Virus record (IMG/VR): IMGVR_UViG_3300032285_001531
DNA: 64,000 bases
Direction: 5' to 3' (one strand)
DNA from: a virus
Lineage: Duplodnaviria > Caudoviricetes
In this document: piece after piece, positions 1 through 64,000 of the stretch
Numbering within the stretch: the first letter of the stretch is position 1
How the letters are laid out: each line of letters starts with the position of its first letter
Position numbers and translations under genes: made by a program
The notes under the pieces: model-generated
Seen by the model: only the letters and a program-made list of their open reading frames with translations
What the model was told of the DNA's origin: nothing
Database searches by the model: none

Positions 1-6
1 TAAATA
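1..6 (+). promoter_or_regulatory. TAAATA putative phage late promoter
   Basis: TAAATA upstream of ATG 30; the same hexamer recurs 4-7 nt before starts at 4102, 31590, 33996, 44049 and (minus) 50656; resembles the T4 late promoter TATAAATA. Confidence 0.45.
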
Positions 7-29
7 CTTAATATATTTGGAATTATATC

Positions 30-1109
30 ATGAAAATAAACTCATTACTAGAATCTACAACATCAGGATCAGTAGCATCAGTCTCTACTCCTGTTGGAAA
101 AATGCAAAAACGTGGAGGGTCTATGTTTAAGGGAAAAACTACTAACAAACCCTTTTACGAAGAAAAGAAGGACTGCGGCTGCCCTGCTGAATGCACATGC
201 AGAAAAGTAGATGAAGCATTTGATACTACTAATCCAAAAGAATATCTCATTACTGTTCATCATCAAACACAAGATGGAGAGAGTGGTAAAGCTGAATATA
301 AAATTACTAAGGCAAATGATGCCCGTCATGCTAAAAATATAGCAATGCTTAGGCATAGAAATGCGTTAGAAGTTAAAGGTATTAAATCCAAATCAATGCA
401 TTGTAGTAGTCAAGATGTTAAAAATGTAGACGAAGGTGCAATGCCCCAATCAGTAATCAGAGCCAAAGAGAATATTCGTATGGCCAGCGATGAAGAAAAC
501 AAGAAACGTTTTGCTGGTAAAACTAAAGAAGAATTAGCAAGCATGGCACGTAGACATGGTTATAAAGATAAAAATCCTTATGCTAAATTTCATGACGGTA
601 AAACAGGAATCAATGAAGGTTCAATTAGTAACGCATTAGTTGCAGTAGAGGAAGCTAGACTAAGCGAAGAAGATTTAATTTTAATGCCAGGACAAGGTGT
701 TAGATTCAAAAAAGAATTAATGCCAAAGAAAACAGACCATGAAATTGAAATGGCACGTGGTCAATTATATCAATCAGCAAAAAATGCAAAAGACATCTGT
801 GGCATGCTAAAAGGTATCAGCGAAATACAAGGCATTGACGCATGGGTACAATCAAAAATTACCACAGCAGCAGACTACCTAGAAACAGTACGTGCATATT
901 TAGAATCTAAGTATGAAATGCAACATGAAATTGATGAGGCTACCCCACGTGAAAAATTTAACAAGGGTTTGAAAAAAGCAGGATACGATCCACATAAAGG
1001 TGCAGATCGTTTGTTGGCATTACTTGCTAAACAAGCAGAAGAACGCAAGAAGTTTGAAAAAGAACTGCCTTTTGTTTATGGTGATAAAGACAAGGATGAA
1101 CAGAAATGA
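30..1109 (+). CDS. Hypothetical, probable internal head protein
   Basis: 359 aa; N-terminus MKINSLLE; charged segments bounded by xxE motifs (VDE, INE, IDE). Confidence 0.6.
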   Translation: MKINSLLESTTSGSVASVSTPVGKMQKRGGSMFKGKTTNKPFYEEKKDCGCPAECTCRKVDEAFDTTNPKEYLITVHHQTQDGESGKAEYKITKANDARHAKNIAMLRHRNALEVKGIKSKSMHCSSQDVKNVDEGAMPQSVIRAKENIRMASDEENKKRFAGKTKEELASMARRHGYKDKNPYAKFHDGKTGINEGSISNALVAVEEARLSEEDLILMPGQGVRFKKELMPKKTDHEIEMARGQLYQSAKNAKDICGMLKGISEIQGIDAWVQSKITTAADYLETVRAYLESKYEMQHEIDEATPREKFNKGLKKAGYDPHKGADRLLALLAKQAEERKKFEKELPFVYGDKDKDEQK

Positions 1110-2371
1110 GAGCATTTGAATTTTTAATTGAGAACGAAGAAGCTGCATCAAATTTACCAGGTGCAGTTAATGGAGTTAAGATTATGACACCGCAACAATT
1201 TGTTGGTGACGAAGAAGAAGTGGATGAAGCTACTAAACTACCTGCACCACAAAAACAATTTGGTGGGCAAGAGTTTCAGGACTACATGCAACGTATTGTA
1301 GGTACGCCTGATATTGATAAAAAAACTGGTCAACCTAAAGTAGATAAAAAGGGCAAAGAAAAGTATGTGTCTGGTAAATTAAAAACAGACAAGTTTAAAA
1401 TGCCATATATCCATCGTAGCAGTGTTGTTGAATACTATGATGAAAAAGGTAAGAAATTCAATGAAGATGCAGTTATTAATGCATTGAAAGTGCGCAAAGA
1501 TTCATTGTTGAAACAAAATGAAAAAATGAAGCACAGTAATGGTGCATTAGAGCAGTTCTTCAATGTAGGCTTTGCAGCACTAACAGGTATCGCAGTAGAT
1601 GAAAGCACTGATAAGTTAATCATTGTTAATACTTGTCCAGGTGCCGGTGCATGTAAAGTAGATTGCTTTGCTATGAAGGGCGGTAAGATTCAATTTAAAG
1701 GTGGTTGGTTAAGTGATGGTCGTATTCTAACAGAATTACTAAATGACCCGCAGGGTTTCAGTAGTAGACTATCAAATGAGATTGCTAAAGAAGAAGCATT
1801 AGGTAAAAAAGGTGGCTATAGTGTTACAGTGCGTTGGCATGACGCAGGTGATTTCTTTAGTCCTGAATATTTGGACCTAGCATTAGATATTGCAAAGCGT
1901 TTCCCTAATGTTAAATTCTATGCTTATACTAAAATGGCTGGTGCAGCACTAGCAAATAAGCCAAGTAACTTTATCATCAACTGGTCAGAAGGCGCACATA
2001 CTTCACAAGAGAAACAAATCAAATCACAAGATCCACAGTTGACGCAGACTAAGAACAGTCGTATTGTTCCTGAGAAACTATTTTGGGACTTACTAAAGAA
2101 AGACGAGAAAGGCAACCTAGACAAAGAGGGTGCTAATGCTAAAGGTGAAGGTGGTCGTTGGGTAACAAGCGGACCAGAAGCAACACAAGAACTAAAACAA
2201 CGTTTAGCACAAGCATATGGTCTAAGTGCAAACAGTATTCTGTCATATGATGAGTACATCTCTAAAGGCAAAAACTCTCCTATGAAGTGGAACGTTATAG
2301 TTGCACCTGGTGAGGGTGATCTTAGCGCAAATGATCCAAACGTATTAAGTACATTATTATTGAGGCACTAA
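1106..2371 (+). CDS. Gp88-like (radical-SAM-like) protein with CTS-like N-terminus
   Basis: NTCPGAGACKVDC Cys cluster, VRWHDAGDF and FYAYTK motifs; N-terminus MRAFEFLIE. Confidence 0.65.
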   Translation: MRAFEFLIENEEAASNLPGAVNGVKIMTPQQFVGDEEEVDEATKLPAPQKQFGGQEFQDYMQRIVGTPDIDKKTGQPKVDKKGKEKYVSGKLKTDKFKMPYIHRSSVVEYYDEKGKKFNEDAVINALKVRKDSLLKQNEKMKHSNGALEQFFNVGFAALTGIAVDESTDKLIIVNTCPGAGACKVDCFAMKGGKIQFKGGWLSDGRILTELLNDPQGFSSRLSNEIAKEEALGKKGGYSVTVRWHDAGDFFSPEYLDLALDIAKRFPNVKFYAYTKMAGAALANKPSNFIINWSEGAHTSQEKQIKSQDPQLTQTKNSRIVPEKLFWDLLKKDEKGNLDKEGANAKGEGGRWVTSGPEATQELKQRLAQAYGLSANSILSYDEYISKGKNSPMKWNVIVAPGEGDLSANDPNVLSTLLLRH

Positions 2372-2372
2372 A

Positions 2373-2816
2373 ATGTTAGCAGATAGTTTAAAAGTAGTAT
2401 TAGCAAGTAGTTTCACTTTTTATTTAAAAGCACACAACTTTCATTGGAACGTTGAAGGTTCCAATTTCTCAGAATATCATAAATTTTTGGATGAGTTGCA
2501 AGCTGAAGTGTTTGAGAATGCGATTGACCGTAGCGCAGAATTTATTCGTGTACTTGACCATTATGCTCCAGGTAGCTTGACACGTTTTCATGAATTAAGT
2601 ATAATTGAAGATCAGGTAAAAGTACCACGTGCTGAGTTAATGATTGCTGAATTATACGAAGATAATGCCAAAATCATTGAGATGTTAAAGCAAGTGTTTA
2701 CAATAGCAGAAGAAGCTAACGAAGAAGGCATTGCCAATTTCATAGCAGAACGTATTGATGCACATGGTAAACATTCATGGATGCTACGTAGTTTTCTCAA
2801 AACAAATAGAGAATAA
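2373..2816 (+). CDS. dps: Dps / ferritin-like DNA-binding protein
   Basis: HNFHWNVEG, HKFLDEL, D-x-x-AE ferroxidase motifs, KHSWML C-terminus; 147 aa. Confidence 0.92.
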   Translation: MLADSLKVVLASSFTFYLKAHNFHWNVEGSNFSEYHKFLDELQAEVFENAIDRSAEFIRVLDHYAPGSLTRFHELSIIEDQVKVPRAELMIAELYEDNAKIIEMLKQVFTIAEEANEEGIANFIAERIDAHGKHSWMLRSFLKTNRE

Positions 2817-2875
2817 TGGATCCAAACAACACACCAGACAATGATTTACCTGTAATACCTTATGGGGAACATTAA
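2816..2875 (+). CDS. 19-aa micropeptide MDPNNTPDNDLPVIPYGEH
   Basis: Fills the gap exactly, with TAATG stop/start overlaps at both ends; below the ORF-track cutoff. Confidence 0.5.
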   Translation: MDPNNTPDNDLPVIPYGEH

Positions 2876-3093
2876 TGGAAGAAATCACATCAGATAACAT
2901 CGATCAAATGAGGGAGAAGTTTAAGCCTAAGAAAAAGGCTAACATTATTCCAGAAGAATTGATGAGCAAATCTGCAAGTTATGATGACAAACTACTCTTA
3001 GCTAAACTTCTTTCCGAAAAAGAAAGTAAACGAGTAATCTTAGTTATAAAACAAATGCTTAAAGCAGATAGTAGTAAATCAGGGATCAAATAA
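2875..3093 (+). CDS. Hypothetical protein
   Basis: 72 aa, coupled to both neighbours. Confidence 0.65.
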   Translation: MEEITSDNIDQMREKFKPKKKANIIPEELMSKSASYDDKLLLAKLLSEKESKRVILVIKQMLKADSSKSGIK

Positions 3094-3308
3094 TGGTTGC
3101 CGAAATGTTGATGTATGGCTTTGTTAGTGCCTTTGGATGGTGGGGAGCAAATCATTATATTATTGAACCACACCTTGAATCTAAACCTGTATTAATGGAA
3201 AAAGAAAAGCAAGAACAGAAATGCACTGACTGGGAAGAAAAAAAGAATCCAGACGGAACGATTAATAGATTTAGAACCTGCGAATCGTTATCAAAGACTT
3301 CACCTTAG
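3093..3308 (+). CDS. Small membrane-anchored protein
   Basis: Hydrophobic N-terminus, C-terminal Cys pair. Confidence 0.65.
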   Translation: MVAEMLMYGFVSAFGWWGANHYIIEPHLESKPVLMEKEKQEQKCTDWEEKKNPDGTINRFRTCESLSKTSP

Positions 3309-3374
3309 GACCGTGAGGGCGCGGCTGCTGCGTTATCCAGAGGAGTCGTGCCCCGAGGGTAAAAGTGAGCCTAA
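3305..3374 (+). ncRNA. Candidate structured RNA in the desaturase 5' leader
   Basis: GC-rich island: TTAGG 3305-09/CCTAA 3370-74, GGGCGCGGC 3317-25/GTCGTGCCC 3345-53 (two G-U pairs), TCC-AGA-GGA hairpin, GA/GA internal loop. Confidence 0.45.
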
Positions 3375-3380
3375 CTAATT

Positions 3381-4085
3381 ATGACAATACTACTTTATAC
3401 ACTAATCACTACACACATTACAATTCTATGTGTCACACTATTTTTACATCGTGGACAAGCACATAAAGGATTTGTATTTCATCCTACATTAAGTCACTTC
3501 ATGCGTTTTTGGCTATGGCTTACAACTGGGATGATTACAAAAGAATGGGTAGCAGTACATAGAAAACATCATCAACTTACTGACATACAAGGTGATCCAC
3601 ATAGCCCACATGTATATGGTATACAGAAAGTAATGATTGAAGGTGCATTATTATATCATGAAGCAGCAAAAGACGAGAACATGGTAAAGCATTATGGAGT
3701 AGGAACTCCTGATGACTGGGTAGAACAAAACGTATATACTAAACATAGTAAGTTAGGAATCAGTTTACTATTAGTATTAGACATGCTATTCTTTGGGTAT
3801 TGGGGAGTAGTAGTTTGGGGAATACAAATGATATGGATACCCTTCTGGGCTGCAGGAGTTATTAATGGCTTAGGACATTGGTATGGATATCGCAATACTG
3901 ACACTAAAGACTTCTCTACAAACATCACAAAAATAGGTATTGTTGTGGGTGGAGAAGAACTACACAACAATCATCACGCTGAACCCGCAAATCCAAAATT
4001 CAGCAGAAAATCCAATGAATTTGATATCGGTTGGCTATATTTTCGCATATTTTCTCTTTTAGGTCTTGCTACGCTACGAGACTAA
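3381..4085 (+). CDS. Membrane fatty acid (delta-9 type) desaturase
   Basis: Three His boxes HRGQAH, HRKHH, HNNHH; hydrophobic segments; FDIGW C-terminal motif. Confidence 0.92.
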   Translation: MTILLYTLITTHITILCVTLFLHRGQAHKGFVFHPTLSHFMRFWLWLTTGMITKEWVAVHRKHHQLTDIQGDPHSPHVYGIQKVMIEGALLYHEAAKDENMVKHYGVGTPDDWVEQNVYTKHSKLGISLLLVLDMLFFGYWGVVVWGIQMIWIPFWAAGVINGLGHWYGYRNTDTKDFSTNITKIGIVVGGEELHNNHHAEPANPKFSRKSNEFDIGWLYFRIFSLLGLATLRD

Positions 4086-4101
4086 AACGATAAATATATG
4101 A

Positions 4102-4986
4102 ATGAGAATTACCGATTTTAAAATACACGATACCGAAAAACTAGACCATATACTAGTAAAACTCTGCCAAATGGTTATTAATGGCCAAAAGCAGGATAGT
4201 GACTATTTTGGTATGGTTGCTGCTTGTGTCCTAGACACCCATAATGAAGAAGTCTGTGCCCTAAACTATGTAGTAAAAGACGGCAAACATGTACATGCAG
4301 AACGAGCAGCAATAGACAAATATCACAAACAATATGGTGATATTCCAGCTGGTAGCATTATCATTACAACTTGCAGTCCATGCAGTGAAATGATGACTGA
4401 GCGTTACGGAGATTCTTGTACTAACTTAATAGAAGAAGTTGGTGTACATAAAGTATATTGCGGATACGAAGATCCTACACAAGATAGCAGTGAAAATTAT
4501 GTTCATAAAACATTCCATGTAAAACAAACCCGCAATGAAAAGATTATAGAACTATGCAAATCGTTTGCGGACACTTTCTTAGAAAAAGAAAAGATTGCTG
4601 AAACTAAACATATTATGGAAGAAATTAGAAAAGTCAATGCAGATGAGTTAACTCCAAAGTTTGTTGCATGGGCTAGTAAAATACTAAAATTAGAAACTAC
4701 ACCAGAAATAGAATTAAGCTACGATACAGAAGAAGCGCAAGACGGACATCATACTGGTCGTCATACTGAAGGTGATAACAAAGTTTGGGTATATGCTAAG
4801 AACAGAAACTTAGTTGACATATATCGTACAATATTCCATGAATTAGTTCACGTAAGACAAGGTGAATTAAACATGATTAAGCCCGGTGATAGTTATCCCG
4901 GCAGTCCAATAGAACAACAAGCTGATGTACTTGCAGGTAAGTATATCAAAGTATTTGGAGCAGAACATCCGGAGATTTTTCAATGA
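4102..4986 (+). CDS. Zn-deaminase domain fused to a zincin-like HExxH domain
   Basis: HVHAE...TTCSPC...C in the N-terminal half; TIFHELVHVRQ...E in the C-terminal half. Confidence 0.7.
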   Translation: MRITDFKIHDTEKLDHILVKLCQMVINGQKQDSDYFGMVAACVLDTHNEEVCALNYVVKDGKHVHAERAAIDKYHKQYGDIPAGSIIITTCSPCSEMMTERYGDSCTNLIEEVGVHKVYCGYEDPTQDSSENYVHKTFHVKQTRNEKIIELCKSFADTFLEKEKIAETKHIMEEIRKVNADELTPKFVAWASKILKLETTPEIELSYDTEEAQDGHHTGRHTEGDNKVWVYAKNRNLVDIYRTIFHELVHVRQGELNMIKPGDSYPGSPIEQQADVLAGKYIKVFGAEHPEIFQ

Positions 4987-7061
4987 AGATTAAAAACGTT
5001 ATAAGCGAAGATTTACCCCCACCAGAAAATGCACGTAAGACACAGATTGCTGGCACATTACCTACATACAAGAAGGCAGCTGCCATGCTTGATAAGACAG
5101 GTGTAAAGGGCAAGGCATTAGACTTTGGTGCAGGATTAGGTTTAGGCACAGGTGAGTTAGGAAAAGATGCAGAAAGCTATGAGCCTTATCCAGGCGAAAA
5201 GTTCAAGCCACACTTTGTCGATGTAACACAGATACCAGATAATGCATATCATAAGATTGTAAACTTAAATGTATTGAATGTTGTTCCAAATGCAGGTGAT
5301 CAAAGAATACGTGATGCCATTGTTAAGAACATTGGTCGTGTACTAGCACCAGGTGGTGTAGCAATTATTACTACACGTGGTAAAGATGTATTAACTATCA
5401 AAGGTACTCCTGGCGAAGAGCCAATGAGCATGATTAGTAAGATAGGTACATATCAAAAAGGCTTCTCGCAAACTGAACTAAAACAATATGTTCAAAGTGT
5501 ATTAGGTGACGGCTTTGATGTATCTAGTGTTAAGTTAGGCCCAGCTGGTGTAATGATTAAGAAACATGACCAGTATAACGAAGAATGGAGTGCCAAATAC
5601 AAGCGTAGTATTAATTGTAGTCATCCAAAAGGATTTAGTCAAAAAGCACATTGTGCTGGTAAGAAGAAGCACAATGAAAGTGTTGAGATGGAAATGGTAT
5701 GTGAAGATTGCGGCATGTGCCAAACACACGGAGATAATACAAAAGATAAATTAGATGAGTTGAAATGCTGGTCTGGATATCATAGAGTTGCCGGTACCAA
5801 AGCAGGCTTTCCGGGTAGTTGTGCAAAAAATAAAACTAACGAGGAACAAGATATGTCAGAAGGTCGTGAACAATGTCCTGAATGCGGTGGTGCAATGTAT
5901 TCAGAAGAAATGATTAATGAAAAGAAAGATGCTTGCTACTATAAAGTAAAAAGCCGTTACAAAGTATGGCCAAGTGCCTATGCTAGTGGTGCATTAGTTA
6001 AGTGCCGTAAAAAGGGTGCAAGTAATTGGGGTAATAGTACTAATGAAGATATCGTTTCAGAATATGTAGACCAATTAGATGAGAATTTACATCAGTGGTT
6101 TAAAGAAAAATGGGTACGATTTGGTCCAGATGGTAAGATACGTGGTGATTGTGCTAGAGGTGATGACAGTGAGGGTAAGCCAAAATGTTTACCACAGAGT
6201 AAAGCACACAATTTAGGTAAAAAAGGTCGTGCAAGTGCAGCATCAAGAAAGCGCAGAGAAGATCCTAATCCAGAGCGTACTGGTCCAGCAATCAATGTTA
6301 ACACTAAGAAAAAATCAAATGAAGGTATGGCAGAAGCAACCGGAGACAAGCCATTTGATAATATGATGAAGGGCATTGTTAAAGGTACTACAAAACAAGC
6401 TACTGCTGATCGTAAAGAAAAAGAAAAACAAAGTCAAGAAAGAGCAAGAGCCGCATTTGGAAATATGTTTGGCGGTGGTAATCCTGCAGACAAACTAAGT
6501 ATCAGAAAAAAAACTGACGAAGGCAACGATTTTAACAGAATGATGAATAAGATTAGTTCTTCAGAATCATTGCACACTAGAGAAGCATTAGAACTAATGT
6601 CTGAACTTATGCATCAAGCAGGTGCATCATACAAAGAAGCACTACAGCAAGCAAGTTTAAGTTTTGAAATTGAACCTTCTAAATTACATAAGTTATATCA
6701 GCAAGAAATCACTAGTCTAGAAGAAGGTGAGACATGGGCAAAGCATAACAACCCACGTGCTGGTGGCATGAGTAAGAAATCAGTAAACAGTTATCGCCGT
6801 AGCCATCCTGGCAGTAAAATACAAACAGCAGTTACTACTAAGCCAAGTAAGTTAAAGAAAGGTAGTAAAGCAGCTAAACGCCGTAAGAGTTTCTGCGCTA
6901 GAATGCGTGGCATGAAGAAACATCGTACTGGTGCAAAGACAGCGAGAGATCCAAATAGCAACATCAATAAGTCATTACGTAGATGGCATTGCGAAAGCAT
7001 TGAACAAATGCAAGAGTTGGTAATGTTAGCCGAACAGTTTATTGCAAAACATAAAAAATGA
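4983..7061 (+). CDS. Class I SAM methyltransferase domain followed by concatenated small basic/Cys modules
   Basis: ALDFGAGLG motif I and NLNVLNVV; then Lys/Arg-rich units (CSHPKGFSQKAHC, KDACYYKVK..WPSAYASG, RRKSFCARM) between acidic xxE spacers. Confidence 0.7.
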   Translation: MKIKNVISEDLPPPENARKTQIAGTLPTYKKAAAMLDKTGVKGKALDFGAGLGLGTGELGKDAESYEPYPGEKFKPHFVDVTQIPDNAYHKIVNLNVLNVVPNAGDQRIRDAIVKNIGRVLAPGGVAIITTRGKDVLTIKGTPGEEPMSMISKIGTYQKGFSQTELKQYVQSVLGDGFDVSSVKLGPAGVMIKKHDQYNEEWSAKYKRSINCSHPKGFSQKAHCAGKKKHNESVEMEMVCEDCGMCQTHGDNTKDKLDELKCWSGYHRVAGTKAGFPGSCAKNKTNEEQDMSEGREQCPECGGAMYSEEMINEKKDACYYKVKSRYKVWPSAYASGALVKCRKKGASNWGNSTNEDIVSEYVDQLDENLHQWFKEKWVRFGPDGKIRGDCARGDDSEGKPKCLPQSKAHNLGKKGRASAASRKRREDPNPERTGPAINVNTKKKSNEGMAEATGDKPFDNMMKGIVKGTTKQATADRKEKEKQSQERARAAFGNMFGGGNPADKLSIRKKTDEGNDFNRMMNKISSSESLHTREALELMSELMHQAGASYKEALQQASLSFEIEPSKLHKLYQQEITSLEEGETWAKHNNPRAGGMSKKSVNSYRRSHPGSKIQTAVTTKPSKLKKGSKAAKRRKSFCARMRGMKKHRTGAKTARDPNSNINKSLRRWHCESIEQMQELVMLAEQFIAKHKK

Positions 7062-7969
7062 GAGCAATAGAGTTTTTAGTAGAGTATGATCGTGCTAAGA
7101 CGATGATGAACTTAGGTAATATCCTACATCAAAAAATGTTGAAGGATCGTACTGTACAACGTATATTCGGTGATGACCCTGTAGAGATAATCGATCCGGC
7201 TGTGATAATTGAATTTGCATTAGATAGATTTCAAGAGGCAGATCCTAGTCCTAACAAACAATATGTTCAATGGATAGCAAGAACCTATGCTAAAGATCCT
7301 AACTTCAAATTTGAAGATGTATTAAGTACTGTTCATCCATACTTAGAAAAGTTTTATAAACTAATCAAACGTAAAAAGATTCCTAGTCCACAAAACGATA
7401 TAAACAAGTATTCTGATTTTAAAGTTTTTATGGGAGTACTGGATCAATTTCCTGATCCAGACGGTGAAGCAATACAAAAAGATAAAGGTCATGCTTTCAC
7501 ACTATACGAAGATGATAAGTGGAGAGTTATAGTACCACAAGATGAACCAGCAGCATGTTATTATGGTCAAGGCTCACGTTGGTGTACTAGTGCAACCAAA
7601 GCTAGAAACATGTTTAGCTATTATAATAATATATCTCCATTGCTTATTGCGATTCCAAAAGATCCATTTCATCCAGGTGAGAAGTATCAATTACACTTTG
7701 GTATATCAATTGATGATTACCCAATGAAAAGTGATAGTGATATAGAAGATTATATTAATCAAAATGATGACATGTCTGATTCAGGACTTGATGAAGTACT
7801 TGAGTATGGTCAAATAATGGATGAGCATGATGATCCAATGTCATTCTATGATATGACACGTAGATTGGGTGGTAGTTGGGATGGAATTATTGACGCATAC
7901 ATTGCTAAATTCCCAGATCGTAAATGGCAATTACTTATGAATTTAGAACAAGTTGAAGGTCGTGATTAA
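7058..7969 (+). CDS. Hypothetical with CTS-like N-terminus
   Basis: MRAIEFLVE; ACYYGQGSRWCTS motif. Confidence 0.7.
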   Translation: MRAIEFLVEYDRAKTMMNLGNILHQKMLKDRTVQRIFGDDPVEIIDPAVIIEFALDRFQEADPSPNKQYVQWIARTYAKDPNFKFEDVLSTVHPYLEKFYKLIKRKKIPSPQNDINKYSDFKVFMGVLDQFPDPDGEAIQKDKGHAFTLYEDDKWRVIVPQDEPAACYYGQGSRWCTSATKARNMFSYYNNISPLLIAIPKDPFHPGEKYQLHFGISIDDYPMKSDSDIEDYINQNDDMSDSGLDEVLEYGQIMDEHDDPMSFYDMTRRLGGSWDGIIDAYIAKFPDRKWQLLMNLEQVEGRD

Positions 7970-10689
7970 TGAGAGCAACTGAGTTCATCACAGAAGCATT
8001 TGATAAGCCCTATGCATATAACTGGCAGCGTGGTGATCATGGTGATTACGATATACTAGTTAAATTACCAGACGGTTCACCACTAAACATTTCATTCAAT
8101 CACGAAGGTGATGACGTATGGCATGTTGCATTTGATCGTGGGCATAGTCAAGAAATCACTGGTGAAGGTGATGCACAAAGAATATTTGCCACAGTATTAC
8201 ACAGCATTAAACAATTCATTGGTAAACAACATCCAGAGAAGTTATATTTCTCTGCAAGCAAACAAGTTGAACCAGGGCAACGCAGCGAGAGCAGAGCGAA
8301 TTTATATAGTAGAATGATCAAGCGTTATGCTAGTTCTATGGGATATGACTCTGTTACTGATGACTTTGGTAGAGATAGTGTAACGTATATACTAAACAAA
8401 AAGCAAGGTGTGACAGAAGATACCGAAAACAGCATGTCTACTGAAGATATGATTGCTTATCTAAGACAACACCATGATAGTAATCTTCATCAGGACTACA
8501 TAAATCACTTAAACACATTCAGTAAGTTTGTACTACGAGATATTCCAGTGAACACAATTAAAACAGAGTTACCTGGCCTAGATAAAGCAAAAGTAGAACA
8601 ATATAAAAAAATGGATTTCAGCAAGGCACCTCCTATTGTAATGGGAAATGGTCATATCTTAGATGGTTATCACAGAACAACAGTAGCAAAAGCATTAGGT
8701 ATTCCTACTATCAAAGGTTATGTTGGTATTAAACATCAAGGTGTGGCGGAAGGCTCGGAAAACAATGGAATTAGTTTCAAGGTACAAAAAGGTAAAAACA
8801 AATTTGCAACTACTTTAAGTGTTGGTGTCAACCCAGTAGGAGTATACCAATATGATGCTGATACAGGTCGTAGTGTGGCCGAGGTTTATCCAGAATTCAA
8901 AGGCAAAGGATTAGGTAAATTATTAGTTTTACATGCTATCTATACCGCGGCCAAATTGGGATTAGATTTCCAAGAAGATGAATCAAGAACTTCAGAGTAT
9001 GATAATGTATTAGATAGTTTGAGTAGCAACGGTTATATTGTAGATGACGATGGTTATTGGTATGTTACCGGCGAAGGTGAACAATATCTACAACAAGCAT
9101 TAAAGCAAGATGTGGCGGAAGGCTCATTAAACGAAATTTACAAAATGCCGCCTACTAAAGATAGTAGTCAAGGAATGGCAATTTGGGCTTACAATGATGC
9201 AGTAGAAAAAAAGTCGCCTGTGTTTTATAGAGATAACAATGTAATAATTTTCAAATTCAATGAATATTTACTGCGATATATCATATTGCAAGATGGAAAC
9301 CCTGTGTTATATATCGGGTTAAGTAGATTCCTTGATGGATATAAATCCGGTACTGTTGCTACTGAAATAGAAGGGCGCGGCAAGGGTCTGGCACAAAAAG
9401 CATATTTGAATGCCAGTGATATTTTAGGTGTACCAATATATAGTGATACCACACAAACTGATGCAAGTAGGTTGGGTATATGGGATAAACTGATTCAACA
9501 ATATCCAGATAGAATTGTTGGGTACGATCAAAAAACTAACAAGGATTTACCTTTGTCAATGTCTGATAAAGGACCAATAGTGAATCAAAACCAACCAATA
9601 TATGTTAACAATAAAGATACTAATAAACCAATAGCACCAAATCAACGATATAGAACAAGAATTTTAAAACTACTACCTATCAAGCAAGGTGTGGCAGAAG
9701 GCAGAGAAAATTATAATGGTATAAATTTGTTACTTCAGCGAGATGATGATGAAGTTTTTGTTAAAGCCTCAGCAGGTGGTAGAGAATTAGGTCATGTATT
9801 GTTTGTAGATGAAGGTGACTACTTAATGCCACAAGACCTAGAAGTTGATGAACGTTTTCAAGGTCAAGGTATTGCTCAAACAATGTATGACTATGTTAAA
9901 AGCAAAGGATATAAGATACGCCGTAGTGGTCAGCAAACTGCTGCAGGTGCAGGCTTCTGGGACAAACATCGCCCTGAACAGAATGTTTGGGAAGGTACAG
10001 CAGACGATATTAACAAAATGTTTAACAACATGTATGATCCGTTGACAACAAATTTACAACGTGTAGCATTGATGGCTATGCAGGGTAGACAAGATGAAGC
10101 GGGAATGCAGTTGAATCGTGTAATCAAAGATGCAAGTCCAGAAGCACAAAAGAAAATTATTGATGCTGTAAACAATATCAAACCAGTAACAATCAATGGC
10201 AAAGTAGCAGACAGTTCAACATTAGATAAAAGTCATACACATCAAGACTGGATCTTAAACACATTTATTCCTTGGGTAAAGAAAACTATTGGTCATCAAG
10301 ATGTTACTGAAGATGCAACACCTACAATGGGTATCAATGTAAGAAGTGACGGTGATATTGACTATGCTAGTTTAATCATTGATGGCAAGAAAAAATATGA
10401 ATCTCGTCAGACTGATAGTCTTAGACCATATGTTGGTAAAACAGTTGCAATTGTTAGAACTGGTAAAGGTCCTGCAGTTGCAATTGGTCAAGTAACAGTA
10501 GGTGACCCAATTGTAGTAGATGCAGAAAAGTTTGACAAAATGCGCAAACAACATTTAGTACCACAAGGCAGCAAGTTTGATATAGGTATCGATGCTACCA
10601 AATATCTATATCCAATGATTAATCCAGTTCGTTGGGATAATGAAAAACTAGTAAAACAAAAAGGTATTGTTGCTAGAAAGATTGATTAA
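7969..10689 (+). CDS. Polyvalent polyprotein: unknown domain, ParB/Srx-like, 3x GNAT, unknown domain, ASCH
   Basis: MRATEFITE; ILDGYHR (ParB-like); FKGKGLG, GRGKGLA, FQGQGIA (GNAT motif A); GINVRSD..IIDGKKKYESR (ASCH); six Q(G/D/N)V(A/T/W)E linkers. Confidence 0.8.
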   Translation: MRATEFITEAFDKPYAYNWQRGDHGDYDILVKLPDGSPLNISFNHEGDDVWHVAFDRGHSQEITGEGDAQRIFATVLHSIKQFIGKQHPEKLYFSASKQVEPGQRSESRANLYSRMIKRYASSMGYDSVTDDFGRDSVTYILNKKQGVTEDTENSMSTEDMIAYLRQHHDSNLHQDYINHLNTFSKFVLRDIPVNTIKTELPGLDKAKVEQYKKMDFSKAPPIVMGNGHILDGYHRTTVAKALGIPTIKGYVGIKHQGVAEGSENNGISFKVQKGKNKFATTLSVGVNPVGVYQYDADTGRSVAEVYPEFKGKGLGKLLVLHAIYTAAKLGLDFQEDESRTSEYDNVLDSLSSNGYIVDDDGYWYVTGEGEQYLQQALKQDVAEGSLNEIYKMPPTKDSSQGMAIWAYNDAVEKKSPVFYRDNNVIIFKFNEYLLRYIILQDGNPVLYIGLSRFLDGYKSGTVATEIEGRGKGLAQKAYLNASDILGVPIYSDTTQTDASRLGIWDKLIQQYPDRIVGYDQKTNKDLPLSMSDKGPIVNQNQPIYVNNKDTNKPIAPNQRYRTRILKLLPIKQGVAEGRENYNGINLLLQRDDDEVFVKASAGGRELGHVLFVDEGDYLMPQDLEVDERFQGQGIAQTMYDYVKSKGYKIRRSGQQTAAGAGFWDKHRPEQNVWEGTADDINKMFNNMYDPLTTNLQRVALMAMQGRQDEAGMQLNRVIKDASPEAQKKIIDAVNNIKPVTINGKVADSSTLDKSHTHQDWILNTFIPWVKKTIGHQDVTEDATPTMGINVRSDGDIDYASLIIDGKKKYESRQTDSLRPYVGKTVAIVRTGKGPAVAIGQVTVGDPIVVDAEKFDKMRKQHLVPQGSKFDIGIDATKYLYPMINPVRWDNEKLVKQKGIVARKID
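8404..10314 (+). repeat. Dispersed in-frame linker repeat CAAG(G/A)TGTGGCGGAAGGC (QGVAEG)
   Basis: Copies starting at 8404, 8737, 9106, 9685, 9979 (degenerate) and 10297; the copies at 8737 and 9106 match at 19 of 20 nt. Confidence 0.85.
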
Positions 10690-10701
10690 TCTCCAATTTA
10701 G

Positions 10702-10730
10702 TTGTATTCTTAACACATTTCTGCTATAAT
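10702..10730 (+). promoter_or_regulatory. sigma70-type promoter with extended -10, leaderless
   Basis: TTGTAT-17-TATAAT preceded by TGn; ATG 10737 follows after a 6-nt gap. Confidence 0.7.
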
Positions 10731-10736
10731 AATCTT

Positions 10737-11348
10737 ATGAACAAGATTGGCAATTTTGAATCCATTGGTTGTGATTGTGAGTTTGGATTGGTTCAACGAA
10801 CCTTGAATTACGAACCTATGACTTTATTAAGATGGTCTAGTATAAATTTACACAGTTTAGTTAGAATGATTGACGATGATTTTAAAGATTTAAAAAATAT
10901 TGATACATATGATATTGATAGAAATGACGATTTAGAATACATGGTTACTAATACAAGTTATCATCTTTGGTCACATACTGACACACGACATGACACTTCC
11001 AAATCTGAATTAATAGAATCATCCTTCAAACGAATAAATTATTTGCAACGTCAATTTGTAAAGGAAGCAAAAAATAATAAAAAAATATATGTTCACAAAT
11101 CTAAAAGTATTACTACTGAAGAAATGCAATTATTATATAATGCAATGAAATCATTAGGTGCTGATAGAATTTTATTTGTACTAAAAGACATTGACCTAAA
11201 AAATACGTTTGTTGAATCAGAATTTGGTTTGATTGCTTACATATCTGATTTTTATCCAAACACAAAGTTTGATGAATGGGAATCTATTCTTGATTATGCA
11301 CTTGAGTACTTTAATGAAAATAACATATCCCATAATAAATCAGTCTAA
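10737..11348 (+). CDS. Hypothetical Cys-motif protein (DUF1796-like, tentative)
   Basis: N-terminal FESIGCDCEFG...LLRWS resembles the DUF1796 SLGxxC start; first gene of the ligase-ACP cassette. Confidence 0.45.
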   Translation: MNKIGNFESIGCDCEFGLVQRTLNYEPMTLLRWSSINLHSLVRMIDDDFKDLKNIDTYDIDRNDDLEYMVTNTSYHLWSHTDTRHDTSKSELIESSFKRINYLQRQFVKEAKNNKKIYVHKSKSITTEEMQLLYNAMKSLGADRILFVLKDIDLKNTFVESEFGLIAYISDFYPNTKFDEWESILDYALEYFNENNISHNKSV

Positions 11349-12462
11349 CGAATTTAGAAAAACAGTTATAGAACAACTTTACTATTTGTCCGAACATATT
11401 AATTCTTTACAAATTGAAAATGATATGTTAATAATTAGTATAGATGATCCTTTATGTGTTGATGAAGCTGAAATTATAACATCGGTAAAAAGAATAATAG
11501 AAACTACGGAAAAAAGTTTTAGAGCCTTTAAAGAAACAATTTCATATGAATCGGAAAACAAATCTACTTACAACTTAGATCCTAATATATGGTTAATTGA
11601 AAACGGTGATTTATTAACACATAGTAATGGAACATATGTTTATACTGGTACTTTAGCAAAAGTTATTACTGGATTAGATAATTTCTTACAAAAATTATGT
11701 ATTAAGTTTGGAGCAGTTGAATATATATTTCCAACTACTATGCCGTTTGACTCATTAAACAACTCAGGATACATAAAATCTTTCCCACAACATGTAGGAT
11801 TTATTTCATATGGTCAAAAAGGATACGATGGTTTTACAAAATTAGTAACTGCTTTAGATGATAATCAAGTTGAAAAATACTTAGGAGACGTTAAATTAAT
11901 ACTAGCACCTACTGTTTGCCATCATTTATTTCAAACTATTAAACTTTCTAAATCTACTAAGAAATTGATTGTTACCGGAAGTTCAAAATGTCATAGAAAT
12001 GAAGATAAAACTGCATATGGAATTGAAAGATTAAACAGTTTCAACATGCGTGAAATAATTTTTATTGATGAACCCGATATAGTATCAAATAAACTAACAG
12101 AGTTTTCAAATATATTAAATGATATTTTTACTAAATGGAATATTTATTTTATAAAAATGAATGCTACTGACCCGTTCTTTGCAGGGGAAATGTCAAATAA
12201 AAAAATATATCAATCTATGCTAGATTTAAAAAACGAGTACAAATTTCATTTACCTTATAGTAATAAATGGCTTGCTACAACTTCTATAAATTATCATAGA
12301 GATAATATACTATATGGATTTGATATTAATACTGATAAGTTGCATTCAGGTTGTATAGCATTTGGATTAGAAAGAATTGCATTAAGTTTATTCTCTCAGT
12401 TTGGTACTAATACTAAAGAATGGCCTACAAATTTAACAGAAGATTTGGGGATTAACCTATGA
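11314..12462 (+). CDS. Class II aaRS-like (SerRS-like) amino acid:[carrier protein] ligase
   Basis: LAPTVCHH, motif 2 CHRNE..ERLNSFNMRE, TSINYHRD, motif 3 SGCIAFGLER; adjacent ACP gene; start moved from 11233 to ATG 11314. Confidence 0.8.
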   Translation: MKITYPIINQSNEFRKTVIEQLYYLSEHINSLQIENDMLIISIDDPLCVDEAEIITSVKRIIETTEKSFRAFKETISYESENKSTYNLDPNIWLIENGDLLTHSNGTYVYTGTLAKVITGLDNFLQKLCIKFGAVEYIFPTTMPFDSLNNSGYIKSFPQHVGFISYGQKGYDGFTKLVTALDDNQVEKYLGDVKLILAPTVCHHLFQTIKLSKSTKKLIVTGSSKCHRNEDKTAYGIERLNSFNMREIIFIDEPDIVSNKLTEFSNILNDIFTKWNIYFIKMNATDPFFAGEMSNKKIYQSMLDLKNEYKFHLPYSNKWLATTSINYHRDNILYGFDINTDKLHSGCIAFGLERIALSLFSQFGTNTKEWPTNLTEDLGINL

Positions 12463-12710
12463 TAGAAGATATTGTAAAATCAGTAATAGAAAAATATGCA
12501 AAAAAACCTATTACCAAAACAGAAAATTTTATTGAAGAAACTGATATTGATTCTTTATCATTAATAAACGTGTTAATGGATTTAGAAGAAGAACTTAACA
12601 TTGAATTTGATTTATCTGTTATGGTCATAGAAGATGTCAGTACCCTAGAAGATATGGTAAATTACGTTACAAAATTAAAGAATCAAGCGTTGCAAATCAG
12701 CAAAAATTAA
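12459..12710 (+). CDS. Acyl/aminoacyl carrier protein
   Basis: 83 aa, acidic; IDSLSLINVLMDLEEELNIEF with the phosphopantetheine Ser. Confidence 0.88.
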   Translation: MIEDIVKSVIEKYAKKPITKTENFIEETDIDSLSLINVLMDLEEELNIEFDLSVMVIEDVSTLEDMVNYVTKLKNQALQISKN

Positions 12711-12718
12711 TATATAAT
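12690..12718 (+). promoter_or_regulatory. sigma70-type promoter for dsbA-like/polymerase
   Basis: TTGCAA-17-TATAAT overlapping the end of the ACP gene. Confidence 0.6.
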
Positions 12719-12741
12719 TAACTCTTTTATAAGGAAATAAC

Positions 12742-13011
12742 ATGGATACTATTGAATCAAGAACCTTTACCCTCGATCAAAAGACAAAGCTTACCCAAAT
12801 TATCAATGAAGGTATGGCAGTAATGCAAGAGATTGATGACTTGAATGGTGGCTTATCAGACACTATTAAAGCAGTAGCAGAAGAAATGGAAATCAAACCT
12901 AGCGTATTAAAGAAAGCTATTCGTGTAGCACACAAAATGGAATTAGGTAAAACTCAACAAGAGCAAGAATTACTAGAAAACATTCTCACAACTGTAGGAA
13001 AAACTCTTTAA
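12742..13011 (+). CDS. T4 DsbA-like dsDNA-binding protein
   Basis: 89 aa, helical; IKAVAEEMEIKPSVLKKAIRVAHK pattern; directly upstream of the polymerase. Confidence 0.55.
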   Translation: MDTIESRTFTLDQKTKLTQIINEGMAVMQEIDDLNGGLSDTIKAVAEEMEIKPSVLKKAIRVAHKMELGKTQQEQELLENILTTVGKTL

Positions 13012-15710
13012 TGTATGTAGACGCAATTCACGACAGGGATAATGATAAAATCCATGTCGTAGAACGTACACCTGACGGCAAACGCAGATATCAAGAATAT
13101 CCTGCGAACTATGTGTTATATTACAGTGATCCTAAAGGCAAGTATCGTAGCCTCTATGGTGATTCAGTAAGCAGATTCAGTACACGTAAGCGTGGTGAAT
13201 TTGAAAAGGAACGTAGAATACAATCAAACAAACAATTGTTTGAGAGTGATATTAATGTGGTGTTTAGATGTCTAAGTGACAACTATCTTAATGTTGATGC
13301 TCCTAAACTACATACTTGTTTCTTTGACATTGAGGTTGACTTTGATCCTGACAAAGGATTCAGTCCAACTACAGATCCATTCAATCCAGTAACAGCAATC
13401 TCATTATACTTAGATTGGCAAGACTTACTGGTCACACTATGTATTGCACCAAAGCATATGAGTGATGAAACTGCATGGGAAATAACAAAGAAGTTTGAAA
13501 ACTGTTTGTTATTTAAAACCGAAACAGAAATGTTCGAAACCTTTTTTCAACTTATTGAAGATGCAGATGTAATGACTGGTTGGAACTCAGAGGGATATGA
13601 TATACCTTACATGGTTAATCGTGTCACTAGAGTAATGAGTAAAGATGATACACGTAGATTTTGTCTATTAGGTCAACTACCTAAGCCTAGAACATATGAA
13701 CGTTTTGGTAAAGAAGAACAAACATACGACTTGATTGGTCGTATTCATATGGACTATTTGCAATTGTATAAGAAGTATAACTACGAATCACGACATAGCT
13801 ATAAACTAGATGCAATTGGTGAGATGGAAGTTGGTGAGAACAAAACTCAATACGAAGGTACCCTTGATCAATTATACAATAAAGACTGGGAAAAGTTCTT
13901 GGAGTATAACAGACAAGATACGATGTTGTTAGTTAAGATTCACAATAAATTAAAATTCTTAGACCTAGCAAATGCACTAGCACATGAAAATACTGTGCTG
14001 TTGCCAACTGTTATGGGTTCAGTTGCAATGATTGAACAGGCTATTTTTAATGAAGCACATGAACGTGGATTAGTTGTACCTGACAAAAATAGAAAGGAAC
14101 ACAATGATGAACAACAAGCAGCAGGTGCCTATGTTGCTACGCCGAAAAGAGGCATGCACGAATATGTTGGTGCCGTCGATATCAACTCGCTCTATCCCTC
14201 GGTTATTAGGGCCCTCAACATGGCGCCAGAAACAATTGTCGGTCAAGTTAGACAAACCCTAACTAATCAATACATGCGAGATAAAGGTCTACGTCTTGCA
14301 ATGGAAAAGAAAAGATATAAAGAAGGTGATGATGAAGTTACCGGTAGTGTACTATGGGAGGGATTATTTAGTGCGTTAGAGTATACCGCAGTAATGAATC
14401 AAGAACGTGGCACTATATTAACTATTGATTTTGAAGATGGTCGTAGTGAAGAACATAGTGCTGCTGAAATATGGAAGATGATATTTGATAGCAATAGACC
14501 ATGGATGCTTAGTGCTAACGGTACAATCTTTACATACGAACAAGAAGGAGTTATTCCTGGTCTATTATCACGTTGGTACAGTGATCGTAAAGACATGCAA
14601 AAGAAACTCAGAGAATCAACTACTGATGAAGATAAAGAGTACTGGGATAAACGACAATTGGTTCGTAAGATTTTACTTAACTCTGCATACGGTGCATTGT
14701 TGAATGAACATTGTCGTTTCTATGATAAGCGTATTGGTCAAAGTGTTACATTAAGTGGTCGTCAAATTGTTAAACACATGATGAGCCAAATCAATGAATG
14801 TATCGCAGGTGACTATAACCATGAAGGTGAAGCAATTGTTTATGGTGATACTGACTCATGTTATTTCTCAGCATACAGTGTATTGAAACCTGAAATAGAT
14901 AAAGGTGAAGTACAATGGGATAAAGATATGTGTATTCAATTGTATGACAATATCGCAGACCAAGCTAATGAAAGTTTTCCTGCATTTATGGAGAAAGCAT
15001 TTCATGCTCCTCGTAAGAATGGTGCAATCATTAAAGCAGGTCGTGAACTGATTGGTGATCGTAGTATCTTTATTACAAAGAAGCGTTATGCTATTAATAT
15101 CTATGACAAAGAGGGTAAGCGTAAAGATACAAACGGTAGTACTGGGCAAATTAAAGCTATGGGTTTAGATTTGAAACGTGCTGACACGCCTAAATATGTA
15201 CAAGAGTTTTTGATGAGTGTATTGCAATGTGTACTAGATGGTGGCACACGTGATACCGTAATTGATATGATTAAAACATTTAAATTGCAATTGGCTCAAC
15301 AAGAACCTTGGACTAAAGGTAGCCCTAAATCAGTGAATAAGTTAACTATGTATGGTGACAAAGAAAAGGCAGCAGGTAAAACTAACATGCCTGGTCACGT
15401 AAGAGCAGCGTTAAACTATAACTATTTGCGTAATGCTAATAGTGACAACTATAGTCAAAAGATTGTAGATGGTATGAAAATTGTAGTATGTAAACTTAAA
15501 CCTAATCCATTAGGATATACAAGTATTGCATACCCAACTGACGAACTTAGATTACCTAAATGGTTCTGTGAGTTACCATTTGACGATTATGAAATGGAAA
15601 AAACACTAGTTGATGAAAAGATTGATAACTTGTTAGGAGTTATGAATTGGGACTTAAGAATAAGCACTGACGTTAATTCTACGTTTGATGACTTCTTTTC
15701 GTTCGGGTAA
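13011..15710 (+). CDS. polB: DNA polymerase family B (T4 gp43-like)
   Basis: Exonuclease DIE, GWNSEGYD, YNRQD; polymerase DINSLYPS, KILLNSAYG, YGDTDS, KKRY. Confidence 0.97.
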   Translation: MYVDAIHDRDNDKIHVVERTPDGKRRYQEYPANYVLYYSDPKGKYRSLYGDSVSRFSTRKRGEFEKERRIQSNKQLFESDINVVFRCLSDNYLNVDAPKLHTCFFDIEVDFDPDKGFSPTTDPFNPVTAISLYLDWQDLLVTLCIAPKHMSDETAWEITKKFENCLLFKTETEMFETFFQLIEDADVMTGWNSEGYDIPYMVNRVTRVMSKDDTRRFCLLGQLPKPRTYERFGKEEQTYDLIGRIHMDYLQLYKKYNYESRHSYKLDAIGEMEVGENKTQYEGTLDQLYNKDWEKFLEYNRQDTMLLVKIHNKLKFLDLANALAHENTVLLPTVMGSVAMIEQAIFNEAHERGLVVPDKNRKEHNDEQQAAGAYVATPKRGMHEYVGAVDINSLYPSVIRALNMAPETIVGQVRQTLTNQYMRDKGLRLAMEKKRYKEGDDEVTGSVLWEGLFSALEYTAVMNQERGTILTIDFEDGRSEEHSAAEIWKMIFDSNRPWMLSANGTIFTYEQEGVIPGLLSRWYSDRKDMQKKLRESTTDEDKEYWDKRQLVRKILLNSAYGALLNEHCRFYDKRIGQSVTLSGRQIVKHMMSQINECIAGDYNHEGEAIVYGDTDSCYFSAYSVLKPEIDKGEVQWDKDMCIQLYDNIADQANESFPAFMEKAFHAPRKNGAIIKAGRELIGDRSIFITKKRYAINIYDKEGKRKDTNGSTGQIKAMGLDLKRADTPKYVQEFLMSVLQCVLDGGTRDTVIDMIKTFKLQLAQQEPWTKGSPKSVNKLTMYGDKEKAAGKTNMPGHVRAALNYNYLRNANSDNYSQKIVDGMKIVVCKLKPNPLGYTSIAYPTDELRLPKWFCELPFDDYEMEKTLVDEKIDNLLGVMNWDLRISTDVNSTFDDFFSFG

Positions 15711-15787
15711 ACTAGTTTTGTTTTTCGCAATAAAATCCGTTATAATAGATGCAATACATTCCTAAATAAATCATAAGGAGAAATTTA

Positions 15788-16513
15788 ATGAAGGACAATT
15801 TACAAGATTTGATATCACATATACATGGTCTAAGTGATATTGACATTATTAAAATTATGGGTACTGATACTGAAACAAACTTTGCAGCAGTATCACAAGA
15901 TCAAAATGGTAGAATCGTTATTGAAGGTGGCTTTAAGAATACTGATGCAGAATTCATTGGCACATTCGGTCTACCAAATCTAAACAAACTCAAAACTATT
16001 TTAGGTTTTGATGACTATGACGATGGTTCAAAGATTCACACTAAGCGTGACAATGATGTTGCTAAAGCAATTCATTTTGAAAACAAGACAGGTGATTTCA
16101 TTAACGAATATCGTTTAATGTCAGAAGCTATTGTTAAAGAAAAAGTAAGTAATGTTATTTTCAAAGGTGCAACTTGGAACGTAGAATTCAATCCTACAGT
16201 AGATAACATTGGTAGATTGAAGCGTCAAGCACAAGCTAATAGCGAAGAAACTATTTTCAAACTTAAGATTGAAAACGGTGATGTAAAGATTTACTTTGGT
16301 GATCCAGCAACACATAATGGTAACTTTGTATTTCATTCTAAAGTATCTGGTACTATTAGCAATGTATTACAATTCCCAGTAAGTCTTGTTATTCAAGTAT
16401 TGAACATGGCAGGTGACAAAACAATGCGTGTTAGTGAAAAAGGTATCTTAGAAATCACTATTGACAGTGGCATTGCAACTTATCGTTACTTGATTCCTGC
16501 TCAATCAAAATGA
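15788..16513 (+). CDS. Sliding clamp (gp45/PCNA-like)
   Basis: 241 aa immediately after the polymerase; beta/alpha pattern ending YRYLIPA. Confidence 0.65.
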   Translation: MKDNLQDLISHIHGLSDIDIIKIMGTDTETNFAAVSQDQNGRIVIEGGFKNTDAEFIGTFGLPNLNKLKTILGFDDYDDGSKIHTKRDNDVAKAIHFENKTGDFINEYRLMSEAIVKEKVSNVIFKGATWNVEFNPTVDNIGRLKRQAQANSEETIFKLKIENGDVKIYFGDPATHNGNFVFHSKVSGTISNVLQFPVSLVIQVLNMAGDKTMRVSEKGILEITIDSGIATYRYLIPAQSK

Positions 16514-16899
16514 TAAAAGGCATTATGCAATCAGGTAAGTATTTGCATGTATCAGGGGGATATCCTTCTGCACCAAATATTAATTCTACGCAAAATAGAC
16601 AAACATCTAATTCACCATCTTCAGGTGACGTTCGTTATAACGCAACTGTAGCGGGATTAGAGATATATGATGGTTATAATTGGGTGTCATGGAATCCTTC
16701 ATATGCCAGTGTTGGGTTATCGCCTGAAGCAGAAGAACTACTTGACTGGGCCAAAGAAAAGCGCAACAAAGAACTTGAAGTAGAAAAACTAGCAAAAGTT
16801 AATCCAGCAGTTCATGATTTACTTGAGCAGATTAAAGAAAAGCAAGATCAACTTGAAATGGTAACAACATTACTAAAATCACCAGAGACAACATCTTAA
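16510..16899 (+). CDS. Hypothetical protein
   Basis: 129 aa, coupled to clamp and TGT-like genes. Confidence 0.7.
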   Translation: MIKGIMQSGKYLHVSGGYPSAPNINSTQNRQTSNSPSSGDVRYNATVAGLEIYDGYNWVSWNPSYASVGLSPEAEELLDWAKEKRNKELEVEKLAKVNPAVHDLLEQIKEKQDQLEMVTTLLKSPETTS

Positions 16900-18473
16900 T
16901 GGAAAAAGACGATTTAACAAGTAAACAAAATCCTGATTGGGCATTGTTTTTACCTGCACTTAGTACATTCTATATTACTGGGTTAGGTAAACAGCGTAAA
17001 GGTGAAGAGTACTTTCCACCTGAACGTATACCAAAAGGTATTCCTGACTTAGAAGGATTGAATTTTCTTAATAGTCAAAAGGCATTATTCCCATACAAGT
17101 GGGCATTGTATTCTGCAGGTCATTCTGAATTAGATCCTAAGAAACAGGGCAATAGTGAAAGCATTGTACACGAACGTGAAAAAGGTACATTCATGTTAGG
17201 TGATTCAGGTGGATTTCAAATCTTAAAAGGTCAATGGCCTGCTGATTGGAAAGATCCTAATTGTCCTAAAGCAAAAAAGAAACGTGAACAGGTACTTGCA
17301 TGGATGGAAACATACATGGACTATGGCATGGTACTTGATATACCTTCACAATCATTGACTACATATCATTTACAAGATCCGAAAACACTTAAGAAAGATG
17401 AAAAGGGTAATATTATACCTGGCTCAGGTGTTTCACTGCATGGTATTAAAACTATTGAAGATGCTATTAAAGCTACACATATCAATAACAAATATTTTAT
17501 TGAGAATCGTATTGGTAAATGTAAGTTCTTAAATGTATTACAAGGTCGTAATCATACTCAAGCTGCTGAATGGTATAATGAGATGAAAGACTATTGTGAT
17601 CCTAAAAAGTATCCTGATAATCATTTTAATGGTTGGGCTATGGGAGGTCAAACTAAGATTGACATTAGCCTTTTTCTTAAATCATTAGTTAATATCATAC
17701 ATGATGACTTGTTACAAGAAGGTGTACATGATTGGATACACTGTTTAGGCACTAGTATATTAGAATGGGCATTGATATTCAGTGATGTACAACGAGCATT
17801 ACGCAAACATGCTAATCCAAAAGTAACTATTAGTTTTGACTGTGCAAGCCCATTCTTTAGTGCTGCTAAAGGCTTAGCATACTTTAACAATAATTTTGAA
17901 CACAATAAGAAGTGGTCTTATCAAATGGAAAAGACTGCTGAGAAAAAAGCATATGCTACTGATACCCGCAAATATAGAGATGGTGTATTAGCTGATGGCA
18001 TACATGAGATATTTGCCGACAGTCCTGTGACTGCAAATATGACAATGCAAGACTTATGTTATCGTGGTCAAGGCTTTCTTGGTCAACATGGTAAAGAAAC
18101 TAAAACAAGCTGGGATACATTAAGCTATACGTTATTGCAAGGTCATAATGTATATCAACATATGGTTGCTGTGCAAGAAGCTAATCGCAAATATGATACT
18201 AATATTATCCCAAGCATGTTGATACATGAAAAACATGAGCGTATACTGTTCAGTAACGTAGTAGAAGAAATCTTTAGTTTAAAAGATAGGCAAAAAAGTT
18301 TAGATAAAATTGAAGAATATAATTGGTTTTGGAATCAGTTTAAGAGTGGTAGTCAAGGTATGAGTGGTAGAAAAACTACTAATTCAGATACTATATATGG
18401 TGAATTTTTTACAGTAGCAGACGCACCACAAGTTATTGAAGTTCCTGAAGAAGAACCGGAAGATTTTAGATAA
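16899..18473 (+). CDS. dpdA: TGT-fold transglycosylase, DpdA-like (7-deazaguanine insertion into DNA)
   Basis: GDSGGFQ, MVLDIP, NVLQG, WAMGG, IHCLG, SFDCASP; clustered with folE/queD/queE. Confidence 0.8.
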   Translation: MEKDDLTSKQNPDWALFLPALSTFYITGLGKQRKGEEYFPPERIPKGIPDLEGLNFLNSQKALFPYKWALYSAGHSELDPKKQGNSESIVHEREKGTFMLGDSGGFQILKGQWPADWKDPNCPKAKKKREQVLAWMETYMDYGMVLDIPSQSLTTYHLQDPKTLKKDEKGNIIPGSGVSLHGIKTIEDAIKATHINNKYFIENRIGKCKFLNVLQGRNHTQAAEWYNEMKDYCDPKKYPDNHFNGWAMGGQTKIDISLFLKSLVNIIHDDLLQEGVHDWIHCLGTSILEWALIFSDVQRALRKHANPKVTISFDCASPFFSAAKGLAYFNNNFEHNKKWSYQMEKTAEKKAYATDTRKYRDGVLADGIHEIFADSPVTANMTMQDLCYRGQGFLGQHGKETKTSWDTLSYTLLQGHNVYQHMVAVQEANRKYDTNIIPSMLIHEKHERILFSNVVEEIFSLKDRQKSLDKIEEYNWFWNQFKSGSQGMSGRKTTNSDTIYGEFFTVADAPQVIEVPEEEPEDFR

Positions 18474-18484
18474 CAGAGGATATT

Positions 18485-18691
18485 ATGTACGAAGGTAAAA
18501 TCAAACAGTTAGAAGAAGCACATAAAGTGTTGAACAAACAAATAGATGATATGGAACGTAATCACCCACATGTTGAGGTAGATAAACTATCTGAAATGAA
18601 GAAGCGTAAATTAATGTTACGTGATGAGATAAGTCGCCTAAATAAATTACAATGGGAACATGACCACGACAGTGTGGACTTAGGAGAATAA
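18485..18691 (+). CDS. DUF465/YdcH-like small coiled-coil protein
   Basis: LEEAHKVLNKQI...MKKRKLMLRDEI. Confidence 0.7.
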   Translation: MYEGKIKQLEEAHKVLNKQIDDMERNHPHVEVDKLSEMKKRKLMLRDEISRLNKLQWEHDHDSVDLGE

Positions 18692-18692
18692 T

Positions 18693-19145
18693 ATGGATCA
18701 AAGAGAAATGGCATTAGCTGAAACTAGAATTAGAATCAAACAAACTGCTAAACGTATGATATTTGTTACCTTTCAAAAAGAAGGTATTCATAGATATCCT
18801 GCAGCAGCAACAGATCCTAACTTATGTACAGCAGGTGAATATGACGTATCGTTTCTTGCTAATCCACATCGTCATATATTTCATTTCAATGTTAATATTG
18901 AAGTGTTTCACAATGACCGTGATATAGAATTTATTCAATTCAAGCGTTGGCTAGAAGGTCTTTATAGCAAAGACATACTTGAATTGGATTTTAAAAGCTG
19001 CGAAATGATTAGCGATGACTTATATGAACAAATCGCTAGTCGTTACCCAGATCGTGACATTGAAATCACTGTAAGCGAAGATGGTGAGAACGGTGCAACG
19101 ATACATTATAGTACTACTAAACCACATTTATCAATAACACTTTAA
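18693..19145 (+). CDS. QueD-like T-fold protein, DpdL-type (putative CDG decarboxylase)
   Basis: LANPHRHIF matches LxxxHRHxF instead of QueD CxxxHGH; SCEMI and VSEDGENGA T-fold motifs. Confidence 0.7.
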   Translation: MDQREMALAETRIRIKQTAKRMIFVTFQKEGIHRYPAAATDPNLCTAGEYDVSFLANPHRHIFHFNVNIEVFHNDRDIEFIQFKRWLEGLYSKDILELDFKSCEMISDDLYEQIASRYPDRDIEITVSEDGENGATIHYSTTKPHLSITL

Positions 19146-19154
19146 GGAAACAAA

Positions 19155-19358
19155 ATGGCAAAACTAGAAATCAAACCTAATCATAAAGTTCGTGCAATCT
19201 TTGACGATTTAGAAAAGTATCGCAACTTCTGCGTTGACTTTGGTTACAAGTTTGATGAGGCGCATTTGTATGATATGCGTGTATTCTCATACCGTCAACA
19301 TGCTAAACAATTAGCAGGTAAGAATCCAAAGGATCAATGGGCAGAGGATATGAGATAA
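19155..19358 (+). CDS. Hypothetical protein
   Basis: 67 aa, SD AAGGA. Confidence 0.7.
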   Translation: MAKLEIKPNHKVRAIFDDLEKYRNFCVDFGYKFDEAHLYDMRVFSYRQHAKQLAGKNPKDQWAEDMR

Positions 19359-19750
19359 TGGCTGTCTATACTATATCAACTAAAGAAAAGAAAAGCGTTG
19401 AAGAACGTGAGATTTGGGTTAAAGATGATTTAACTATCATTCGTATTAATGGCTTTCGTTGGGGTTCATATACAATTGAATTAGATGACGATGAAGAACT
19501 AGATATAGACCCAAACAATCCAGATGGCATAGACATGAACTGTTGCGGTTACGATGCAGAACTAGTTAGTATGGATGATGGTTGGTACGGTGATGTAGAG
19601 TATCCAGAAAGCATGAGTGATGAAGAACGTGAACGTATGGATGAAATATGGGACGAAGATTATTATGAAGGTTGGGAAGGTGAAGGTTGGATGCAAACTG
19701 ACACTGAAGCAATGTTCTATGGTCCATTAGAAATAACTAAGGAAGATTAA
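19358..19750 (+). CDS. Acidic hypothetical protein (paralog of 55497-56036)
   Basis: VYTISTKEKKSV...FRWGS; start at TAATG 19358. Confidence 0.7.
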   Translation: MAVYTISTKEKKSVEEREIWVKDDLTIIRINGFRWGSYTIELDDDEELDIDPNNPDGIDMNCCGYDAELVSMDDGWYGDVEYPESMSDEERERMDEIWDEDYYEGWEGEGWMQTDTEAMFYGPLEITKED

Positions 19751-20943
19751 TGCAAACATTATATTACATGGGTTTAGAACCCTATAAGGCAAGATATACT
19801 CTACAGTTACAAGAGTGGAATCGTGCTGTATTTGAACGTAGGGGAATAAACTATGTAATAGTTCCTGGTGAAACACTAAGTAATGACAAAGCCATTGTAA
19901 CGGGTCAAGTGTTAGATGCACATGGTCGCAGTTACTTTGGCATGAGTCAAATGATGAATCTAGTTAAATTAATGAAAGCAGGAGAAATTAATCATGCAGA
20001 TGTTATATACTTTGAGGACATGTTTCAACCCGGCATTGAGAGCCTACCTTATATTATTGATCAAATCCCTCATACTATGCGTCCTCGTATTGCTGTTCGT
20101 TGCCTTGCACAAACTATTGACCCCGATGATTTCGTTCATGTATGGGGTATGCAAGACTGGATGGGTCACTATGAAAAGATGGTTGATTCGTTCGTAGATA
20201 TTACACTTGCTACTAATGAAGAAATGGTAGCACATATGAAAATAGCAGGATGGAAGTCAAAGATTTATAATATCAGTGGCTTAGCATTCGGTAAAGATGA
20301 AGTACGTAATAGAATAGAAGGTGAACTAAAGCCATTCAATGAACGAACATATCGTGTTGGTTTTGCCGCACGTTGGGATCAGGAGAAACAACCTGACTTC
20401 TATATGGACTTGATTGAAGAATACAATCGTATACAAAGTATGGCATATAATGATTTTCCTAAAGTAGAGTTTTGCGTATTCAGTGGTAGTAAATTAAAAA
20501 GTAATAATAGTAGTTACATGGAACGCACAAAGAAATTGCAACAAGAAGGTAAGCTTGTTATATATGAGGATTTAGAAAAGAATGATTACTATAATTTGCT
20601 TAATGATACTCGTGTCTTGTTTAATTGTGCCCTACAAGATTGGGTTTCCAACACAGTCAGTGAAGCAGATACTCTTGGCTGTAACGTTTTATACCCTGCT
20701 TATAGGTCTTTCCCTGAAACTTTTGCTAATGACAGTGACAGGCTTTACATTCCTTGGTCAATGAATGATGCACTTGACAAGTTATTAAAACTATTAAAGC
20801 ATCCACATAAAGATATCGGTAAAATCAGTGACTATAATGATAAGACAATTGACAGAATTTGTGATATAATAACTGGTCAGGGCGAAAGATACTTGCGTAT
20901 GGATACTGACTATCGTAAGCATGTTAGCGAGACAAAATATTAA
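19750..20943 (+). CDS. GT-B glycosyltransferase (GT4-like)
   Basis: FAARWDQEKQPD, FNCALQDWVSNTVSEA, YPAYRSFPE. Confidence 0.8.
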   Translation: MQTLYYMGLEPYKARYTLQLQEWNRAVFERRGINYVIVPGETLSNDKAIVTGQVLDAHGRSYFGMSQMMNLVKLMKAGEINHADVIYFEDMFQPGIESLPYIIDQIPHTMRPRIAVRCLAQTIDPDDFVHVWGMQDWMGHYEKMVDSFVDITLATNEEMVAHMKIAGWKSKIYNISGLAFGKDEVRNRIEGELKPFNERTYRVGFAARWDQEKQPDFYMDLIEEYNRIQSMAYNDFPKVEFCVFSGSKLKSNNSSYMERTKKLQQEGKLVIYEDLEKNDYYNLLNDTRVLFNCALQDWVSNTVSEADTLGCNVLYPAYRSFPETFANDSDRLYIPWSMNDALDKLLKLLKHPHKDIGKISDYNDKTIDRICDIITGQGERYLRMDTDYRKHVSETKY

Positions 20944-21161
20944 TGACTGCTATATTTACATATCTTTTTATAGGTGGAGTGTTAGGATTTCTAATAGGAT
21001 TGAACAAGCACCAAACACCTACTGGTCTTATTAACTATAATATTTTAAAAAACGAACGAGATGAATCTGAGAGAAAACTTTTGTATTACAAAAAGGTAAT
21101 CAAAGACCTAGTAGAAGATAATCGTAAGCTAGTAAAAGAATTAGAAGAACATAATAAATGA
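20943..21161 (+). CDS. Small membrane-anchored coiled-coil protein
   Basis: Hydrophobic N-terminus. Confidence 0.6.
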   Translation: MTAIFTYLFIGGVLGFLIGLNKHQTPTGLINYNILKNERDESERKLLYYKKVIKDLVEDNRKLVKELEEHNK

Positions 21162-22141
21162 AAACAGTTGTAATTACCGGTTCAAATGGTTTTATAGGAA
21201 GTCATACTGCAAAAGTGTTTCGCAAAGCAGGTTACTATGTTGTGGGTATAGATAACAAATATACTATACCTGCAAATAAAGATTACTGTAATGAAGTTAG
21301 AATAGGTGATTATGACACTGTAGGCGCCTTTGCTATTCAGTATCATCAAGCTAATGCCATTGTGCATTGTGCTGCCAATTCACTTGTGGGACCAAGTATA
21401 AGTAATCCCTACAGTTATTATAACAATAATGTAGCAAAATTAAATCAATTTTTAAACACTTTACATGACATATATAATTGGCACGGTAGTATTATTTTTT
21501 CAAGTAGTGCTGCAGTGTATGGAACTAACTCTGATGAATCAATAAAAGAGAATGCCAACAAAGATCCAATAAGCCCATATGGTCGTAGTAAGTTAATGGG
21601 CGAACACATAATTAACGATTATTGTATTGCACATGGATATAAAGCAATTGCATTGCGTTATTTCAATGCAACTGGATGTGACATTGATGGTGAATTAGGT
21701 TGTATTAAGGATGATACTCATTTAGTTCCACGTGTTTCTACTGCAGCCTTGAATGAAAAATCATTAATCATTAATGGTAACGATTTCAACACTCCTGACG
21801 GTACATGCATACGTGATTACTTGCATGTAACTGACATTGCTAATGCACATTTAGCTGCTGTAGAGTTAAGTATGGGTTACAGTGAAGGTGAATTTGAAGT
21901 ATTCAATTTGGGTACTGGCACAGGATATAGTAACTTAGAAATTGCCAATGCATTCGTAGAGCATAATAAGATACCTTTAACTTGGGCATTTGGTCCTAGA
22001 CAAATAGGTGATCCTGATAAGCTAGTTGCAGATCCAATTAATTTTATACATGAAACTGGCTGGATGCCAGAACATAGTGATTTAGAAACAATAGTAACCA
22101 CAACTTTTGACTTCATGAAAAAAATGTATTACAATAATTGA
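21158..22141 (+). CDS. galE: UDP-glucose 4-epimerase (GalE-like)
   Basis: ITGSNGFIG, FSSSAAVYG, YGRSK, LRYFNA, DGTCIRDYLHV. Confidence 0.9.
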   Translation: MKTVVITGSNGFIGSHTAKVFRKAGYYVVGIDNKYTIPANKDYCNEVRIGDYDTVGAFAIQYHQANAIVHCAANSLVGPSISNPYSYYNNNVAKLNQFLNTLHDIYNWHGSIIFSSSAAVYGTNSDESIKENANKDPISPYGRSKLMGEHIINDYCIAHGYKAIALRYFNATGCDIDGELGCIKDDTHLVPRVSTAALNEKSLIINGNDFNTPDGTCIRDYLHVTDIANAHLAAVELSMGYSEGEFEVFNLGTGTGYSNLEIANAFVEHNKIPLTWAFGPRQIGDPDKLVADPINFIHETGWMPEHSDLETIVTTTFDFMKKMYYNN

Positions 22142-22210
22142 AATAAATAGTTATGTAACACAAAGGTTACAAATAGTCAACAAAAAACCATCACAACGGA
22201 GGGTTATCAA

Positions 22211-22894
22211 ATGAGTTTTAATAAGACAAAAACAGATCCTATTTTAGGACAACAAGTACACGAACATTTAGTAAAAATGGGAGTTGAAACTCCAATGAAT
22301 GCTAATAATCGGGACCGTAAAGAAAAGATTGAATTAATTGAGAGCTATTTCGAAGGCATAATGATGGCTTTGGGTTTAGACTTACAAGATGATAGTCTTA
22401 ACGAAACACCTAAGCGTGTTGCTAAGATGTATGTTAACGAAATCTTTTGGGGATTAGATTATGATGCATTCCCTAAATGTACTACAGTAGACAACAAGAT
22501 GAATTACAACGAAATGGTAGTAGAACGCAATGTATCAGTGCAAAGTAACTGTGAACATCACTTTGTTATCATTGACGGTCTTGCTACAGTTGCGTATGTG
22601 CCTAATCAAAAAGTATTAGGACTAAGCAAAATCAATCGTATTGTAGAATACTTTAGTAAGCGTCCACAGATACAAGAACGACTAACAGAGCAAATCTTTC
22701 ACACACTATGCTATATCCTTGAAACAGACGATGTTGCAGTTCTTATAAATGCTAGACATTATTGTGTGCGTAGCAGGGGAGTCGAAGATGCCGGAAGTTC
22801 TACCGTTACTAGTAGATTAGGCGGTGGTTTCAAAACTGATCCTGCTGCAAGAGCAGAATTTATGAGGATGGTTTCTTTAAGCGACCTAAATTAA
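22211..22894 (+). CDS. folE: GTP cyclohydrolase I
   Basis: ETPKRVAKMY, SNCEHH, GLSKINRIV, QIQERLT, HYCVRSRG. Confidence 0.96.
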   Translation: MSFNKTKTDPILGQQVHEHLVKMGVETPMNANNRDRKEKIELIESYFEGIMMALGLDLQDDSLNETPKRVAKMYVNEIFWGLDYDAFPKCTTVDNKMNYNEMVVERNVSVQSNCEHHFVIIDGLATVAYVPNQKVLGLSKINRIVEYFSKRPQIQERLTEQIFHTLCYILETDDVAVLINARHYCVRSRGVEDAGSSTVTSRLGGGFKTDPAARAEFMRMVSLSDLN

Positions 22895-22952
22895 GAGAAT
22901 TTGTTGCAGGATCATCAGGAAATAGATGTTGTAAAAACTAGAGGATTAGAAG

Positions 22953-23426
22953 ATGATATTCAATCACATTAAGAAACTTAAAGCAGAAGGTAAGAAGATA
23001 GGTATAACATTTTCTACCTTCGACTTGTTACATGCAGGTCATATTGCTATGCTAAGTGAAGCAAAGAATCATTGTGATTATCTTATTGCTGGCTTACAAA
23101 CTGATCCAACAATAGATAGACCTGATACTAAGAATAAACCTGTGCAAAGTATTGTAGAACGACAAATTCAATTGTCAGCATGTCGTTATGTTGATGAAGT
23201 GGTTGTGTATCAAACTGAACAAGACTTAATTGACTTATTATTGATTCTACCAATAGATGTTAGAATACTAGGTGTAGAGTATGAGAACAAAGACTTTACC
23301 GGTAAGAAAGAATGCTGGGATCGTGACATTGAATTAGTATTCAATGGGCGTGATCATAGTTTCAGTTCTAGTAGTCTGCGTAAACGTGTTGCTAATGCAC
23401 AAATAGTTAATAAATTAAACAAATAA
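22953..23426 (+). CDS. Cytidylyltransferase (TagD/RfaE-like)
   Basis: TFSTFDLLHAGH, LIAGLQTD, SSSSLR. Confidence 0.88.
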   Translation: MIFNHIKKLKAEGKKIGITFSTFDLLHAGHIAMLSEAKNHCDYLIAGLQTDPTIDRPDTKNKPVQSIVERQIQLSACRYVDEVVVYQTEQDLIDLLLILPIDVRILGVEYENKDFTGKKECWDRDIELVFNGRDHSFSSSSLRKRVANAQIVNKLNK

Positions 23427-23430
23427 AAAT

Positions 23431-23473
23431 AGCGGTCTAGGCAATCACCCCGCTCTACAAATTCTGCTGCCTA
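23431..23473 (+). ncRNA. Candidate H-type pseudoknot, preQ1-I riboswitch-like, upstream of queD
   Basis: AGCGG 23431-35/CCGCT 23450-54; loop TAGGCA 23438-43 pairs with TGCCTA 23468-73. Confidence 0.45.
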
Positions 23474-23494
23474 TGATAATGTAGGAAAATAGTT

Positions 23495-24025
23495 ATGACA
23501 ATCGTTAGTAAAGACAATGTTTGGGGAATGCCGACTAAACAATACAAATACACTAGTACCAAAGAATACCACGATGCATTTCCATGTGCATATCGTCAAT
23601 GGAGAGCAGACAGCCATTGTAACTTGATTCATGGTTATAGTTTTAGTATGAAGTTTTACTTTGGTACTGACAGTTTAGATGTACGTAATTGGGCTGCTGA
23701 CTATGGTGGATTAAAAGAACTAAAAGGTATACTGGAAGATCAGTTTGACCATACGTTACTTGTAGCACAAGATGATCCAGAGTTAGAAACATTCAAATTA
23801 TTACAAGAAAAGAAACTTGCTAAATTGACAATTCTTCCAAAATTAGGATGTGAAGGTTTAGCCGATATGCTTTACAAGTACGTGAATGGAGTGTATATTT
23901 CTGATATGTGGGGAGAGGGTGAAGCTGAACGTCTTTGGTGTTATCGTGTAGAAGTACGTGAAACTCAAAGTAACATGGCTTTTAGAGAAGGTCATAGACA
24001 TTGGAATGAGGACTTGTTTAAATGA
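23495..24025 (+). CDS. queD: 6-carboxy-tetrahydropterin synthase
   Basis: CNLIHGYS, DQFDHTLL, CEGLA, VEVRET. Confidence 0.88.
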   Translation: MTIVSKDNVWGMPTKQYKYTSTKEYHDAFPCAYRQWRADSHCNLIHGYSFSMKFYFGTDSLDVRNWAADYGGLKELKGILEDQFDHTLLVAQDDPELETFKLLQEKKLAKLTILPKLGCEGLADMLYKYVNGVYISDMWGEGEAERLWCYRVEVRETQSNMAFREGHRHWNEDLFK

Positions 24026-24579
24026 AAACATTAGTTAGTTATGCCGAGGTTGAACTACATTGTTTAACTATAGCAAAACAAATGAGCAAAGACAAATGGA
24101 TACCTGATTATATTGTAGGTATAACACGTGGTGGACTTTTACCTGCTGTCTTGCTAAGTAACTGGTTTGACTGTAAAATGTACACATTAGATGTAAGACT
24201 GCGTGATGGTAAAGGTGATGGATGCGAAAGCAATCTATGGATGCCCGAAGATGCAATCGGGTATGTACCAGAAGATCAACGTGGTGAAAGTGGCACACGA
24301 GTAGATCCGGCACATCGTAAGAATATATTAATCGTTGATGATATTAATGATACTGGTGCTACTATCAATTGGATTATGCAAGATTGGAAGAAAAGTTGTT
24401 TACCTAACAATAGTGCATGGGATACAGTATGGGGAAACAATGTAAAAGTTGCTACACTATTTGATCGTGGACTATCAAGCAATAGTGAAATGCCGCATCA
24501 GTATACAGGTGTATTAGTTACACAAGACAATGATCCGGGTTGGGTTGTATTTCCCTGGGAAAGCTGGTGTGGAGAATAA
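24022..24579 (+). CDS. Type I phosphoribosyltransferase (purine PRT-like)
   Basis: VGITRGG, ILIVDDINDTGAT PRPP loop, WVVFPWE. Confidence 0.9.
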   Translation: MKTLVSYAEVELHCLTIAKQMSKDKWIPDYIVGITRGGLLPAVLLSNWFDCKMYTLDVRLRDGKGDGCESNLWMPEDAIGYVPEDQRGESGTRVDPAHRKNILIVDDINDTGATINWIMQDWKKSCLPNNSAWDTVWGNNVKVATLFDRGLSSNSEMPHQYTGVLVTQDNDPGWVVFPWESWCGE

Positions 24580-24590
24580 TAGGAGAATAT

Positions 24591-24794
24591 ATGAAAGAAC
24601 TTACAATTATAGAAAAAACTAATTTTAAATTAAAACTAAAACAATGGAAATGTGAAACACCTAACGAATTAAATTCTATTGAATTTGTACAAGAACAAAT
24701 CAATGATGAGGGTGATGTAACTACAACGTCAACATATAACTTTTTTATGACTGATGCTGAACTTAAAAAATTGGCTGAGAGTTTATCACAATGA
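24591..24794 (+). CDS. Hypothetical protein
   Basis: AGGAG SD before ATG 24591. Confidence 0.7.
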   Translation: MKELTIIEKTNFKLKLKQWKCETPNELNSIEFVQEQINDEGDVTTTSTYNFFMTDAELKKLAESLSQ

Positions 24795-25660
24795 GTAAAT
24801 TAAAGATTGCTGAGTTGTTCTACAGCATTCAAGGGGAAGGAAGGTACATGGGTGTACCTTCTGTCTTTTTAAGAACATTCGGATGTAACTTCAAATGTCA
24901 AGGATTTGGTATGCCTAAGGGTGAACTAAGTCATGAGGCAGATGAAGTCGCACGTACACACAATGAAATAGAAACTTTCTTCAACTACAAAGACTTACCT
25001 TTAGTTAAGACAGGATGTGATAGTTATGCTAGCTGGCATCCAAGTTTCAAAGACTTAAGTCCTATGCTTACAACTGATGCTATTGTAGAACGTATTATGG
25101 AAATGCTTCCATATAATGAATGGCGTGAAGAACATCTAGTTATTACTGGTGGTGAACCACTACTAGGATGGCAGAAGTCATATATTGATTTACTTCAACA
25201 TCCTAAGATGCAGTCATTAAAAGAAATTACATTTGAAACAAATGGCACTCAACCGTTATCGCAAGAGTTACAAGACTATTTGCGTTGGAAGCCTGATAGT
25301 TGGACACATCATAAAGGTTATTTTGCATTAACATTTAGTGTAAGTCCTAAACTAACTAGCAGTGGTGAAAAACACGAAGATGCAATCAAGCCTGAAATCG
25401 TAGTTGACTATGAACGTTTCGGTTATACATATCTTAAGTTTGTTGTTGCTACAGAAGAAGATGCACAAGAGGCATTAGAAGTGACTAAGATGTATAGAGA
25501 AGCAGGATTCGTTGGACCTGTATACTTAATGCCAGTGGGTGGTGTTGAGAGTGTATATTCATTAAACAATCGTAGAGTAGCAGACCTTGCTATGAAACAT
25601 GGTTTACGTTATAGTGATAGACTACAAGTGCCTCTCTTTAAGAATGAGTGGGGAACATGA
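24791..25660 (+). CDS. queE: 7-carboxy-7-deazaguanine synthase (radical SAM)
   Basis: FYSIQGEG, FLRTFGCNFKC..CDS, ITGGEP, ETNG, SVSPK, RLQV. Confidence 0.93.
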   Translation: MSKLKIAELFYSIQGEGRYMGVPSVFLRTFGCNFKCQGFGMPKGELSHEADEVARTHNEIETFFNYKDLPLVKTGCDSYASWHPSFKDLSPMLTTDAIVERIMEMLPYNEWREEHLVITGGEPLLGWQKSYIDLLQHPKMQSLKEITFETNGTQPLSQELQDYLRWKPDSWTHHKGYFALTFSVSPKLTSSGEKHEDAIKPEIVVDYERFGYTYLKFVVATEEDAQEALEVTKMYREAGFVGPVYLMPVGGVESVYSLNNRRVADLAMKHGLRYSDRLQVPLFKNEWGT

Positions 25661-25887
25661 TGGGATATTCTTATGAAGGACAAAAGTATGTAGTCTATGA
25701 TTACATACTAATTTGGAATTTACAATTTTGTTGGTTCCCAAAAAAATGTCATAGGTCAAATAAATTAATTTGGCTTAAACATGCATATAAAGGTATTCAT
25801 AAATTAACTGGTCCTGGTTATAACATTGACGTAGAAGTATGGCATCATCCATACGAACATATGAGATTTATTTTAGAGGCAGTATGA
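25657..25887 (+). CDS. Hypothetical protein
   Basis: ATGA overlaps at both ends; FCWFPKKC motif is similar to FAWLP in 54430-54663. Confidence 0.6.
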   Translation: MMGYSYEGQKYVVYDYILIWNLQFCWFPKKCHRSNKLIWLKHAYKGIHKLTGPGYNIDVEVWHHPYEHMRFILEAV

Positions 25888-27233
25888 GAACGTATGATAA
25901 ACGTATAGCATTTTTAGTTAGTTATCAAACATTGATTCCTCATGGGGGCATAGGACAATTCACTAAAAGTTTTATTGAGTTGATGGATAGCCACAATATC
26001 AAAGTAGATATCATAACTGACAAGAAACCACAAGACAGTGAATTCATTAAATCAATCAATACTAATATAATCTATCCAGATGAGTCATTACCATATACCG
26101 ATCATAGTGCTATCTTTATGTACGGTGATAGTTATTGCTTTGAACGTATGGCAAACTTTCGTAATTCAATTATCAAAGCATTGACAAATAATCTATATGA
26201 TGCAATGATATGTAATACTTATGAAACTGTACAAGTTGCAAGTACTATGGGTCTAGAAGATGTTATTCAAATCATTGCCTATACACACTTAGAAAGTCAA
26301 ATATTCAAAGATACTAAGAATCCTTTCTTACACAGTGTTAATGACATGATGCGTAAGCAATTAGAACTTAATGGATTATATGTGGGTACTCAAAGTAAAT
26401 TTAATCAATTGAATATTAGTGACACTGCATATCATCTTCCTATTCCAATCACAGAACAAGAGTTGTTAAAAGAATATCATAAACCTAGAGAAGGTGTATT
26501 GTTTATCGGTCGGTGGGAAGAAGGAAAGAATCCTGAACTATACTTAGATTTAATTGAGCAAACTAAATTACCTGCAAAAGTAATGACTAGTGCAAATGGT
26601 GCTAAAAAGTTTGAAGAACGACTGAAGAAGATCGGTGTCAAGTATGATATTCGTGTAGGTATCTTAGGCCCAGAGAAAGTTGATTTTATCACTGGTAGTC
26701 GTGTTGCATTTAATCCTAGCACAGTTGAAAGCTATGGTATGGCTTTTCATGAACAGCATATTCAATTGCCTACGTTTGTATTAGAGAATCAGCGTTGGAC
26801 AAAAAACTTTAATAGTAGTTACTTTTTGACAACTAATAAGAAAAACATGGCTAAGGATGTATTAGACATGTATAATCATAGTACTGATGCAAGTTTATGG
26901 TATGAGACTGGATCTTTGAAACATGCACAACAAATTGAAGCAGATATATTTCATAAATGGAATGAGTGTTTTAACAGTTTCACCCCAAAGCAAAGTAATA
27001 GCAATACAGCAAAAATATTGACTTATGATACCGTTGTTTATGCTGATTATATTAAAGATTTGGATAGAAATATGGTGTGTATTGATGACATACGAAGTGT
27101 GTTGACAAACAAGAAGAAGTATGCTACTATCTTGTATACTGATAACCACACAATATTATCAAAAGATAAAGATTATGTGCCAGTTATTAAAGATGAAACA
27201 GATTCATTCACTGATTTATTTGAATTTATATAA
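25884..27233 (+). CDS. GT-B glycosyltransferase (GT4-like)
   Basis: HGGIGQF, FIGRWEEGKNPE, PSTVESYGMAFHE; start moved to ATG 25884. Confidence 0.82.
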   Translation: MRTYDKRIAFLVSYQTLIPHGGIGQFTKSFIELMDSHNIKVDIITDKKPQDSEFIKSINTNIIYPDESLPYTDHSAIFMYGDSYCFERMANFRNSIIKALTNNLYDAMICNTYETVQVASTMGLEDVIQIIAYTHLESQIFKDTKNPFLHSVNDMMRKQLELNGLYVGTQSKFNQLNISDTAYHLPIPITEQELLKEYHKPREGVLFIGRWEEGKNPELYLDLIEQTKLPAKVMTSANGAKKFEERLKKIGVKYDIRVGILGPEKVDFITGSRVAFNPSTVESYGMAFHEQHIQLPTFVLENQRWTKNFNSSYFLTTNKKNMAKDVLDMYNHSTDASLWYETGSLKHAQQIEADIFHKWNECFNSFTPKQSNSNTAKILTYDTVVYADYIKDLDRNMVCIDDIRSVLTNKKKYATILYTDNHTILSKDKDYVPVIKDETDSFTDLFEFI

Positions 27234-27421
27234 TGATAACTATACCACATGACAAAATAAATGTAGTACATCATTATTTGAATACAGAAGTATCAAAGCG
27301 CCAATATTATTTTCACTCTGAGTTTGGAAATCATGATTGGAAAATTGAACGAAGTAATACTGATTGGGTATTACATGCCGATGTTAAACATGAAACATAT
27401 ATTGCATTAAGGTTTTTATGA
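27233..27421 (+). CDS. Small hypothetical (possible member of the short paralog family)
   Basis: C-terminus KHETYIALRFL. Confidence 0.6.
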   Translation: MITIPHDKINVVHHYLNTEVSKRQYYFHSEFGNHDWKIERSNTDWVLHADVKHETYIALRFL

Positions 27422-28476
27422 CATTTAATCAAAACGTAAAACGTATCGGCTTTGCTTGTAAATGGGCAGAGATCAACAAGAAGGGCGAAATTGCTAGTAC
27501 TGAAGGCTTAAACACCGGCGGTACTACTATGGCATGGGCAAATCGTCAAAGCCGTCGTGTTGCTGAAGAAAAAGTAATTGAGGTTGCTAAACGCAACATT
27601 ATGAACACTCATGCACTAATCAAAAAGGTAGCTACATTACCTAACGAATTGCGTATGTTACGTCTTACTAGTGACATGCTAAGTTTCTACACACATCCTG
27701 ATTGGCACGACTTCTGGCAATCTACTGATGTACAAAATAGTCTAGCACATTGGTTTGCACCATTAGGTGAGACTGCACGTGCTAATGATGTTCGTATTAG
27801 TTTTCACCCTGATCAATTTGTAGTTTTAGCAAGTGATCGTCCTGAGGTAGTAAATAAATCTATAGAGGAGTTTGAATATCATGTCTCAATGGCCAATTGG
27901 ATGGGCTTCGGCAAACAATTTCAAGACTGTAAAATCAACGTACACATATCGGGTAGAGCCGGTACCGAAGGTCTACGGAGTGCCTACAAACGACTCAGCC
28001 CCGAAGCAAGAAATTGCATCACAATCGAAAATGAAGAAATAAGTTATGGACTCAACGACTGTCTTACTATCTCTGACATCTGTCCTATTGTTATGGATAT
28101 TCATCACCATTGGATTAAAAGTAATGGTGAATACATCGACCCTAAAGATCCTCGGATCAAAATGGTGGTGGAAAGTTGGCGAGGTGTTAGGCCTGTCATG
28201 CATTTCAGCACTAGCCGTGAAGATATTCTTGTTGGTCACTCTCCCGATATTAGGCCTGATCTTGAAACTCTTCTCCTAGCAGGACATAAAAAACAATTTT
28301 TACGTGCGCACAGCGACTACTATTGGAACAACGAGGTTAACCAATGGGCATTGTCATTCAATGACCAATTCGATATAATGTGCGAGAGTAAAGCTAAGAA
28401 TCTAGCTAGTTTTAAATTATACGAAGGAAGTAAAAATGTTAAAGAAACTAAAGAACTTATTCTCGAAGAAGCCTAA
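27418..28476 (+). CDS. uvsE: UV damage endonuclease UvsE/UvdE
   Basis: RIGFAC, LRLTSD, SFHPDQF, NVHISG, TIENEE, DIHHH, HSDY, MCESKAK. Confidence 0.92.
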   Translation: MTFNQNVKRIGFACKWAEINKKGEIASTEGLNTGGTTMAWANRQSRRVAEEKVIEVAKRNIMNTHALIKKVATLPNELRMLRLTSDMLSFYTHPDWHDFWQSTDVQNSLAHWFAPLGETARANDVRISFHPDQFVVLASDRPEVVNKSIEEFEYHVSMANWMGFGKQFQDCKINVHISGRAGTEGLRSAYKRLSPEARNCITIENEEISYGLNDCLTISDICPIVMDIHHHWIKSNGEYIDPKDPRIKMVVESWRGVRPVMHFSTSREDILVGHSPDIRPDLETLLLAGHKKQFLRAHSDYYWNNEVNQWALSFNDQFDIMCESKAKNLASFKLYEGSKNVKETKELILEEA

Positions 28477-28843
28477 GAAAGAAGTAAAAGAAGTAGTAAT
28501 TAAGGCTCCTAAGAAAAAAGAACTAACACCTAAAGAAGAAGCTACATCTAAAGGTGAACCATATATTGCTATCTTAAAAGTAGAAATTGATGATAACAAT
28601 ATGAATAACGGTGCGTTTGATTTAGATTGGAATGATAAGTTTGTCATCAATCTAATACGTGCCGGATATAAACAACGTGATGATGATACTGATACTATTA
28701 TTGTTGAGCGTTGGTTTCAAAATGTATGTCGTAACATAGCGTTAGAGTTGTATGAGCAGGGACAAGCGGACCCAGATAAACGTGAACCACGTTATGGGCT
28801 TAATAAACGAGATTTAGGTAACAATAGAACAGAAGTTTCCTAA
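28436..28843 (+). CDS. Hypothetical protein
   Basis: 135 aa; GAFDLDWNDKF motif. Confidence 0.75.
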   Translation: MLKKLKNLFSKKPKKEVKEVVIKAPKKKELTPKEEATSKGEPYIAILKVEIDDNNMNNGAFDLDWNDKFVINLIRAGYKQRDDDTDTIIVERWFQNVCRNIALELYEQGQADPDKREPRYGLNKRDLGNNRTEVS

Positions 28844-28869
28844 ATAAAAAATAATAGTAGGAGTATGTA

Positions 28870-30087
28870 ATGGCAAAGTTTTCTTTCAACTATTCAACTG
28901 CAGAAGTTAAAGAACGACCTGTAAACGAGTTGGATAAAAAGCCAGGCGACTATGATATTATCTCATTGGAAGATGAGATACTTTCAGTTATGTCAAAAGT
29001 TAAATTTGATTCTAATAATCTTAACTTGAATAAACCACAGCATGTTAGTGAAATGCCTGATTTTATGAAGTTAAAAGTTAGATTATTAAAAGTTGCTAGA
29101 GCAATACAACGTCCATACATGATGAACCACGCACTTAATATTTCATATGGATGGGATTCACGTAGACCATTATTTCCTGTTGTAGTTTATAATCCTTTAA
29201 CAGACGAATATTGGATTATTGAGGGTAATCATACTAGTATTGCTCAAGGTTATCGTGCGGCTACAGGTTCTTTCCCTGACTTCAATTCTGAAGAATGGCT
29301 CAATTTTGAAATTAAATGTCAAGTTGTTACATTAAACCCTGATAAAAACGGCAACGTAGATATGAGTTTTTGCCGCGATCATTTTACAGGCACCAACGGT
29401 GATGATAGAGAACCGTTAGATGAGTTTGATTTTTACAAAAACTATGTATTAAAGGTGCGTCAAGATTATGCAGGTGATCTGCAAAAATGTGACGATGATA
29501 ATGCAAAAAAATATTACAACTTACAAGTAACTGCAGAATCATGGGACTTAACTCCGGTTCATCCCAGAAGCGGTAGAAACACAATGCTTCCCGGTGCAAT
29601 TACTCATATCAAAGCTTTTACGAAATTAAAGATTGATGATATAAATTTTATAGGTAAAAATCACAAAGAGTTTTGGGACAATGAAGTTGTTGATGCAATT
29701 GAATTAGATCCACTTGCTACTTTGCGAAAACTTATTGACAAAAATAAATCTGATCCAGATGAATTTCATAGTAAACAACATAAAAAATTCATGTACGAGA
29801 TGGCTGCAGTAATGCAAAAATTTGGTACTACACCTTCAGGCTTCAAAGATTTTGCGGTTGACGTATGGAAAGAGTATTATCAGAGAACAGCACTACTTGT
29901 AGAAAAGAAAATTCCAGCACCCCCTAAGGATTTTTCATTGATCTTATGGTTAAGATTACACAAAAAAGTGGGCGGTAAATACAATTGTATTCCTAACAGC
30001 GTGTACACACGTTTTATAGAAAATGATGTAGATGTTATTGAATGCTTACCAAAAGCTAAAAAGAAATTTTTTAAAGATTTTGCATAA
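28870..30087 (+). CDS. ParB-like N-terminal domain protein (tentative)
   Basis: PVVVY..YWIIEGNHT resembles ParB/DndB DGxH. Confidence 0.5.
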   Translation: MAKFSFNYSTAEVKERPVNELDKKPGDYDIISLEDEILSVMSKVKFDSNNLNLNKPQHVSEMPDFMKLKVRLLKVARAIQRPYMMNHALNISYGWDSRRPLFPVVVYNPLTDEYWIIEGNHTSIAQGYRAATGSFPDFNSEEWLNFEIKCQVVTLNPDKNGNVDMSFCRDHFTGTNGDDREPLDEFDFYKNYVLKVRQDYAGDLQKCDDDNAKKYYNLQVTAESWDLTPVHPRSGRNTMLPGAITHIKAFTKLKIDDINFIGKNHKEFWDNEVVDAIELDPLATLRKLIDKNKSDPDEFHSKQHKKFMYEMAAVMQKFGTTPSGFKDFAVDVWKEYYQRTALLVEKKIPAPPKDFSLILWLRLHKKVGGKYNCIPNSVYTRFIENDVDVIECLPKAKKKFFKDFA

Positions 30088-30089
30088 TC

Positions 30090-30509
30090 ATGTACAATTA
30101 TTCATATCTTGCATTGATACACGGTAAATGGAAACAAGGTGTTTGTGAAGTTGTAAAAGACAGATTTAAAGGTTATAACAAAGGCAACTTTAGTTTTTAT
30201 CCTTGTTTACTACATGTCATAGAAGAGGGACATGAGGAGCAGGTTAGTATATTAGAAACTAAAACGTTAGCCATTCTGTATGATTACCTTGAAAATCCTG
30301 AATTTTACACTAAACCAACAGAATATGTTGATCCTAAGTTTGAACATATAGATGAAAACTATATTAAAAATGTTATAGAGAAAATAATAAAGGAAAATAA
30401 TCTTAATTTTAGAAAAGTCAAAGAGGAGTTTCTCAAAGAATCAATTAAAGATCCTGACTTCTTAGAAAAAATAAGAATGTTTCCTGAAAAATATCTTGAA
30501 GGCTGTTGA
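30090..30509 (+). CDS. Hypothetical, GIY-YIG/T5orf172-like (tentative)
   Basis: YSY..GKWKQG..KDRFKGYNKGN..E pattern. Confidence 0.4.
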   Translation: MYNYSYLALIHGKWKQGVCEVVKDRFKGYNKGNFSFYPCLLHVIEEGHEEQVSILETKTLAILYDYLENPEFYTKPTEYVDPKFEHIDENYIKNVIEKIIKENNLNFRKVKEEFLKESIKDPDFLEKIRMFPEKYLEGC

Positions 30510-30511
30510 AC

Positions 30512-30540
30512 TTGACAGTGAATAGTAATTCTGTTATATT
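30512..30540 (+). promoter_or_regulatory. sigma70-type promoter, leaderless
   Basis: TTGACA-17-TATATT; ATG 30547 after a 6-nt gap. Confidence 0.7.
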
Positions 30541-30546
30541 ATACTT

Positions 30547-31551
30547 ATGAAAAAATACGCACTCATAGACACAGCTAACACATTCTTCCGTGCCCGTCAT
30601 GTGGCTAGTCGCAATACTGACACATGGGGTAAAATCGGCATGGCTCTACATTTATCACTTGCAAGTGTTAATCAAATTGCAAGAAAGTTTGGAGTAGACC
30701 ATGTAGTATTCTGCTTAGAGGGCCGTTCATGGCGTAAGGATTATTACGAGCCATACAAAAAAAATCGTATTGTTGATGCACAAGCACAAACAGATTCCGA
30801 ACGTGAAGAAAATGAAATGTTCTGGGATACATACGAAAAGTTCACAACTTATCTTATTGAAAAGACAAATGTAAGTGTAATCAGACATCCAGAAGCTGAG
30901 GCTGATGATGTTATCGCACGATTCATTCATTTACATCCTGATGATGAACACTTTATCATATCTAGTGACACTGACTATATTCAATTAATTGCACCTAATG
31001 TTAAGCAATACAATGGTGTTACTAATCAATTAATCACATTAGAAGGTTACTTTGACGATAGAGATAGACCTATCGTAGATAAGAAAACAAAAGAAACAAA
31101 GTTATTAGGTGACCCTGAGTTTGTTTTATTTGAAAAATGTATGCGTGGTGATGCAACTGATAATGTATTCAGTGCATATCCAGGTGTACGTACTAAAGGT
31201 TCTAAGAATAAAGTTGGTCTTACAGAAGCGTTTGAGGATCGTACTAAACAAGGCTTCAACTGGAATAACTTAATGTTGCAGAAGTGGGCCGATCATAACG
31301 GTGTAGAACATCGTGTTAGAGATGATTATGAACGTAATCGCACATTGATTGATCTTAAGGCACAACCACAAGAAATCAAAGATAAAGTTGATGAAGCTAT
31401 TATTACAGGAGTGCGTACTAATTCAACTCCTCAAGTAGGTATTCACTTTATGAAATTTTGTGGTAAGTATGAACTTACTAAAATTAGTGAACAAGCAGAA
31501 GCATACGCAAAATGGTTAAACAGTCCTTATACTGGATCATTAGTTAAATAA
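30547..31551 (+). CDS. rnh: 5'-3' exonuclease / T4 RNase H
   Basis: LIDTAN, EADDVIA, SSDTD, GDATDNV. Confidence 0.92.
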   Translation: MKKYALIDTANTFFRARHVASRNTDTWGKIGMALHLSLASVNQIARKFGVDHVVFCLEGRSWRKDYYEPYKKNRIVDAQAQTDSEREENEMFWDTYEKFTTYLIEKTNVSVIRHPEAEADDVIARFIHLHPDDEHFIISSDTDYIQLIAPNVKQYNGVTNQLITLEGYFDDRDRPIVDKKTKETKLLGDPEFVLFEKCMRGDATDNVFSAYPGVRTKGSKNKVGLTEAFEDRTKQGFNWNNLMLQKWADHNGVEHRVRDDYERNRTLIDLKAQPQEIKDKVDEAIITGVRTNSTPQVGIHFMKFCGKYELTKISEQAEAYAKWLNSPYTGSLVK

Positions 31552-31589
31552 GACATCATTTGGGAACGGAAAAATGACTAAATATTTTA

Positions 31590-31805
31590 ATGCTATATAT
31601 CTCAAATTCGGGGCTTACTACAATGTACATAGTAACTAATGACGAAGGTCAAATACTATTATACACCTCAGACTCAAGAATGGCAAATTACGTAAATGCT
31701 AGAAGTAAGGGAATTGATTCTGAATTTCGTTTACGTGTTGGCGGTGATCCGGGAACTAAAACATCTAAATCTATTTGGCATCACGTTAGACAATTCTATA
31801 AATGA
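31590..31805 (+). CDS. Hypothetical protein
   Basis: 71 aa after TAAATA. Confidence 0.55.
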   Translation: MLYISNSGLTTMYIVTNDEGQILLYTSDSRMANYVNARSKGIDSEFRLRVGGDPGTKTSKSIWHHVRQFYK

Positions 31806-31999
31806 CAGTTGCAGTAAATATACATAATCTAGAAAGCACCGAGGAAGTAGAAAAGTTAATAACCTATGCGGTAAAAAACTGTAAGGGCTTTAGGGGTGCT
31901 GCGTATAAAGATGAATTTGGTTTAGACTGTCCACTAGGAGTACAATTTTTTTTTGACACCGAAGAGGATGCAATCATTTTTAACTTGAAGGATATATGA
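31802..31999 (+). CDS. Short paralog family (F-x-x-E-x-DA-x-x-F-x-L-K/R)
   Basis: FFFDTEEDAIIFNLK. Confidence 0.7.
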   Translation: MTVAVNIHNLESTEEVEKLITYAVKNCKGFRGAAYKDEFGLDCPLGVQFFFDTEEDAIIFNLKDI

Positions 32000-32205
32000 T
32001 GTACGTTGACCAAATGAAGTATTGGTATAAATTGGTAGATCATTACTATGACAATGAACATTGGAAATGCAGTGATGTTGCTCCCACTGGCAGTATTAGT
32101 GAATGGATAAAACATGAATTCGATGGTATTATTGATTGGCAAGATAAGAAAATATACTTTAATGATCCTAAAAGACTTTCTTGGTTTGTTCTTAAATGGT
32201 CATGA
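31996..32205 (+). CDS. Short paralog family
   Basis: YFNDPKRLSWFVLKWS. Confidence 0.7.
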   Translation: MMYVDQMKYWYKLVDHYYDNEHWKCSDVAPTGSISEWIKHEFDGIIDWQDKKIYFNDPKRLSWFVLKWS

Positions 32206-32393
32206 CATATCCAGTAAAAATATATTGGAAAAATGGTGATAGTATTAGTGACTGGAACGAGAAATGCATTCAAGTTATGGAACACTTTGGATTGCCAGGA
32301 AACAAATATACTACTACAGTAACAGATGAACACATGACTTTTAATTTTAACCAATCAGAAGATGCAGTATTATTCAAGCTAAAATGCCTGTAA
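32202..32393 (+). CDS. Short paralog family
   Basis: FNFNQSEDAVLFKLKCL. Confidence 0.7.
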   Translation: MTYPVKIYWKNGDSISDWNEKCIQVMEHFGLPGNKYTTTVTDEHMTFNFNQSEDAVLFKLKCL

Positions 32394-32399
32394 TAATCT

Positions 32400-32618
32400 A
32401 TGATTGAGATTGTACTTCACAAGCGTAGTCCAGATCAAATAATTAATATTGTTCGCAGTATGAAAGAACATGGAATGGTAGAAGGTAAGGACTTTGCTTT
32501 TAGGTATAATCAAAGTAAATGGGATCCATTTGATTATGAAGCCATATCTGCCGAGCATACTGTGTTTGTATTCTATGAAGAAAAGTATGCTACTTGGTTT
32601 CAGTTGAGGTGGGCATGA
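32400..32618 (+). CDS. Short paralog family
   Basis: FVFYEEKYATWFQLRWA. Confidence 0.7.
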   Translation: MIEIVLHKRSPDQIINIVRSMKEHGMVEGKDFAFRYNQSKWDPFDYEAISAEHTVFVFYEEKYATWFQLRWA

Positions 32619-32842
32619 TTACACTGCACCGACATCAGTGGGTAAAGATTAAAGAACAGTTAAAAGAAGAATACAAAGAGACTCCTTCGGTAATGTTATT
32701 TCGTATGAAGATGAAAACAGTATTAGGTTTTACTATTCGTGAAAATAACTATTGGGATGATGACGTAGAACGTAGGCATATTGTATACCTTGATTTTTTT
32801 GATGACCAAAAAGAAATTGTATTCAGATTAAAATATCTATGA
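32615..32842 (+). CDS. Short paralog family
   Basis: LDFFDDQKEIVFRLKYL. Confidence 0.7.
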   Translation: MITLHRHQWVKIKEQLKEEYKETPSVMLFRMKMKTVLGFTIRENNYWDDDVERRHIVYLDFFDDQKEIVFRLKYL

Positions 32843-33036
32843 CTTATACTCGCCGACACCCTTATACCCATATTAAGAATTTTCAAACTCAAAATGAGTC
32901 AACCGAACATATTAAATGGTGTCGTAGAAATTTAGGTGAACGTGGCAGAGACTGGGACTTTGTTGGATCCATAAATCTAACTGTTATGATATATACCGAA
33001 AAATACATTTCTTTTTATAAACTCATTTATGAATGA
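32839..33036 (+). CDS. Short paralog family
   Basis: HIKWCRRNLG..IYTEKYISFYKLIYE. Confidence 0.65.
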   Translation: MTYTRRHPYTHIKNFQTQNESTEHIKWCRRNLGERGRDWDFVGSINLTVMIYTEKYISFYKLIYE

Positions 33037-33080
33037 CCAAAACATTTTACTTGTCATATGTTTAATGTTATAATTAATAC

Positions 33081-33536
33081 ATGGAAGAAGTATATTACAA
33101 AAAAGTCGGACGTAAATATGTAGAAGTAGCACGTGGTGATGTAATTGATAGTTTTCCTATTGGCGCATCATTAGTTATCGCTGAACCAGGTACAACAATG
33201 AAGTACTATAAGATTGATCCTGCATTAGCTCCAATGGTAGCAGCAAGTCAAAATGCCAAACAAATATTAAGTAAAGTTCTTATGGATGAACTATCACTAC
33301 GTCCTAGTAAAAAACTATACACAGAAGAACAAGCTACTGCTTGGAAAAAACTAAGCGAAACATTAGGAGAAGAAATTCATCCACTAGCATGGCCTAGTGT
33401 CTATGCAGCAGTAGAAGCAGCTATGAAAGTGTTGCAAGAGGATGCTAAACATATGTTAAAGTATCCTGCAGTAAAAAAAGCATACGAAGAATTTTTATTA
33501 GTATACAAATTAACTAAGGAAGAATATGACAAATAA
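33081..33536 (+). CDS. Hypothetical protein, leaderless
   Basis: 151 aa; TGnTATAAT 33066-74, then ATG after a 6-nt gap. Confidence 0.75.
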   Translation: MEEVYYKKVGRKYVEVARGDVIDSFPIGASLVIAEPGTTMKYYKIDPALAPMVAASQNAKQILSKVLMDELSLRPSKKLYTEEQATAWKKLSETLGEEIHPLAWPSVYAAVEAAMKVLQEDAKHMLKYPAVKKAYEEFLLVYKLTKEEYDK

Positions 33537-33999
33537 TCTGATAGCAAAGCCAGTAGTTAAAAATCAGTACTGGATCGTTACAGACGGTAAACATAAAGTG
33601 GGCAATGTACTTGCTACTGGATCTGGGTATGAAGTAAAGATCGGAAATGCAAAGAAAGAATATCCTAATACTAAAACAATTGCTAATAAAGAGCATATTG
33701 AATTTGTTGCTCCTATTAAATCAGTAAAGAAAGATATTAATCCATATAGTGAATATCCTACAGGAACTAATAAAGTCTATAACAGTGTTTTGGATGTAAA
33801 GCGTAAGATTCACTTATTTACTAAAACTCCAAAAAGTAAGTGTTATTATGCAGCAGGGTGGTTTGTAGTTAAGCAGGGGACGGAATACATGGTAATGCTG
33901 AGTCCTAAATACATCTTTGTACAACGATATGAGTGTTATGGTCCATTTGCTACTAAAACCGAAGCAGGAGACACAAAAAACTTGATAAATACAATATGA
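33526..33999 (+). CDS. Hypothetical protein
   Basis: 157 aa. Confidence 0.75.
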   Translation: MTNNLIAKPVVKNQYWIVTDGKHKVGNVLATGSGYEVKIGNAKKEYPNTKTIANKEHIEFVAPIKSVKKDINPYSEYPTGTNKVYNSVLDVKRKIHLFTKTPKSKCYYAAGWFVVKQGTEYMVMLSPKYIFVQRYECYGPFATKTEAGDTKNLINTI

Positions 34000-34208
34000 T
34001 CCATATTAAAAGATTTATAGATAAAGTTGCTAGTATGGAAGGTAAACAAGGAAGGGACGTAATACTACCCATAGCTGATGCTAGGTCTTTACGTGACGAA
34101 ATAGCAAAATTAATTATTGACCGTCATGGCGAAGCAGTAGCAGAAACAACTCCGAGGCCACAGAACAACGAGGTTATTCAAGTTGAAGTTAAGGGCGGTC
34201 GATGGTAA
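33996..34208 (+). CDS. Hypothetical protein
   Basis: 70 aa after TAAATA. Confidence 0.7.
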   Translation: MIHIKRFIDKVASMEGKQGRDVILPIADARSLRDEIAKLIIDRHGEAVAETTPRPQNNEVIQVEVKGGRW

Positions 34209-34212
34209 CTTA

Positions 34213-34506
34213 ATGAGTAGAACACAACCCAAAGTCATATTAGAAATAGTAGACAAAACTACTTACAAAAATGATCAAATTGTAGAGGCTGCAGGTATAT
34301 GGGCAGTATTCTACGATGGGCAACCTATTAACCTCAAAAGCCAACACTATATTGATAGTGAGTCCGTACCTAAATACAAGAAAACTAGTTTCAGTAATCC
34401 GGGACATGCACGTAATCTGTGTAGAAAGTTAAATGCCCAATTCAAAACAGACAAATTTAGTGTAGTGTTTATGAACTCGGGTACAAAAGTGTACCCTGAT
34501 GAATAA
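34213..34506 (+). CDS. Hypothetical protein
   Basis: MSRTQPK..YKKTSFSNPGHA. Confidence 0.75.
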   Translation: MSRTQPKVILEIVDKTTYKNDQIVEAAGIWAVFYDGQPINLKSQHYIDSESVPKYKKTSFSNPGHARNLCRKLNAQFKTDKFSVVFMNSGTKVYPDE

Positions 34507-34903
34507 GCATAATATAAAATGTGCAATCACAGAAGCCGTATTAAAAGAATTACCTGAAGGAAAAGTAATACCTATACAAAGTGCTATGTCATCATGGTGG
34601 GTAAACTTTAGAAATGAAGGTGGAATGCGATTAACCGATGTTGGATTAAAAGCATTTAAGAACGCAAACATTCAATCATACACATATGATGTAGATATTG
34701 ATAGACTAGTGGACGGTGGCATGAGTTACACCACATTATTACTACAGTGCAATAACAAGATTAATTGTCCGTATTATATAGGAAGATTTAAAGATAACAA
34801 GCAACCATATATAAAGATATTTGACGATAAGATAGCTATGCTTATTAGTTTATACGGCGATTTTTACGATTATTTAATTAGTGTTAAAAAGAAAACTAAA
34901 TAA
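34499..34903 (+). CDS. Hypothetical protein
   Basis: 134 aa. Confidence 0.7.
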   Translation: MNKHNIKCAITEAVLKELPEGKVIPIQSAMSSWWVNFRNEGGMRLTDVGLKAFKNANIQSYTYDVDIDRLVDGGMSYTTLLLQCNNKINCPYYIGRFKDNKQPYIKIFDDKIAMLISLYGDFYDYLISVKKKTK

Positions 34904-34919
34904 TTTTGTCGGAGGCGAT

Positions 34920-35075
34920 ATGACTGAAGAAAAGAAAAGCAAGAACCCATTCATTAACATGGCAAACGCAGCAAAAAAAGCAACAACAGTACCAGTGCAA
35001 CAAGGGAAAGCTCCTAAACCAAGCAAAGGATTTGGGGCAAAGAACGTAGTAAGAAGAACCGGACGAGGACGATAA
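34920..35075 (+). CDS. Small basic protein
   Basis: GGAGG SD; ends RRTGRGR. Confidence 0.65.
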   Translation: MTEEKKSKNPFINMANAAKKATTVPVQQGKAPKPSKGFGAKNVVRRTGRGR

Positions 35076-35076
35076 C

Positions 35077-35253
35077 ATGAAACTAATCACAGTAGCATTA
35101 ACAGCAGTATTAGCAGTTGGAACAGTATACGCAGCAGAACCAGCAAAATCAGGTACTACTGCAGAAGCGCCAGCAAAGGGTAAACTCTTGCTAGCCAAAA
35201 AGAAAGACCATAGTAAGGATGACGCAAAGCCTGTTAAAAAGAGTAAGAAGTAA
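35077..35253 (+). CDS. Small secreted Ala/Lys-rich protein (58 aa, not in ORF track)
   Basis: MKLITVALTAVLAVGTVYA signal peptide, then AEPAKSG...KKSKK. Confidence 0.65.
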   Translation: MKLITVALTAVLAVGTVYAAEPAKSGTTAEAPAKGKLLLAKKKDHSKDDAKPVKKSKK

Positions 35254-35294
35254 TATTTTTTACGCAGTACAGCATTATAAATAGTTTTACAGTT

Positions 35295-35319
35295 TTTGAG
35301 GTTCTGCAAAAACCTCAAA
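35295..35319 (+). other. 9-bp hairpin in the 5' leader of 35345
   Basis: TTTGAGGTT/AACCTCAAA, downstream of TATAAATA and upstream of a CA-rich leader with AGGAG. Confidence 0.5.
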
Positions 35320-35344
35320 CATACACATACACAAGGAGAAAAAT

Positions 35345-35611
35345 ATGTTTAATTTCAATATGTTCGATCAGAACGCATTCAAGGATTTGTATACAGCAAA
35401 TTTCTACATCGATATGCTACAAAAGACCAAATCTGTATTAACTGATAAAGTTATTACTGATCCAGTACTAAACAAAGCAGCACATGAGTTTTTAGATGCA
35501 CAAACAGTGTTTGCTAAAATGGTAGCTACTAACACTACTACTATTGCAAAACATAGCATTGATTCAATTAGCAAAACTTATTTTCCAAATAGTAAGTCAA
35601 AGGCCGAATAA
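35345..35611 (+). CDS. Hypothetical helical protein (phasin-like, tentative)
   Basis: 88 aa, amphipathic; strong SD. Confidence 0.6.
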   Translation: MFNFNMFDQNAFKDLYTANFYIDMLQKTKSVLTDKVITDPVLNKAAHEFLDAQTVFAKMVATNTTTIAKHSIDSISKTYFPNSKSKAE

Positions 35612-35754
35612 TGTTTGTACTACTAAACAAGGCTTTCAATAGCCTGTTCGGTGATAACCACGGCTCAGAAGTTGAACAGTACATTATAAGTAAGAATCCA
35701 AAAAATGCAGGTGATGTCGAATACTGGTTACAACAATACACTTACTCTACTAAT
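35611..35754 (+). CDS. Small protein (47 aa, not in ORF track)
   Basis: TAATG overlap; EQYIISKNPKNAGDVEYW. Confidence 0.55.
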
Positions 35755-35846
35755 AGAAATAAGTTATAAAATTGAATTACCCAGAAAGGTTTAAGCTACC
35801 TCAAAAAGCTGTATAATGTAACACTCACACACATAGGAGATTTAAA

Positions 35847-36122
35847 ATGAGTACAGAACTACCAAAACTACCAGAAGTAAAATTTAACAAGAACGGTTAC
35901 GAACTACGCACTGATATATTATCAATGGCTAAAGACATTGCAATGCAAGACTTTACTATGAAATTTCAAGGTTGGGAACTGACTGCAAAACGTGATGAAA
36001 AAACAGGTCAGATCGTTACACAAGTTGGTATGCCAGAGTTTCCAGGATTAGAAAAAATCCTAGAAAATGCAGAAAAGATGTATGGCTTTGTTAATCAAAG
36101 CACTAGTAAAGATAAGAAGTAA
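35847..36122 (+). CDS. Hypothetical protein
   Basis: 91 aa, AGGAG SD. Confidence 0.75.
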   Translation: MSTELPKLPEVKFNKNGYELRTDILSMAKDIAMQDFTMKFQGWELTAKRDEKTGQIVTQVGMPEFPGLEKILENAEKMYGFVNQSTSKDKK

Positions 36123-36139
36123 TCTATAATACTTCACAC

Positions 36140-36170
36140 AAAGCCCGTTAATTCGGGCTTTACCTTTTTG
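36140..36170 (+). terminator. Rho-independent terminator
   Basis: AAAGCCCG-TTAATT-CGGGCTTT followed by T-rich sequence. Confidence 0.65.
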
Positions 36171-36206
36171 TTTACAAAGTTATTAATTTTAGTATATAAT
36201 ATCAGT

Positions 36207-36959
36207 ATGAAAGACCTTACACTTTATTGCAACTGCTATCCAGAACACGAGAACCAGCACACACAATATATGCAAAAGAACTTAATGTGTGGTTCTAGTA
36301 ATATATCTGAAGAATATCGTAGAGAACTATTAAAAAAGAATTTTTACTTTGATGATAACGGATACAATATTTCAGAACTTAACAACTACTTAGGTGATTT
36401 AACCGGATTATATTATATTTGGAAGAATACCTCTGAGGGTATTATTGGTACTAATCAGTATCGTAGACATTGGCTTGAAGAAGAAGTTGATAATCTAAAG
36501 TTTGATGAAAGAACCTTTTATATTTCTGCCCCTTTTAAATTCAACAATAGTGTATATGACCAATTCATTGAAAGTCATGGATCAATGATGATGAATGTTT
36601 TATATGAAGCTGCTAAGCATAAAAAAATTCATCTTACTACAGAAGATGTAGAGCAGTTAAAGAATATCAATGTACTATCCTCTTGTAATATGTTTTTCTC
36701 TCATAGAGATATTTTTAATAAACTTTGCGAGATTCATTTTGAAACTATGTTTGAGATTTATAATGGTGTTAAATATGCACTGCCATTTATACAAGATGAT
36801 AATCCATGGCATGTAAATCAACCTAGAACATTGGCATTTCTTTCAGAGAGAATATTAACATTAACATATTTGAACATAAACAAATATATACCTAATACTA
36901 AAATAAAATCAGTGTCATGGGTTAATAACGGAACTCTTATACATAAACATGATCATTAA
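36207..36959 (+). CDS. DUF4422-like glycosyltransferase-associated protein, leaderless
   Basis: GTNQYRRHW, SCNMF, AFLSERI; TATAAT 36195-200, then ATG after a 6-nt gap. Confidence 0.7.
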   Translation: MKDLTLYCNCYPEHENQHTQYMQKNLMCGSSNISEEYRRELLKKNFYFDDNGYNISELNNYLGDLTGLYYIWKNTSEGIIGTNQYRRHWLEEEVDNLKFDERTFYISAPFKFNNSVYDQFIESHGSMMMNVLYEAAKHKKIHLTTEDVEQLKNINVLSSCNMFFSHRDIFNKLCEIHFETMFEIYNGVKYALPFIQDDNPWHVNQPRTLAFLSERILTLTYLNINKYIPNTKIKSVSWVNNGTLIHKHDH

Positions 36960-36961
36960 TA

Positions 36962-38230
36962 ATGAACTTAACTGAAATCAGCAAACAATTCAATCCCGCA
37001 TACATTAAGAACTATGATAACTTTGATTCGTCAAAAGATAGTGTCTTATATGCAGGACCTTATTGGAATCATTTAGAACTTGAAGCGATACTTGATAGTG
37101 TACTCAACGGCAACTGGATAGTAAGTGGTCCTAAAGTAGAACAGTTTCAGGATGAATTCGCTAAGAAGTTTAACGTTGGTTATAGCCACATGGTCAATAG
37201 TGGTAGTAGTGCTAATCTAGTTATGATAGCAGCATTGAAGAAACGTTTTCGTTGGAATGACAACGATGAAATTATTGTTAGCCCGGTTGGCTTCCCTACA
37301 ACTATTGCACCTATTGTACAAAACAAACTAACACCCAAGTTTATTGACATTGAGTTTGATACATTGAACTTTGATGTTAATTTAATAGAAGAGGCAATAA
37401 ACAAAAAAACACGAGCAATCATTGTAAGTCCTGTACTAGCTAATCCACCTGACATGGACAGAATCAAACAGATATGCGTTGACAATGATTTGTTATTGAT
37501 TGGTGATAACTGTGATAGTCTTGGTACATTATACAATGATAAGCCATTAAGTGATTACTATTATAGTTGGAGTTGTAGTTTCTATCCCGCACATCATATC
37601 AGCACTGGTGAAGGTGGAATGGTGTCAAGTAACGATAAGTTTCTTATTGACTTAGTGCGTAGTATTAGTTGGTGGGGTAGAGATTGTTATTGTACAGGTG
37701 TTAACAACACATTGAGTTGTGGTACATGTGGTAAGCGTTTTGATTACTGGCTAGAGAACTATGATGGTATTATTGACCACAAGTATATCTATAGTAACAT
37801 GGGATACAATCTTAAGCCACTTGACTTACAAGGTGCAGTTGGTTCAGTACAACTAACTAAGGTAGATGATATATGCACTAAACGCAAACATAATAAAGAA
37901 CAGATAGAACAAATGCTCGTGCGTCATTTAGGTATTGTACCTGTTAAAGTATATAAGAACGCTGACCCTAGTTGGTTCGGTGTACCTATTGTATGTCGTA
38001 AACAGGGTGAGAAAGAGTTATTAGTAGCTCATTTTGAAGCAAACAGAATACAAACACGTAATTATTTTGGTGGCAATATCTTATTGCACCCGGCGTATAA
38101 ACACTTAGGTGACTACAAGAAATTCCCTAATGCAAACAAAGTATTAGACTATGTTTTTTTCTTGGGTTGCAGTCCGTTGTATAACGACAGTGTATTAGAT
38201 TATTTTAATGAAGTGATTAAGAAATGGTAA
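36962..38230 (+). CDS. rfbH: RfbH/DdhC-like CDP-4-keto-6-deoxyglucose 3-dehydrase (DegT/DnrJ family)
   Basis: VNSGSSANL, GDNCDSLG, SFYPAHHISTGEGG (His in place of the Schiff-base Lys), CYC..CGTCG Fe-S motif. Confidence 0.85.
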   Translation: MNLTEISKQFNPAYIKNYDNFDSSKDSVLYAGPYWNHLELEAILDSVLNGNWIVSGPKVEQFQDEFAKKFNVGYSHMVNSGSSANLVMIAALKKRFRWNDNDEIIVSPVGFPTTIAPIVQNKLTPKFIDIEFDTLNFDVNLIEEAINKKTRAIIVSPVLANPPDMDRIKQICVDNDLLLIGDNCDSLGTLYNDKPLSDYYYSWSCSFYPAHHISTGEGGMVSSNDKFLIDLVRSISWWGRDCYCTGVNNTLSCGTCGKRFDYWLENYDGIIDHKYIYSNMGYNLKPLDLQGAVGSVQLTKVDDICTKRKHNKEQIEQMLVRHLGIVPVKVYKNADPSWFGVPIVCRKQGEKELLVAHFEANRIQTRNYFGGNILLHPAYKHLGDYKKFPNANKVLDYVFFLGCSPLYNDSVLDYFNEVIKKW

Positions 38231-39009
38231 ATTTATTCGGTAAAGGATTTATTGGGACACGATACTCAAATATATATCCATGCGTAGTCAATGAGCGTAA
38301 TGATTTGGTGCCTAAAATATCAAATGTATTATACATGATAAGCACTACGGACAACTACAATGTTAATGTAAATCCATATATTGATATTGAAACTAATCTT
38401 ACTACACTAATACGTGTATTAGAAAACTGCAAGAATAAGAACATGACATTCAACTTTATAAGTAGTTGGTTTGTCTATGGAAATAGTACATTACCATGTA
38501 GTGAAGATAGCGTATGTAATCCAAAAGGATTCTACAGTATCACTAAAAGGACAGCAGAGCAATTATTAATAGAATACTGTGAAAAATACGATATAAAATA
38601 CCGTATATTAAGATTAGCTAATGTCATAGGACCAAATGATAAAAACGTATCAGCGAAAAAGAACGTGTTGACCTATGTAGCTAATAGATTACTGCTTGGA
38701 CTTGATGTTGAACTATATGATGGTGGAGATTTTTACCGTGATTACATACATGTAGATGATGCGTGTAGAGCAATCAATCTTATATTAGAGAAGGGTGAAC
38801 TCAACACCATCTACAATGTAGGTAACAACGAGTCAATAAAATTTAAAGACGCTGTTAATTATATAGCAACATTAACTAAATCAAAATCTGTAATAACCAA
38901 CGTACCCGGAGAAGTATACGATATGAGTTTAGATTGTAGAAAGTTATTCGATTTGGGATATAGTCCGGAATACAATACGGATGCAATGTTACAAACGTTA
39001 CTGTCCTAA
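38224..39009 (+). CDS. NAD-dependent epimerase/dehydratase
   Basis: GKGFIG, FISSWFVYG, YSITK, RDYIHVDD. Confidence 0.88.
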   Translation: MVNLFGKGFIGTRYSNIYPCVVNERNDLVPKISNVLYMISTTDNYNVNVNPYIDIETNLTTLIRVLENCKNKNMTFNFISSWFVYGNSTLPCSEDSVCNPKGFYSITKRTAEQLLIEYCEKYDIKYRILRLANVIGPNDKNVSAKKNVLTYVANRLLLGLDVELYDGGDFYRDYIHVDDACRAINLILEKGELNTIYNVGNNESIKFKDAVNYIATLTKSKSVITNVPGEVYDMSLDCRKLFDLGYSPEYNTDAMLQTLLS

Positions 39010-39071
39010 TTCTTTACAACAAATCCACTGTGTTGTAAACTACTTTCATCAATCAACTAAAGGAGTTTTAA

Positions 39072-39362
39072 ATGAAAAAAGCAATACTTATTACAATTTT
39101 TGCATTGTTATCAACCAACAGTTATGCAAAAGACAACAGCGAAAGCGTAGGAATCTGTGCAGGTCATTACTATATGCTCATGCAATATGATAAAGTTGAA
39201 GAAATTATCAAACGTGCATCAGATGTTGCAAAAATGAAACAAGCTGCAAATGCTTGGATAGAAGTAATTTTGCGAGATGCAGAGAATGGCACTGATTTTG
39301 CATCAATACAAGCAAGAAAAGCATGTGTAATTGATTTAAAAATAAAATCATTTCCTAACTAA
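39072..39362 (+). CDS. Secreted hypothetical protein
   Basis: Signal peptide ending SYA; two Cys. Confidence 0.7.
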   Translation: MKKAILITIFALLSTNSYAKDNSESVGICAGHYYMLMQYDKVEEIIKRASDVAKMKQAANAWIEVILRDAENGTDFASIQARKACVIDLKIKSFPN

Positions 39363-39367
39363 AAGGC

Positions 39368-39396
39368 TTGACCTTGAATCATTTTGGGCATATACT
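39368..39396 (+). promoter_or_regulatory. Early sigma70-type promoter (repeat family)
   Basis: TTGACC-17-TATACT, spacer contains AATCATTTTGG. Confidence 0.75.
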
Positions 39397-39426
39397 AGCT
39401 TCACTAACTTAAATAAGGGGCTCAAA

Positions 39427-39738
39427 ATGAAACTGCAAATGAACGACACAGTAACTTGGTCTAGCGCAGCAGGTCAACTGACTGGTGTTATTACTAATAT
39501 TGTATTAGATTTAAATGCAGCAAGAAAAGTTGTTCCTTGGATTGATATCAAAACTGATAAAACTACAGTAAGACTGTGTGCTACTGATAGCAATCTTATA
39601 ATGATGAAAGTTCAATTAGTAGTTGATGCACCAAAAATGGTTGAACGTACAAACATCATGACCGGCAAGAAATTCATGGAGCCTGCAGATCGTCCCTACT
39701 TCTGCTCACCAAGTTCAGAAACTTTCTGGACAATGTAA
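39427..39738 (+). CDS. Hypothetical early protein
   Basis: 103 aa; ends YFCSPSSETFWTM. Confidence 0.75.
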   Translation: MKLQMNDTVTWSSAAGQLTGVITNIVLDLNAARKVVPWIDIKTDKTTVRLCATDSNLIMMKVQLVVDAPKMVERTNIMTGKKFMEPADRPYFCSPSSETFWTM

Positions 39739-39746
39739 AATAGTTG

Positions 39747-39802
39747 TTGACTCTAAATCGTTTTGGATATATCATATACACATACACTAACAACACAGGA
39801 GC
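39747..39802 (+). promoter_or_regulatory. Early promoter plus leader cassette (repeat of 52406-52460)
   Basis: TTGACT-17-TATCAT..CATACACTAACAACACAGGAGC. Confidence 0.75.
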
Positions 39803-39807
39803 AAAAC

Positions 39808-40071
39808 ATGTCTAAATTAACCGCTTATGTAGATCGCAAAAACGCTTTTGGTTTACTATTTAATAGTAAATTCCGTCAGTTAAGTTTACAAAATGCTGCT
39901 GACCGTCAATCAATTGCTAATAGCATTGATGCTGAGTTAAGTCCAGAGAACTTAACTTGCGATGGCGAATTAAGCCGTTCACAAGTACAAGCTCGTTATA
40001 ACGAGTTGATGGCTATTGCAAAAGAGTTGCAAAAGTTGGATCCTGCTGTTAAATTTTACGATTATAACTAA
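39808..40071 (+). CDS. Hypothetical early protein
   Basis: LSPENLTCDGE motif; start after the AGGAG SD. Confidence 0.75.
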   Translation: MSKLTAYVDRKNAFGLLFNSKFRQLSLQNAADRQSIANSIDAELSPENLTCDGELSRSQVQARYNELMAIAKELQKLDPAVKFYDYN

Positions 40072-40081
40072 GAGGTATAAC

Positions 40082-40270
40082 ATGAATAACTTAGAAATTT
40101 TAGCAAATGACATCGCCTTCCTGAGCAATGATAGTCTTGCTAAACTCGCAGAAATTTTAGTACGTGACTATACTACCCGTGCTAATGTTATGGAAGCAAA
40201 GTTGAACAGTTCATTGTTTGATCATGACATCAAAAACATGACTGCTGATATTGATATTATAGGGAGTTAA
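40082..40270 (+). CDS. Hypothetical protein
   Basis: GAGG SD. Confidence 0.7.
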   Translation: MNNLEILANDIAFLSNDSLAKLAEILVRDYTTRANVMEAKLNSSLFDHDIKNMTADIDIIGS

Positions 40271-40272
40271 TC

Positions 40273-40644
40273 ATGGGTTTAGATATGTATGCTTATGTTG
40301 CAAATAAAGAAAGCAACCATTCTAGTGAATCAGCTAGTCAGGAAATAGCTTACTGGCGTAAGCATCCTAACTTACATGGTTGGATGGAAAGACTGTGGCG
40401 TAGTAAAAATGATTTACATGATCTAAATGATCCTATGTTCAACGGTGTTGAACTTGAGTTAACCTTCGATGATATTATGCAATTAGAAAAGGACATTAAC
40501 AATGGCACTCTACCCGGTACTTCAGGCTTCTTTTTTGGTAATAATGCTGACGATTATTATAAAGGGCAAGATTTGGAGTTCGTGTACGAAGCTAAATCAA
40601 GACTGTTCTTAGGTCAACGTGTGTTTTATAATTCAAGCTGGTAG
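40273..40644 (+). CDS. Hypothetical phage protein
   Basis: MGLDMYAY..YWRKHPNLHGWM. Confidence 0.8.
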   Translation: MGLDMYAYVANKESNHSSESASQEIAYWRKHPNLHGWMERLWRSKNDLHDLNDPMFNGVELELTFDDIMQLEKDINNGTLPGTSGFFFGNNADDYYKGQDLEFVYEAKSRLFLGQRVFYNSSW

Positions 40645-40652
40645 GATATTAA

Positions 40653-41984
40653 ATGAGCGCAAGCTGGATCAATAAATTAAACGAATCGGATAGCAGACTT
40701 CACAAAGAAGATGTTATCCGACAAGCATTGGAAGCTGCCGTATTAGGTAGTGAAAATGCTATTACCTTTTTGAGTTTCACTAAAGCATGTTACAATCCTT
40801 ATGTAACGTTTGGTGTTAAACAACTACCAGAAACATTTGGTATTGAAGATGCTGAGAATCCTTGGGCTGAGTTTAATAGTTTGATGTGTGACCTATCCCA
40901 ACGTAGATTGACTGGACACGCTGCACGTGATGCTATTCAATCTATGAGTGAAAGATTTGATAGCAATGAATGGAACACGTTCTTAAAGCCTGTGCTAGGT
41001 AAAGACTTACGTGCAGGTATCAGTGATAAAACAATCAACAAAATTTGTAATAATACTGATTACGAAGTGCCTATATTTGGTTGTCAACTAGCAACCAATT
41101 GTGAAGGTCGCCCTGAGATGAAGGGCAAGAAAAGATTAGAGCCAAAGCTTGATGGTGTTCGTGTTATTATGGTAGTACAGATACAAGACATAGACAATAT
41201 CTATGTTACAAGTTTTAGCCGTAATGGTAAACACTTTAGTAACTTTGGTCACATTGAAAAACAAGTTGCTGACTATGCCTCACAGTTTATGTACTTAAGT
41301 GCAGGCTTATCAGGTGGTTATATACTTGACGGTGAAGTTGTAGGTAATAGCTTCCAAGAACTAATGCGTCAAGCAAGACGTAAAGAAAACGTACAAGCAG
41401 AAGATAGTGTGTTTCATATCTTTGACATTCTTCCAATAGAAGATTTCAACAGAGGTTATTGGAATGCACAATTGCACAAACGTATTGCTATTTTAGAGAA
41501 AGTGCGTACAATAATAGATCGTATGCCTAACGTAGAATTATTAGACCATATTATGGTTGATCTTGACTATAGTGAAGGGCATGACCAACTCAATCGTTAT
41601 GCTAAAGATATGGTTAATCTAGGCTATGAAGGCATTATGATTAAAGATGTTGATGCACCCTATGTATGTAAACGTAGTACTGACTGGATGAAGTGGAAGC
41701 CAACTATCACAGTTGATTTAACTGTTATTGCAATTGAACAAGGTACAGGACGTAACAGCGAACGATTAGGTGCATTAGTATGCGAAGGTGAAGATGATGG
41801 TAAGCATATCACTGTTAACGTAGGTAGTGGTTATAGTGATGAAGATAGAGAAGAATACTGGTCTAACCAAGATGCAGTGATAGGAAGAACTGCAGAAGTA
41901 TTATGTGATGCAGTGACACAAAATAGAGATGGCACGTACAGTTTACGTTTCCCTCGCTTTGTGCGATTTAGGGACGACAAATAA
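40653..41984 (+). CDS. lig: ATP-dependent DNA ligase
   Basis: EPKLDGVR, LDGEV, FDIL, EGIMIK, WMKWK, LRFPRF. Confidence 0.95.
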   Translation: MSASWINKLNESDSRLHKEDVIRQALEAAVLGSENAITFLSFTKACYNPYVTFGVKQLPETFGIEDAENPWAEFNSLMCDLSQRRLTGHAARDAIQSMSERFDSNEWNTFLKPVLGKDLRAGISDKTINKICNNTDYEVPIFGCQLATNCEGRPEMKGKKRLEPKLDGVRVIMVVQIQDIDNIYVTSFSRNGKHFSNFGHIEKQVADYASQFMYLSAGLSGGYILDGEVVGNSFQELMRQARRKENVQAEDSVFHIFDILPIEDFNRGYWNAQLHKRIAILEKVRTIIDRMPNVELLDHIMVDLDYSEGHDQLNRYAKDMVNLGYEGIMIKDVDAPYVCKRSTDWMKWKPTITVDLTVIAIEQGTGRNSERLGALVCEGEDDGKHITVNVGSGYSDEDREEYWSNQDAVIGRTAEVLCDAVTQNRDGTYSLRFPRFVRFRDDK

Positions 41985-42211
41985 TGAGAAGATGGCAAGA
42001 GTATGAAAATAACACGCAATACTATTATGATGATAGTGATGGTATGGTGATTGGACAAGTGCATAGATTTGGTACCTCTAACAGTGTATACACTGCTACA
42101 GTAAAGCCTGATAATATTGACCATGTATTAGGCCAGTTTGTTAGTTCAGACTATGCACGAAACGCAGTACAAAATTTTTGGGATGTACAAGATAGGACAT
42201 TGATAGGATAA
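41984..42211 (+). CDS. Hypothetical protein
   Basis: TAATG coupled. Confidence 0.7.
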   Translation: MRRWQEYENNTQYYYDDSDGMVIGQVHRFGTSNSVYTATVKPDNIDHVLGQFVSSDYARNAVQNFWDVQDRTLIG

Positions 42212-42444
42212 TGAACGAACGAATTAAAGAACTTGCTAAAGAGGCTACTATATTTTATAGTAACGGACAAGAACTAACTTTTGACAAACGAAAGTTCGCC
42301 GAGTTGATTGTTCAGGAATGTATCGGTAAAGTAACAAAAGTGTCCGATAGTATTAAAGAATTTGATTCTGATAATGCTGATGGGATTGATTTGTGTGATC
42401 TTATTACCTATCATATTAAGAAACATTTCGGAGTTGAAGAATGA
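42211..42444 (+). CDS. Hypothetical protein
   Basis: MNERIKELA..FAELIVQEC..IKKHFGVEE. Confidence 0.75.
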   Translation: MNERIKELAKEATIFYSNGQELTFDKRKFAELIVQECIGKVTKVSDSIKEFDSDNADGIDLCDLITYHIKKHFGVEE

Positions 42445-42662
42445 AAACATTTGATACATTTGAAGAAGTAGTTGGTATGAACCATTGCATGAAAAAGCCT
42501 ATTGTGGTTCATGCTAAAAAGATGGATGTAGAATTTCGTGTTAACACACTAGAAGGTAATTATAAGCAAGGTAAGCCTGGTGATTATCTTATGCGTGGAA
42601 TAGATGGCGAACTATATATATGTGATGGTCCTATCTTTGAAAAAACATACGATTGGGTATAA
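42441..42662 (+). CDS. Hypothetical protein
   Basis: TLEG..GKPGDYL..GIDGELY..IFEKTY. Confidence 0.75.
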   Translation: MKTFDTFEEVVGMNHCMKKPIVVHAKKMDVEFRVNTLEGNYKQGKPGDYLMRGIDGELYICDGPIFEKTYDWV

Positions 42663-42664
42663 GA

Positions 42665-42805
42665 ATGGAAAGTTTTGAACTAATACAACTATGGATAGTA
42701 TACTTTGCATTACAATGTGTATTATTTTATAGATGGATAGGTATAGACGGAATGATCGGTTCCATGGTCGGCACATTAGCCGTAATGTTATTTCATTATC
42801 TATGA
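42665..42805 (+). CDS. Small membrane protein (46 aa, not in ORF track)
   Basis: MESFELIQLWIVYFALQCVLFYRWIGIDGMIGSMVGTLAVMLFHYL; ATGA overlap with the next gene. Confidence 0.55.
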   Translation: MESFELIQLWIVYFALQCVLFYRWIGIDGMIGSMVGTLAVMLFHYL

Positions 42806-43044
42806 TAACAAAAGTTAAAGCCACCAAGGCTGTAAAAAAGGCTGCAAAGAAAGTTGCAGTAAAAAAGCCAGCAGTAAAAAAGGTTAAATTCAAACCAATT
42901 GATGAGAATGATTATGGTCCTGATTTAACTCATTTTACCTGTTTGTCTTGTAAAAATAAATTTTATGACATACAATTATATTTTAAAGACACTAAATCTA
43001 AAAAGTGTTTATCATGTATTAAATTTCCAAAGGACAGCAAATGA
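42802..43044 (+). CDS. Lys/Ala-rich protein with C-terminal Zn finger
   Basis: KKAAKKVAVKK; CLSC..CLSC; start moved to 42802. Confidence 0.65.
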   Translation: MITKVKATKAVKKAAKKVAVKKPAVKKVKFKPIDENDYGPDLTHFTCLSCKNKFYDIQLYFKDTKSKKCLSCIKFPKDSK

Positions 43045-43637
43045 AAACTTATACAATTGAAATTTATAGTCGAGGTCTTGATGTAGGTATCGGCAAGATT
43101 ACTCAAGCACAATATGAATATTGGAGTGATGAGGATCGTGAATATGATTTGACTGAAGCACTTCAGGACAATTTTGATTATGAAGAACATGAAACTCCTG
43201 AAGAATGTAAACTATATGAATACTATAATGAGTATGAAGATGTATTATTCACATTTGGTCCTGATTTTGAATATCATGAAATGACCATCAAAGATGAAGA
43301 TAACAATATCTTGTACATGGGTGATGTTGATGGATTAGTGTCCGAACATGATCCAGATTATGAAATTGATATGATTGATGGTGGTGATCGTGATTACTAC
43401 ATGAGTGTCATGGAACCTGGTTACTATCTACAATGGTGTAACGGTGGTAAAGGATTGTATTTTGATGGTCAGTTTGAAGCAGAAAGTTTTGATCCAAAGA
43501 AACTAAAATTCAAACGTGTAGAAACTGACTTTGGTGAAGTACTAGATGGCATTTCGTATGATGATGAAAGTATAGAAAATGTTGCCGGCGATTATGATAT
43601 TAAATCATTTGAAGCACGTGTACATTACGTAGAGTAA
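43041..43637 (+). CDS. Acidic hypothetical protein
   Basis: 198 aa, D/E/Y-rich. Confidence 0.75.
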   Translation: MKTYTIEIYSRGLDVGIGKITQAQYEYWSDEDREYDLTEALQDNFDYEEHETPEECKLYEYYNEYEDVLFTFGPDFEYHEMTIKDEDNNILYMGDVDGLVSEHDPDYEIDMIDGGDRDYYMSVMEPGYYLQWCNGGKGLYFDGQFEAESFDPKKLKFKRVETDFGEVLDGISYDDESIENVAGDYDIKSFEARVHYVE

Positions 43638-43644
43638 ATACTAC

Positions 43645-43860
43645 ATGGATACATCATTCGTTGGTAAAAAACATATATTCCCTGATGGGGTAGAACTCGA
43701 AATAACTCAAATCAAAAGACGTGAGGATGAACCTTGGGTTACATATACTATCAAGCAAGGAAACAGTATTCCTAGAAAATTAGTTATGAAAGTATCTGAG
43801 TTTGTAGGATTATATGGACATTTATTTGGATTAAAAGATGCTCCTCCGAAACGTCCTTAA
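43645..43860 (+). CDS. Hypothetical protein
   Basis: 71 aa. Confidence 0.7.
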   Translation: MDTSFVGKKHIFPDGVELEITQIKRREDEPWVTYTIKQGNSIPRKLVMKVSEFVGLYGHLFGLKDAPPKRP

Positions 43861-44035
43861 CTATATTAGATATAGTGGGTTAGGTATTACTATTACTGTA
43901 AATCCATTTCATTGGAGATATATTCCACATTTCCGCTACAGATATGACATAGAATGGTCTGACAAAGATATACAAATTTGGGGTTCTTGGTTATTCTTAA
44001 AAATACAGCTACTAATTAGTGATGGCTCTTGGTGA
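43838..44035 (+). CDS. Hypothetical protein
   Basis: 65 aa, Trp-rich. Confidence 0.55.
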   Translation: MLLRNVLNYIRYSGLGITITVNPFHWRYIPHFRYRYDIEWSDKDIQIWGSWLFLKIQLLISDGSW

Positions 44036-44048
44036 TAAATATTAGATT

Positions 44049-45758
44049 ATGATATTCGCAACTATTATTCTTTTTACCGCTGTACTGCTTAGCGCAGTAG
44101 CAGCTTGGTACTCAATAGCAGGTCTTACTGCTATTTTCTCCGCGGCTGTGATACCTGTAATTATTATGGGCGGTACTATGGAGCTTGGTAAGGTTGTCGC
44201 TACAGTTTGGTTACACAATAACTGGAAACGTGCTAACTGGGCATTCAAATCTTATTTGATTCCTGCTATTGCTTTCTTAATGATACTTACAAGTATGGGT
44301 ATCTTTGGTTTCTTAAGTAAAGCACACAGTGATCAAGGTCTAGTATCAGGCGATGCAATGAGTAAAGTTGCTATCTATGATGAAAAGATTAACACAGAAA
44401 AAGACAATGTTGCACAGGCTAAAAAAGCCCTAGAACAAATGAACACGCAGGTTGACCAGATGATGGGTCGTACTGATAGTGATACCGGTGCTCAACGTGC
44501 TGTTAATATTCGTAAGGGTCAAGCTAAAGAACGTGCTGCCCTACAAGCAGAGATTACAAAATCACAAAAGATAATTCAACAGTTACAAGAAGAACGTGCG
44601 CCAATTGCTGCAGAGTTTCGTAAGGTAGAGGCTGAAGTAGGACCTATCAAGTATATTGCTGCGCTTATCTATGGTGACAACCCTGATGCCAACGTATTAG
44701 AACGTGCTGTGCGTTGGGTTATTATTCTTATCGTTGTCGTATTCGATCCGTTAGCACTATGTTTGATTCTTGCAGGTAACAAACAAATTGAATGGGCACG
44801 TGCAGATAAACTTGCTAAACGTAAAGAAGATATAGTTGAGGCTGAAGAAGAAATTTGTGATGTAACTACATTCTTTGATTCATTAAGAAATCAATCTGAA
44901 AAAGAAAAGATTGAAGATGAACAGGCTGAGATTGAAGAGGCTAATAGTAAGTTAGCAGAGATTGAGCCTGAGCATAAGATTGAAATTATTGAACCTGAAG
45001 TTATCAAGCCAGTAATAGAAACTGTTCCCGAGCCAGTTTATGAATCAGTAATGCCTGAGCCACTTCCAGTAGAGCCAGAAGTTATTGTTGAATCTGAAAT
45101 TGAACCATTAACTGACTTTGAAGCAATAGTTGATACTCCAGTTGAGGAAGTAGTTGAATATCCAATACGAGCAATCGTTGAGCATGTTGAAGAACCTGCA
45201 GTTGGTAACTGGGCTCCTGCTATTGGACATGTTGAAGTTGTTGAAACAGTTGATGTAGTTGATACATCAATTGAAGAAGAATTTCCAGAAGTTGAATTTA
45301 GACCATTCACTGAAGAAGAAATTAAAGTGTTAGATAAAGGTCCTGAAATTGAAACAGAAGGACAAACACTTGAAGCATTCAAAAGAATAGGTGATGGCTA
45401 TGTTCAGTATGAAGGCAAGCGTATGCACGAACGTGTATTACGTGTATCTAATCCAGACTTGTTTAGCATCTATGAAGGTAATGGTGCAAACAGTACATTA
45501 TTTGGTACTGCATTCCCACAGTATGCAGCATCAGGTGATATCTATGTCAGAGTTGATGTTCTACCCCATCGTGTTTACAAATTCAGTAAAGACAAATGGA
45601 TAGAAATTAGCAAAGAGACAAGTGATACCTATTTATATAATGACAAGTATATGAACTATTTGATTGAAAAAATAGGATCAGGCGAAGTAGATCCAGACTT
45701 ATTGACATCAACTGAGCAAGAAATGGTTGAGCAATATATCAAAAAGGGTTCCCAATAA
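44049..45758 (+). CDS. Multi-pass membrane protein with coiled coil and acidic Pro/Val-rich linker
   Basis: N-terminal TM helices, EVGPIKYIA..FDPLA motif. Confidence 0.8.
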   Translation: MIFATIILFTAVLLSAVAAWYSIAGLTAIFSAAVIPVIIMGGTMELGKVVATVWLHNNWKRANWAFKSYLIPAIAFLMILTSMGIFGFLSKAHSDQGLVSGDAMSKVAIYDEKINTEKDNVAQAKKALEQMNTQVDQMMGRTDSDTGAQRAVNIRKGQAKERAALQAEITKSQKIIQQLQEERAPIAAEFRKVEAEVGPIKYIAALIYGDNPDANVLERAVRWVIILIVVVFDPLALCLILAGNKQIEWARADKLAKRKEDIVEAEEEICDVTTFFDSLRNQSEKEKIEDEQAEIEEANSKLAEIEPEHKIEIIEPEVIKPVIETVPEPVYESVMPEPLPVEPEVIVESEIEPLTDFEAIVDTPVEEVVEYPIRAIVEHVEEPAVGNWAPAIGHVEVVETVDVVDTSIEEEFPEVEFRPFTEEEIKVLDKGPEIETEGQTLEAFKRIGDGYVQYEGKRMHERVLRVSNPDLFSIYEGNGANSTLFGTAFPQYAASGDIYVRVDVLPHRVYKFSKDKWIEISKETSDTYLYNDKYMNYLIEKIGSGEVDPDLLTSTEQEMVEQYIKKGSQ

Positions 45759-45773
45759 TTTACCCAAAAACTG

Positions 45774-45802
45774 TTGTACTTGAATCCAAACCGCAGTATA
45801 CT
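45774..45802 (+). promoter_or_regulatory. sigma70-type promoter
   Basis: TTGTAC-17-TATACT. Confidence 0.55.
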
Positions 45803-45834
45803 ACAAACTCTTAAACTTTACTAAGGATTTACAA

Positions 45835-46506
45835 ATGAAAAAGCTTTCAATTGCAGCCGCAATAGCACTCGCTTTGGTTGGTTGTTCTTCAATTTCAGGT
45901 AAGCAAAACAACGGTATTACTCCATCTGCAGATGCTACTGCTCCAATAAAAGAAACTAAAATCAGTACTACATTTACTGATGAAGGTGTAAAGATTGTTT
46001 ATACTACATTTGGTAAACTAGAACGTATTGAAGTTACAGGTCAGGCTCCTGCTTGGAAACGTAACGTCAACATATTAGCTGAGGGTGATGCAATGGACAA
46101 ATTAGTTAAGTTTGTTCATGGTAAAAATGTTTCAAGTGAACGCCGGGTTAAAATCATGAGTAAAGCAATAGACAATGCAAGTGATATCACTGTTAACAAG
46201 TTCAAAAGTAATGAAGGCACATTTGATACTACTGACAAAGAACTCGAAGCCGATATCAACAATAATCGTAACAATGAAGGTTCGCAGAAAGATAATACTG
46301 CAAAGCGCAATGCACGTGTAGTAGATCAAACCGTAACTGAAGCTGTGACTGAAATCACATCAAAAGGTTTCTTACACGGTGTTCGCAAGATTGGTGAATC
46401 AATCAAAGATGACGGTAAAACTTATGTTGCAGTTTATCAGTGGAGCGAACAAGATGCTAATATTGCTGCACAAGTTCGTGATTCAATGCGCAAAAATCAA
46501 AGATGA
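45835..46506 (+). CDS. Lipoprotein
   Basis: Lipobox LVGC. Confidence 0.8.
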   Translation: MKKLSIAAAIALALVGCSSISGKQNNGITPSADATAPIKETKISTTFTDEGVKIVYTTFGKLERIEVTGQAPAWKRNVNILAEGDAMDKLVKFVHGKNVSSERRVKIMSKAIDNASDITVNKFKSNEGTFDTTDKELEADINNNRNNEGSQKDNTAKRNARVVDQTVTEAVTEITSKGFLHGVRKIGESIKDDGKTYVAVYQWSEQDANIAAQVRDSMRKNQR

Positions 46507-47606
46507 GATATCTAATAACTCTGTTGTTGGCATGTATGTTAAGTGCATGTGCAACAACAGATGGCCCAACTTTAGTAAAACATTCAACACCTAAAGATGT
46601 GCGTGGACCATATAAGGTTTATGCATATGGTCAAACTGTAGTTGAAGCTAAGAAATTATGCTTTAGATATGCAGTTGAACTTGCTATGGGTGTTGCTATT
46701 CAAACTGAACGTGAAATAGTTAATAATGAAGTTGCTAAAAATTACATTCTAAGCCATAGTTCAGGTTTTATTGAAAGTTACAAGATACTAGAAATACGTC
46801 AAGGCAATGAAACAAGTTCTGGACAGTTCTTAGTTCAGATGGAAGTAATGATTCGTCCTACAATACGTGATGAATATGTTTTGTATTCTGCGAAATCTAA
46901 TCAAAAAATTGACGGTGACTTTCTTGCTGGCTCTATTAGCACATACGAAGACCAACGCAAGAGTGGTGATAAACTACTAATGAGTGTCTTAAAAGACTAT
47001 CCTGAAAAAGCATTAGAGTTAGAAGTACAACCAATTAACTTTAAAATGGATGACAGAAACAGATACGTGTATGCTGAGTTTACATACCGAGTTAGATTCA
47101 GCGACAGATATCTTCAATCATTGTCACAAGTATTAAGTCAGGTTAAAGATAGGGACTGTAGTACTTTCTGTAGTGGAATTTATAGTTTTGTTGTGCAATA
47201 TAGAAAACAAAATGATAAGTTACTTGATACAGTAGACCGTTATTACTTTAATGATTTAAATAGACCTGAACTTGCATATAATTGGTTTGGTGGAGATTAT
47301 TTCCCTCAATCTGTAAATGCATTAACTGGCCATGTAATTGATAATAGCAGATATGCTATCAAAGTAGATTTTATAGATACCAGTAAAAGAATATTGAACA
47401 CAGTTTGTTACTATAGTCCAAGTGCTAATAAGTACAAAAATTATAGCGGAAAAAGAACTGAGTTTGGAGTATCGAGTGAGTGGAACCCAAAAGAGACTTT
47501 TATTATTGATCTGAACAAGCCCAAAAATAGAATTAGGGCAAACATTGATTCTGTCAATAATATCACATTGTCTGCGGTGAAACCGCACTTGTGTACCGAC
47601 AAATAA
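46503..47606 (+). CDS. Lipoprotein
   Basis: Lipobox LSAC. Confidence 0.75.
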   Translation: MRYLITLLLACMLSACATTDGPTLVKHSTPKDVRGPYKVYAYGQTVVEAKKLCFRYAVELAMGVAIQTEREIVNNEVAKNYILSHSSGFIESYKILEIRQGNETSSGQFLVQMEVMIRPTIRDEYVLYSAKSNQKIDGDFLAGSISTYEDQRKSGDKLLMSVLKDYPEKALELEVQPINFKMDDRNRYVYAEFTYRVRFSDRYLQSLSQVLSQVKDRDCSTFCSGIYSFVVQYRKQNDKLLDTVDRYYFNDLNRPELAYNWFGGDYFPQSVNALTGHVIDNSRYAIKVDFIDTSKRILNTVCYYSPSANKYKNYSGKRTEFGVSSEWNPKETFIIDLNKPKNRIRANIDSVNNITLSAVKPHLCTDK

Positions 47607-47645
47607 TTTTCTAAGACAATTGGAAGGTTATGATAAGTATTATAT

Positions 47646-48842
47646 ATGGAAGAAGAAAACAAACTAAATCACTGCAGTTTTTGCGGAACTAATAAAGAAT
47701 TTGTTAAGAAGCTTATAGTAGGGGACGGAGTAGCAATTTGTAGCGACTGCGTTGAATTATGTGATGACCTGATTATGGATGATTTTAAGATAGAATCTCC
47801 TAAATCAGAACCCAACTATGATCCTGACAAAATCAAAGCTTATTTGGATGAACACGTAATAGGTCAAGATAGTGCTAAGATTGTACTAAGTGTAGCAATC
47901 AGCAATCATTATAAACGTATTACTCACCCACCTAAAGACCTTGAGATTCAAAAGGGTAATGTACTAATCGTTGGACCTACAGGTTCAGGTAAAACATTGC
48001 TTGCCAAAACAGTTGCAAAATATCTTAAGGTTCCCTTCATTGTTGCTGATGCTACTAGCCTAACTGAAGCTGGTTATGTTGGTGATGATGTAGAGTCAAT
48101 GATTACTATGCTTGTTAATGCTGCAGGAGGTGATGTAGCTTTAGCTGAACAGGGTATTATATTTGTTGATGAAATAGATAAAATCGCACGTAAAGGCGAA
48201 AGTACAAGTATTACCCGTGATGTAAGTGGTGAAGGTGTACAGCAAGCATTATTAAAGCTAGTTGAAGGTACGACTTGCAGAGTATCATCACAAGGTGGCA
48301 GAAAGCATCCGGGCAATGATATGAATGAAATAAACACTAAGAACATATTATTCATTGCAGGAGGAGCCTTTGTTGGTCTGAAAGACGTTATAGCTACACG
48401 TGAAAATGGAACTAGTATTGGATTTAGTGCAAGCATCAAAGATACAAAAATTGAGGGTGATTTAAGTAAAGTTACTCCGGACGATTTAACAAAGTATGGA
48501 ATGATTCCTGAGTTTATTGGACGTTTTACAACTACAGTCAGTATTAGCGAACTGAACAAAGAACAGTTAATTAAGGTTCTTAAGGATGTGAAAAATAACT
48601 ATATCAGTCAGTATAAATATCTATTCAGTTTAGACAAGATAGAACTAAGTTTTACAGACGAAGCTTTAGAACAGATAGCAGAGAATACATTAACGCTAAA
48701 AACTGGGGCTAGAGGCTTACATACTGAGATTGAGCGTGTATTAATGACACACATGTACAATGTGGGCAGATACAAAGAAAATAATATAAAAACGCTAAAT
48801 ATTACTAAGGATGATGTTTTAGAACCTAAATCAATATTATGA
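47646..48842 (+). CDS. clpX: ATP-dependent Clp protease ATP-binding subunit
   Basis: CSFC..CSDC Zn-binding domain, GPTGSGKT, FVDEIDK, RDVSGEGVQQALL, IGF loop, TGARGL. Confidence 0.96.
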   Translation: MEEENKLNHCSFCGTNKEFVKKLIVGDGVAICSDCVELCDDLIMDDFKIESPKSEPNYDPDKIKAYLDEHVIGQDSAKIVLSVAISNHYKRITHPPKDLEIQKGNVLIVGPTGSGKTLLAKTVAKYLKVPFIVADATSLTEAGYVGDDVESMITMLVNAAGGDVALAEQGIIFVDEIDKIARKGESTSITRDVSGEGVQQALLKLVEGTTCRVSSQGGRKHPGNDMNEINTKNILFIAGGAFVGLKDVIATRENGTSIGFSASIKDTKIEGDLSKVTPDDLTKYGMIPEFIGRFTTTVSISELNKEQLIKVLKDVKNNYISQYKYLFSLDKIELSFTDEALEQIAENTLTLKTGARGLHTEIERVLMTHMYNVGRYKENNIKTLNITKDDVLEPKSIL

Positions 48843-49054
48843 GTGGAAAAAAAGTAATCGTACATGACGGCAATGTTGAGAAAGCATTGCGTAAATTCAA
48901 AAAGAAAGTTGCAGAATCTGGTATTCTGCAAGAAGTACGTGAGCGCCAAGAATATGTCAAACCCAACATCAAACGCAAAGTAGCCAAAAGTCTTGCAAAA
49001 AGACGCTGGAAGAAATTCCTAAAAGATCAAACTCTCCCCAAAAAATTATATTAA
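48839..49054 (+). CDS. rpsU: Ribosomal protein bS21
   Basis: NVEKALRKFKKK..GILQEVRERQEYVKP. Confidence 0.9.
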   Translation: MSGKKVIVHDGNVEKALRKFKKKVAESGILQEVRERQEYVKPNIKRKVAKSLAKRRWKKFLKDQTLPKKLY

Positions 49055-49161
49055 CCTAAATAATTTACTTTTTTACGCAAAAAGTATACACTAAATATAC
49101 AAGTAGATGCCGAAGTCGGGTCTACTTAATGTCATAACTTGCTTATTGAAAGGAGATAAAA

Positions 49162-49608
49162 ATGACAAATTCAACACTAACCCTTCGTGCCCGCGATATT
49201 CCCGCAATTCATAGATTTGGTATCGGTTTCGATACTATGATAGATGAACTACTACGACTATCCTCGGTACAACAAAGTAATTACCCTCCGTATAACCTTC
49301 TAAAAATAGATGAGGACGTTTTCAATATTGAAATCGCCGTTGCTGGATTCAAAGAAGGCGAAATTGAGGTTACCATAGAAAAAAATGTATTGACCGTTAA
49401 GGGTGCTAAAAAAGACGGCATTCCAGAAAACATCGAATACGTACATCATGGCATCAGTACACGTAATTTTGAGCGCACTTTCCCATTAGCTGAACATATT
49501 GAAGTTAAGGGTGCTATCATACGTGACGGTATGCTAGTTATTGATTTGGTCCGTATCATCCCAGAAGATGAGAAGCCCAAATCTATTGCTATTTCTTACG
49601 TAAAGTAA
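49162..49608 (+). CDS. Small heat-shock protein Hsp20 (IbpA-like)
   Basis: NYPPYNL, IAVAGF, HHGISTRNF, DGML, IPEDEKPKSIAI. Confidence 0.93.
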   Translation: MTNSTLTLRARDIPAIHRFGIGFDTMIDELLRLSSVQQSNYPPYNLLKIDEDVFNIEIAVAGFKEGEIEVTIEKNVLTVKGAKKDGIPENIEYVHHGISTRNFERTFPLAEHIEVKGAIIRDGMLVIDLVRIIPEDEKPKSIAISYVK

Positions 49609-49619
49609 TAAACTAAATA

Positions 49620-49649
49620 AAAGTGTGCAGTAATTCTGCTGCACACTTT
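49620..49649 (+). terminator. 11-bp inverted repeat between hsp20 and clpS
   Basis: AAAGTGTGCAG/CTGCACACTTT. Confidence 0.55.
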
Positions 49650-49667
49650 ACTCATATAAGGTAAAAG

Positions 49668-49973
49668 ATGGCAAATTCAGATACAAAACTAAAAATTAAA
49701 CCGAACTTTAAGATTCCGGAACCTCCTATGTACAAAATCATTTATATGAATGATGACCATACAAGCATGGACTTTGTAGTTAGCAGCCTAATTGAACATT
49801 TTAATTATAATGCAGATACCGCTGTCAATATTACACAGAATATTCATGTTGAAGGATCAGCTACAGTAGCAGTGTTACCTTATGAGATAGCCGAACAAAA
49901 GGGTATTGAAGTAACTGTAGATGCAAGATCACAGGGATTTCCGTTACAGGTTAAAATAGAACAAGAAGGTTAA
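49668..49973 (+). CDS. clpS: N-degron adaptor ClpS
   Basis: PPMYKIIYMNDDHTSMDFV..IHVEGSA..EIAE..FPL. Confidence 0.92.
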   Translation: MANSDTKLKIKPNFKIPEPPMYKIIYMNDDHTSMDFVVSSLIEHFNYNADTAVNITQNIHVEGSATVAVLPYEIAEQKGIEVTVDARSQGFPLQVKIEQEG

Positions 49974-50656
49974 ATTTCTATACGTTTAGCCCAATAGGGC
50001 TTGCTTACACAAGGGTTAGACACAAATCTTATTCCACTAAGTGTTGTGTCTATCATCTTATCAGTTGCACCAAAAATCCAATTCTTAACTTTCTTTTCGG
50101 TATCTGCTGTTAAAACCATAGTTGGACAAATGTCATCCGATAATCTGTTAGTATCCCCAAAAAATAGTTTTGTGTCGGGTATACAATTACTAACTACCAC
50201 AATATCCTTAACATCCATATGTAATTGCAATTTTTTGACGGTATTATAAAGATATACTATATCTTCTCTACGATATGATTCTGCTAGTAGGTCCTGCTCT
50301 AAATCAATGATAGGATAATTACCATACCATCCGTTTATTGCGATTAGTGCTACCCCATTTAAAACTACTACGTTATTGTGCAAAAACACTGTATTGTTTG
50401 TGCTGTCACACATCTTTCCTATTTCTTCTACTCTATCTTGTTGAAGCATAAGATCAAAATGTTCTAATCCACCATCGATGTAAAAAACACCTTGATAGAA
50501 TGTAGATAGATAGGTTAGTGTGCGTTGTATTGTTTTTAAATCATGGGACAGATTCCCTGCAACAATGCAGAATAAACTAGTTACTTTATCAGTCCAATCA
50601 AACTTATCCTCAGGATAAAGATCCAAGTCACTGATTATGTCAAAACTAATGCTCAT
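49970..50656 (-). CDS. Degenerate calcineurin-like metallophosphoesterase
   Basis: Fold motifs present, but the metal ligands are substituted (SDLDL, AGNL, DGGLEH, FGAT). Confidence 0.65.
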   Translation of the reverse strand: MSISFDIISDLDLYPEDKFDWTDKVTSLFCIVAGNLSHDLKTIQRTLTYLSTFYQGVFYIDGGLEHFDLMLQQDRVEEIGKMCDSTNNTVFLHNNVVVLNGVALIAINGWYGNYPIIDLEQDLLAESYRREDIVYLYNTVKKLQLHMDVKDIVVVSNCIPDTKLFFGDTNRLSDDICPTMVLTADTEKKVKNWIFGATDKMIDTTLSGIRFVSNPCVSKPYWAKRIEI

Positions 50657-50673
50657 ATAGTATTTATATGGTA

Positions 50674-50691
50674 TCGGGACTTTCGTCCCGA
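50674..50691 (-). terminator. GAAA-tetraloop hairpin
   Basis: TCGGGAC-GAAA-GTCCCGA on the minus strand, right after the stop at 50695. Confidence 0.55.
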
Positions 50692-50694
50692 CTA

Positions 50695-50928
50695 TTATTT
50701 TTCTTTTTTAGCTTTAGGTTTTTTAGCAGCAGGTGTTTTTGCTGTTTTTGGCTTAGCTGTTTTTTTAGCCTTCTTTTCTACTTTAACTGGTTCTTCTACT
50801 TTTAAAGTAAGGGTGGGTGTCATATCTACTGCATCTATTACAGGTTCTTGCGGGCGACTAGTAGGAAATGGCCAAGGTTCCTGTTTTTTTGGTTCTAACC
50901 TAAATAGTTTTTTAACAAAGTCTAACAT
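50695..50928 (-). CDS. Lys/Ala/Pro-rich hypothetical protein
   Basis: AAGGAG SD; PWPFP motif; histone-like tail. Confidence 0.7.
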   Translation of the reverse strand: MLDFVKKLFRLEPKKQEPWPFPTSRPQEPVIDAVDMTPTLTLKVEEPVKVEKKAKKTAKPKTAKTPAAKKPKAKKEK

Positions 50929-51058
50929 ATGAATCTCCTTTATAGTATTTAGAGCCAAATCAAATAAAATATTAATTTAAGCAATATTACCTAAATACTT
51001 TAATAGCTGATATCAATTTGCTATAGTGACTTACTTTCTAATTTTATAAAGGAATCAA

Positions 51059-51646
51059 ATGTCGTTAGTACCAATTGTAATTGAATCAACTAGCAAGGGT
51101 GAACGTAGCTATGACATCTATAGTCGTTTATTGCGTGACCGTGTAATTTTGCTTGAGGGCGAAGTGCATGACCATATGGCAAATCTAATCGTAGCACAAC
51201 TACTCTTTTTGGAATCAGAAGATGATAAGAAAGATATATCCCTTTATATCAACAGTCCCGGCGGCAGTGTTACTGCTGGTATGGCTATTTACGATGCTAT
51301 GCAATTTATCAAGCCTGATGTTTCTACCATCGTTATGGGCCAAGCTTGTAGTATGGGTTCATTGCTTGCTAACGCTGGTGCTAGTGGCAAACGTTTTATC
51401 CTGCCGAACGCAAGACACATGATTCATCAACCATCAGGTGGCGCCCGCGGCCAAGCAACTGATATGTTAATTCAAGTAAATGAAATTATGGAAATGAAAC
51501 GTAATCTAACACAGATTTACGTTAAACATAATAGTGCAGGCAAATCATTTGATGAACTTGCTGCAGATATGGAACGTGATAACTTTATGAGTGCTGACCA
51601 AGCCGTATCATATGGTCTTGCTGATAAAGTAATTACACAACGATAA
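51059..51646 (+). CDS. clpP: ATP-dependent Clp protease proteolytic subunit
   Basis: [15 protein letters not shown], catalytic ACSMGS, MIHQP, ERD. Confidence 0.96.
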
Positions 51647-51655
51647 GGATTACTC

Positions 51656-52150
51656 ATGGCAACCGTATCAGCGCACATCAAACATGAAGTAAAGCATTTT
51701 AGAAATTTTCAGCAATACATACCTAGATATAATTCAATGTGTCCAAAGACCATTGATACATTGTTATATAATGGAATGATTCAAGTAAGTACTGCATTTG
51801 AACATGCACTAGCAAAAGTAGGCAAGTTTGAAGTAGTAAGTGAATCTGGTAGAGATGGAAGTGACGGTAGTGATGCTAAATTAGTCACATCATGTTTTCA
51901 TCGTGGCAAATGTGATGCACATGTATCTAATACAAAAAATAAAACAGGAAAGTTGCGAGTACAAGTTTACGAAAAGCACCAAGATAAGTTTTATTATTTT
52001 GTGATACCGCAACATGAACACTCAACTGTATCATACTTAGAGATACCATTTCATACTGACGGCTCTCCCAAACGTGTAACTTACAACGGTCATATTAGTA
52101 AGTGGTGGGTATTTGAAGTTGAAACCTTTAAGGAACTAGCAACCGCTTGA
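51656..52150 (+). CDS. Hypothetical, possible PD-(D/E)xK nuclease
   Basis: FEHAL..RDGSDGSDAK. Confidence 0.4.
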   Translation: MATVSAHIKHEVKHFRNFQQYIPRYNSMCPKTIDTLLYNGMIQVSTAFEHALAKVGKFEVVSESGRDGSDGSDAKLVTSCFHRGKCDAHVSNTKNKTGKLRVQVYEKHQDKFYYFVIPQHEHSTVSYLEIPFHTDGSPKRVTYNGHISKWWVFEVETFKELATA

Positions 52151-52175
52151 CAATAAAGCCACTTGGTACTATAAT
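52147..52175 (+). promoter_or_regulatory. Consensus sigma70 promoter, leaderless
   Basis: TTGACA-17-TATAAT; ATG 52182 after a 6-nt gap. Confidence 0.8.
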
Positions 52176-52181
52176 ACGGAC

Positions 52182-52409
52182 ATGAAAAAAGAACCTGTAT
52201 TTTATCTCAAGTGGCTTGCAACTTTCGTAACTATAATCGGGGCTGTGGCTACAAGCATTAACATGTATCCACTAGGCCCCGCCTTACTTAATCTAGGTGC
52301 CTTCATTTGGTTGATTGTCTCAATCATGTGGCGTGAGTGGTCATTAATTGTTATTAATGCAACACTTTTATTAATCTATACAGTAGGTCTCCTAATAAAA
52401 ATCAGTTGA
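52182..52409 (+). CDS. Small integral membrane protein
   Basis: Three hydrophobic segments. Confidence 0.75.
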   Translation: MKKEPVFYLKWLATFVTIIGAVATSINMYPLGPALLNLGAFIWLIVSIMWREWSLIVINATLLLIYTVGLLIKIS

Positions 52410-52460
52410 CAGCAAATAATTTTGGGCATATAATATACTCATACGCTAACAAAACAGGAG
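52406..52460 (+). promoter_or_regulatory. Early promoter plus leader cassette (repeat of 39747-39802)
   Basis: TTGACA-17-TATAAT..CATACGCTAACAAAACAGGAGC. Confidence 0.8.
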
Positions 52461-52466
52461 CTGATT

Positions 52467-52676
52467 GTGATTAAAAATACACTAGTAACTCAAAACACTA
52501 AAGTAGTTTATGACAAACGTGGTGTTAAAATTGTTCGTGAACAAAGCTACGGTTGGGGTTGCAACAATTTATCCACAATGTGGTATGTATATCAGGGTGA
52601 TGAAAAGTCTGGTGGCTATACACGTTTAAAACGTGCAAAAGCATGGGCTGAATATATTTCACGTGTAGTTGTTTAA
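52467..52676 (+). CDS. Hypothetical early protein
   Basis: GTG start after AGGAG. Confidence 0.7.
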   Translation: MIKNTLVTQNTKVVYDKRGVKIVREQSYGWGCNNLSTMWYVYQGDEKSGGYTRLKRAKAWAEYISRVVV

Positions 52677-52688
52677 TAGGAGATCAAA

Positions 52689-53033
52689 ATGAATTATACT
52701 AAAGACGATATTGTTTCAATCATCAAAGAAGCTAGATTAGAAGCATACAAAGCGGCTGATAACTTCTTTAAAACTAAATTGAATGGTCGTGATCAAGGTT
52801 GCTGTGGTTTTGCATGGGTTGAAATCTATGGCATTAAAGGTAACACTAAACTCGGTCGTGCTATGAAATCTGCAGGACTAGAAAAATCATATACTGGTGC
52901 ATTTCGTATTTGGAATCCTAGTGGATTTGGTTGCCAAAACATTGATACACTAGAACAAGGCGCACAAGCTGCTGCTGATGTGTTTAAAAAATATGGCTTT
53001 GATAAAGCTTATGCTGGTTCACGTTTAGATTAA
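52689..53033 (+). CDS. Hypothetical early protein
   Basis: CCGFAWV..YAGSRLD. Confidence 0.8.
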   Translation: MNYTKDDIVSIIKEARLEAYKAADNFFKTKLNGRDQGCCGFAWVEIYGIKGNTKLGRAMKSAGLEKSYTGAFRIWNPSGFGCQNIDTLEQGAQAAADVFKKYGFDKAYAGSRLD

Positions 53034-53048
53034 TTAAGGAGATATATT

Positions 53049-53300
53049 ATGGTTATAACTGCAGAAAAAATTGTTCGTATTCTCAAAGATGAACCTCAAT
53101 TCAACCGTAAACGTCATGGTAGTTTGTATGATCGTGGTTCTGCAGACAGTTACTATCATCGTGGTGCTAGGCCACACTGGTGGCCCGAAGGTACTGGTAA
53201 AGGTAAAGAAATTACTGTTTTGACTGCTGCAGAAATTGAAGAATATATTGCAGGCTATGATGATAATGAGCAGTTTGGCGAAAAGAAAAAGTGGGATTAA
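53049..53300 (+). CDS. Hypothetical early protein
   Basis: HGSLYDRGSADSYY. Confidence 0.8.
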   Translation: MVITAEKIVRILKDEPQFNRKRHGSLYDRGSADSYYHRGARPHWWPEGTGKGKEITVLTAAEIEEYIAGYDDNEQFGEKKKWD

Positions 53301-53313
53301 TATTTGGAGCTGA

Positions 53314-53700
53314 ATGATGCTAGAATGGATATTGTTAGTAGTATTAATAGCACTCATATTATTGCTTGCCGTTCATTATGAATGGGATAACGGTACTTTC
53401 TTTTTTATACTTGCTGTAGTTATAATTCCGTGGTCTATTTGGCATTGGCGTGATACTCCTGAAGAATCTGCTGCCAAGTTACAAGAAAGAATACGTGAAC
53501 AGACTGAGAGTGAGCGTCCAAGAAAAATCAATGAAATTGATGGTTGCAGTATCTATGCTTTCTATCGTGTTAGTGATGGTCGTAATCATTACTTTACTAA
53601 ATGCAGTGATAAGGTAACTACAGAAAGTAGTCACACAGAATCATGCGGTAAGAATTGTACTAAACAAGTATCTGAAACTATAGTGACCGAAAAGAAATAA
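53314..53700 (+). CDS. Membrane-anchored hypothetical protein
   Basis: Two N-terminal TM segments, Cys-containing C-terminus. Confidence 0.7.
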   Translation: MMLEWILLVVLIALILLLAVHYEWDNGTFFFILAVVIIPWSIWHWRDTPEESAAKLQERIREQTESERPRKINEIDGCSIYAFYRVSDGRNHYFTKCSDKVTTESSHTESCGKNCTKQVSETIVTEKK

Positions 53701-53762
53701 GTATTGACAGTAAATTTACTCTATAATATAATCTATCTATCGTAAACAAATAGGAGAACAAC

Positions 53763-53975
53763 ATGCTATTTAAAAATCGCAAAGTTATTGATGTAGAAGT
53801 TGACGGAATTGATAAACGTGATTTCCCTGACTTTTGTGATTCATATTTTTCTAGTGCTGTTTGGGCAGATACCGGTGAGTTTCTCACTGATGAAGAATTA
53901 GAAGAAATGACATATGATTGTGCTAGTGAAAAATATGAAATTATCTATGATGATATAGTAAGTGCCTATGAGTAG
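53763..53975 (+). CDS. Acidic hypothetical early protein
   Basis: TTGACA..TATAAT upstream, AGGAG SD; DGID..DFPDFCD. Confidence 0.75.
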   Translation: MLFKNRKVIDVEVDGIDKRDFPDFCDSYFSSAVWADTGEFLTDEELEEMTYDCASEKYEIIYDDIVSAYE

Positions 53976-53978
53976 TAG

Positions 53979-54230
53979 ATGGGCATGAACAGTAAACAAA
54001 GACGAATTGATAGACGGTGTTGGAAGTATAGCGTACCCACATTATGTAGAGATTGGGACGTATACAATGACATGTGGCAATGGTTAGCTAACCGTCATGG
54101 TAAGAAAATTTATAAATGCGGTTGGCGTGAAAGAGTATCATGGGAAGATAGTTATTCCAGTAGATTAAAAGTGACATGGGAATTTCGTAAAGAAAAAGAT
54201 TTGATGGAATTTATATTGAGGTGGTCATGA
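53979..54230 (+). CDS. Short paralog family
   Basis: WEFRKEKDLMEFILRWS. Confidence 0.7.
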   Translation: MGMNSKQRRIDRRCWKYSVPTLCRDWDVYNDMWQWLANRHGKKIYKCGWRERVSWEDSYSSRLKVTWEFRKEKDLMEFILRWS

Positions 54231-54433
54231 GTAAATCTGATTACTGTAATATAAAAACAAGTGTGCCATGGCGTAGTACAGATCAATGGCGTGATCTTAG
54301 AATTTGGTTACTTGACAATGTTAATGCTCTTGACTATGATATATCATATATGGATTCAGATAACAATGAGAAGCGTGTTGTTTGGTTTGCTCATGAAAAA
54401 GATGCTGTATTGTTTACCTTGAGATGGTCATGA
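54227..54433 (+). CDS. Short paralog family
   Basis: WFAHEKDAVLFTLRWS. Confidence 0.72.
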   Translation: MSKSDYCNIKTSVPWRSTDQWRDLRIWLLDNVNALDYDISYMDSDNNEKRVVWFAHEKDAVLFTLRWS

Positions 54434-54663
54434 GTATAGGTAATGCGCTTGAAGGAAAAATATTTGGGTATCCAGAATGTTATACATGGCGGAAAACATT
54501 TGCGTGGTTACCTAGAACTACAGTTTCAGAAAAACGTGTATGGCTTAAACATATATACAAACAAAAATACTATAAAGCAACCCCGTGGTATAGTCAAAAT
54601 TATAAAATGGTACTACATGTAGAATACGCAGGGTTTTTTGATTTATTAAGAGAGACAACATGA
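54430..54663 (+). CDS. Hypothetical protein
   Basis: FAWLP..RVWLK. Confidence 0.65.
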   Translation: MSIGNALEGKIFGYPECYTWRKTFAWLPRTTVSEKRVWLKHIYKQKYYKATPWYSQNYKMVLHVEYAGFFDLLRETT

Positions 54664-55496
54664 AAATAGCAGTATGTAGTGATCTCCATTTAGAGTTTGG
54701 AGATTTAGATTTGCAAAATGATGAGGGCGCAGATGTCCTCATCCTTAGCGGCGATATCTTTATTGCTAATGATTTGAAGAATTATCAAAATGAAGATGGG
54801 TTAGTTATACCGGTTATGCAAAGTTTAGTTGATCGAGGCAAACGTTATAATAATTTTATACTACGTTGCTGTGAACGTTTCCCTGAAGTTATTATGGTGT
54901 CAGGCAATCACGAACACTATCATGGAGACTTTGCTACTACACATGATACTATTCGTAAGTCATTTAGTGATTTAGAAAACTTTAATTATTTGGACAAAGA
55001 CTTTTTAATCATCAAAGGTGTTGTATTCTATGGTGGTACATTATGGACTAACATGAATAATGAAGATCCAATCACTATGATGCAAATACGTGGTGCTATG
55101 AATGACTACATTCAGATTAAGAATACTGGTGCTAATGCAGGTGGAAAATTCTTACCAGAAGATTCAGTAGAGGATCATTATGCGTTTCGTAGAGCATTAG
55201 ACAGTGTGTTGAAAAATTATCCTGATCATAAAGTGGTAGTTGTAGGGCATCATGCGCCAAGTAAGGCAAGTACACATCCTAGATATAAAACTGAAGTTGT
55301 GATGAATGGTGCATATAGTACTGACTTAAACGATTTTATTTTGGATCGTAGACAAATTAAATTATGGACTCATGGGCATACCCATGAACCATTTGATTAT
55401 ATGATTGGCACAACTAGAATAGTATGTAACCCACGAGGTTATATTGACTTTGAGGATCGTGCTGATAATTTTAAATTACAATACGTGGAGATTTAA
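54660..55496 (+). CDS. Calcineurin-like metallophosphoesterase
   Basis: SDLHLE, GD, GNHEHY, HHAP, HGHTH; all metal ligands intact. Confidence 0.92.
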   Translation: MKIAVCSDLHLEFGDLDLQNDEGADVLILSGDIFIANDLKNYQNEDGLVIPVMQSLVDRGKRYNNFILRCCERFPEVIMVSGNHEHYHGDFATTHDTIRKSFSDLENFNYLDKDFLIIKGVVFYGGTLWTNMNNEDPITMMQIRGAMNDYIQIKNTGANAGGKFLPEDSVEDHYAFRRALDSVLKNYPDHKVVVVGHHAPSKASTHPRYKTEVVMNGAYSTDLNDFILDRRQIKLWTHGHTHEPFDYMIGTTRIVCNPRGYIDFEDRADNFKLQYVEI

Positions 55497-56036
55497 ATGA
55501 GTAGAGTATATCAAGTAATATCACTTGAAAAGAAAAATGTTGTTGTTACATATGAAATATTTGAAGATATGGGCAACAATAATATACGTGGTTGGCAAAT
55601 AGAAGAAACATATCGATGGGGTGCAGGATATCGTTCAGTAGATGATCCAATTAGTGAATGGGAAACTAATAACAACGGTATCTATTGTGACTTCAGTTTA
55701 GGTTCAGAATCAGATGATTTAGTTGCTTGCTATTATCAATTTGATGATGGATTCACTGACCAAGAAAAAGCAGATTTAGAAAATAGTTGGGAAGAAGGTG
55801 GTGCTGCTTGGTTATATGATGGAGAGCATAATTGGCAAGTAGAAGATGCAACGGTAGTTATATGTGGTCCGGTAAAAATTAACTTGATTGATGAGTTAAC
55901 AGGTGATATAATCGAAGAAGATATTAAGCCAACATCAAGTAAAGCTGAACTTAGTTGGCAAACAGTTCCTGACGATGAACTCAAAGTTTGGCCTTTCCCA
56001 GTTAATGAGATTTCTGGTAAAACTGATATAAATTAG
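55497..56036 (+). CDS. Acidic hypothetical protein (paralog of 19358-19750)
   Basis: VYQVISLEKKNV..YRWGAG. Confidence 0.75.
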   Translation: MSRVYQVISLEKKNVVVTYEIFEDMGNNNIRGWQIEETYRWGAGYRSVDDPISEWETNNNGIYCDFSLGSESDDLVACYYQFDDGFTDQEKADLENSWEEGGAAWLYDGEHNWQVEDATVVICGPVKINLIDELTGDIIEEDIKPTSSKAELSWQTVPDDELKVWPFPVNEISGKTDIN

Positions 56037-56124
56037 TTAACCTAAACTGTTGCTACAAAGATAACAATTTGCTATACTATGTTCACGTTGATAACTCAGC
56101 GAAATATTTTATAAGGAAAATGTA

Positions 56125-56385
56125 ATGAAAACTAAAGAAACTAAACAAGGTCGTTTATTGCAAGCATTTAAAAGCGGTGAGAAATTAACTGCTAAGCAAA
56201 TCGCAGCACGTTTTGGTATCAAGAATCCAACAGCAACCGTAAGTGATTTACGTTTCAGTGGTTATGCAATCTATGCAAATCCACACAAAGATACTAAGGG
56301 TCAAGTAACTACTAAGTATGAAATCGGCATGCCAAGTCGCCGTGTAGTTGCAGCTGGTTACCGCGCACTTGCATTAGGGTTGTAA
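56125..56385 (+). CDS. Winged HTH DNA-binding protein
   Basis: LTAKQIAARFGIKNPTATVSDLR. Confidence 0.75.
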   Translation: MKTKETKQGRLLQAFKSGEKLTAKQIAARFGIKNPTATVSDLRFSGYAIYANPHKDTKGQVTTKYEIGMPSRRVVAAGYRALALGL

Positions 56386-56405
56386 TCTTAATTGATTAAC
56401 AGTTA

Positions 56406-56431
56406 TGCAGCCTCTGTTTTAAAAGGCTGCA
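56406..56431 (+). terminator. Hairpin after the HTH gene
   Basis: TGCAGCCT/AGGCTGCA; weak U-tract. Confidence 0.45.
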
Positions 56432-56471
56432 ACCTTACCATATTAATAAATAATTAAAAGGGACTAACAAC

Positions 56472-56861
56472 ATGTTTTGGGATACTATATTAATCGCATT
56501 AACATTCTATTCTGGTTATAAACTTGGTAAATTTATACAAATGGTAGAATTACGACTTGCTATACGTAAACTAGCAAAAGATAACGATATTGATTTAGAC
56601 CAATTAATAGGTAATGTTACAGTAGAAGAAAATCCAAATGTGTTACTATTAGAAGCAGAACATATTGACAATGTAATATTGATTTACGACAGATTAAACA
56701 ATGAGTTTATTTGCCAGGCTGAATCAATGGAAGAAGCAGCAGAAAAATTCAATCAAAGAAAAAATAACATGCTAGGTGCATTAACGATAGATAATAAAAA
56801 TATCTATTTTGTTAAAGGTAAAATTTCAAATAATATTATAGACGCACTCAATGAAAGTTAA
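56472..56861 (+). CDS. Membrane-anchored hypothetical protein
   Basis: Hydrophobic N-terminus. Confidence 0.7.
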   Translation: MFWDTILIALTFYSGYKLGKFIQMVELRLAIRKLAKDNDIDLDQLIGNVTVEENPNVLLLEAEHIDNVILIYDRLNNEFICQAESMEEAAEKFNQRKNNMLGALTIDNKNIYFVKGKISNNIIDALNES

Positions 56862-57384
56862 TATCGGCCCGTATCCAAACGGGAACAAATCAAGAAAAGT
56901 ATCAATAAGAATAGACAGGCATGATACCTATAGTATGGATCATACCTTAGCCCTTATCATCCTTCCCATGCTTGTACAATTAAGAAATACTAAGCATGGT
57001 ATTCCACATGAGTTTGCTACAGTAGGTGGTGAGGACTATGATTCACAGGATAGTTTTGATTTCTACAAAGAGAGTCAGGATGAATCATTTAGCAAGGGTT
57101 GCGACCGTTGGGACGAAGTACTAGATAAGATGATTTGGAGTTTTGAACAAATTATAGATGATGACTATGATAGTAAATATCATCACGGTGAAGTTGAGTT
57201 TGAATGGAAAGAACTTGATGAAAAGATACATAATCCAGTAACTGGAAAAGATGAAGTTGCTCATGAAATGATTAACAAAAATAAGAATCATTGGTATGAT
57301 TATGTTGGTCATAGAATGCATGAAGATAGAATACAAGAAGGCTTAGAATTGTTTGGTAAACACTTTAGAAGTTTGTGGGATTAA
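56851..57384 (+). CDS. Hypothetical phage protein
   Basis: DTYSMDHTLA..IQEGLELFGKHFRSLWD. Confidence 0.8.
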   Translation: MKVNIGPYPNGNKSRKVSIRIDRHDTYSMDHTLALIILPMLVQLRNTKHGIPHEFATVGGEDYDSQDSFDFYKESQDESFSKGCDRWDEVLDKMIWSFEQIIDDDYDSKYHHGEVEFEWKELDEKIHNPVTGKDEVAHEMINKNKNHWYDYVGHRMHEDRIQEGLELFGKHFRSLWD

Positions 57385-57915
57385 ATGAAAGAAAAATTTG
57401 CAAAAGCATACATGAAAGTTGCACAAACCTTTGCTGAGTTAAGTTCAGCAAAACGTTTACAAGTAGGTGCAATAGTAGTAAAAGAAGATAGAATTATTAG
57501 TATCGGATACAATGGTATGCCTGCAGGATGGGATAACAATTGTGAAGATAAGACATATATGGAAGCAGGTGGTTGGATGGATCCACCCGAAATATTTGCT
57601 AGATATCCATATGAAGAAGAAATATTTGAACAACTTGGTGATGAAACTATGCAGGTTACCAAACGTAGATATAACTTGAAAACTAAACCGGAGGTACTCC
57701 ATGCGGAAAGCAATGCAATTGCAAAACTTGCTAAATCTAATGACAGTGGTAATGGCAGTACTATGTTTATTACTCATGCCCCTTGTATTGACTGCGCCAA
57801 GCTCATATATCAGTCAGGCATTAATGCTGTATATTATCGTGGAGACTATCGTTCTGACGTGGGTATCGAATTCCTCAAAAAATCAGGAGTAAGTGTTGTC
57901 CAACTCAGTGATTGA
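57385..57915 (+). CDS. dCMP deaminase
   Basis: GYNGMP, HAESNA, THAPCIDC. Confidence 0.93.
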   Translation: MKEKFAKAYMKVAQTFAELSSAKRLQVGAIVVKEDRIISIGYNGMPAGWDNNCEDKTYMEAGGWMDPPEIFARYPYEEEIFEQLGDETMQVTKRRYNLKTKPEVLHAESNAIAKLAKSNDSGNGSTMFITHAPCIDCAKLIYQSGINAVYYRGDYRSDVGIEFLKKSGVSVVQLSD

Positions 57916-58105
57916 TTGGCATACAGTTATTGTTGACTTACGTTACGGAGAGTTAGGTCCTCTTATGGATTGGTGTAAACGTAACTGCAATGATAAATGG
58001 TATGTAAGTGAAAGCGAAGCCGTTCAGTATGATCAGGAAGGCAATTACAGATTTTACTTTGAATCAGAACGAGATTACATAAACTTTATAGTTTGGAAAA
58101 AATGA
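57893..58105 (+). CDS. Short paralog family
   Basis: MDWCKRN..FYFESERDYINFIVW. Confidence 0.7.
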   Translation: MLSNSVIDWHTVIVDLRYGELGPLMDWCKRNCNDKWYVSESEAVQYDQEGNYRFYFESERDYINFIVWKK

Positions 58106-58362
58106 AGCAATTAACTTTTCATAGAGAATCAAATAACTTTGATGACATATTAAATGATTCCGAATTAAAGAAATATACAGGCACTACAATATTTTGGCAT
58201 TGTGGATTATTGATACAAATACCAGATAGTGAAACTAAACTATTAAGTTATATTGAATTAAAGTATGGTGAGAGTATTATCAAATTATGTAAAGACAGAT
58301 CACCTATTCCGTTTGTTCACTATCTTCCGAAGAAGCCTGAGCCTTCGGCTGACAAAGATTAG
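58102..58362 (+). CDS. Hypothetical protein
   Basis: ATGA coupled; last + strand gene of the block. Confidence 0.65.
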   Translation: MKQLTFHRESNNFDDILNDSELKKYTGTTIFWHCGLLIQIPDSETKLLSYIELKYGESIIKLCKDRSPIPFVHYLPKKPEPSADKD

Positions 58363-58453
58363 ATTGAGCCTCAACCATCAAACCAGGTAAAAACTTATAG
58401 AACAACATAGTTTTTACCCAGTAATCCATATACATATCAAACAACGTAAGCAT
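58304..58453 (-). CDS. Possible 49-aa ORF
   Basis: TAATG overlap with the upstream minus gene; convergently overlaps 58102-58362. Confidence 0.3.
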   Translation of the reverse strand: MLTLFDMYMDYWVKTMLFYKFLPGLMVEAQSNLCQPKAQASSEDSEQTE

Positions 58454-58767
58454 TAAGTTTTAGGTCCTGCAGATTGTTCTATAACTTCAACACCAGTACC
58501 TACTCCAAGGATACATGAAGTATCACCGTAAGTATCTATTACTGTAAATGTTTTGGTTTCAGGATTTCCCCAAAAGGATATCATATGTTGACTTGATCCT
58601 AATCCTTTTCCCACTACTATTGGTACCTCAACATATTCTTTTTTTAATGTCTGCACTATAACTGCAGTATCATCACATATTACTTCAAACGGTACAGAAT
58701 GTTGCTCTGCATTACTTAGAGTTGGTGCGATACACAGTATCCCAATCAGAAGGTAAATTTTGTTCAC
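58453..58767 (-). CDS. Secreted hypothetical protein
   Basis: Signal peptide; Cys pair. Confidence 0.7.
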   Translation of the reverse strand: MNKIYLLIGILCIAPTLSNAEQHSVPFEVICDDTAVIVQTLKKEYVEVPIVVGKGLGSSQHMISFWGNPETKTFTVIDTYGDTSCILGVGTGVEVIEQSAGPKT

Positions 58768-60766
58768 GTAGTTCTCCTATTCTTTCTATCATCATATGAT
58801 AGTATTTGTCCATCTCTGAATCAAATTCCCCATGAAGTTGGTTCAGTAGTTCTAATGCTTCATCCCACTTTTGCTTGCGGTAGTGATCCAGCATCAGGTC
58901 ATGTTCTACACGTGATACTAAATATTCTGCCATTGAGTTTGCATCTGTTTTTAATACTGTAAAGATTCTAACACCTTCAGTCTTACCTTTTACTGCTATA
59001 ATATCTAATTCTAATGTGAAGTAATCATCACTTATCTGTTCTGCTGTCTTAGGTCCTAATACAATCTTGACACCATAAGGCTTAGACTGTCCTTCCAAAC
59101 GTGAAGCAAGATTGACACCATCACCAAGGCAAGTATAGTCAAAACGTTGACTAGACCCCATATTTCCCACAACAACAGTATCGGTATTGATTCCCAGACC
59201 CATACCAAAAGCTGGCACACCTTCTTTCGTAATTTCTTCATTGAACTCAGTTAAACTTTCCATCATCTCTAATGCCGTTTTAACAGCATCTTTTGCATGA
59301 TTGCTATTACCTACTGGAGCATTCCAGAAAGCCATTTGTGCATCGCCAATATACTTGTCTAATGTACCTTTGTTTTCTAGTATCTTTTTTGTCATAGCAG
59401 TCATGTACCTATTCATGATCTTTGTAAGACCCTGAACGTCTTTGCCATAATGTTCACTGATTGTTGTAAAGCCACGAACATCAGTAAACATAATAGACAA
59501 TTCTTGGCTTTCTCCACCTAACTTAAGTAGATCGGGTTGTCGTTGCAATTGTGCAACTAAGTCTGGTGATAAGTATGTACCAAACTGTTTCTTAATTTGT
59601 TGTTTTTGTAAAAATTCACTTATGAACTTAATGCCATAGCAATGTAGCATAACCAACACACTACTAACAATAAGCGCAGTGGCATCGACAAGCCATTTGT
59701 ACTTGGTAAAAGTATAAAAACTACCGGGCACAACGCTGCCAATAATAATGACAGATATAATAATTCCAGCATATGTCCACCTTGATATAAAAATAATTAT
59801 TAGACCTACTAGTATCAAGCCTAATATCTCAGCACCGTCTATCCAATCAGGACGTTCGATGTTAACTCCATTAATCATTGTGCCAATTACTGCTGCTTGT
59901 ACATCTTGTGGATATACTGCACCACGTGCTGTTGGTACTGGATTAGCTATACCTGCTGCACTTGTTCCTACGATTACTATTGCACCACCAAAGTCTGCGG
60001 GTAAGTCAACTGCACTTACACTCTTATTACTTTGACTCCAATCAATCCATATACGACCTAATGGATCAGTGCTGATTGGTCCGAACTGAGGTATACGCAT
60101 TTTCTCTACACCTAGTTCATTTAATTTAATTTGAAAACTTGGATCACCTGCAGCAACACGTAATGTTTCTAATGCTATTGAAGGATATAGTAAATCATTT
60201 ACACTTACTACTAAAGGTAATCTACGATTAACACCATCAATCTCAGGCATTACATTTGCAATACCAACACCTGCAGCATTTTCTTCTAATGGGCTTACGT
60301 TAGCAATTAATCCAGGATACACTACAATTCTATCAACAAATTCAGGACGCATAATACTTACACCAACTTGTTTAGGTGTATTCTTACTACGTGCTGAAGG
60401 TGTGTTACTTAATACTACAGGATGAGTTGCTAATGATTCTGCTAGTGCTTCATCTTGTCCGTTACGATCGGCTTCAGGCATTAATATATTCCACACTACA
60501 AGCCCCGCATGACGTTTATATAATTCATCAATTAGATTAGCATATTCATTTCTGGGTAAAGGCCATTGTCCATACTTATCTAGTGTAGCCTCATCTATGT
60601 TTACGGTGTAGATGTTGTTTTGTGTTATAGGTTGACTGATTATTACAGTATCAAAATATCGTAGACGAATTGATTCCACAAATGCAGGATCTGCAATGCG
60701 CAATAATGCTAACAATGCTAGTGTTATTAGTGAAGTCCAAGGGCTTAATAATATTTTCTTAATCAT
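58712..60766 (-). CDS. CHASE2-domain class III adenylate cyclase
   Basis: IDEATLDKYGQWPLPR, PEIDGVNRR (CHASE2), three TM segments, FTDVRGFT, DKYIGDA, GDGVNLASRLE. Confidence 0.92.
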   Translation of the reverse strand: MIKKILLSPWTSLITLALLALLRIADPAFVESIRLRYFDTVIISQPITQNNIYTVNIDEATLDKYGQWPLPRNEYANLIDELYKRHAGLVVWNILMPEADRNGQDEALAESLATHPVVLSNTPSARSKNTPKQVGVSIMRPEFVDRIVVYPGLIANVSPLEENAAGVGIANVMPEIDGVNRRLPLVVSVNDLLYPSIALETLRVAAGDPSFQIKLNELGVEKMRIPQFGPISTDPLGRIWIDWSQSNKSVSAVDLPADFGGAIVIVGTSAAGIANPVPTARGAVYPQDVQAAVIGTMINGVNIERPDWIDGAEILGLILVGLIIIFISRWTYAGIIISVIIIGSVVPGSFYTFTKYKWLVDATALIVSSVLVMLHCYGIKFISEFLQKQQIKKQFGTYLSPDLVAQLQRQPDLLKLGGESQELSIMFTDVRGFTTISEHYGKDVQGLTKIMNRYMTAMTKKILENKGTLDKYIGDAQMAFWNAPVGNSNHAKDAVKTALEMMESLTEFNEEITKEGVPAFGMGLGINTDTVVVGNMGSSQRFDYTCLGDGVNLASRLEGQSKPYGVKIVLGPKTAEQISDDYFTLELDIIAVKGKTEGVRIFTVLKTDANSMAEYLVSRVEHDLMLDHYRKQKWDEALELLNQLHGEFDSEMDKYYHMMIERIGELREQNLPSDWDTVYRTNSK

Positions 60767-60802
60767 CTATCTACCTTATAGTTTGTAATAGTATTTAGAC
60801 AC

Positions 60803-60841
60803 AAAAAAATAGCAGTCTAACTAGATATAATTAGACCGCTA
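60803..60841 (-). terminator. Rho-independent terminator (minus strand)
   Basis: TAGC(A/C)GTCTAA/TTAGAC stem with a 7-nt U-tract; TAAATA at 60792-97 re-initiates for the cyclase. Confidence 0.55.
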
Positions 60842-60864
60842 CCAAAAACTACCGTACTACTTTA

Positions 60865-61008
60865 TTATTGTTGTTCTACTTCCCGCTTCCATTTTTCATG
60901 ATTTTGGATAACTAGTTCTATTAGTTCTATACGGTGTCTAAGTCTTAGATGGATATCCTGCACAGTATAACCATGTTCAATCATACGTAGAATTAATTCA
61001 ATGTTCAT
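60865..61008 (-). CDS. Small ORF (47 aa, not in track)
   Basis: MNIELILRMIEHGYTVQDIHLRL... Confidence 0.4.
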   Translation of the reverse strand: MNIELILRMIEHGYTVQDIHLRLRHRIELIELVIQNHEKWKREVEQQ

Positions 61009-61017
61009 TCTTATAGT

Positions 61018-61611
61018 CTAATGTTTAATATAACTATACATGCCGCACGTGCCTGGGGCACAGTTAATCATAATACTTGCTTGGTCTACTGTAGTTGGAT
61101 TATCCTGTACTACATTGACTGTTGCATTTGTTGCACCGTGTAGATAAACTTTAAACCATTTATCTGATCCTACATCACCGCTTTGGGTAGATGTTATAGT
61201 GTTACCATTATTTACATTATTACCATCAACAATTAAAGTATGAGATCCTGAACCTGTTTGTCCTATAGTAATACTGTTACCATTACCTTGTAAATTCTGT
61301 ATGTTAGCTATGTGATTACCTGAACCACTTTGATTAATGTCTATTGTGTTATTAATTCCGGCTTTAACTTCAACGGTTGCTGTTTTAGCAGCACCTTGTT
61401 GAGTTATTGTAAACACAGAATAATCTACATCACTAATACTGCCTGTGTTTATAGTGGCGGTGTGTCCTAACCCTGTTTGTTCAATAGTAACTGTATTGCC
61501 AGTACCAATTTGATCTACACTAATTGTATTGTCTGCACTCCATGCATAACCCACCACTAATAGTAGTAAAACTAAAACAAAATATAATATAGTAGCTAGT
61601 CTAAAGTTCAT
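61018..61611 (-). CDS. Secreted curlin-like repeat protein
   Basis: Signal peptide; repeats of the type IxQxGxxNxxxIxQxG. Confidence 0.7.
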   Translation of the reverse strand: MNFRLATILYFVLVLLLLVVGYAWSADNTISVDQIGTGNTVTIEQTGLGHTATINTGSISDVDYSVFTITQQGAAKTATVEVKAGINNTIDINQSGSGNHIANIQNLQGNGNSITIGQTGSGSHTLIVDGNNVNNGNTITSTQSGDVGSDKWFKVYLHGATNATVNVVQDNPTTVDQASIMINCAPGTCGMYSYIKH

Positions 61612-61612
61612 C

Positions 61613-62722
61613 TTAATGTTGTGTAATTGTTATATTGCTTGTGCCACCTGCATTGACACGATTCTTAAATTCCATACGTTCTTGATTAATAGTAATAGTC
61701 ACATCTCTAGTTTGTCTTACTGTAGCACATGCAATGTTACTGCCATTATCTTCACGACATAATTGCACAATTGGATCTTCAATGACTGCTACTACACCAG
61801 TTAATGCTACATAATCAGGTAACAGTCTAGCATTAGCATTCTCTAAATAATCCATCTGCGCTTTAAGCATAGCATTAATTAAATCAAGTATATTAACTAG
61901 AAAATCTCTTTCTAAAAAATTAACATCTAATTTACTATACTTGAATGGATCTTGTGTTGCTAATACATTATCTAGTCCTTCATATTTTAAATAATCAACG
62001 TCTAGAAAACCTTTTTTAGTATCACCACGTGCTTCATTGTTGTTCTCAGATTTAACTGGAGTCATAATCAATAAATTATTCATTTGGTCTTCATCCAGTT
62101 TTAATATAACTGGCTTCATAGGTTTTGTTTCACGTGTTTGTACTACAGTAGCCTGAAAAGGTTGATTCATTATCACAACACCTTCATCACTTGTTACACT
62201 AATCTCACCTGTCTTACAATCTGTTTTAACATCACGCCAGCCTACTGGACAACTAGGCAACAACACAATAGTACTACGACCAAGTTCATCTACTGCTGCG
62301 GTGAAGTCTGTACCACGAACACCAATTGTGGCTGATGGAGTATTAACTGCTACTGATTGTGGATTGTTCTTTGCTATTTGACCTGATGCGTAACGTACGG
62401 TACCTAATGCTATATTAACAGCAAGTTTTCCACCTGTCTTGCTGTTAGGATCATAAACAAAATCATCTATAACTAGTTTACTATTCTCCGTTACCTGTAC
62501 CTTTGTGTTGTCTGCGAACGTGAGTCCCACTTTTCCCTGTTGGGTTCTTACCGTATCTAACATCTCCAGTCCAGTCCCTTTGGACCCCGTCAACGTCTGC
62601 TTCTGTCGTAGTATCGAAGGCGGAGTCTGAACTTGTTCCGTTATCGTCCCTATTGCTGCGTTTACGTTCATTGGCGATATGCTCAGCAATAGTAAGGATA
62701 TTCTTAGGTACCATGTTTTCAT
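61613..62722 (-). CDS. FecR-domain protein
   Basis: Signal peptide; ENSKLVID, GTVRYASG, TPSATIGVRGTDF. Confidence 0.85.
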   Translation of the reverse strand: MKTWYLRISLLLLSISPMNVNAAIGTITEQVQTPPSILRQKQTLTGSKGTGLEMLDTVRTQQGKVGLTFADNTKVQVTENSKLVIDDFVYDPNSKTGGKLAVNIALGTVRYASGQIAKNNPQSVAVNTPSATIGVRGTDFTAAVDELGRSTIVLLPSCPVGWRDVKTDCKTGEISVTSDEGVVIMNQPFQATVVQTRETKPMKPVILKLDEDQMNNLLIMTPVKSENNNEARGDTKKGFLDVDYLKYEGLDNVLATQDPFKYSKLDVNFLERDFLVNILDLINAMLKAQMDYLENANARLLPDYVALTGVVAVIEDPIVQLCREDNGSNIACATVRQTRDVTITINQERMEFKNRVNAGGTSNITITQH

Positions 62723-62732
62723 CTCCTTCCCC

Positions 62733-63512
62733 TTATTGGGCAGTTTGTGTTATTGTAAATGAATTAGTACTTCCTGAACTTTGTAAATTAAATGTGTTAT
62801 CACCTGCAGTACCTGATTGAGTTACTGATAATGTATTGCCACTACCTGTAACTGCTAATGTAGCACTATGTCCTAGTACTGCACCACCAGTTTGATTAAT
62901 AGACACATTATTATTAGCACCCGCTATAACCATAGTAGCAGTAGCATTAATACCTACACTAGGAGCTAATGTAATATTACCTGTGTTACCGCCACCGCCT
63001 GTGATACCAATGCTAGGATGTAATCCATCACCAATGATGTTAAAGTTCATTGCATTGTTATTACCACCTGCACTGTTACCAGTAACTACATTGTTTTCAC
63101 CGCTAATTGAAACGTTAGCCTGTGAATTATTACCTACTTGTGTAATACCAATATTGTTACGATTACATTTTCCTGTTTCAGCGTCATTACAATTTATAAG
63201 TGCAATGCCATTGTTACCTGAAACACTGTAGCTGAACACGTTTGTTGAACCTAATGATCCGCCGTTAATACCTAATGTTAAACGATTGTTGATACCTGTT
63301 TGTGTGATTGTTACTGCAGTATCATCACCATATATTTTAGCATTAGCATCTTGTGCTATTCCTATACCCTTAACGGTGTTGCTCGATCCGTCTTGAGTTA
63401 TAGTAATAGTGCTACGATCACCAATTTGATCCAAATAAACTTTGTTGTCCCCTGATATAGCAACACTGGCTAAAGTTAATAACGCCATCATTACTACTAT
63501 TTTTGTTTTCAT
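62733..63512 (-). CDS. Secreted curlin-like repeat protein
   Basis: Signal peptide; NKVYLDQIG, ITQDGSSN, ITQTGINN, ITQVGNNS, INQTG repeats. Confidence 0.72.
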   Translation of the reverse strand: MKTKIVVMMALLTLASVAISGDNKVYLDQIGDRSTITITQDGSSNTVKGIGIAQDANAKIYGDDTAVTITQTGINNRLTLGINGGSLGSTNVFSYSVSGNNGIALINCNDAETGKCNRNNIGITQVGNNSQANVSISGENNVVTGNSAGGNNNAMNFNIIGDGLHPSIGITGGGGNTGNITLAPSVGINATATMVIAGANNNVSINQTGGAVLGHSATLAVTGSGNTLSVTQSGTAGDNTFNLQSSGSTNSFTITQTAQ

Positions 63513-63528
63513 GATTTTTCACGAGTCC

Positions 63529-64000
63529 TTACTTTTTCTTTTTTTTATTGTGCAGGTTCTTAATGACCTGTTTTTTATTGCTAATTTTTCTAGCATGTTT
63601 TTCTTCTTGTTTCATCTTAATAGTAGGCTTACTCATCTTTATAGGTATCATCACTAATACTTTACTTTTTTGAGCAAACCTATTATCATTTGATTCTTTT
63701 GTTTCACTGTGTGTGTCAACTTCTTGTACTTTTGGCTCTTCGGATTTAACTTCTTCCTTAGGCTCTTCTTTTGGTTCTTCTTTTACTTCTACCTTAGGTT
63801 CTTCTTTCTTTACATCTTCTTTTTTTGTTTCCACCTTAGGTTCTTGCTTTGAAGCGGGTATAATTATTACGCCAGGTTTAGTATCTTCAATTGCCCAGAT
63901 ACCTTTACGTGCACCTTCTTTAATCAATTCAAGCACTGCTGCTTCAATTGCACTCTTAACTGCAAATGTCCCTGGCTCATTTACAGTTAACCCTGCTTCA
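63529..64000 (-). CDS. csgG: CsgG-like curli secretion channel, C-terminal part (truncated by window edge)
   Basis: Frame open to the edge: EAGLTVNEPGTFAVKSAIEAAVLELIKEGARKGIW aligns by eye to the CsgG C-terminus; charged low-complexity tail. Confidence 0.75.
   Translation of the reverse strand, partial: EAGLTVNEPGTFAVKSAIEAAVLELIKEGARKGIWAIEDTKPGVIIIPASKQEPKVETKKEDVKKEEPKVEVKEEPKEEPKEEVKSEEPKVQEVDTHSETKESNDNRFAQKSKVLVMIPIKMSKPTIKMKQEEKHARKISNKKQVIKNLHNKKKKK

Follow-up and report, generated by a model that had tools for sequence, protein, structure and literature searches.

A conserved and covarying RNA pseudoknot in the leader of queD-like genes of uncultured phages, a candidate translational ON switch

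Gene Context of the Leader

The window (the whole 64-kb stretch of phage DNA that was analyzed) contains a gap of 68 bases between the stop codon of a cytidylyltransferase-like gene and the ATG of a queD-like gene, and this gap very probably encodes a small RNA pseudoknot (Table 1). The neighboring genes, all located on the plus strand, were GalE-like, FolE, cytidylyltransferase, QueD-like, phosphoribosyltransferase and QueE genes. In 38 related loci, the phosphoribosyltransferase gene was found upstream of the leader, not downstream.

The protein encoded by the queD-like gene matched PHROG 2389 (QueD-like, 5.2e-37), scored 31.8 bits against the NCBIfam QueD model (under the cut-off of 89.25), and gave a weak match (E 6e-4) to the solved CPH4 synthase 7v0f. 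The gene was the sole recognizable PTPS/QueD-type gene of the phage. Given that this protein was also the only PTPS-family match in five jumbo-phage relatives that were 82–100% complete, it probably supplies the QueD step. Two motifs were identified in the window protein, CNLIHGY (residues 42–48) and FPCAYRQW (residues 29–36), and in all of the 194 motif-linked proteins CxxxHGY stood in place of CxxxHGH, the signature of QueD. In QueD, zinc is bound by the two histidines of this signature (PMC10516641). According to the Pfam alignment, the QueD-like protein apparently carries Tyr or Phe at the first of the zinc-binding histidines. The CxxxHGY T-fold subfamily is unstudied, and it likely performs the CPH4-synthase step in these phages.

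Parts of the Leader Element in the Window

The original prediction had described a P1 helix (AGCGG/CCGCT) with its loop, a 6-bp pairing between the loop and the tail (TAGGCA/TGCCTA), and a Shine–Dalgarno sequence (SD) about 10 nt farther on, and all of these were confirmed at the coordinates listed in Table 1. The pseudoknot ended 10 nt upstream of the SD in the window, and this distance reached about 25 nt in the family. The family core of P2 comprised 4–5 bp adjoining L2. Because L2 of the window (AUCACC) is one base longer than the family norm (UCAUC), the predicted 6-bp register of P2 is right for the window copy, in which U23438 of L1 was also able to close P2. Within L3, A23457, A23459, A23461, U23463, C23464, G23466 and C23467 were invariant in the protein-anchored set of relatives (see below). 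The hairpin sequestering the SD and P2 were mutually exclusive pairings in the window.

When the region was folded on its own, the minimum free energy (MFE) of positions 23420–23500 was −11.1 kcal/mol, compared with −11.4 ± 2.8 kcal/mol for shuffled sequences (z 0.12), and the fold of positions 23428–23476 gave a z of 0.57 against shuffles. The single-sequence fold of the window element is no better than chance and is uninformative. A 19-mer of the L3 region was unique within the window, and the covariance model R1 matched positions 23425–23479 with 63.9 bits (E 6.5e-20), the next match in the window reaching 10.6 bits. By the 19-mer search and the covariance model, no further copy of the motif was found within the 64-kb window.

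TABLE 1. Coordinates of the leader element, the overlapping signals and the adjacent genes in the window.
Feature	Sequence (family form)	Position	Strand	Basis or remark
Upstream cytidylyltransferase-like gene		22953–23426	+	Pfam CTP_transf_like 2.9e-12; stop 23424–23426
P1 5′ strand	AGCGG	23431–23435	+	Pairs with 23450–23454; read from the sequence
P1 loop, 14 nt	TCTAGGCAATCACC	Between 23435 and 23450	+	Read from the sequence
L1 start	UCU (YCU)	23436–23438	+	C invariant, U at least 90% conserved
P2 5′ strand	UAGGCA (DNA TAGGCA)	23438–23443	+	Family core GGCA at 23440–23443
L2	AUCACC (UCAUC)	23444–23449	+	C23449 invariant, immediately 5′ of the P1 3′ strand
P1 3′ strand	CCGCU (DNA CCGCT)	23450–23454	+	Sequence, covariation, RNAalifold
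L3	CUACAAAUUCUGC (WUAYAAAYUCUGC)	23455–23467	+	
Weak sigma70-like reading	TCTACA (23454–23459), 17 nt, TAATGT (23477–23482); TG at 23474–23475	23454–23482	+	
P2 3′ strand	UGCCUA (DNA TGCCTA)	23468–23473	+	23470–23473 common to the sequestering hairpin
Predicted SD-sequestering hairpin	CCUAU (23470–23474)/GUAGG (23481–23485), loop GAUAAU	23470–23485	+	MFE folds
Sequence overlapping the end of the pseudoknot	TATGATAAT	23472–23480	+	
Shine–Dalgarno sequence	AGGA	23483–23486	+	23483–23485 paired in the hairpin
queD-like start codon	ATG	23495	+	
QueD-like T-fold protein, 176 aa, CxxxHGY subtype		23495–24025	+	Pfam PTPS 9.3e-15
Purine-type phosphoribosyltransferase gene		24022–24579	+	Overlaps the queD stop (ATGA-type)

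Relatives of the Leader and Their Linkage to queD-Like Genes

The protein-anchored set consisted of the best 80 of about 600 IMG/VR stretches matching the QueD-like protein, at 83–94% identity. The leader was present in 77 of these 80 loci, and two of the remaining three were cut by a contig end. The N-termini of the proteins and the upstream genes varied among the 80 loci, while the leader was retained. The identity of 83–94% held from about residue 17 of these QueD-like proteins (L001–L080), the first ~16 residues being unalignable and variable in length.

When a search pattern made of L2 and L3 only was used, in which the variable bases of P1 were unconstrained, 119 further viral stretches were matched. 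A complementary P1 5′ strand was found 12–26 nt upstream in 117 of the 119, and in 117 a QueD-like ORF followed at a distance of up to about 100 nt; the QueD-like proteins of the pattern-matched loci were 30–100% identical to the window protein. Across 596 Gb of genomes from bacteria and archaea, the same pattern gave 122 matches, of which 10 had any P1 and ~3 were genuine, all of the latter on MAG contigs; the remaining matches were almost all due to chance. A blastn search of 50,697 INPHARED records with the window region and a class A leader (see below) gave no match to the leader in cultured phages.

Overall, about 200 IMG/VR phage loci with the same H-type pseudoknot were obtained, and the covariance model found one strong copy per related locus. 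The QueD-like gene was located directly downstream of the motif in 195 of 197 loci, and the gene upstream encoded a cytidylyltransferase (42 loci), a phosphoribosyltransferase (38 loci) or another product (the rest). The two exceptions, L020 and L291, had one gene inserted between the motif and queD. In L020, the intact leader was followed by a SAM methyltransferase gene and then by queD. In L291 (4825–6302), an ORF of 293 aa with no Pfam match was found between the intact leader and the QueD-like gene, and the original queD start region looked disrupted; this could be a mobile-gene insertion. A second, degenerate leader was observed in L208 (2–57; 27.8 bits), ~940 nt ahead of the intact one, with P1 reading ACCAG/CUGGU, UUCGC replacing UCUGC and P2 lost; a class I SAM methyltransferase gene (68–970) lay downstream of this degenerate leader.

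Covariation and Conserved Positions

In the family, the parts of the element were arranged in the order P1 (5 bp), L1 (YCU plus 0–6 variable nucleotides), P2 5′ strand, L2 (UCAUC), P1 3′ strand, L3 (WUAYAAAYUCUGC) and P2 3′ strand, with a P2 of 4–7 bp and a P1 loop of 13 to 19 nt. The P1 variants were all complementary: AGCGG/CCGCU, ACCGG/CCGGU, AGAGG/CCUCU and AGUGG/CCACU, and furthermore AUCGG/CCGAU, UGCGG/CCGCA and UCCGG/CCGGA. The P2 variants included GGCA/UGCC, GGCG/CGCC, GGCAU/AUGCC and GACAU/AUGUC, as well as GACUU/AAGUC, GACGC/GUGUC and GGCUU/AAGCC.

Two alignments were analyzed, namely A1 (54 protein-anchored leaders) and A2 (95 distinct covariance-model hits). The proportion of paired cells in P1 and P2 was 90.6% in A1 (72.9 ± 1.2% in shuffles) and 89.4% in A2 (70.5% in shuffles), and double changes were observed at 8 of the 10 pairs in A1 and at 9 of the 10 in A2. 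The covariation score was 0.414 in A1 against 0.117 when shuffled, and 0.442 in A2 against 0.139; none of 500 shuffles reached the observed score in either alignment, and with slid registers the score was at most 0.122 (A1) and 0.101 (A2). The covariation among phage queD leaders that had been proposed as a check of the original prediction was thus found for both helices. When the register of P2 was scanned, the helix was 81% paired at register 0, compared with 53 ± 2% for shuffles and 11–73% per position at the other registers, and P1 was recovered exactly and de novo by RNAalifold. Because the A2 alignment was fitted to P1 through the model, A1 and the register scan are the cleaner tests.

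Mismatches or bulges occurred in about 20% of the P2 cells in A1 and A2, and G–U pairs outnumbered A–C combinations in P2 by ~64 to 27. This excess of G–U over A–C, together with the varying length of the P1 loop and the interleaving of the two helices, points to an RNA transcribed from the plus strand, not to a protein-bound DNA palindrome.

In the protein-anchored set, 13 positions were invariant, and these fell in L1, L2 and L3 and at the P1 top, whereas the stems were variable; C23449 and the G23435–C23450 pair were the same in all 54 of the 54 leaders of A1. L2 and L3 were nearly invariant across the family. Invariant loops combined with variable stems are the usual pattern of an aptamer, and the conservation suggests a riboswitch-like anatomy. 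A pairing of the L3 bases CUGC with the P1 strand GCGG was also considered and rejected, given that UCUGC is fixed while P1 varies, so that there is no covariation between them. Although the single sequence folds no better than chance, the covariation and conservation revealed by comparison with relatives make it almost certain that the pseudoknot is a real feature.

Predicted Expression Platform and Proposed Switch

In the MFE folds, the P2 3′ strand paired with the region of the ribosome-binding site in 162 of 163 distinct platforms, and the SD or the AUG was sequestered in 160 of the 163. At least four different solutions for the sequestering helix were found among the relatives, and in each platform type the 5′ arm of the helix was supplied by the P2 3′ strand or by its final bases. 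The class A platform (CCUAUG/CAUAGG over the SD) takes in the CCUAU/GUAGG helix of the window; other platforms were placed over the start codon (UGCCAUUG/CAAUGGCA and UGUCAUC/GAUGGCA) or adjoined the SD (AUGUCU/AGACAU). The first codons (AUGGCA) of the queD-like ORF join the sequestering helix in class B leaders. The energy of the platform fold changed from −7.9 to −5.5 kcal/mol when the strand was swapped, and to −4.0 kcal/mol when it was shuffled.

In 137 of 152 contexts, an ORF on the same strand ended upstream of P1, at a median distance of 12 nt; the distance from the upstream stop to P1 ranged from −12 to about 200 nt across contexts and was 4 nt in the window. No terminator-like site was found at the leader when the window was scanned. 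Since a same-strand ORF ends just upstream and no terminator was found, we expect the leader to lie within a polycistronic mRNA. The pairing of P2 and that of the sequestering helix exclude each other, so stabilization of the pseudoknot should expose the ribosome-binding site, which corresponds to an ON logic.

We propose that positions 23431–23494 would act as a cis-acting RNA switch in a polycistronic mRNA, immediately 5′ of the queD-like gene. In the absence of the pseudoknot, the P2 3′ strand would form one arm of a hairpin that covers the ribosome-binding site, which in the window is the CCUAU/GUAGG helix across AGGA; formation of the pseudoknot would pull this strand away and turn ON the translation of the queD-like gene. 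Most likely, a small molecule that stacks between the two helices would stabilize the pseudoknot. The invariant C, which would read the ligand, suggests a compound with a guanine-like face, and the candidates, which are not ranked, are guanine or GTP-derived bases, dihydroneopterin triphosphate, CDG and 7-deazaguanine. Dihydroneopterin triphosphate is the substrate of QueD and, being a pterin, presents the 2-amino-4-oxo face as well.

The element combines the features generally expected of a riboswitch, namely a conserved structured element, a consistent gene association and a platform of mutually exclusive pairings. The analysis shows the pseudoknot and its covariation, the exclusive linkage to one gene, the competing helix and the lack of an Rfam counterpart. 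We infer RNA as the functional level, ON as the direction of the response, a metabolite as the trigger, and the chemical type of the ligand. As a whole, a cis-acting, metabolite-stabilized translational ON switch would be the best explanation of the element, and we incline slightly toward it. Translational ON switching taken by itself appears reasonably probable from the modeled pairings, while the triggering of the switch by a metabolite is put forward more tentatively. An ON logic would be unusual for a biosynthetic gene, and it is deduced here purely from predicted pairings.

Possible Switching without a Ligand

The pseudoknot might be real and form a two-state RNA switch that needs no small-molecule ligand, which we consider unlikely. 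Such a switch could serve as a protein operator, bound by the QueD-like protein or by a translational regulator of the phage, as with the leader pseudoknot of T4 gene 32; it could respond to translation of the gene upstream, whose terminating ribosome would melt P1; or it could be a kinetic folding timer. The linkage of the motif to one protein family only would also fit autogenous control by that protein, and an ON logic would be a peculiar way for the product of a pathway to exert feedback. In many loci, the upstream stop lies 4–12 nt from P1, inside the footprint of a terminating ribosome, but the wide range of this distance across contexts argues against strict coupling. Moreover, a ligand-free switch is at odds with the invariant loop bases and the invariant C stacked on an invariant G–C pair, which is the pattern of the preQ1-I ligand pocket, and with the persistence of the motif across QueD-like proteins only 30–40% identical to that of the window.

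Relation to the preQ1-I Riboswitch

According to a 2024 review (PMC11625349), class I preQ1 riboswitches fold into H-type pseudoknots of about 34 nt. Their P1 is topped by a conserved G–C pair that forms the floor of the pocket, and the base directly preceding the 3′ strand of P1 is a specificity cytosine that does not vary (UC in type I, AC in types II and III). The 5′ strand of P1 is followed by U or UU, L3 is rich in A and lies in the P1 minor groove, and P2 includes SD bases. Ligand binding thereby hides the SD (OFF), or else a terminator follows. Types I–III are represented, for example, by B. subtilis queC and by the riboswitches of T. tengcongensis, C. antarcticum and E. coli. Like them, the phage motif is a compact H-type pseudoknot placed ahead of a gene of the 7-deazaguanine pathway, it has a 5-bp P1 with an invariant G–C top, and it is predicted to act on translation. 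The invariant C23449 of the phage motif is found at the position of the specificity cytosine, a match by sequence position and not by role; the base before it is U in most relatives, as in preQ1-I type I, and C in the window. L3 of the phage motif starts A-rich (WUAYAAAY, with three invariant A's) like that of preQ1-I, and then continues with the invariant UCUGC, which is absent from preQ1-I.

Further differences were observed in size and layout. The phage aptamer measures 43–50 nt, against about 34 nt in preQ1-I, and its L1 is longer and variable, with a YCU start in place of U or UU. The first base of L1 was C in 80 leaders, U in 57 and A in 31, with an invariant C as the second base and U as the third; the U of preQ1-I is not conserved. 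P2 of the phage motif is a Watson–Crick helix of 4–7 bp without SD bases, whereas that of preQ1-I holds SD bases, and the predicted logic is ON, in contrast to the OFF logic of the known preQ1 switches. In addition, the phage motif was found almost only in uncultured phages.

When the whole 64 kb was searched with Rfam 15 at the gathering thresholds, no family was matched. The preQ1-I model RF00522 (gathering threshold 39 bits) gave no match at E ≤ 10 on positions 23300–23600 of the window or on positions 2860–3010 of L017, and in three whole related phage records it gave sub-threshold matches (at most 14.9 bits), none of them at the queD leader. For preQ1-II, the sole match was at chance level (15.3 bits, with the threshold at 47) and was driven by the SD/AUG tail, and this candidate was rejected. 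The Infernal search that had been suggested for the original prediction thus turned out negative, no Rfam preQ1 model recognizing the leader, and because RF00522 fails there, membership in preQ1-I is not demonstrated. The preQ1-I-like layout that had been proposed held for the topology, the G–C top of P1, the invariant C and the A-rich start of L3; RF00522 gave no match, and the SD lies outside P2. The proposed variant riboswitch was supported in its conserved and covarying pseudoknot with riboswitch-like anatomy, and the wiring predicted here is ON, not the OFF of preQ1 switches. By analogy, the element is treated as working like a preQ1-I-type aptamer, without demonstrated membership in that class.

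With regard to the pathway, QueC was not matched in two 100%-complete motif-bearing jumbo-phage genomes, and three others gave marginal partial matches. Given the lack of a QueC match in the complete relatives, preQ0 or preQ1 made by the phage is unlikely as the signal.

A divergent but genuine preQ1-I riboswitch, binding preQ1 or preQ0 and repressing queD as in bacteria, is accordingly very improbable. It would account for the H-type topology, the 5-bp P1 with its G–C top, the UC (CC in the window) before the P1 3′ strand, the A-rich start of L3, and the location before a gene of the queuosine-pathway type. However, it would not account for the silence of RF00522 at the leaders of the window, of L017 and of the three phage records, for the variable base directly after P1, or for the extra UCUGC; P2 without SD bases, with a 3′ strand that competes for the sequestering helix, corresponds to ON and not to OFF; and the two complete genomes with no QueC match suggest that these phages probably make neither preQ0 nor preQ1.

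Promoter-Like Sequences in the Leader

The sigma70-like reading of the window (Table 1) agreed with the consensus at 4 of 6 positions for TCTACA and at 3 of 6 for TAATGT, and its predicted start fell after the SD. The promoter scan of the window did not list TCTACA-17-TAATGT, and sigma70-like promoters of this type were not enriched within the window.

The leaders were divided into class A (103 of 168 distinct leaders, about 60%) and classes B (65 of 168). The hairpin loop of class A read TGnTAnnnT, of the extended −10 type, in 96 of 103 leaders; the −10 box was TATAAT in 48 cases and TAAAAT in 33, and its positions 1, 2 and 6 did not change, whereas position 3 did. In most class A leaders, TATACA, TTTACA or TTACAA was located 17 nt upstream of the −10 box, within L3. 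The embedded near-consensus extended −10 promoter of class A, of the form TTTACA/TATACA-17-TGnTATAAT, is exemplified by L026 (2888–2995). The class A arrangement looks like a genuine sigma70-type promoter, judging from these sequences, and may coexist with the switch; such an embedded promoter may lead to dual transcription of queD. Given that this promoter lies inside the platform, its transcripts would lack the pseudoknot. Class B leaders had no TGnTAnnnT in the hairpin loop and retained the pseudoknot.

The element could be a DNA signal, that is, a promoter of the sigma70 or T4-early type (with the −35 box in L3 and the extended −10 in the loop), perhaps together with an operator, the RNA structure being incidental; we regard this as most improbable, a little more so than a genuine preQ1-I riboswitch. 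It would explain TATACA/TTTACA-17-TGnTAnnnT in class A, with a pattern of variation as in real −10 boxes, and the presence of TATGATAAT in the window. Nevertheless, the compensatory changes in two interleaved helices, the variable length of the P1 loop and the invariant UCUGC in the would-be spacer are left unexplained, the 65 leaders that have no such arrangement keep the pseudoknot, and the window copy is weak and badly placed. A promoter cannot for these reasons be the conserved function, and as a sole explanation it fails. The alternative of a DNA promoter or operator, which had accompanied the original prediction, therefore gained a near-consensus promoter in class A but does not explain the covariation. 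Separately, a T4 late-promoter reading of L3 (TATAAAT-like) was rejected as the main function, since class A has TACAAAT and UCUGC would be unexplained; the T4 late-promoter core TATAAATA occurred 4 times in the window against 11.7 ± 3.6 expected, a mild depletion.

Lastly, a chance inverted repeat without function, with which the single-sequence folding energies (equal to those of shuffles) would agree, is refuted by the conservation and covariation and has a negligible probability.

Comparison with Other Regulatory RNAs

The proposed metabolite-stabilized ON switch resembles several known systems in part. The pseudoknot in the mRNA leader of T4 gene 32 is a protein-dependent translational operator that nucleates binding of the gene's own protein and represses translation. 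The phage motif is likewise a pseudoknot in the 5′ leader of an mRNA of a T4-like phage and would govern translation of the gene that follows, but the gene 32 pseudoknot represses, and no sequence similarity to it is expected. Guanidine-III (ykkC-III) and SAM-II/SAM-V riboswitches are small aptamers of the H-type pseudoknot. Like them, the phage motif has two helices within ~40–50 nt, with conserved bases in the loops and an L3 that would run along P1; unlike them, it is set in a different gene context, and none of these families was matched in the Rfam scan. In adenine (add) and other ON-type translational riboswitches, the ligand-stabilized aptamer frees a strand that pairs with the SD or AUG. 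Formation of the phage aptamer is similarly predicted to withdraw the strand pairing with the SD or AUG and so to turn translation ON, but the aptamers of the adenine (add) type are three-way junctions, not pseudoknots, and are associated with bacterial purine salvage or catabolic genes.

Implications for Phage DNA Modification

7-Deazaguanines in phage DNA are a defense against host restriction. To our knowledge, riboswitches are rare in phages, and we know of none for genes that replace the guanine of phage DNA with 7-deazaguanines; a limited literature search found no description of the motif. It is plausible, if somewhat less likely than not, that the element represents a phage-specific riboswitch class, the first for a DNA-hypermodification pathway and the first ON-wired aptamer of preQ1-I shape, sensing a guanine-face compound other than preQ1. 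Examples of such a ligand would be dihydroneopterin triphosphate, guanine released by base exchange, and 7-deazaguanine or CDG. The switch would then time the synthesis of the atypical CxxxHGY QueD-like enzyme during infection.

If validated, an ON-type pseudoknot aptamer would add a riboswitch class and show a rewiring of the smallest known aptamer fold, and it would provide a compact natural ON switch for engineering. It would also reveal the metabolite that these phages monitor to time the modification of their DNA.
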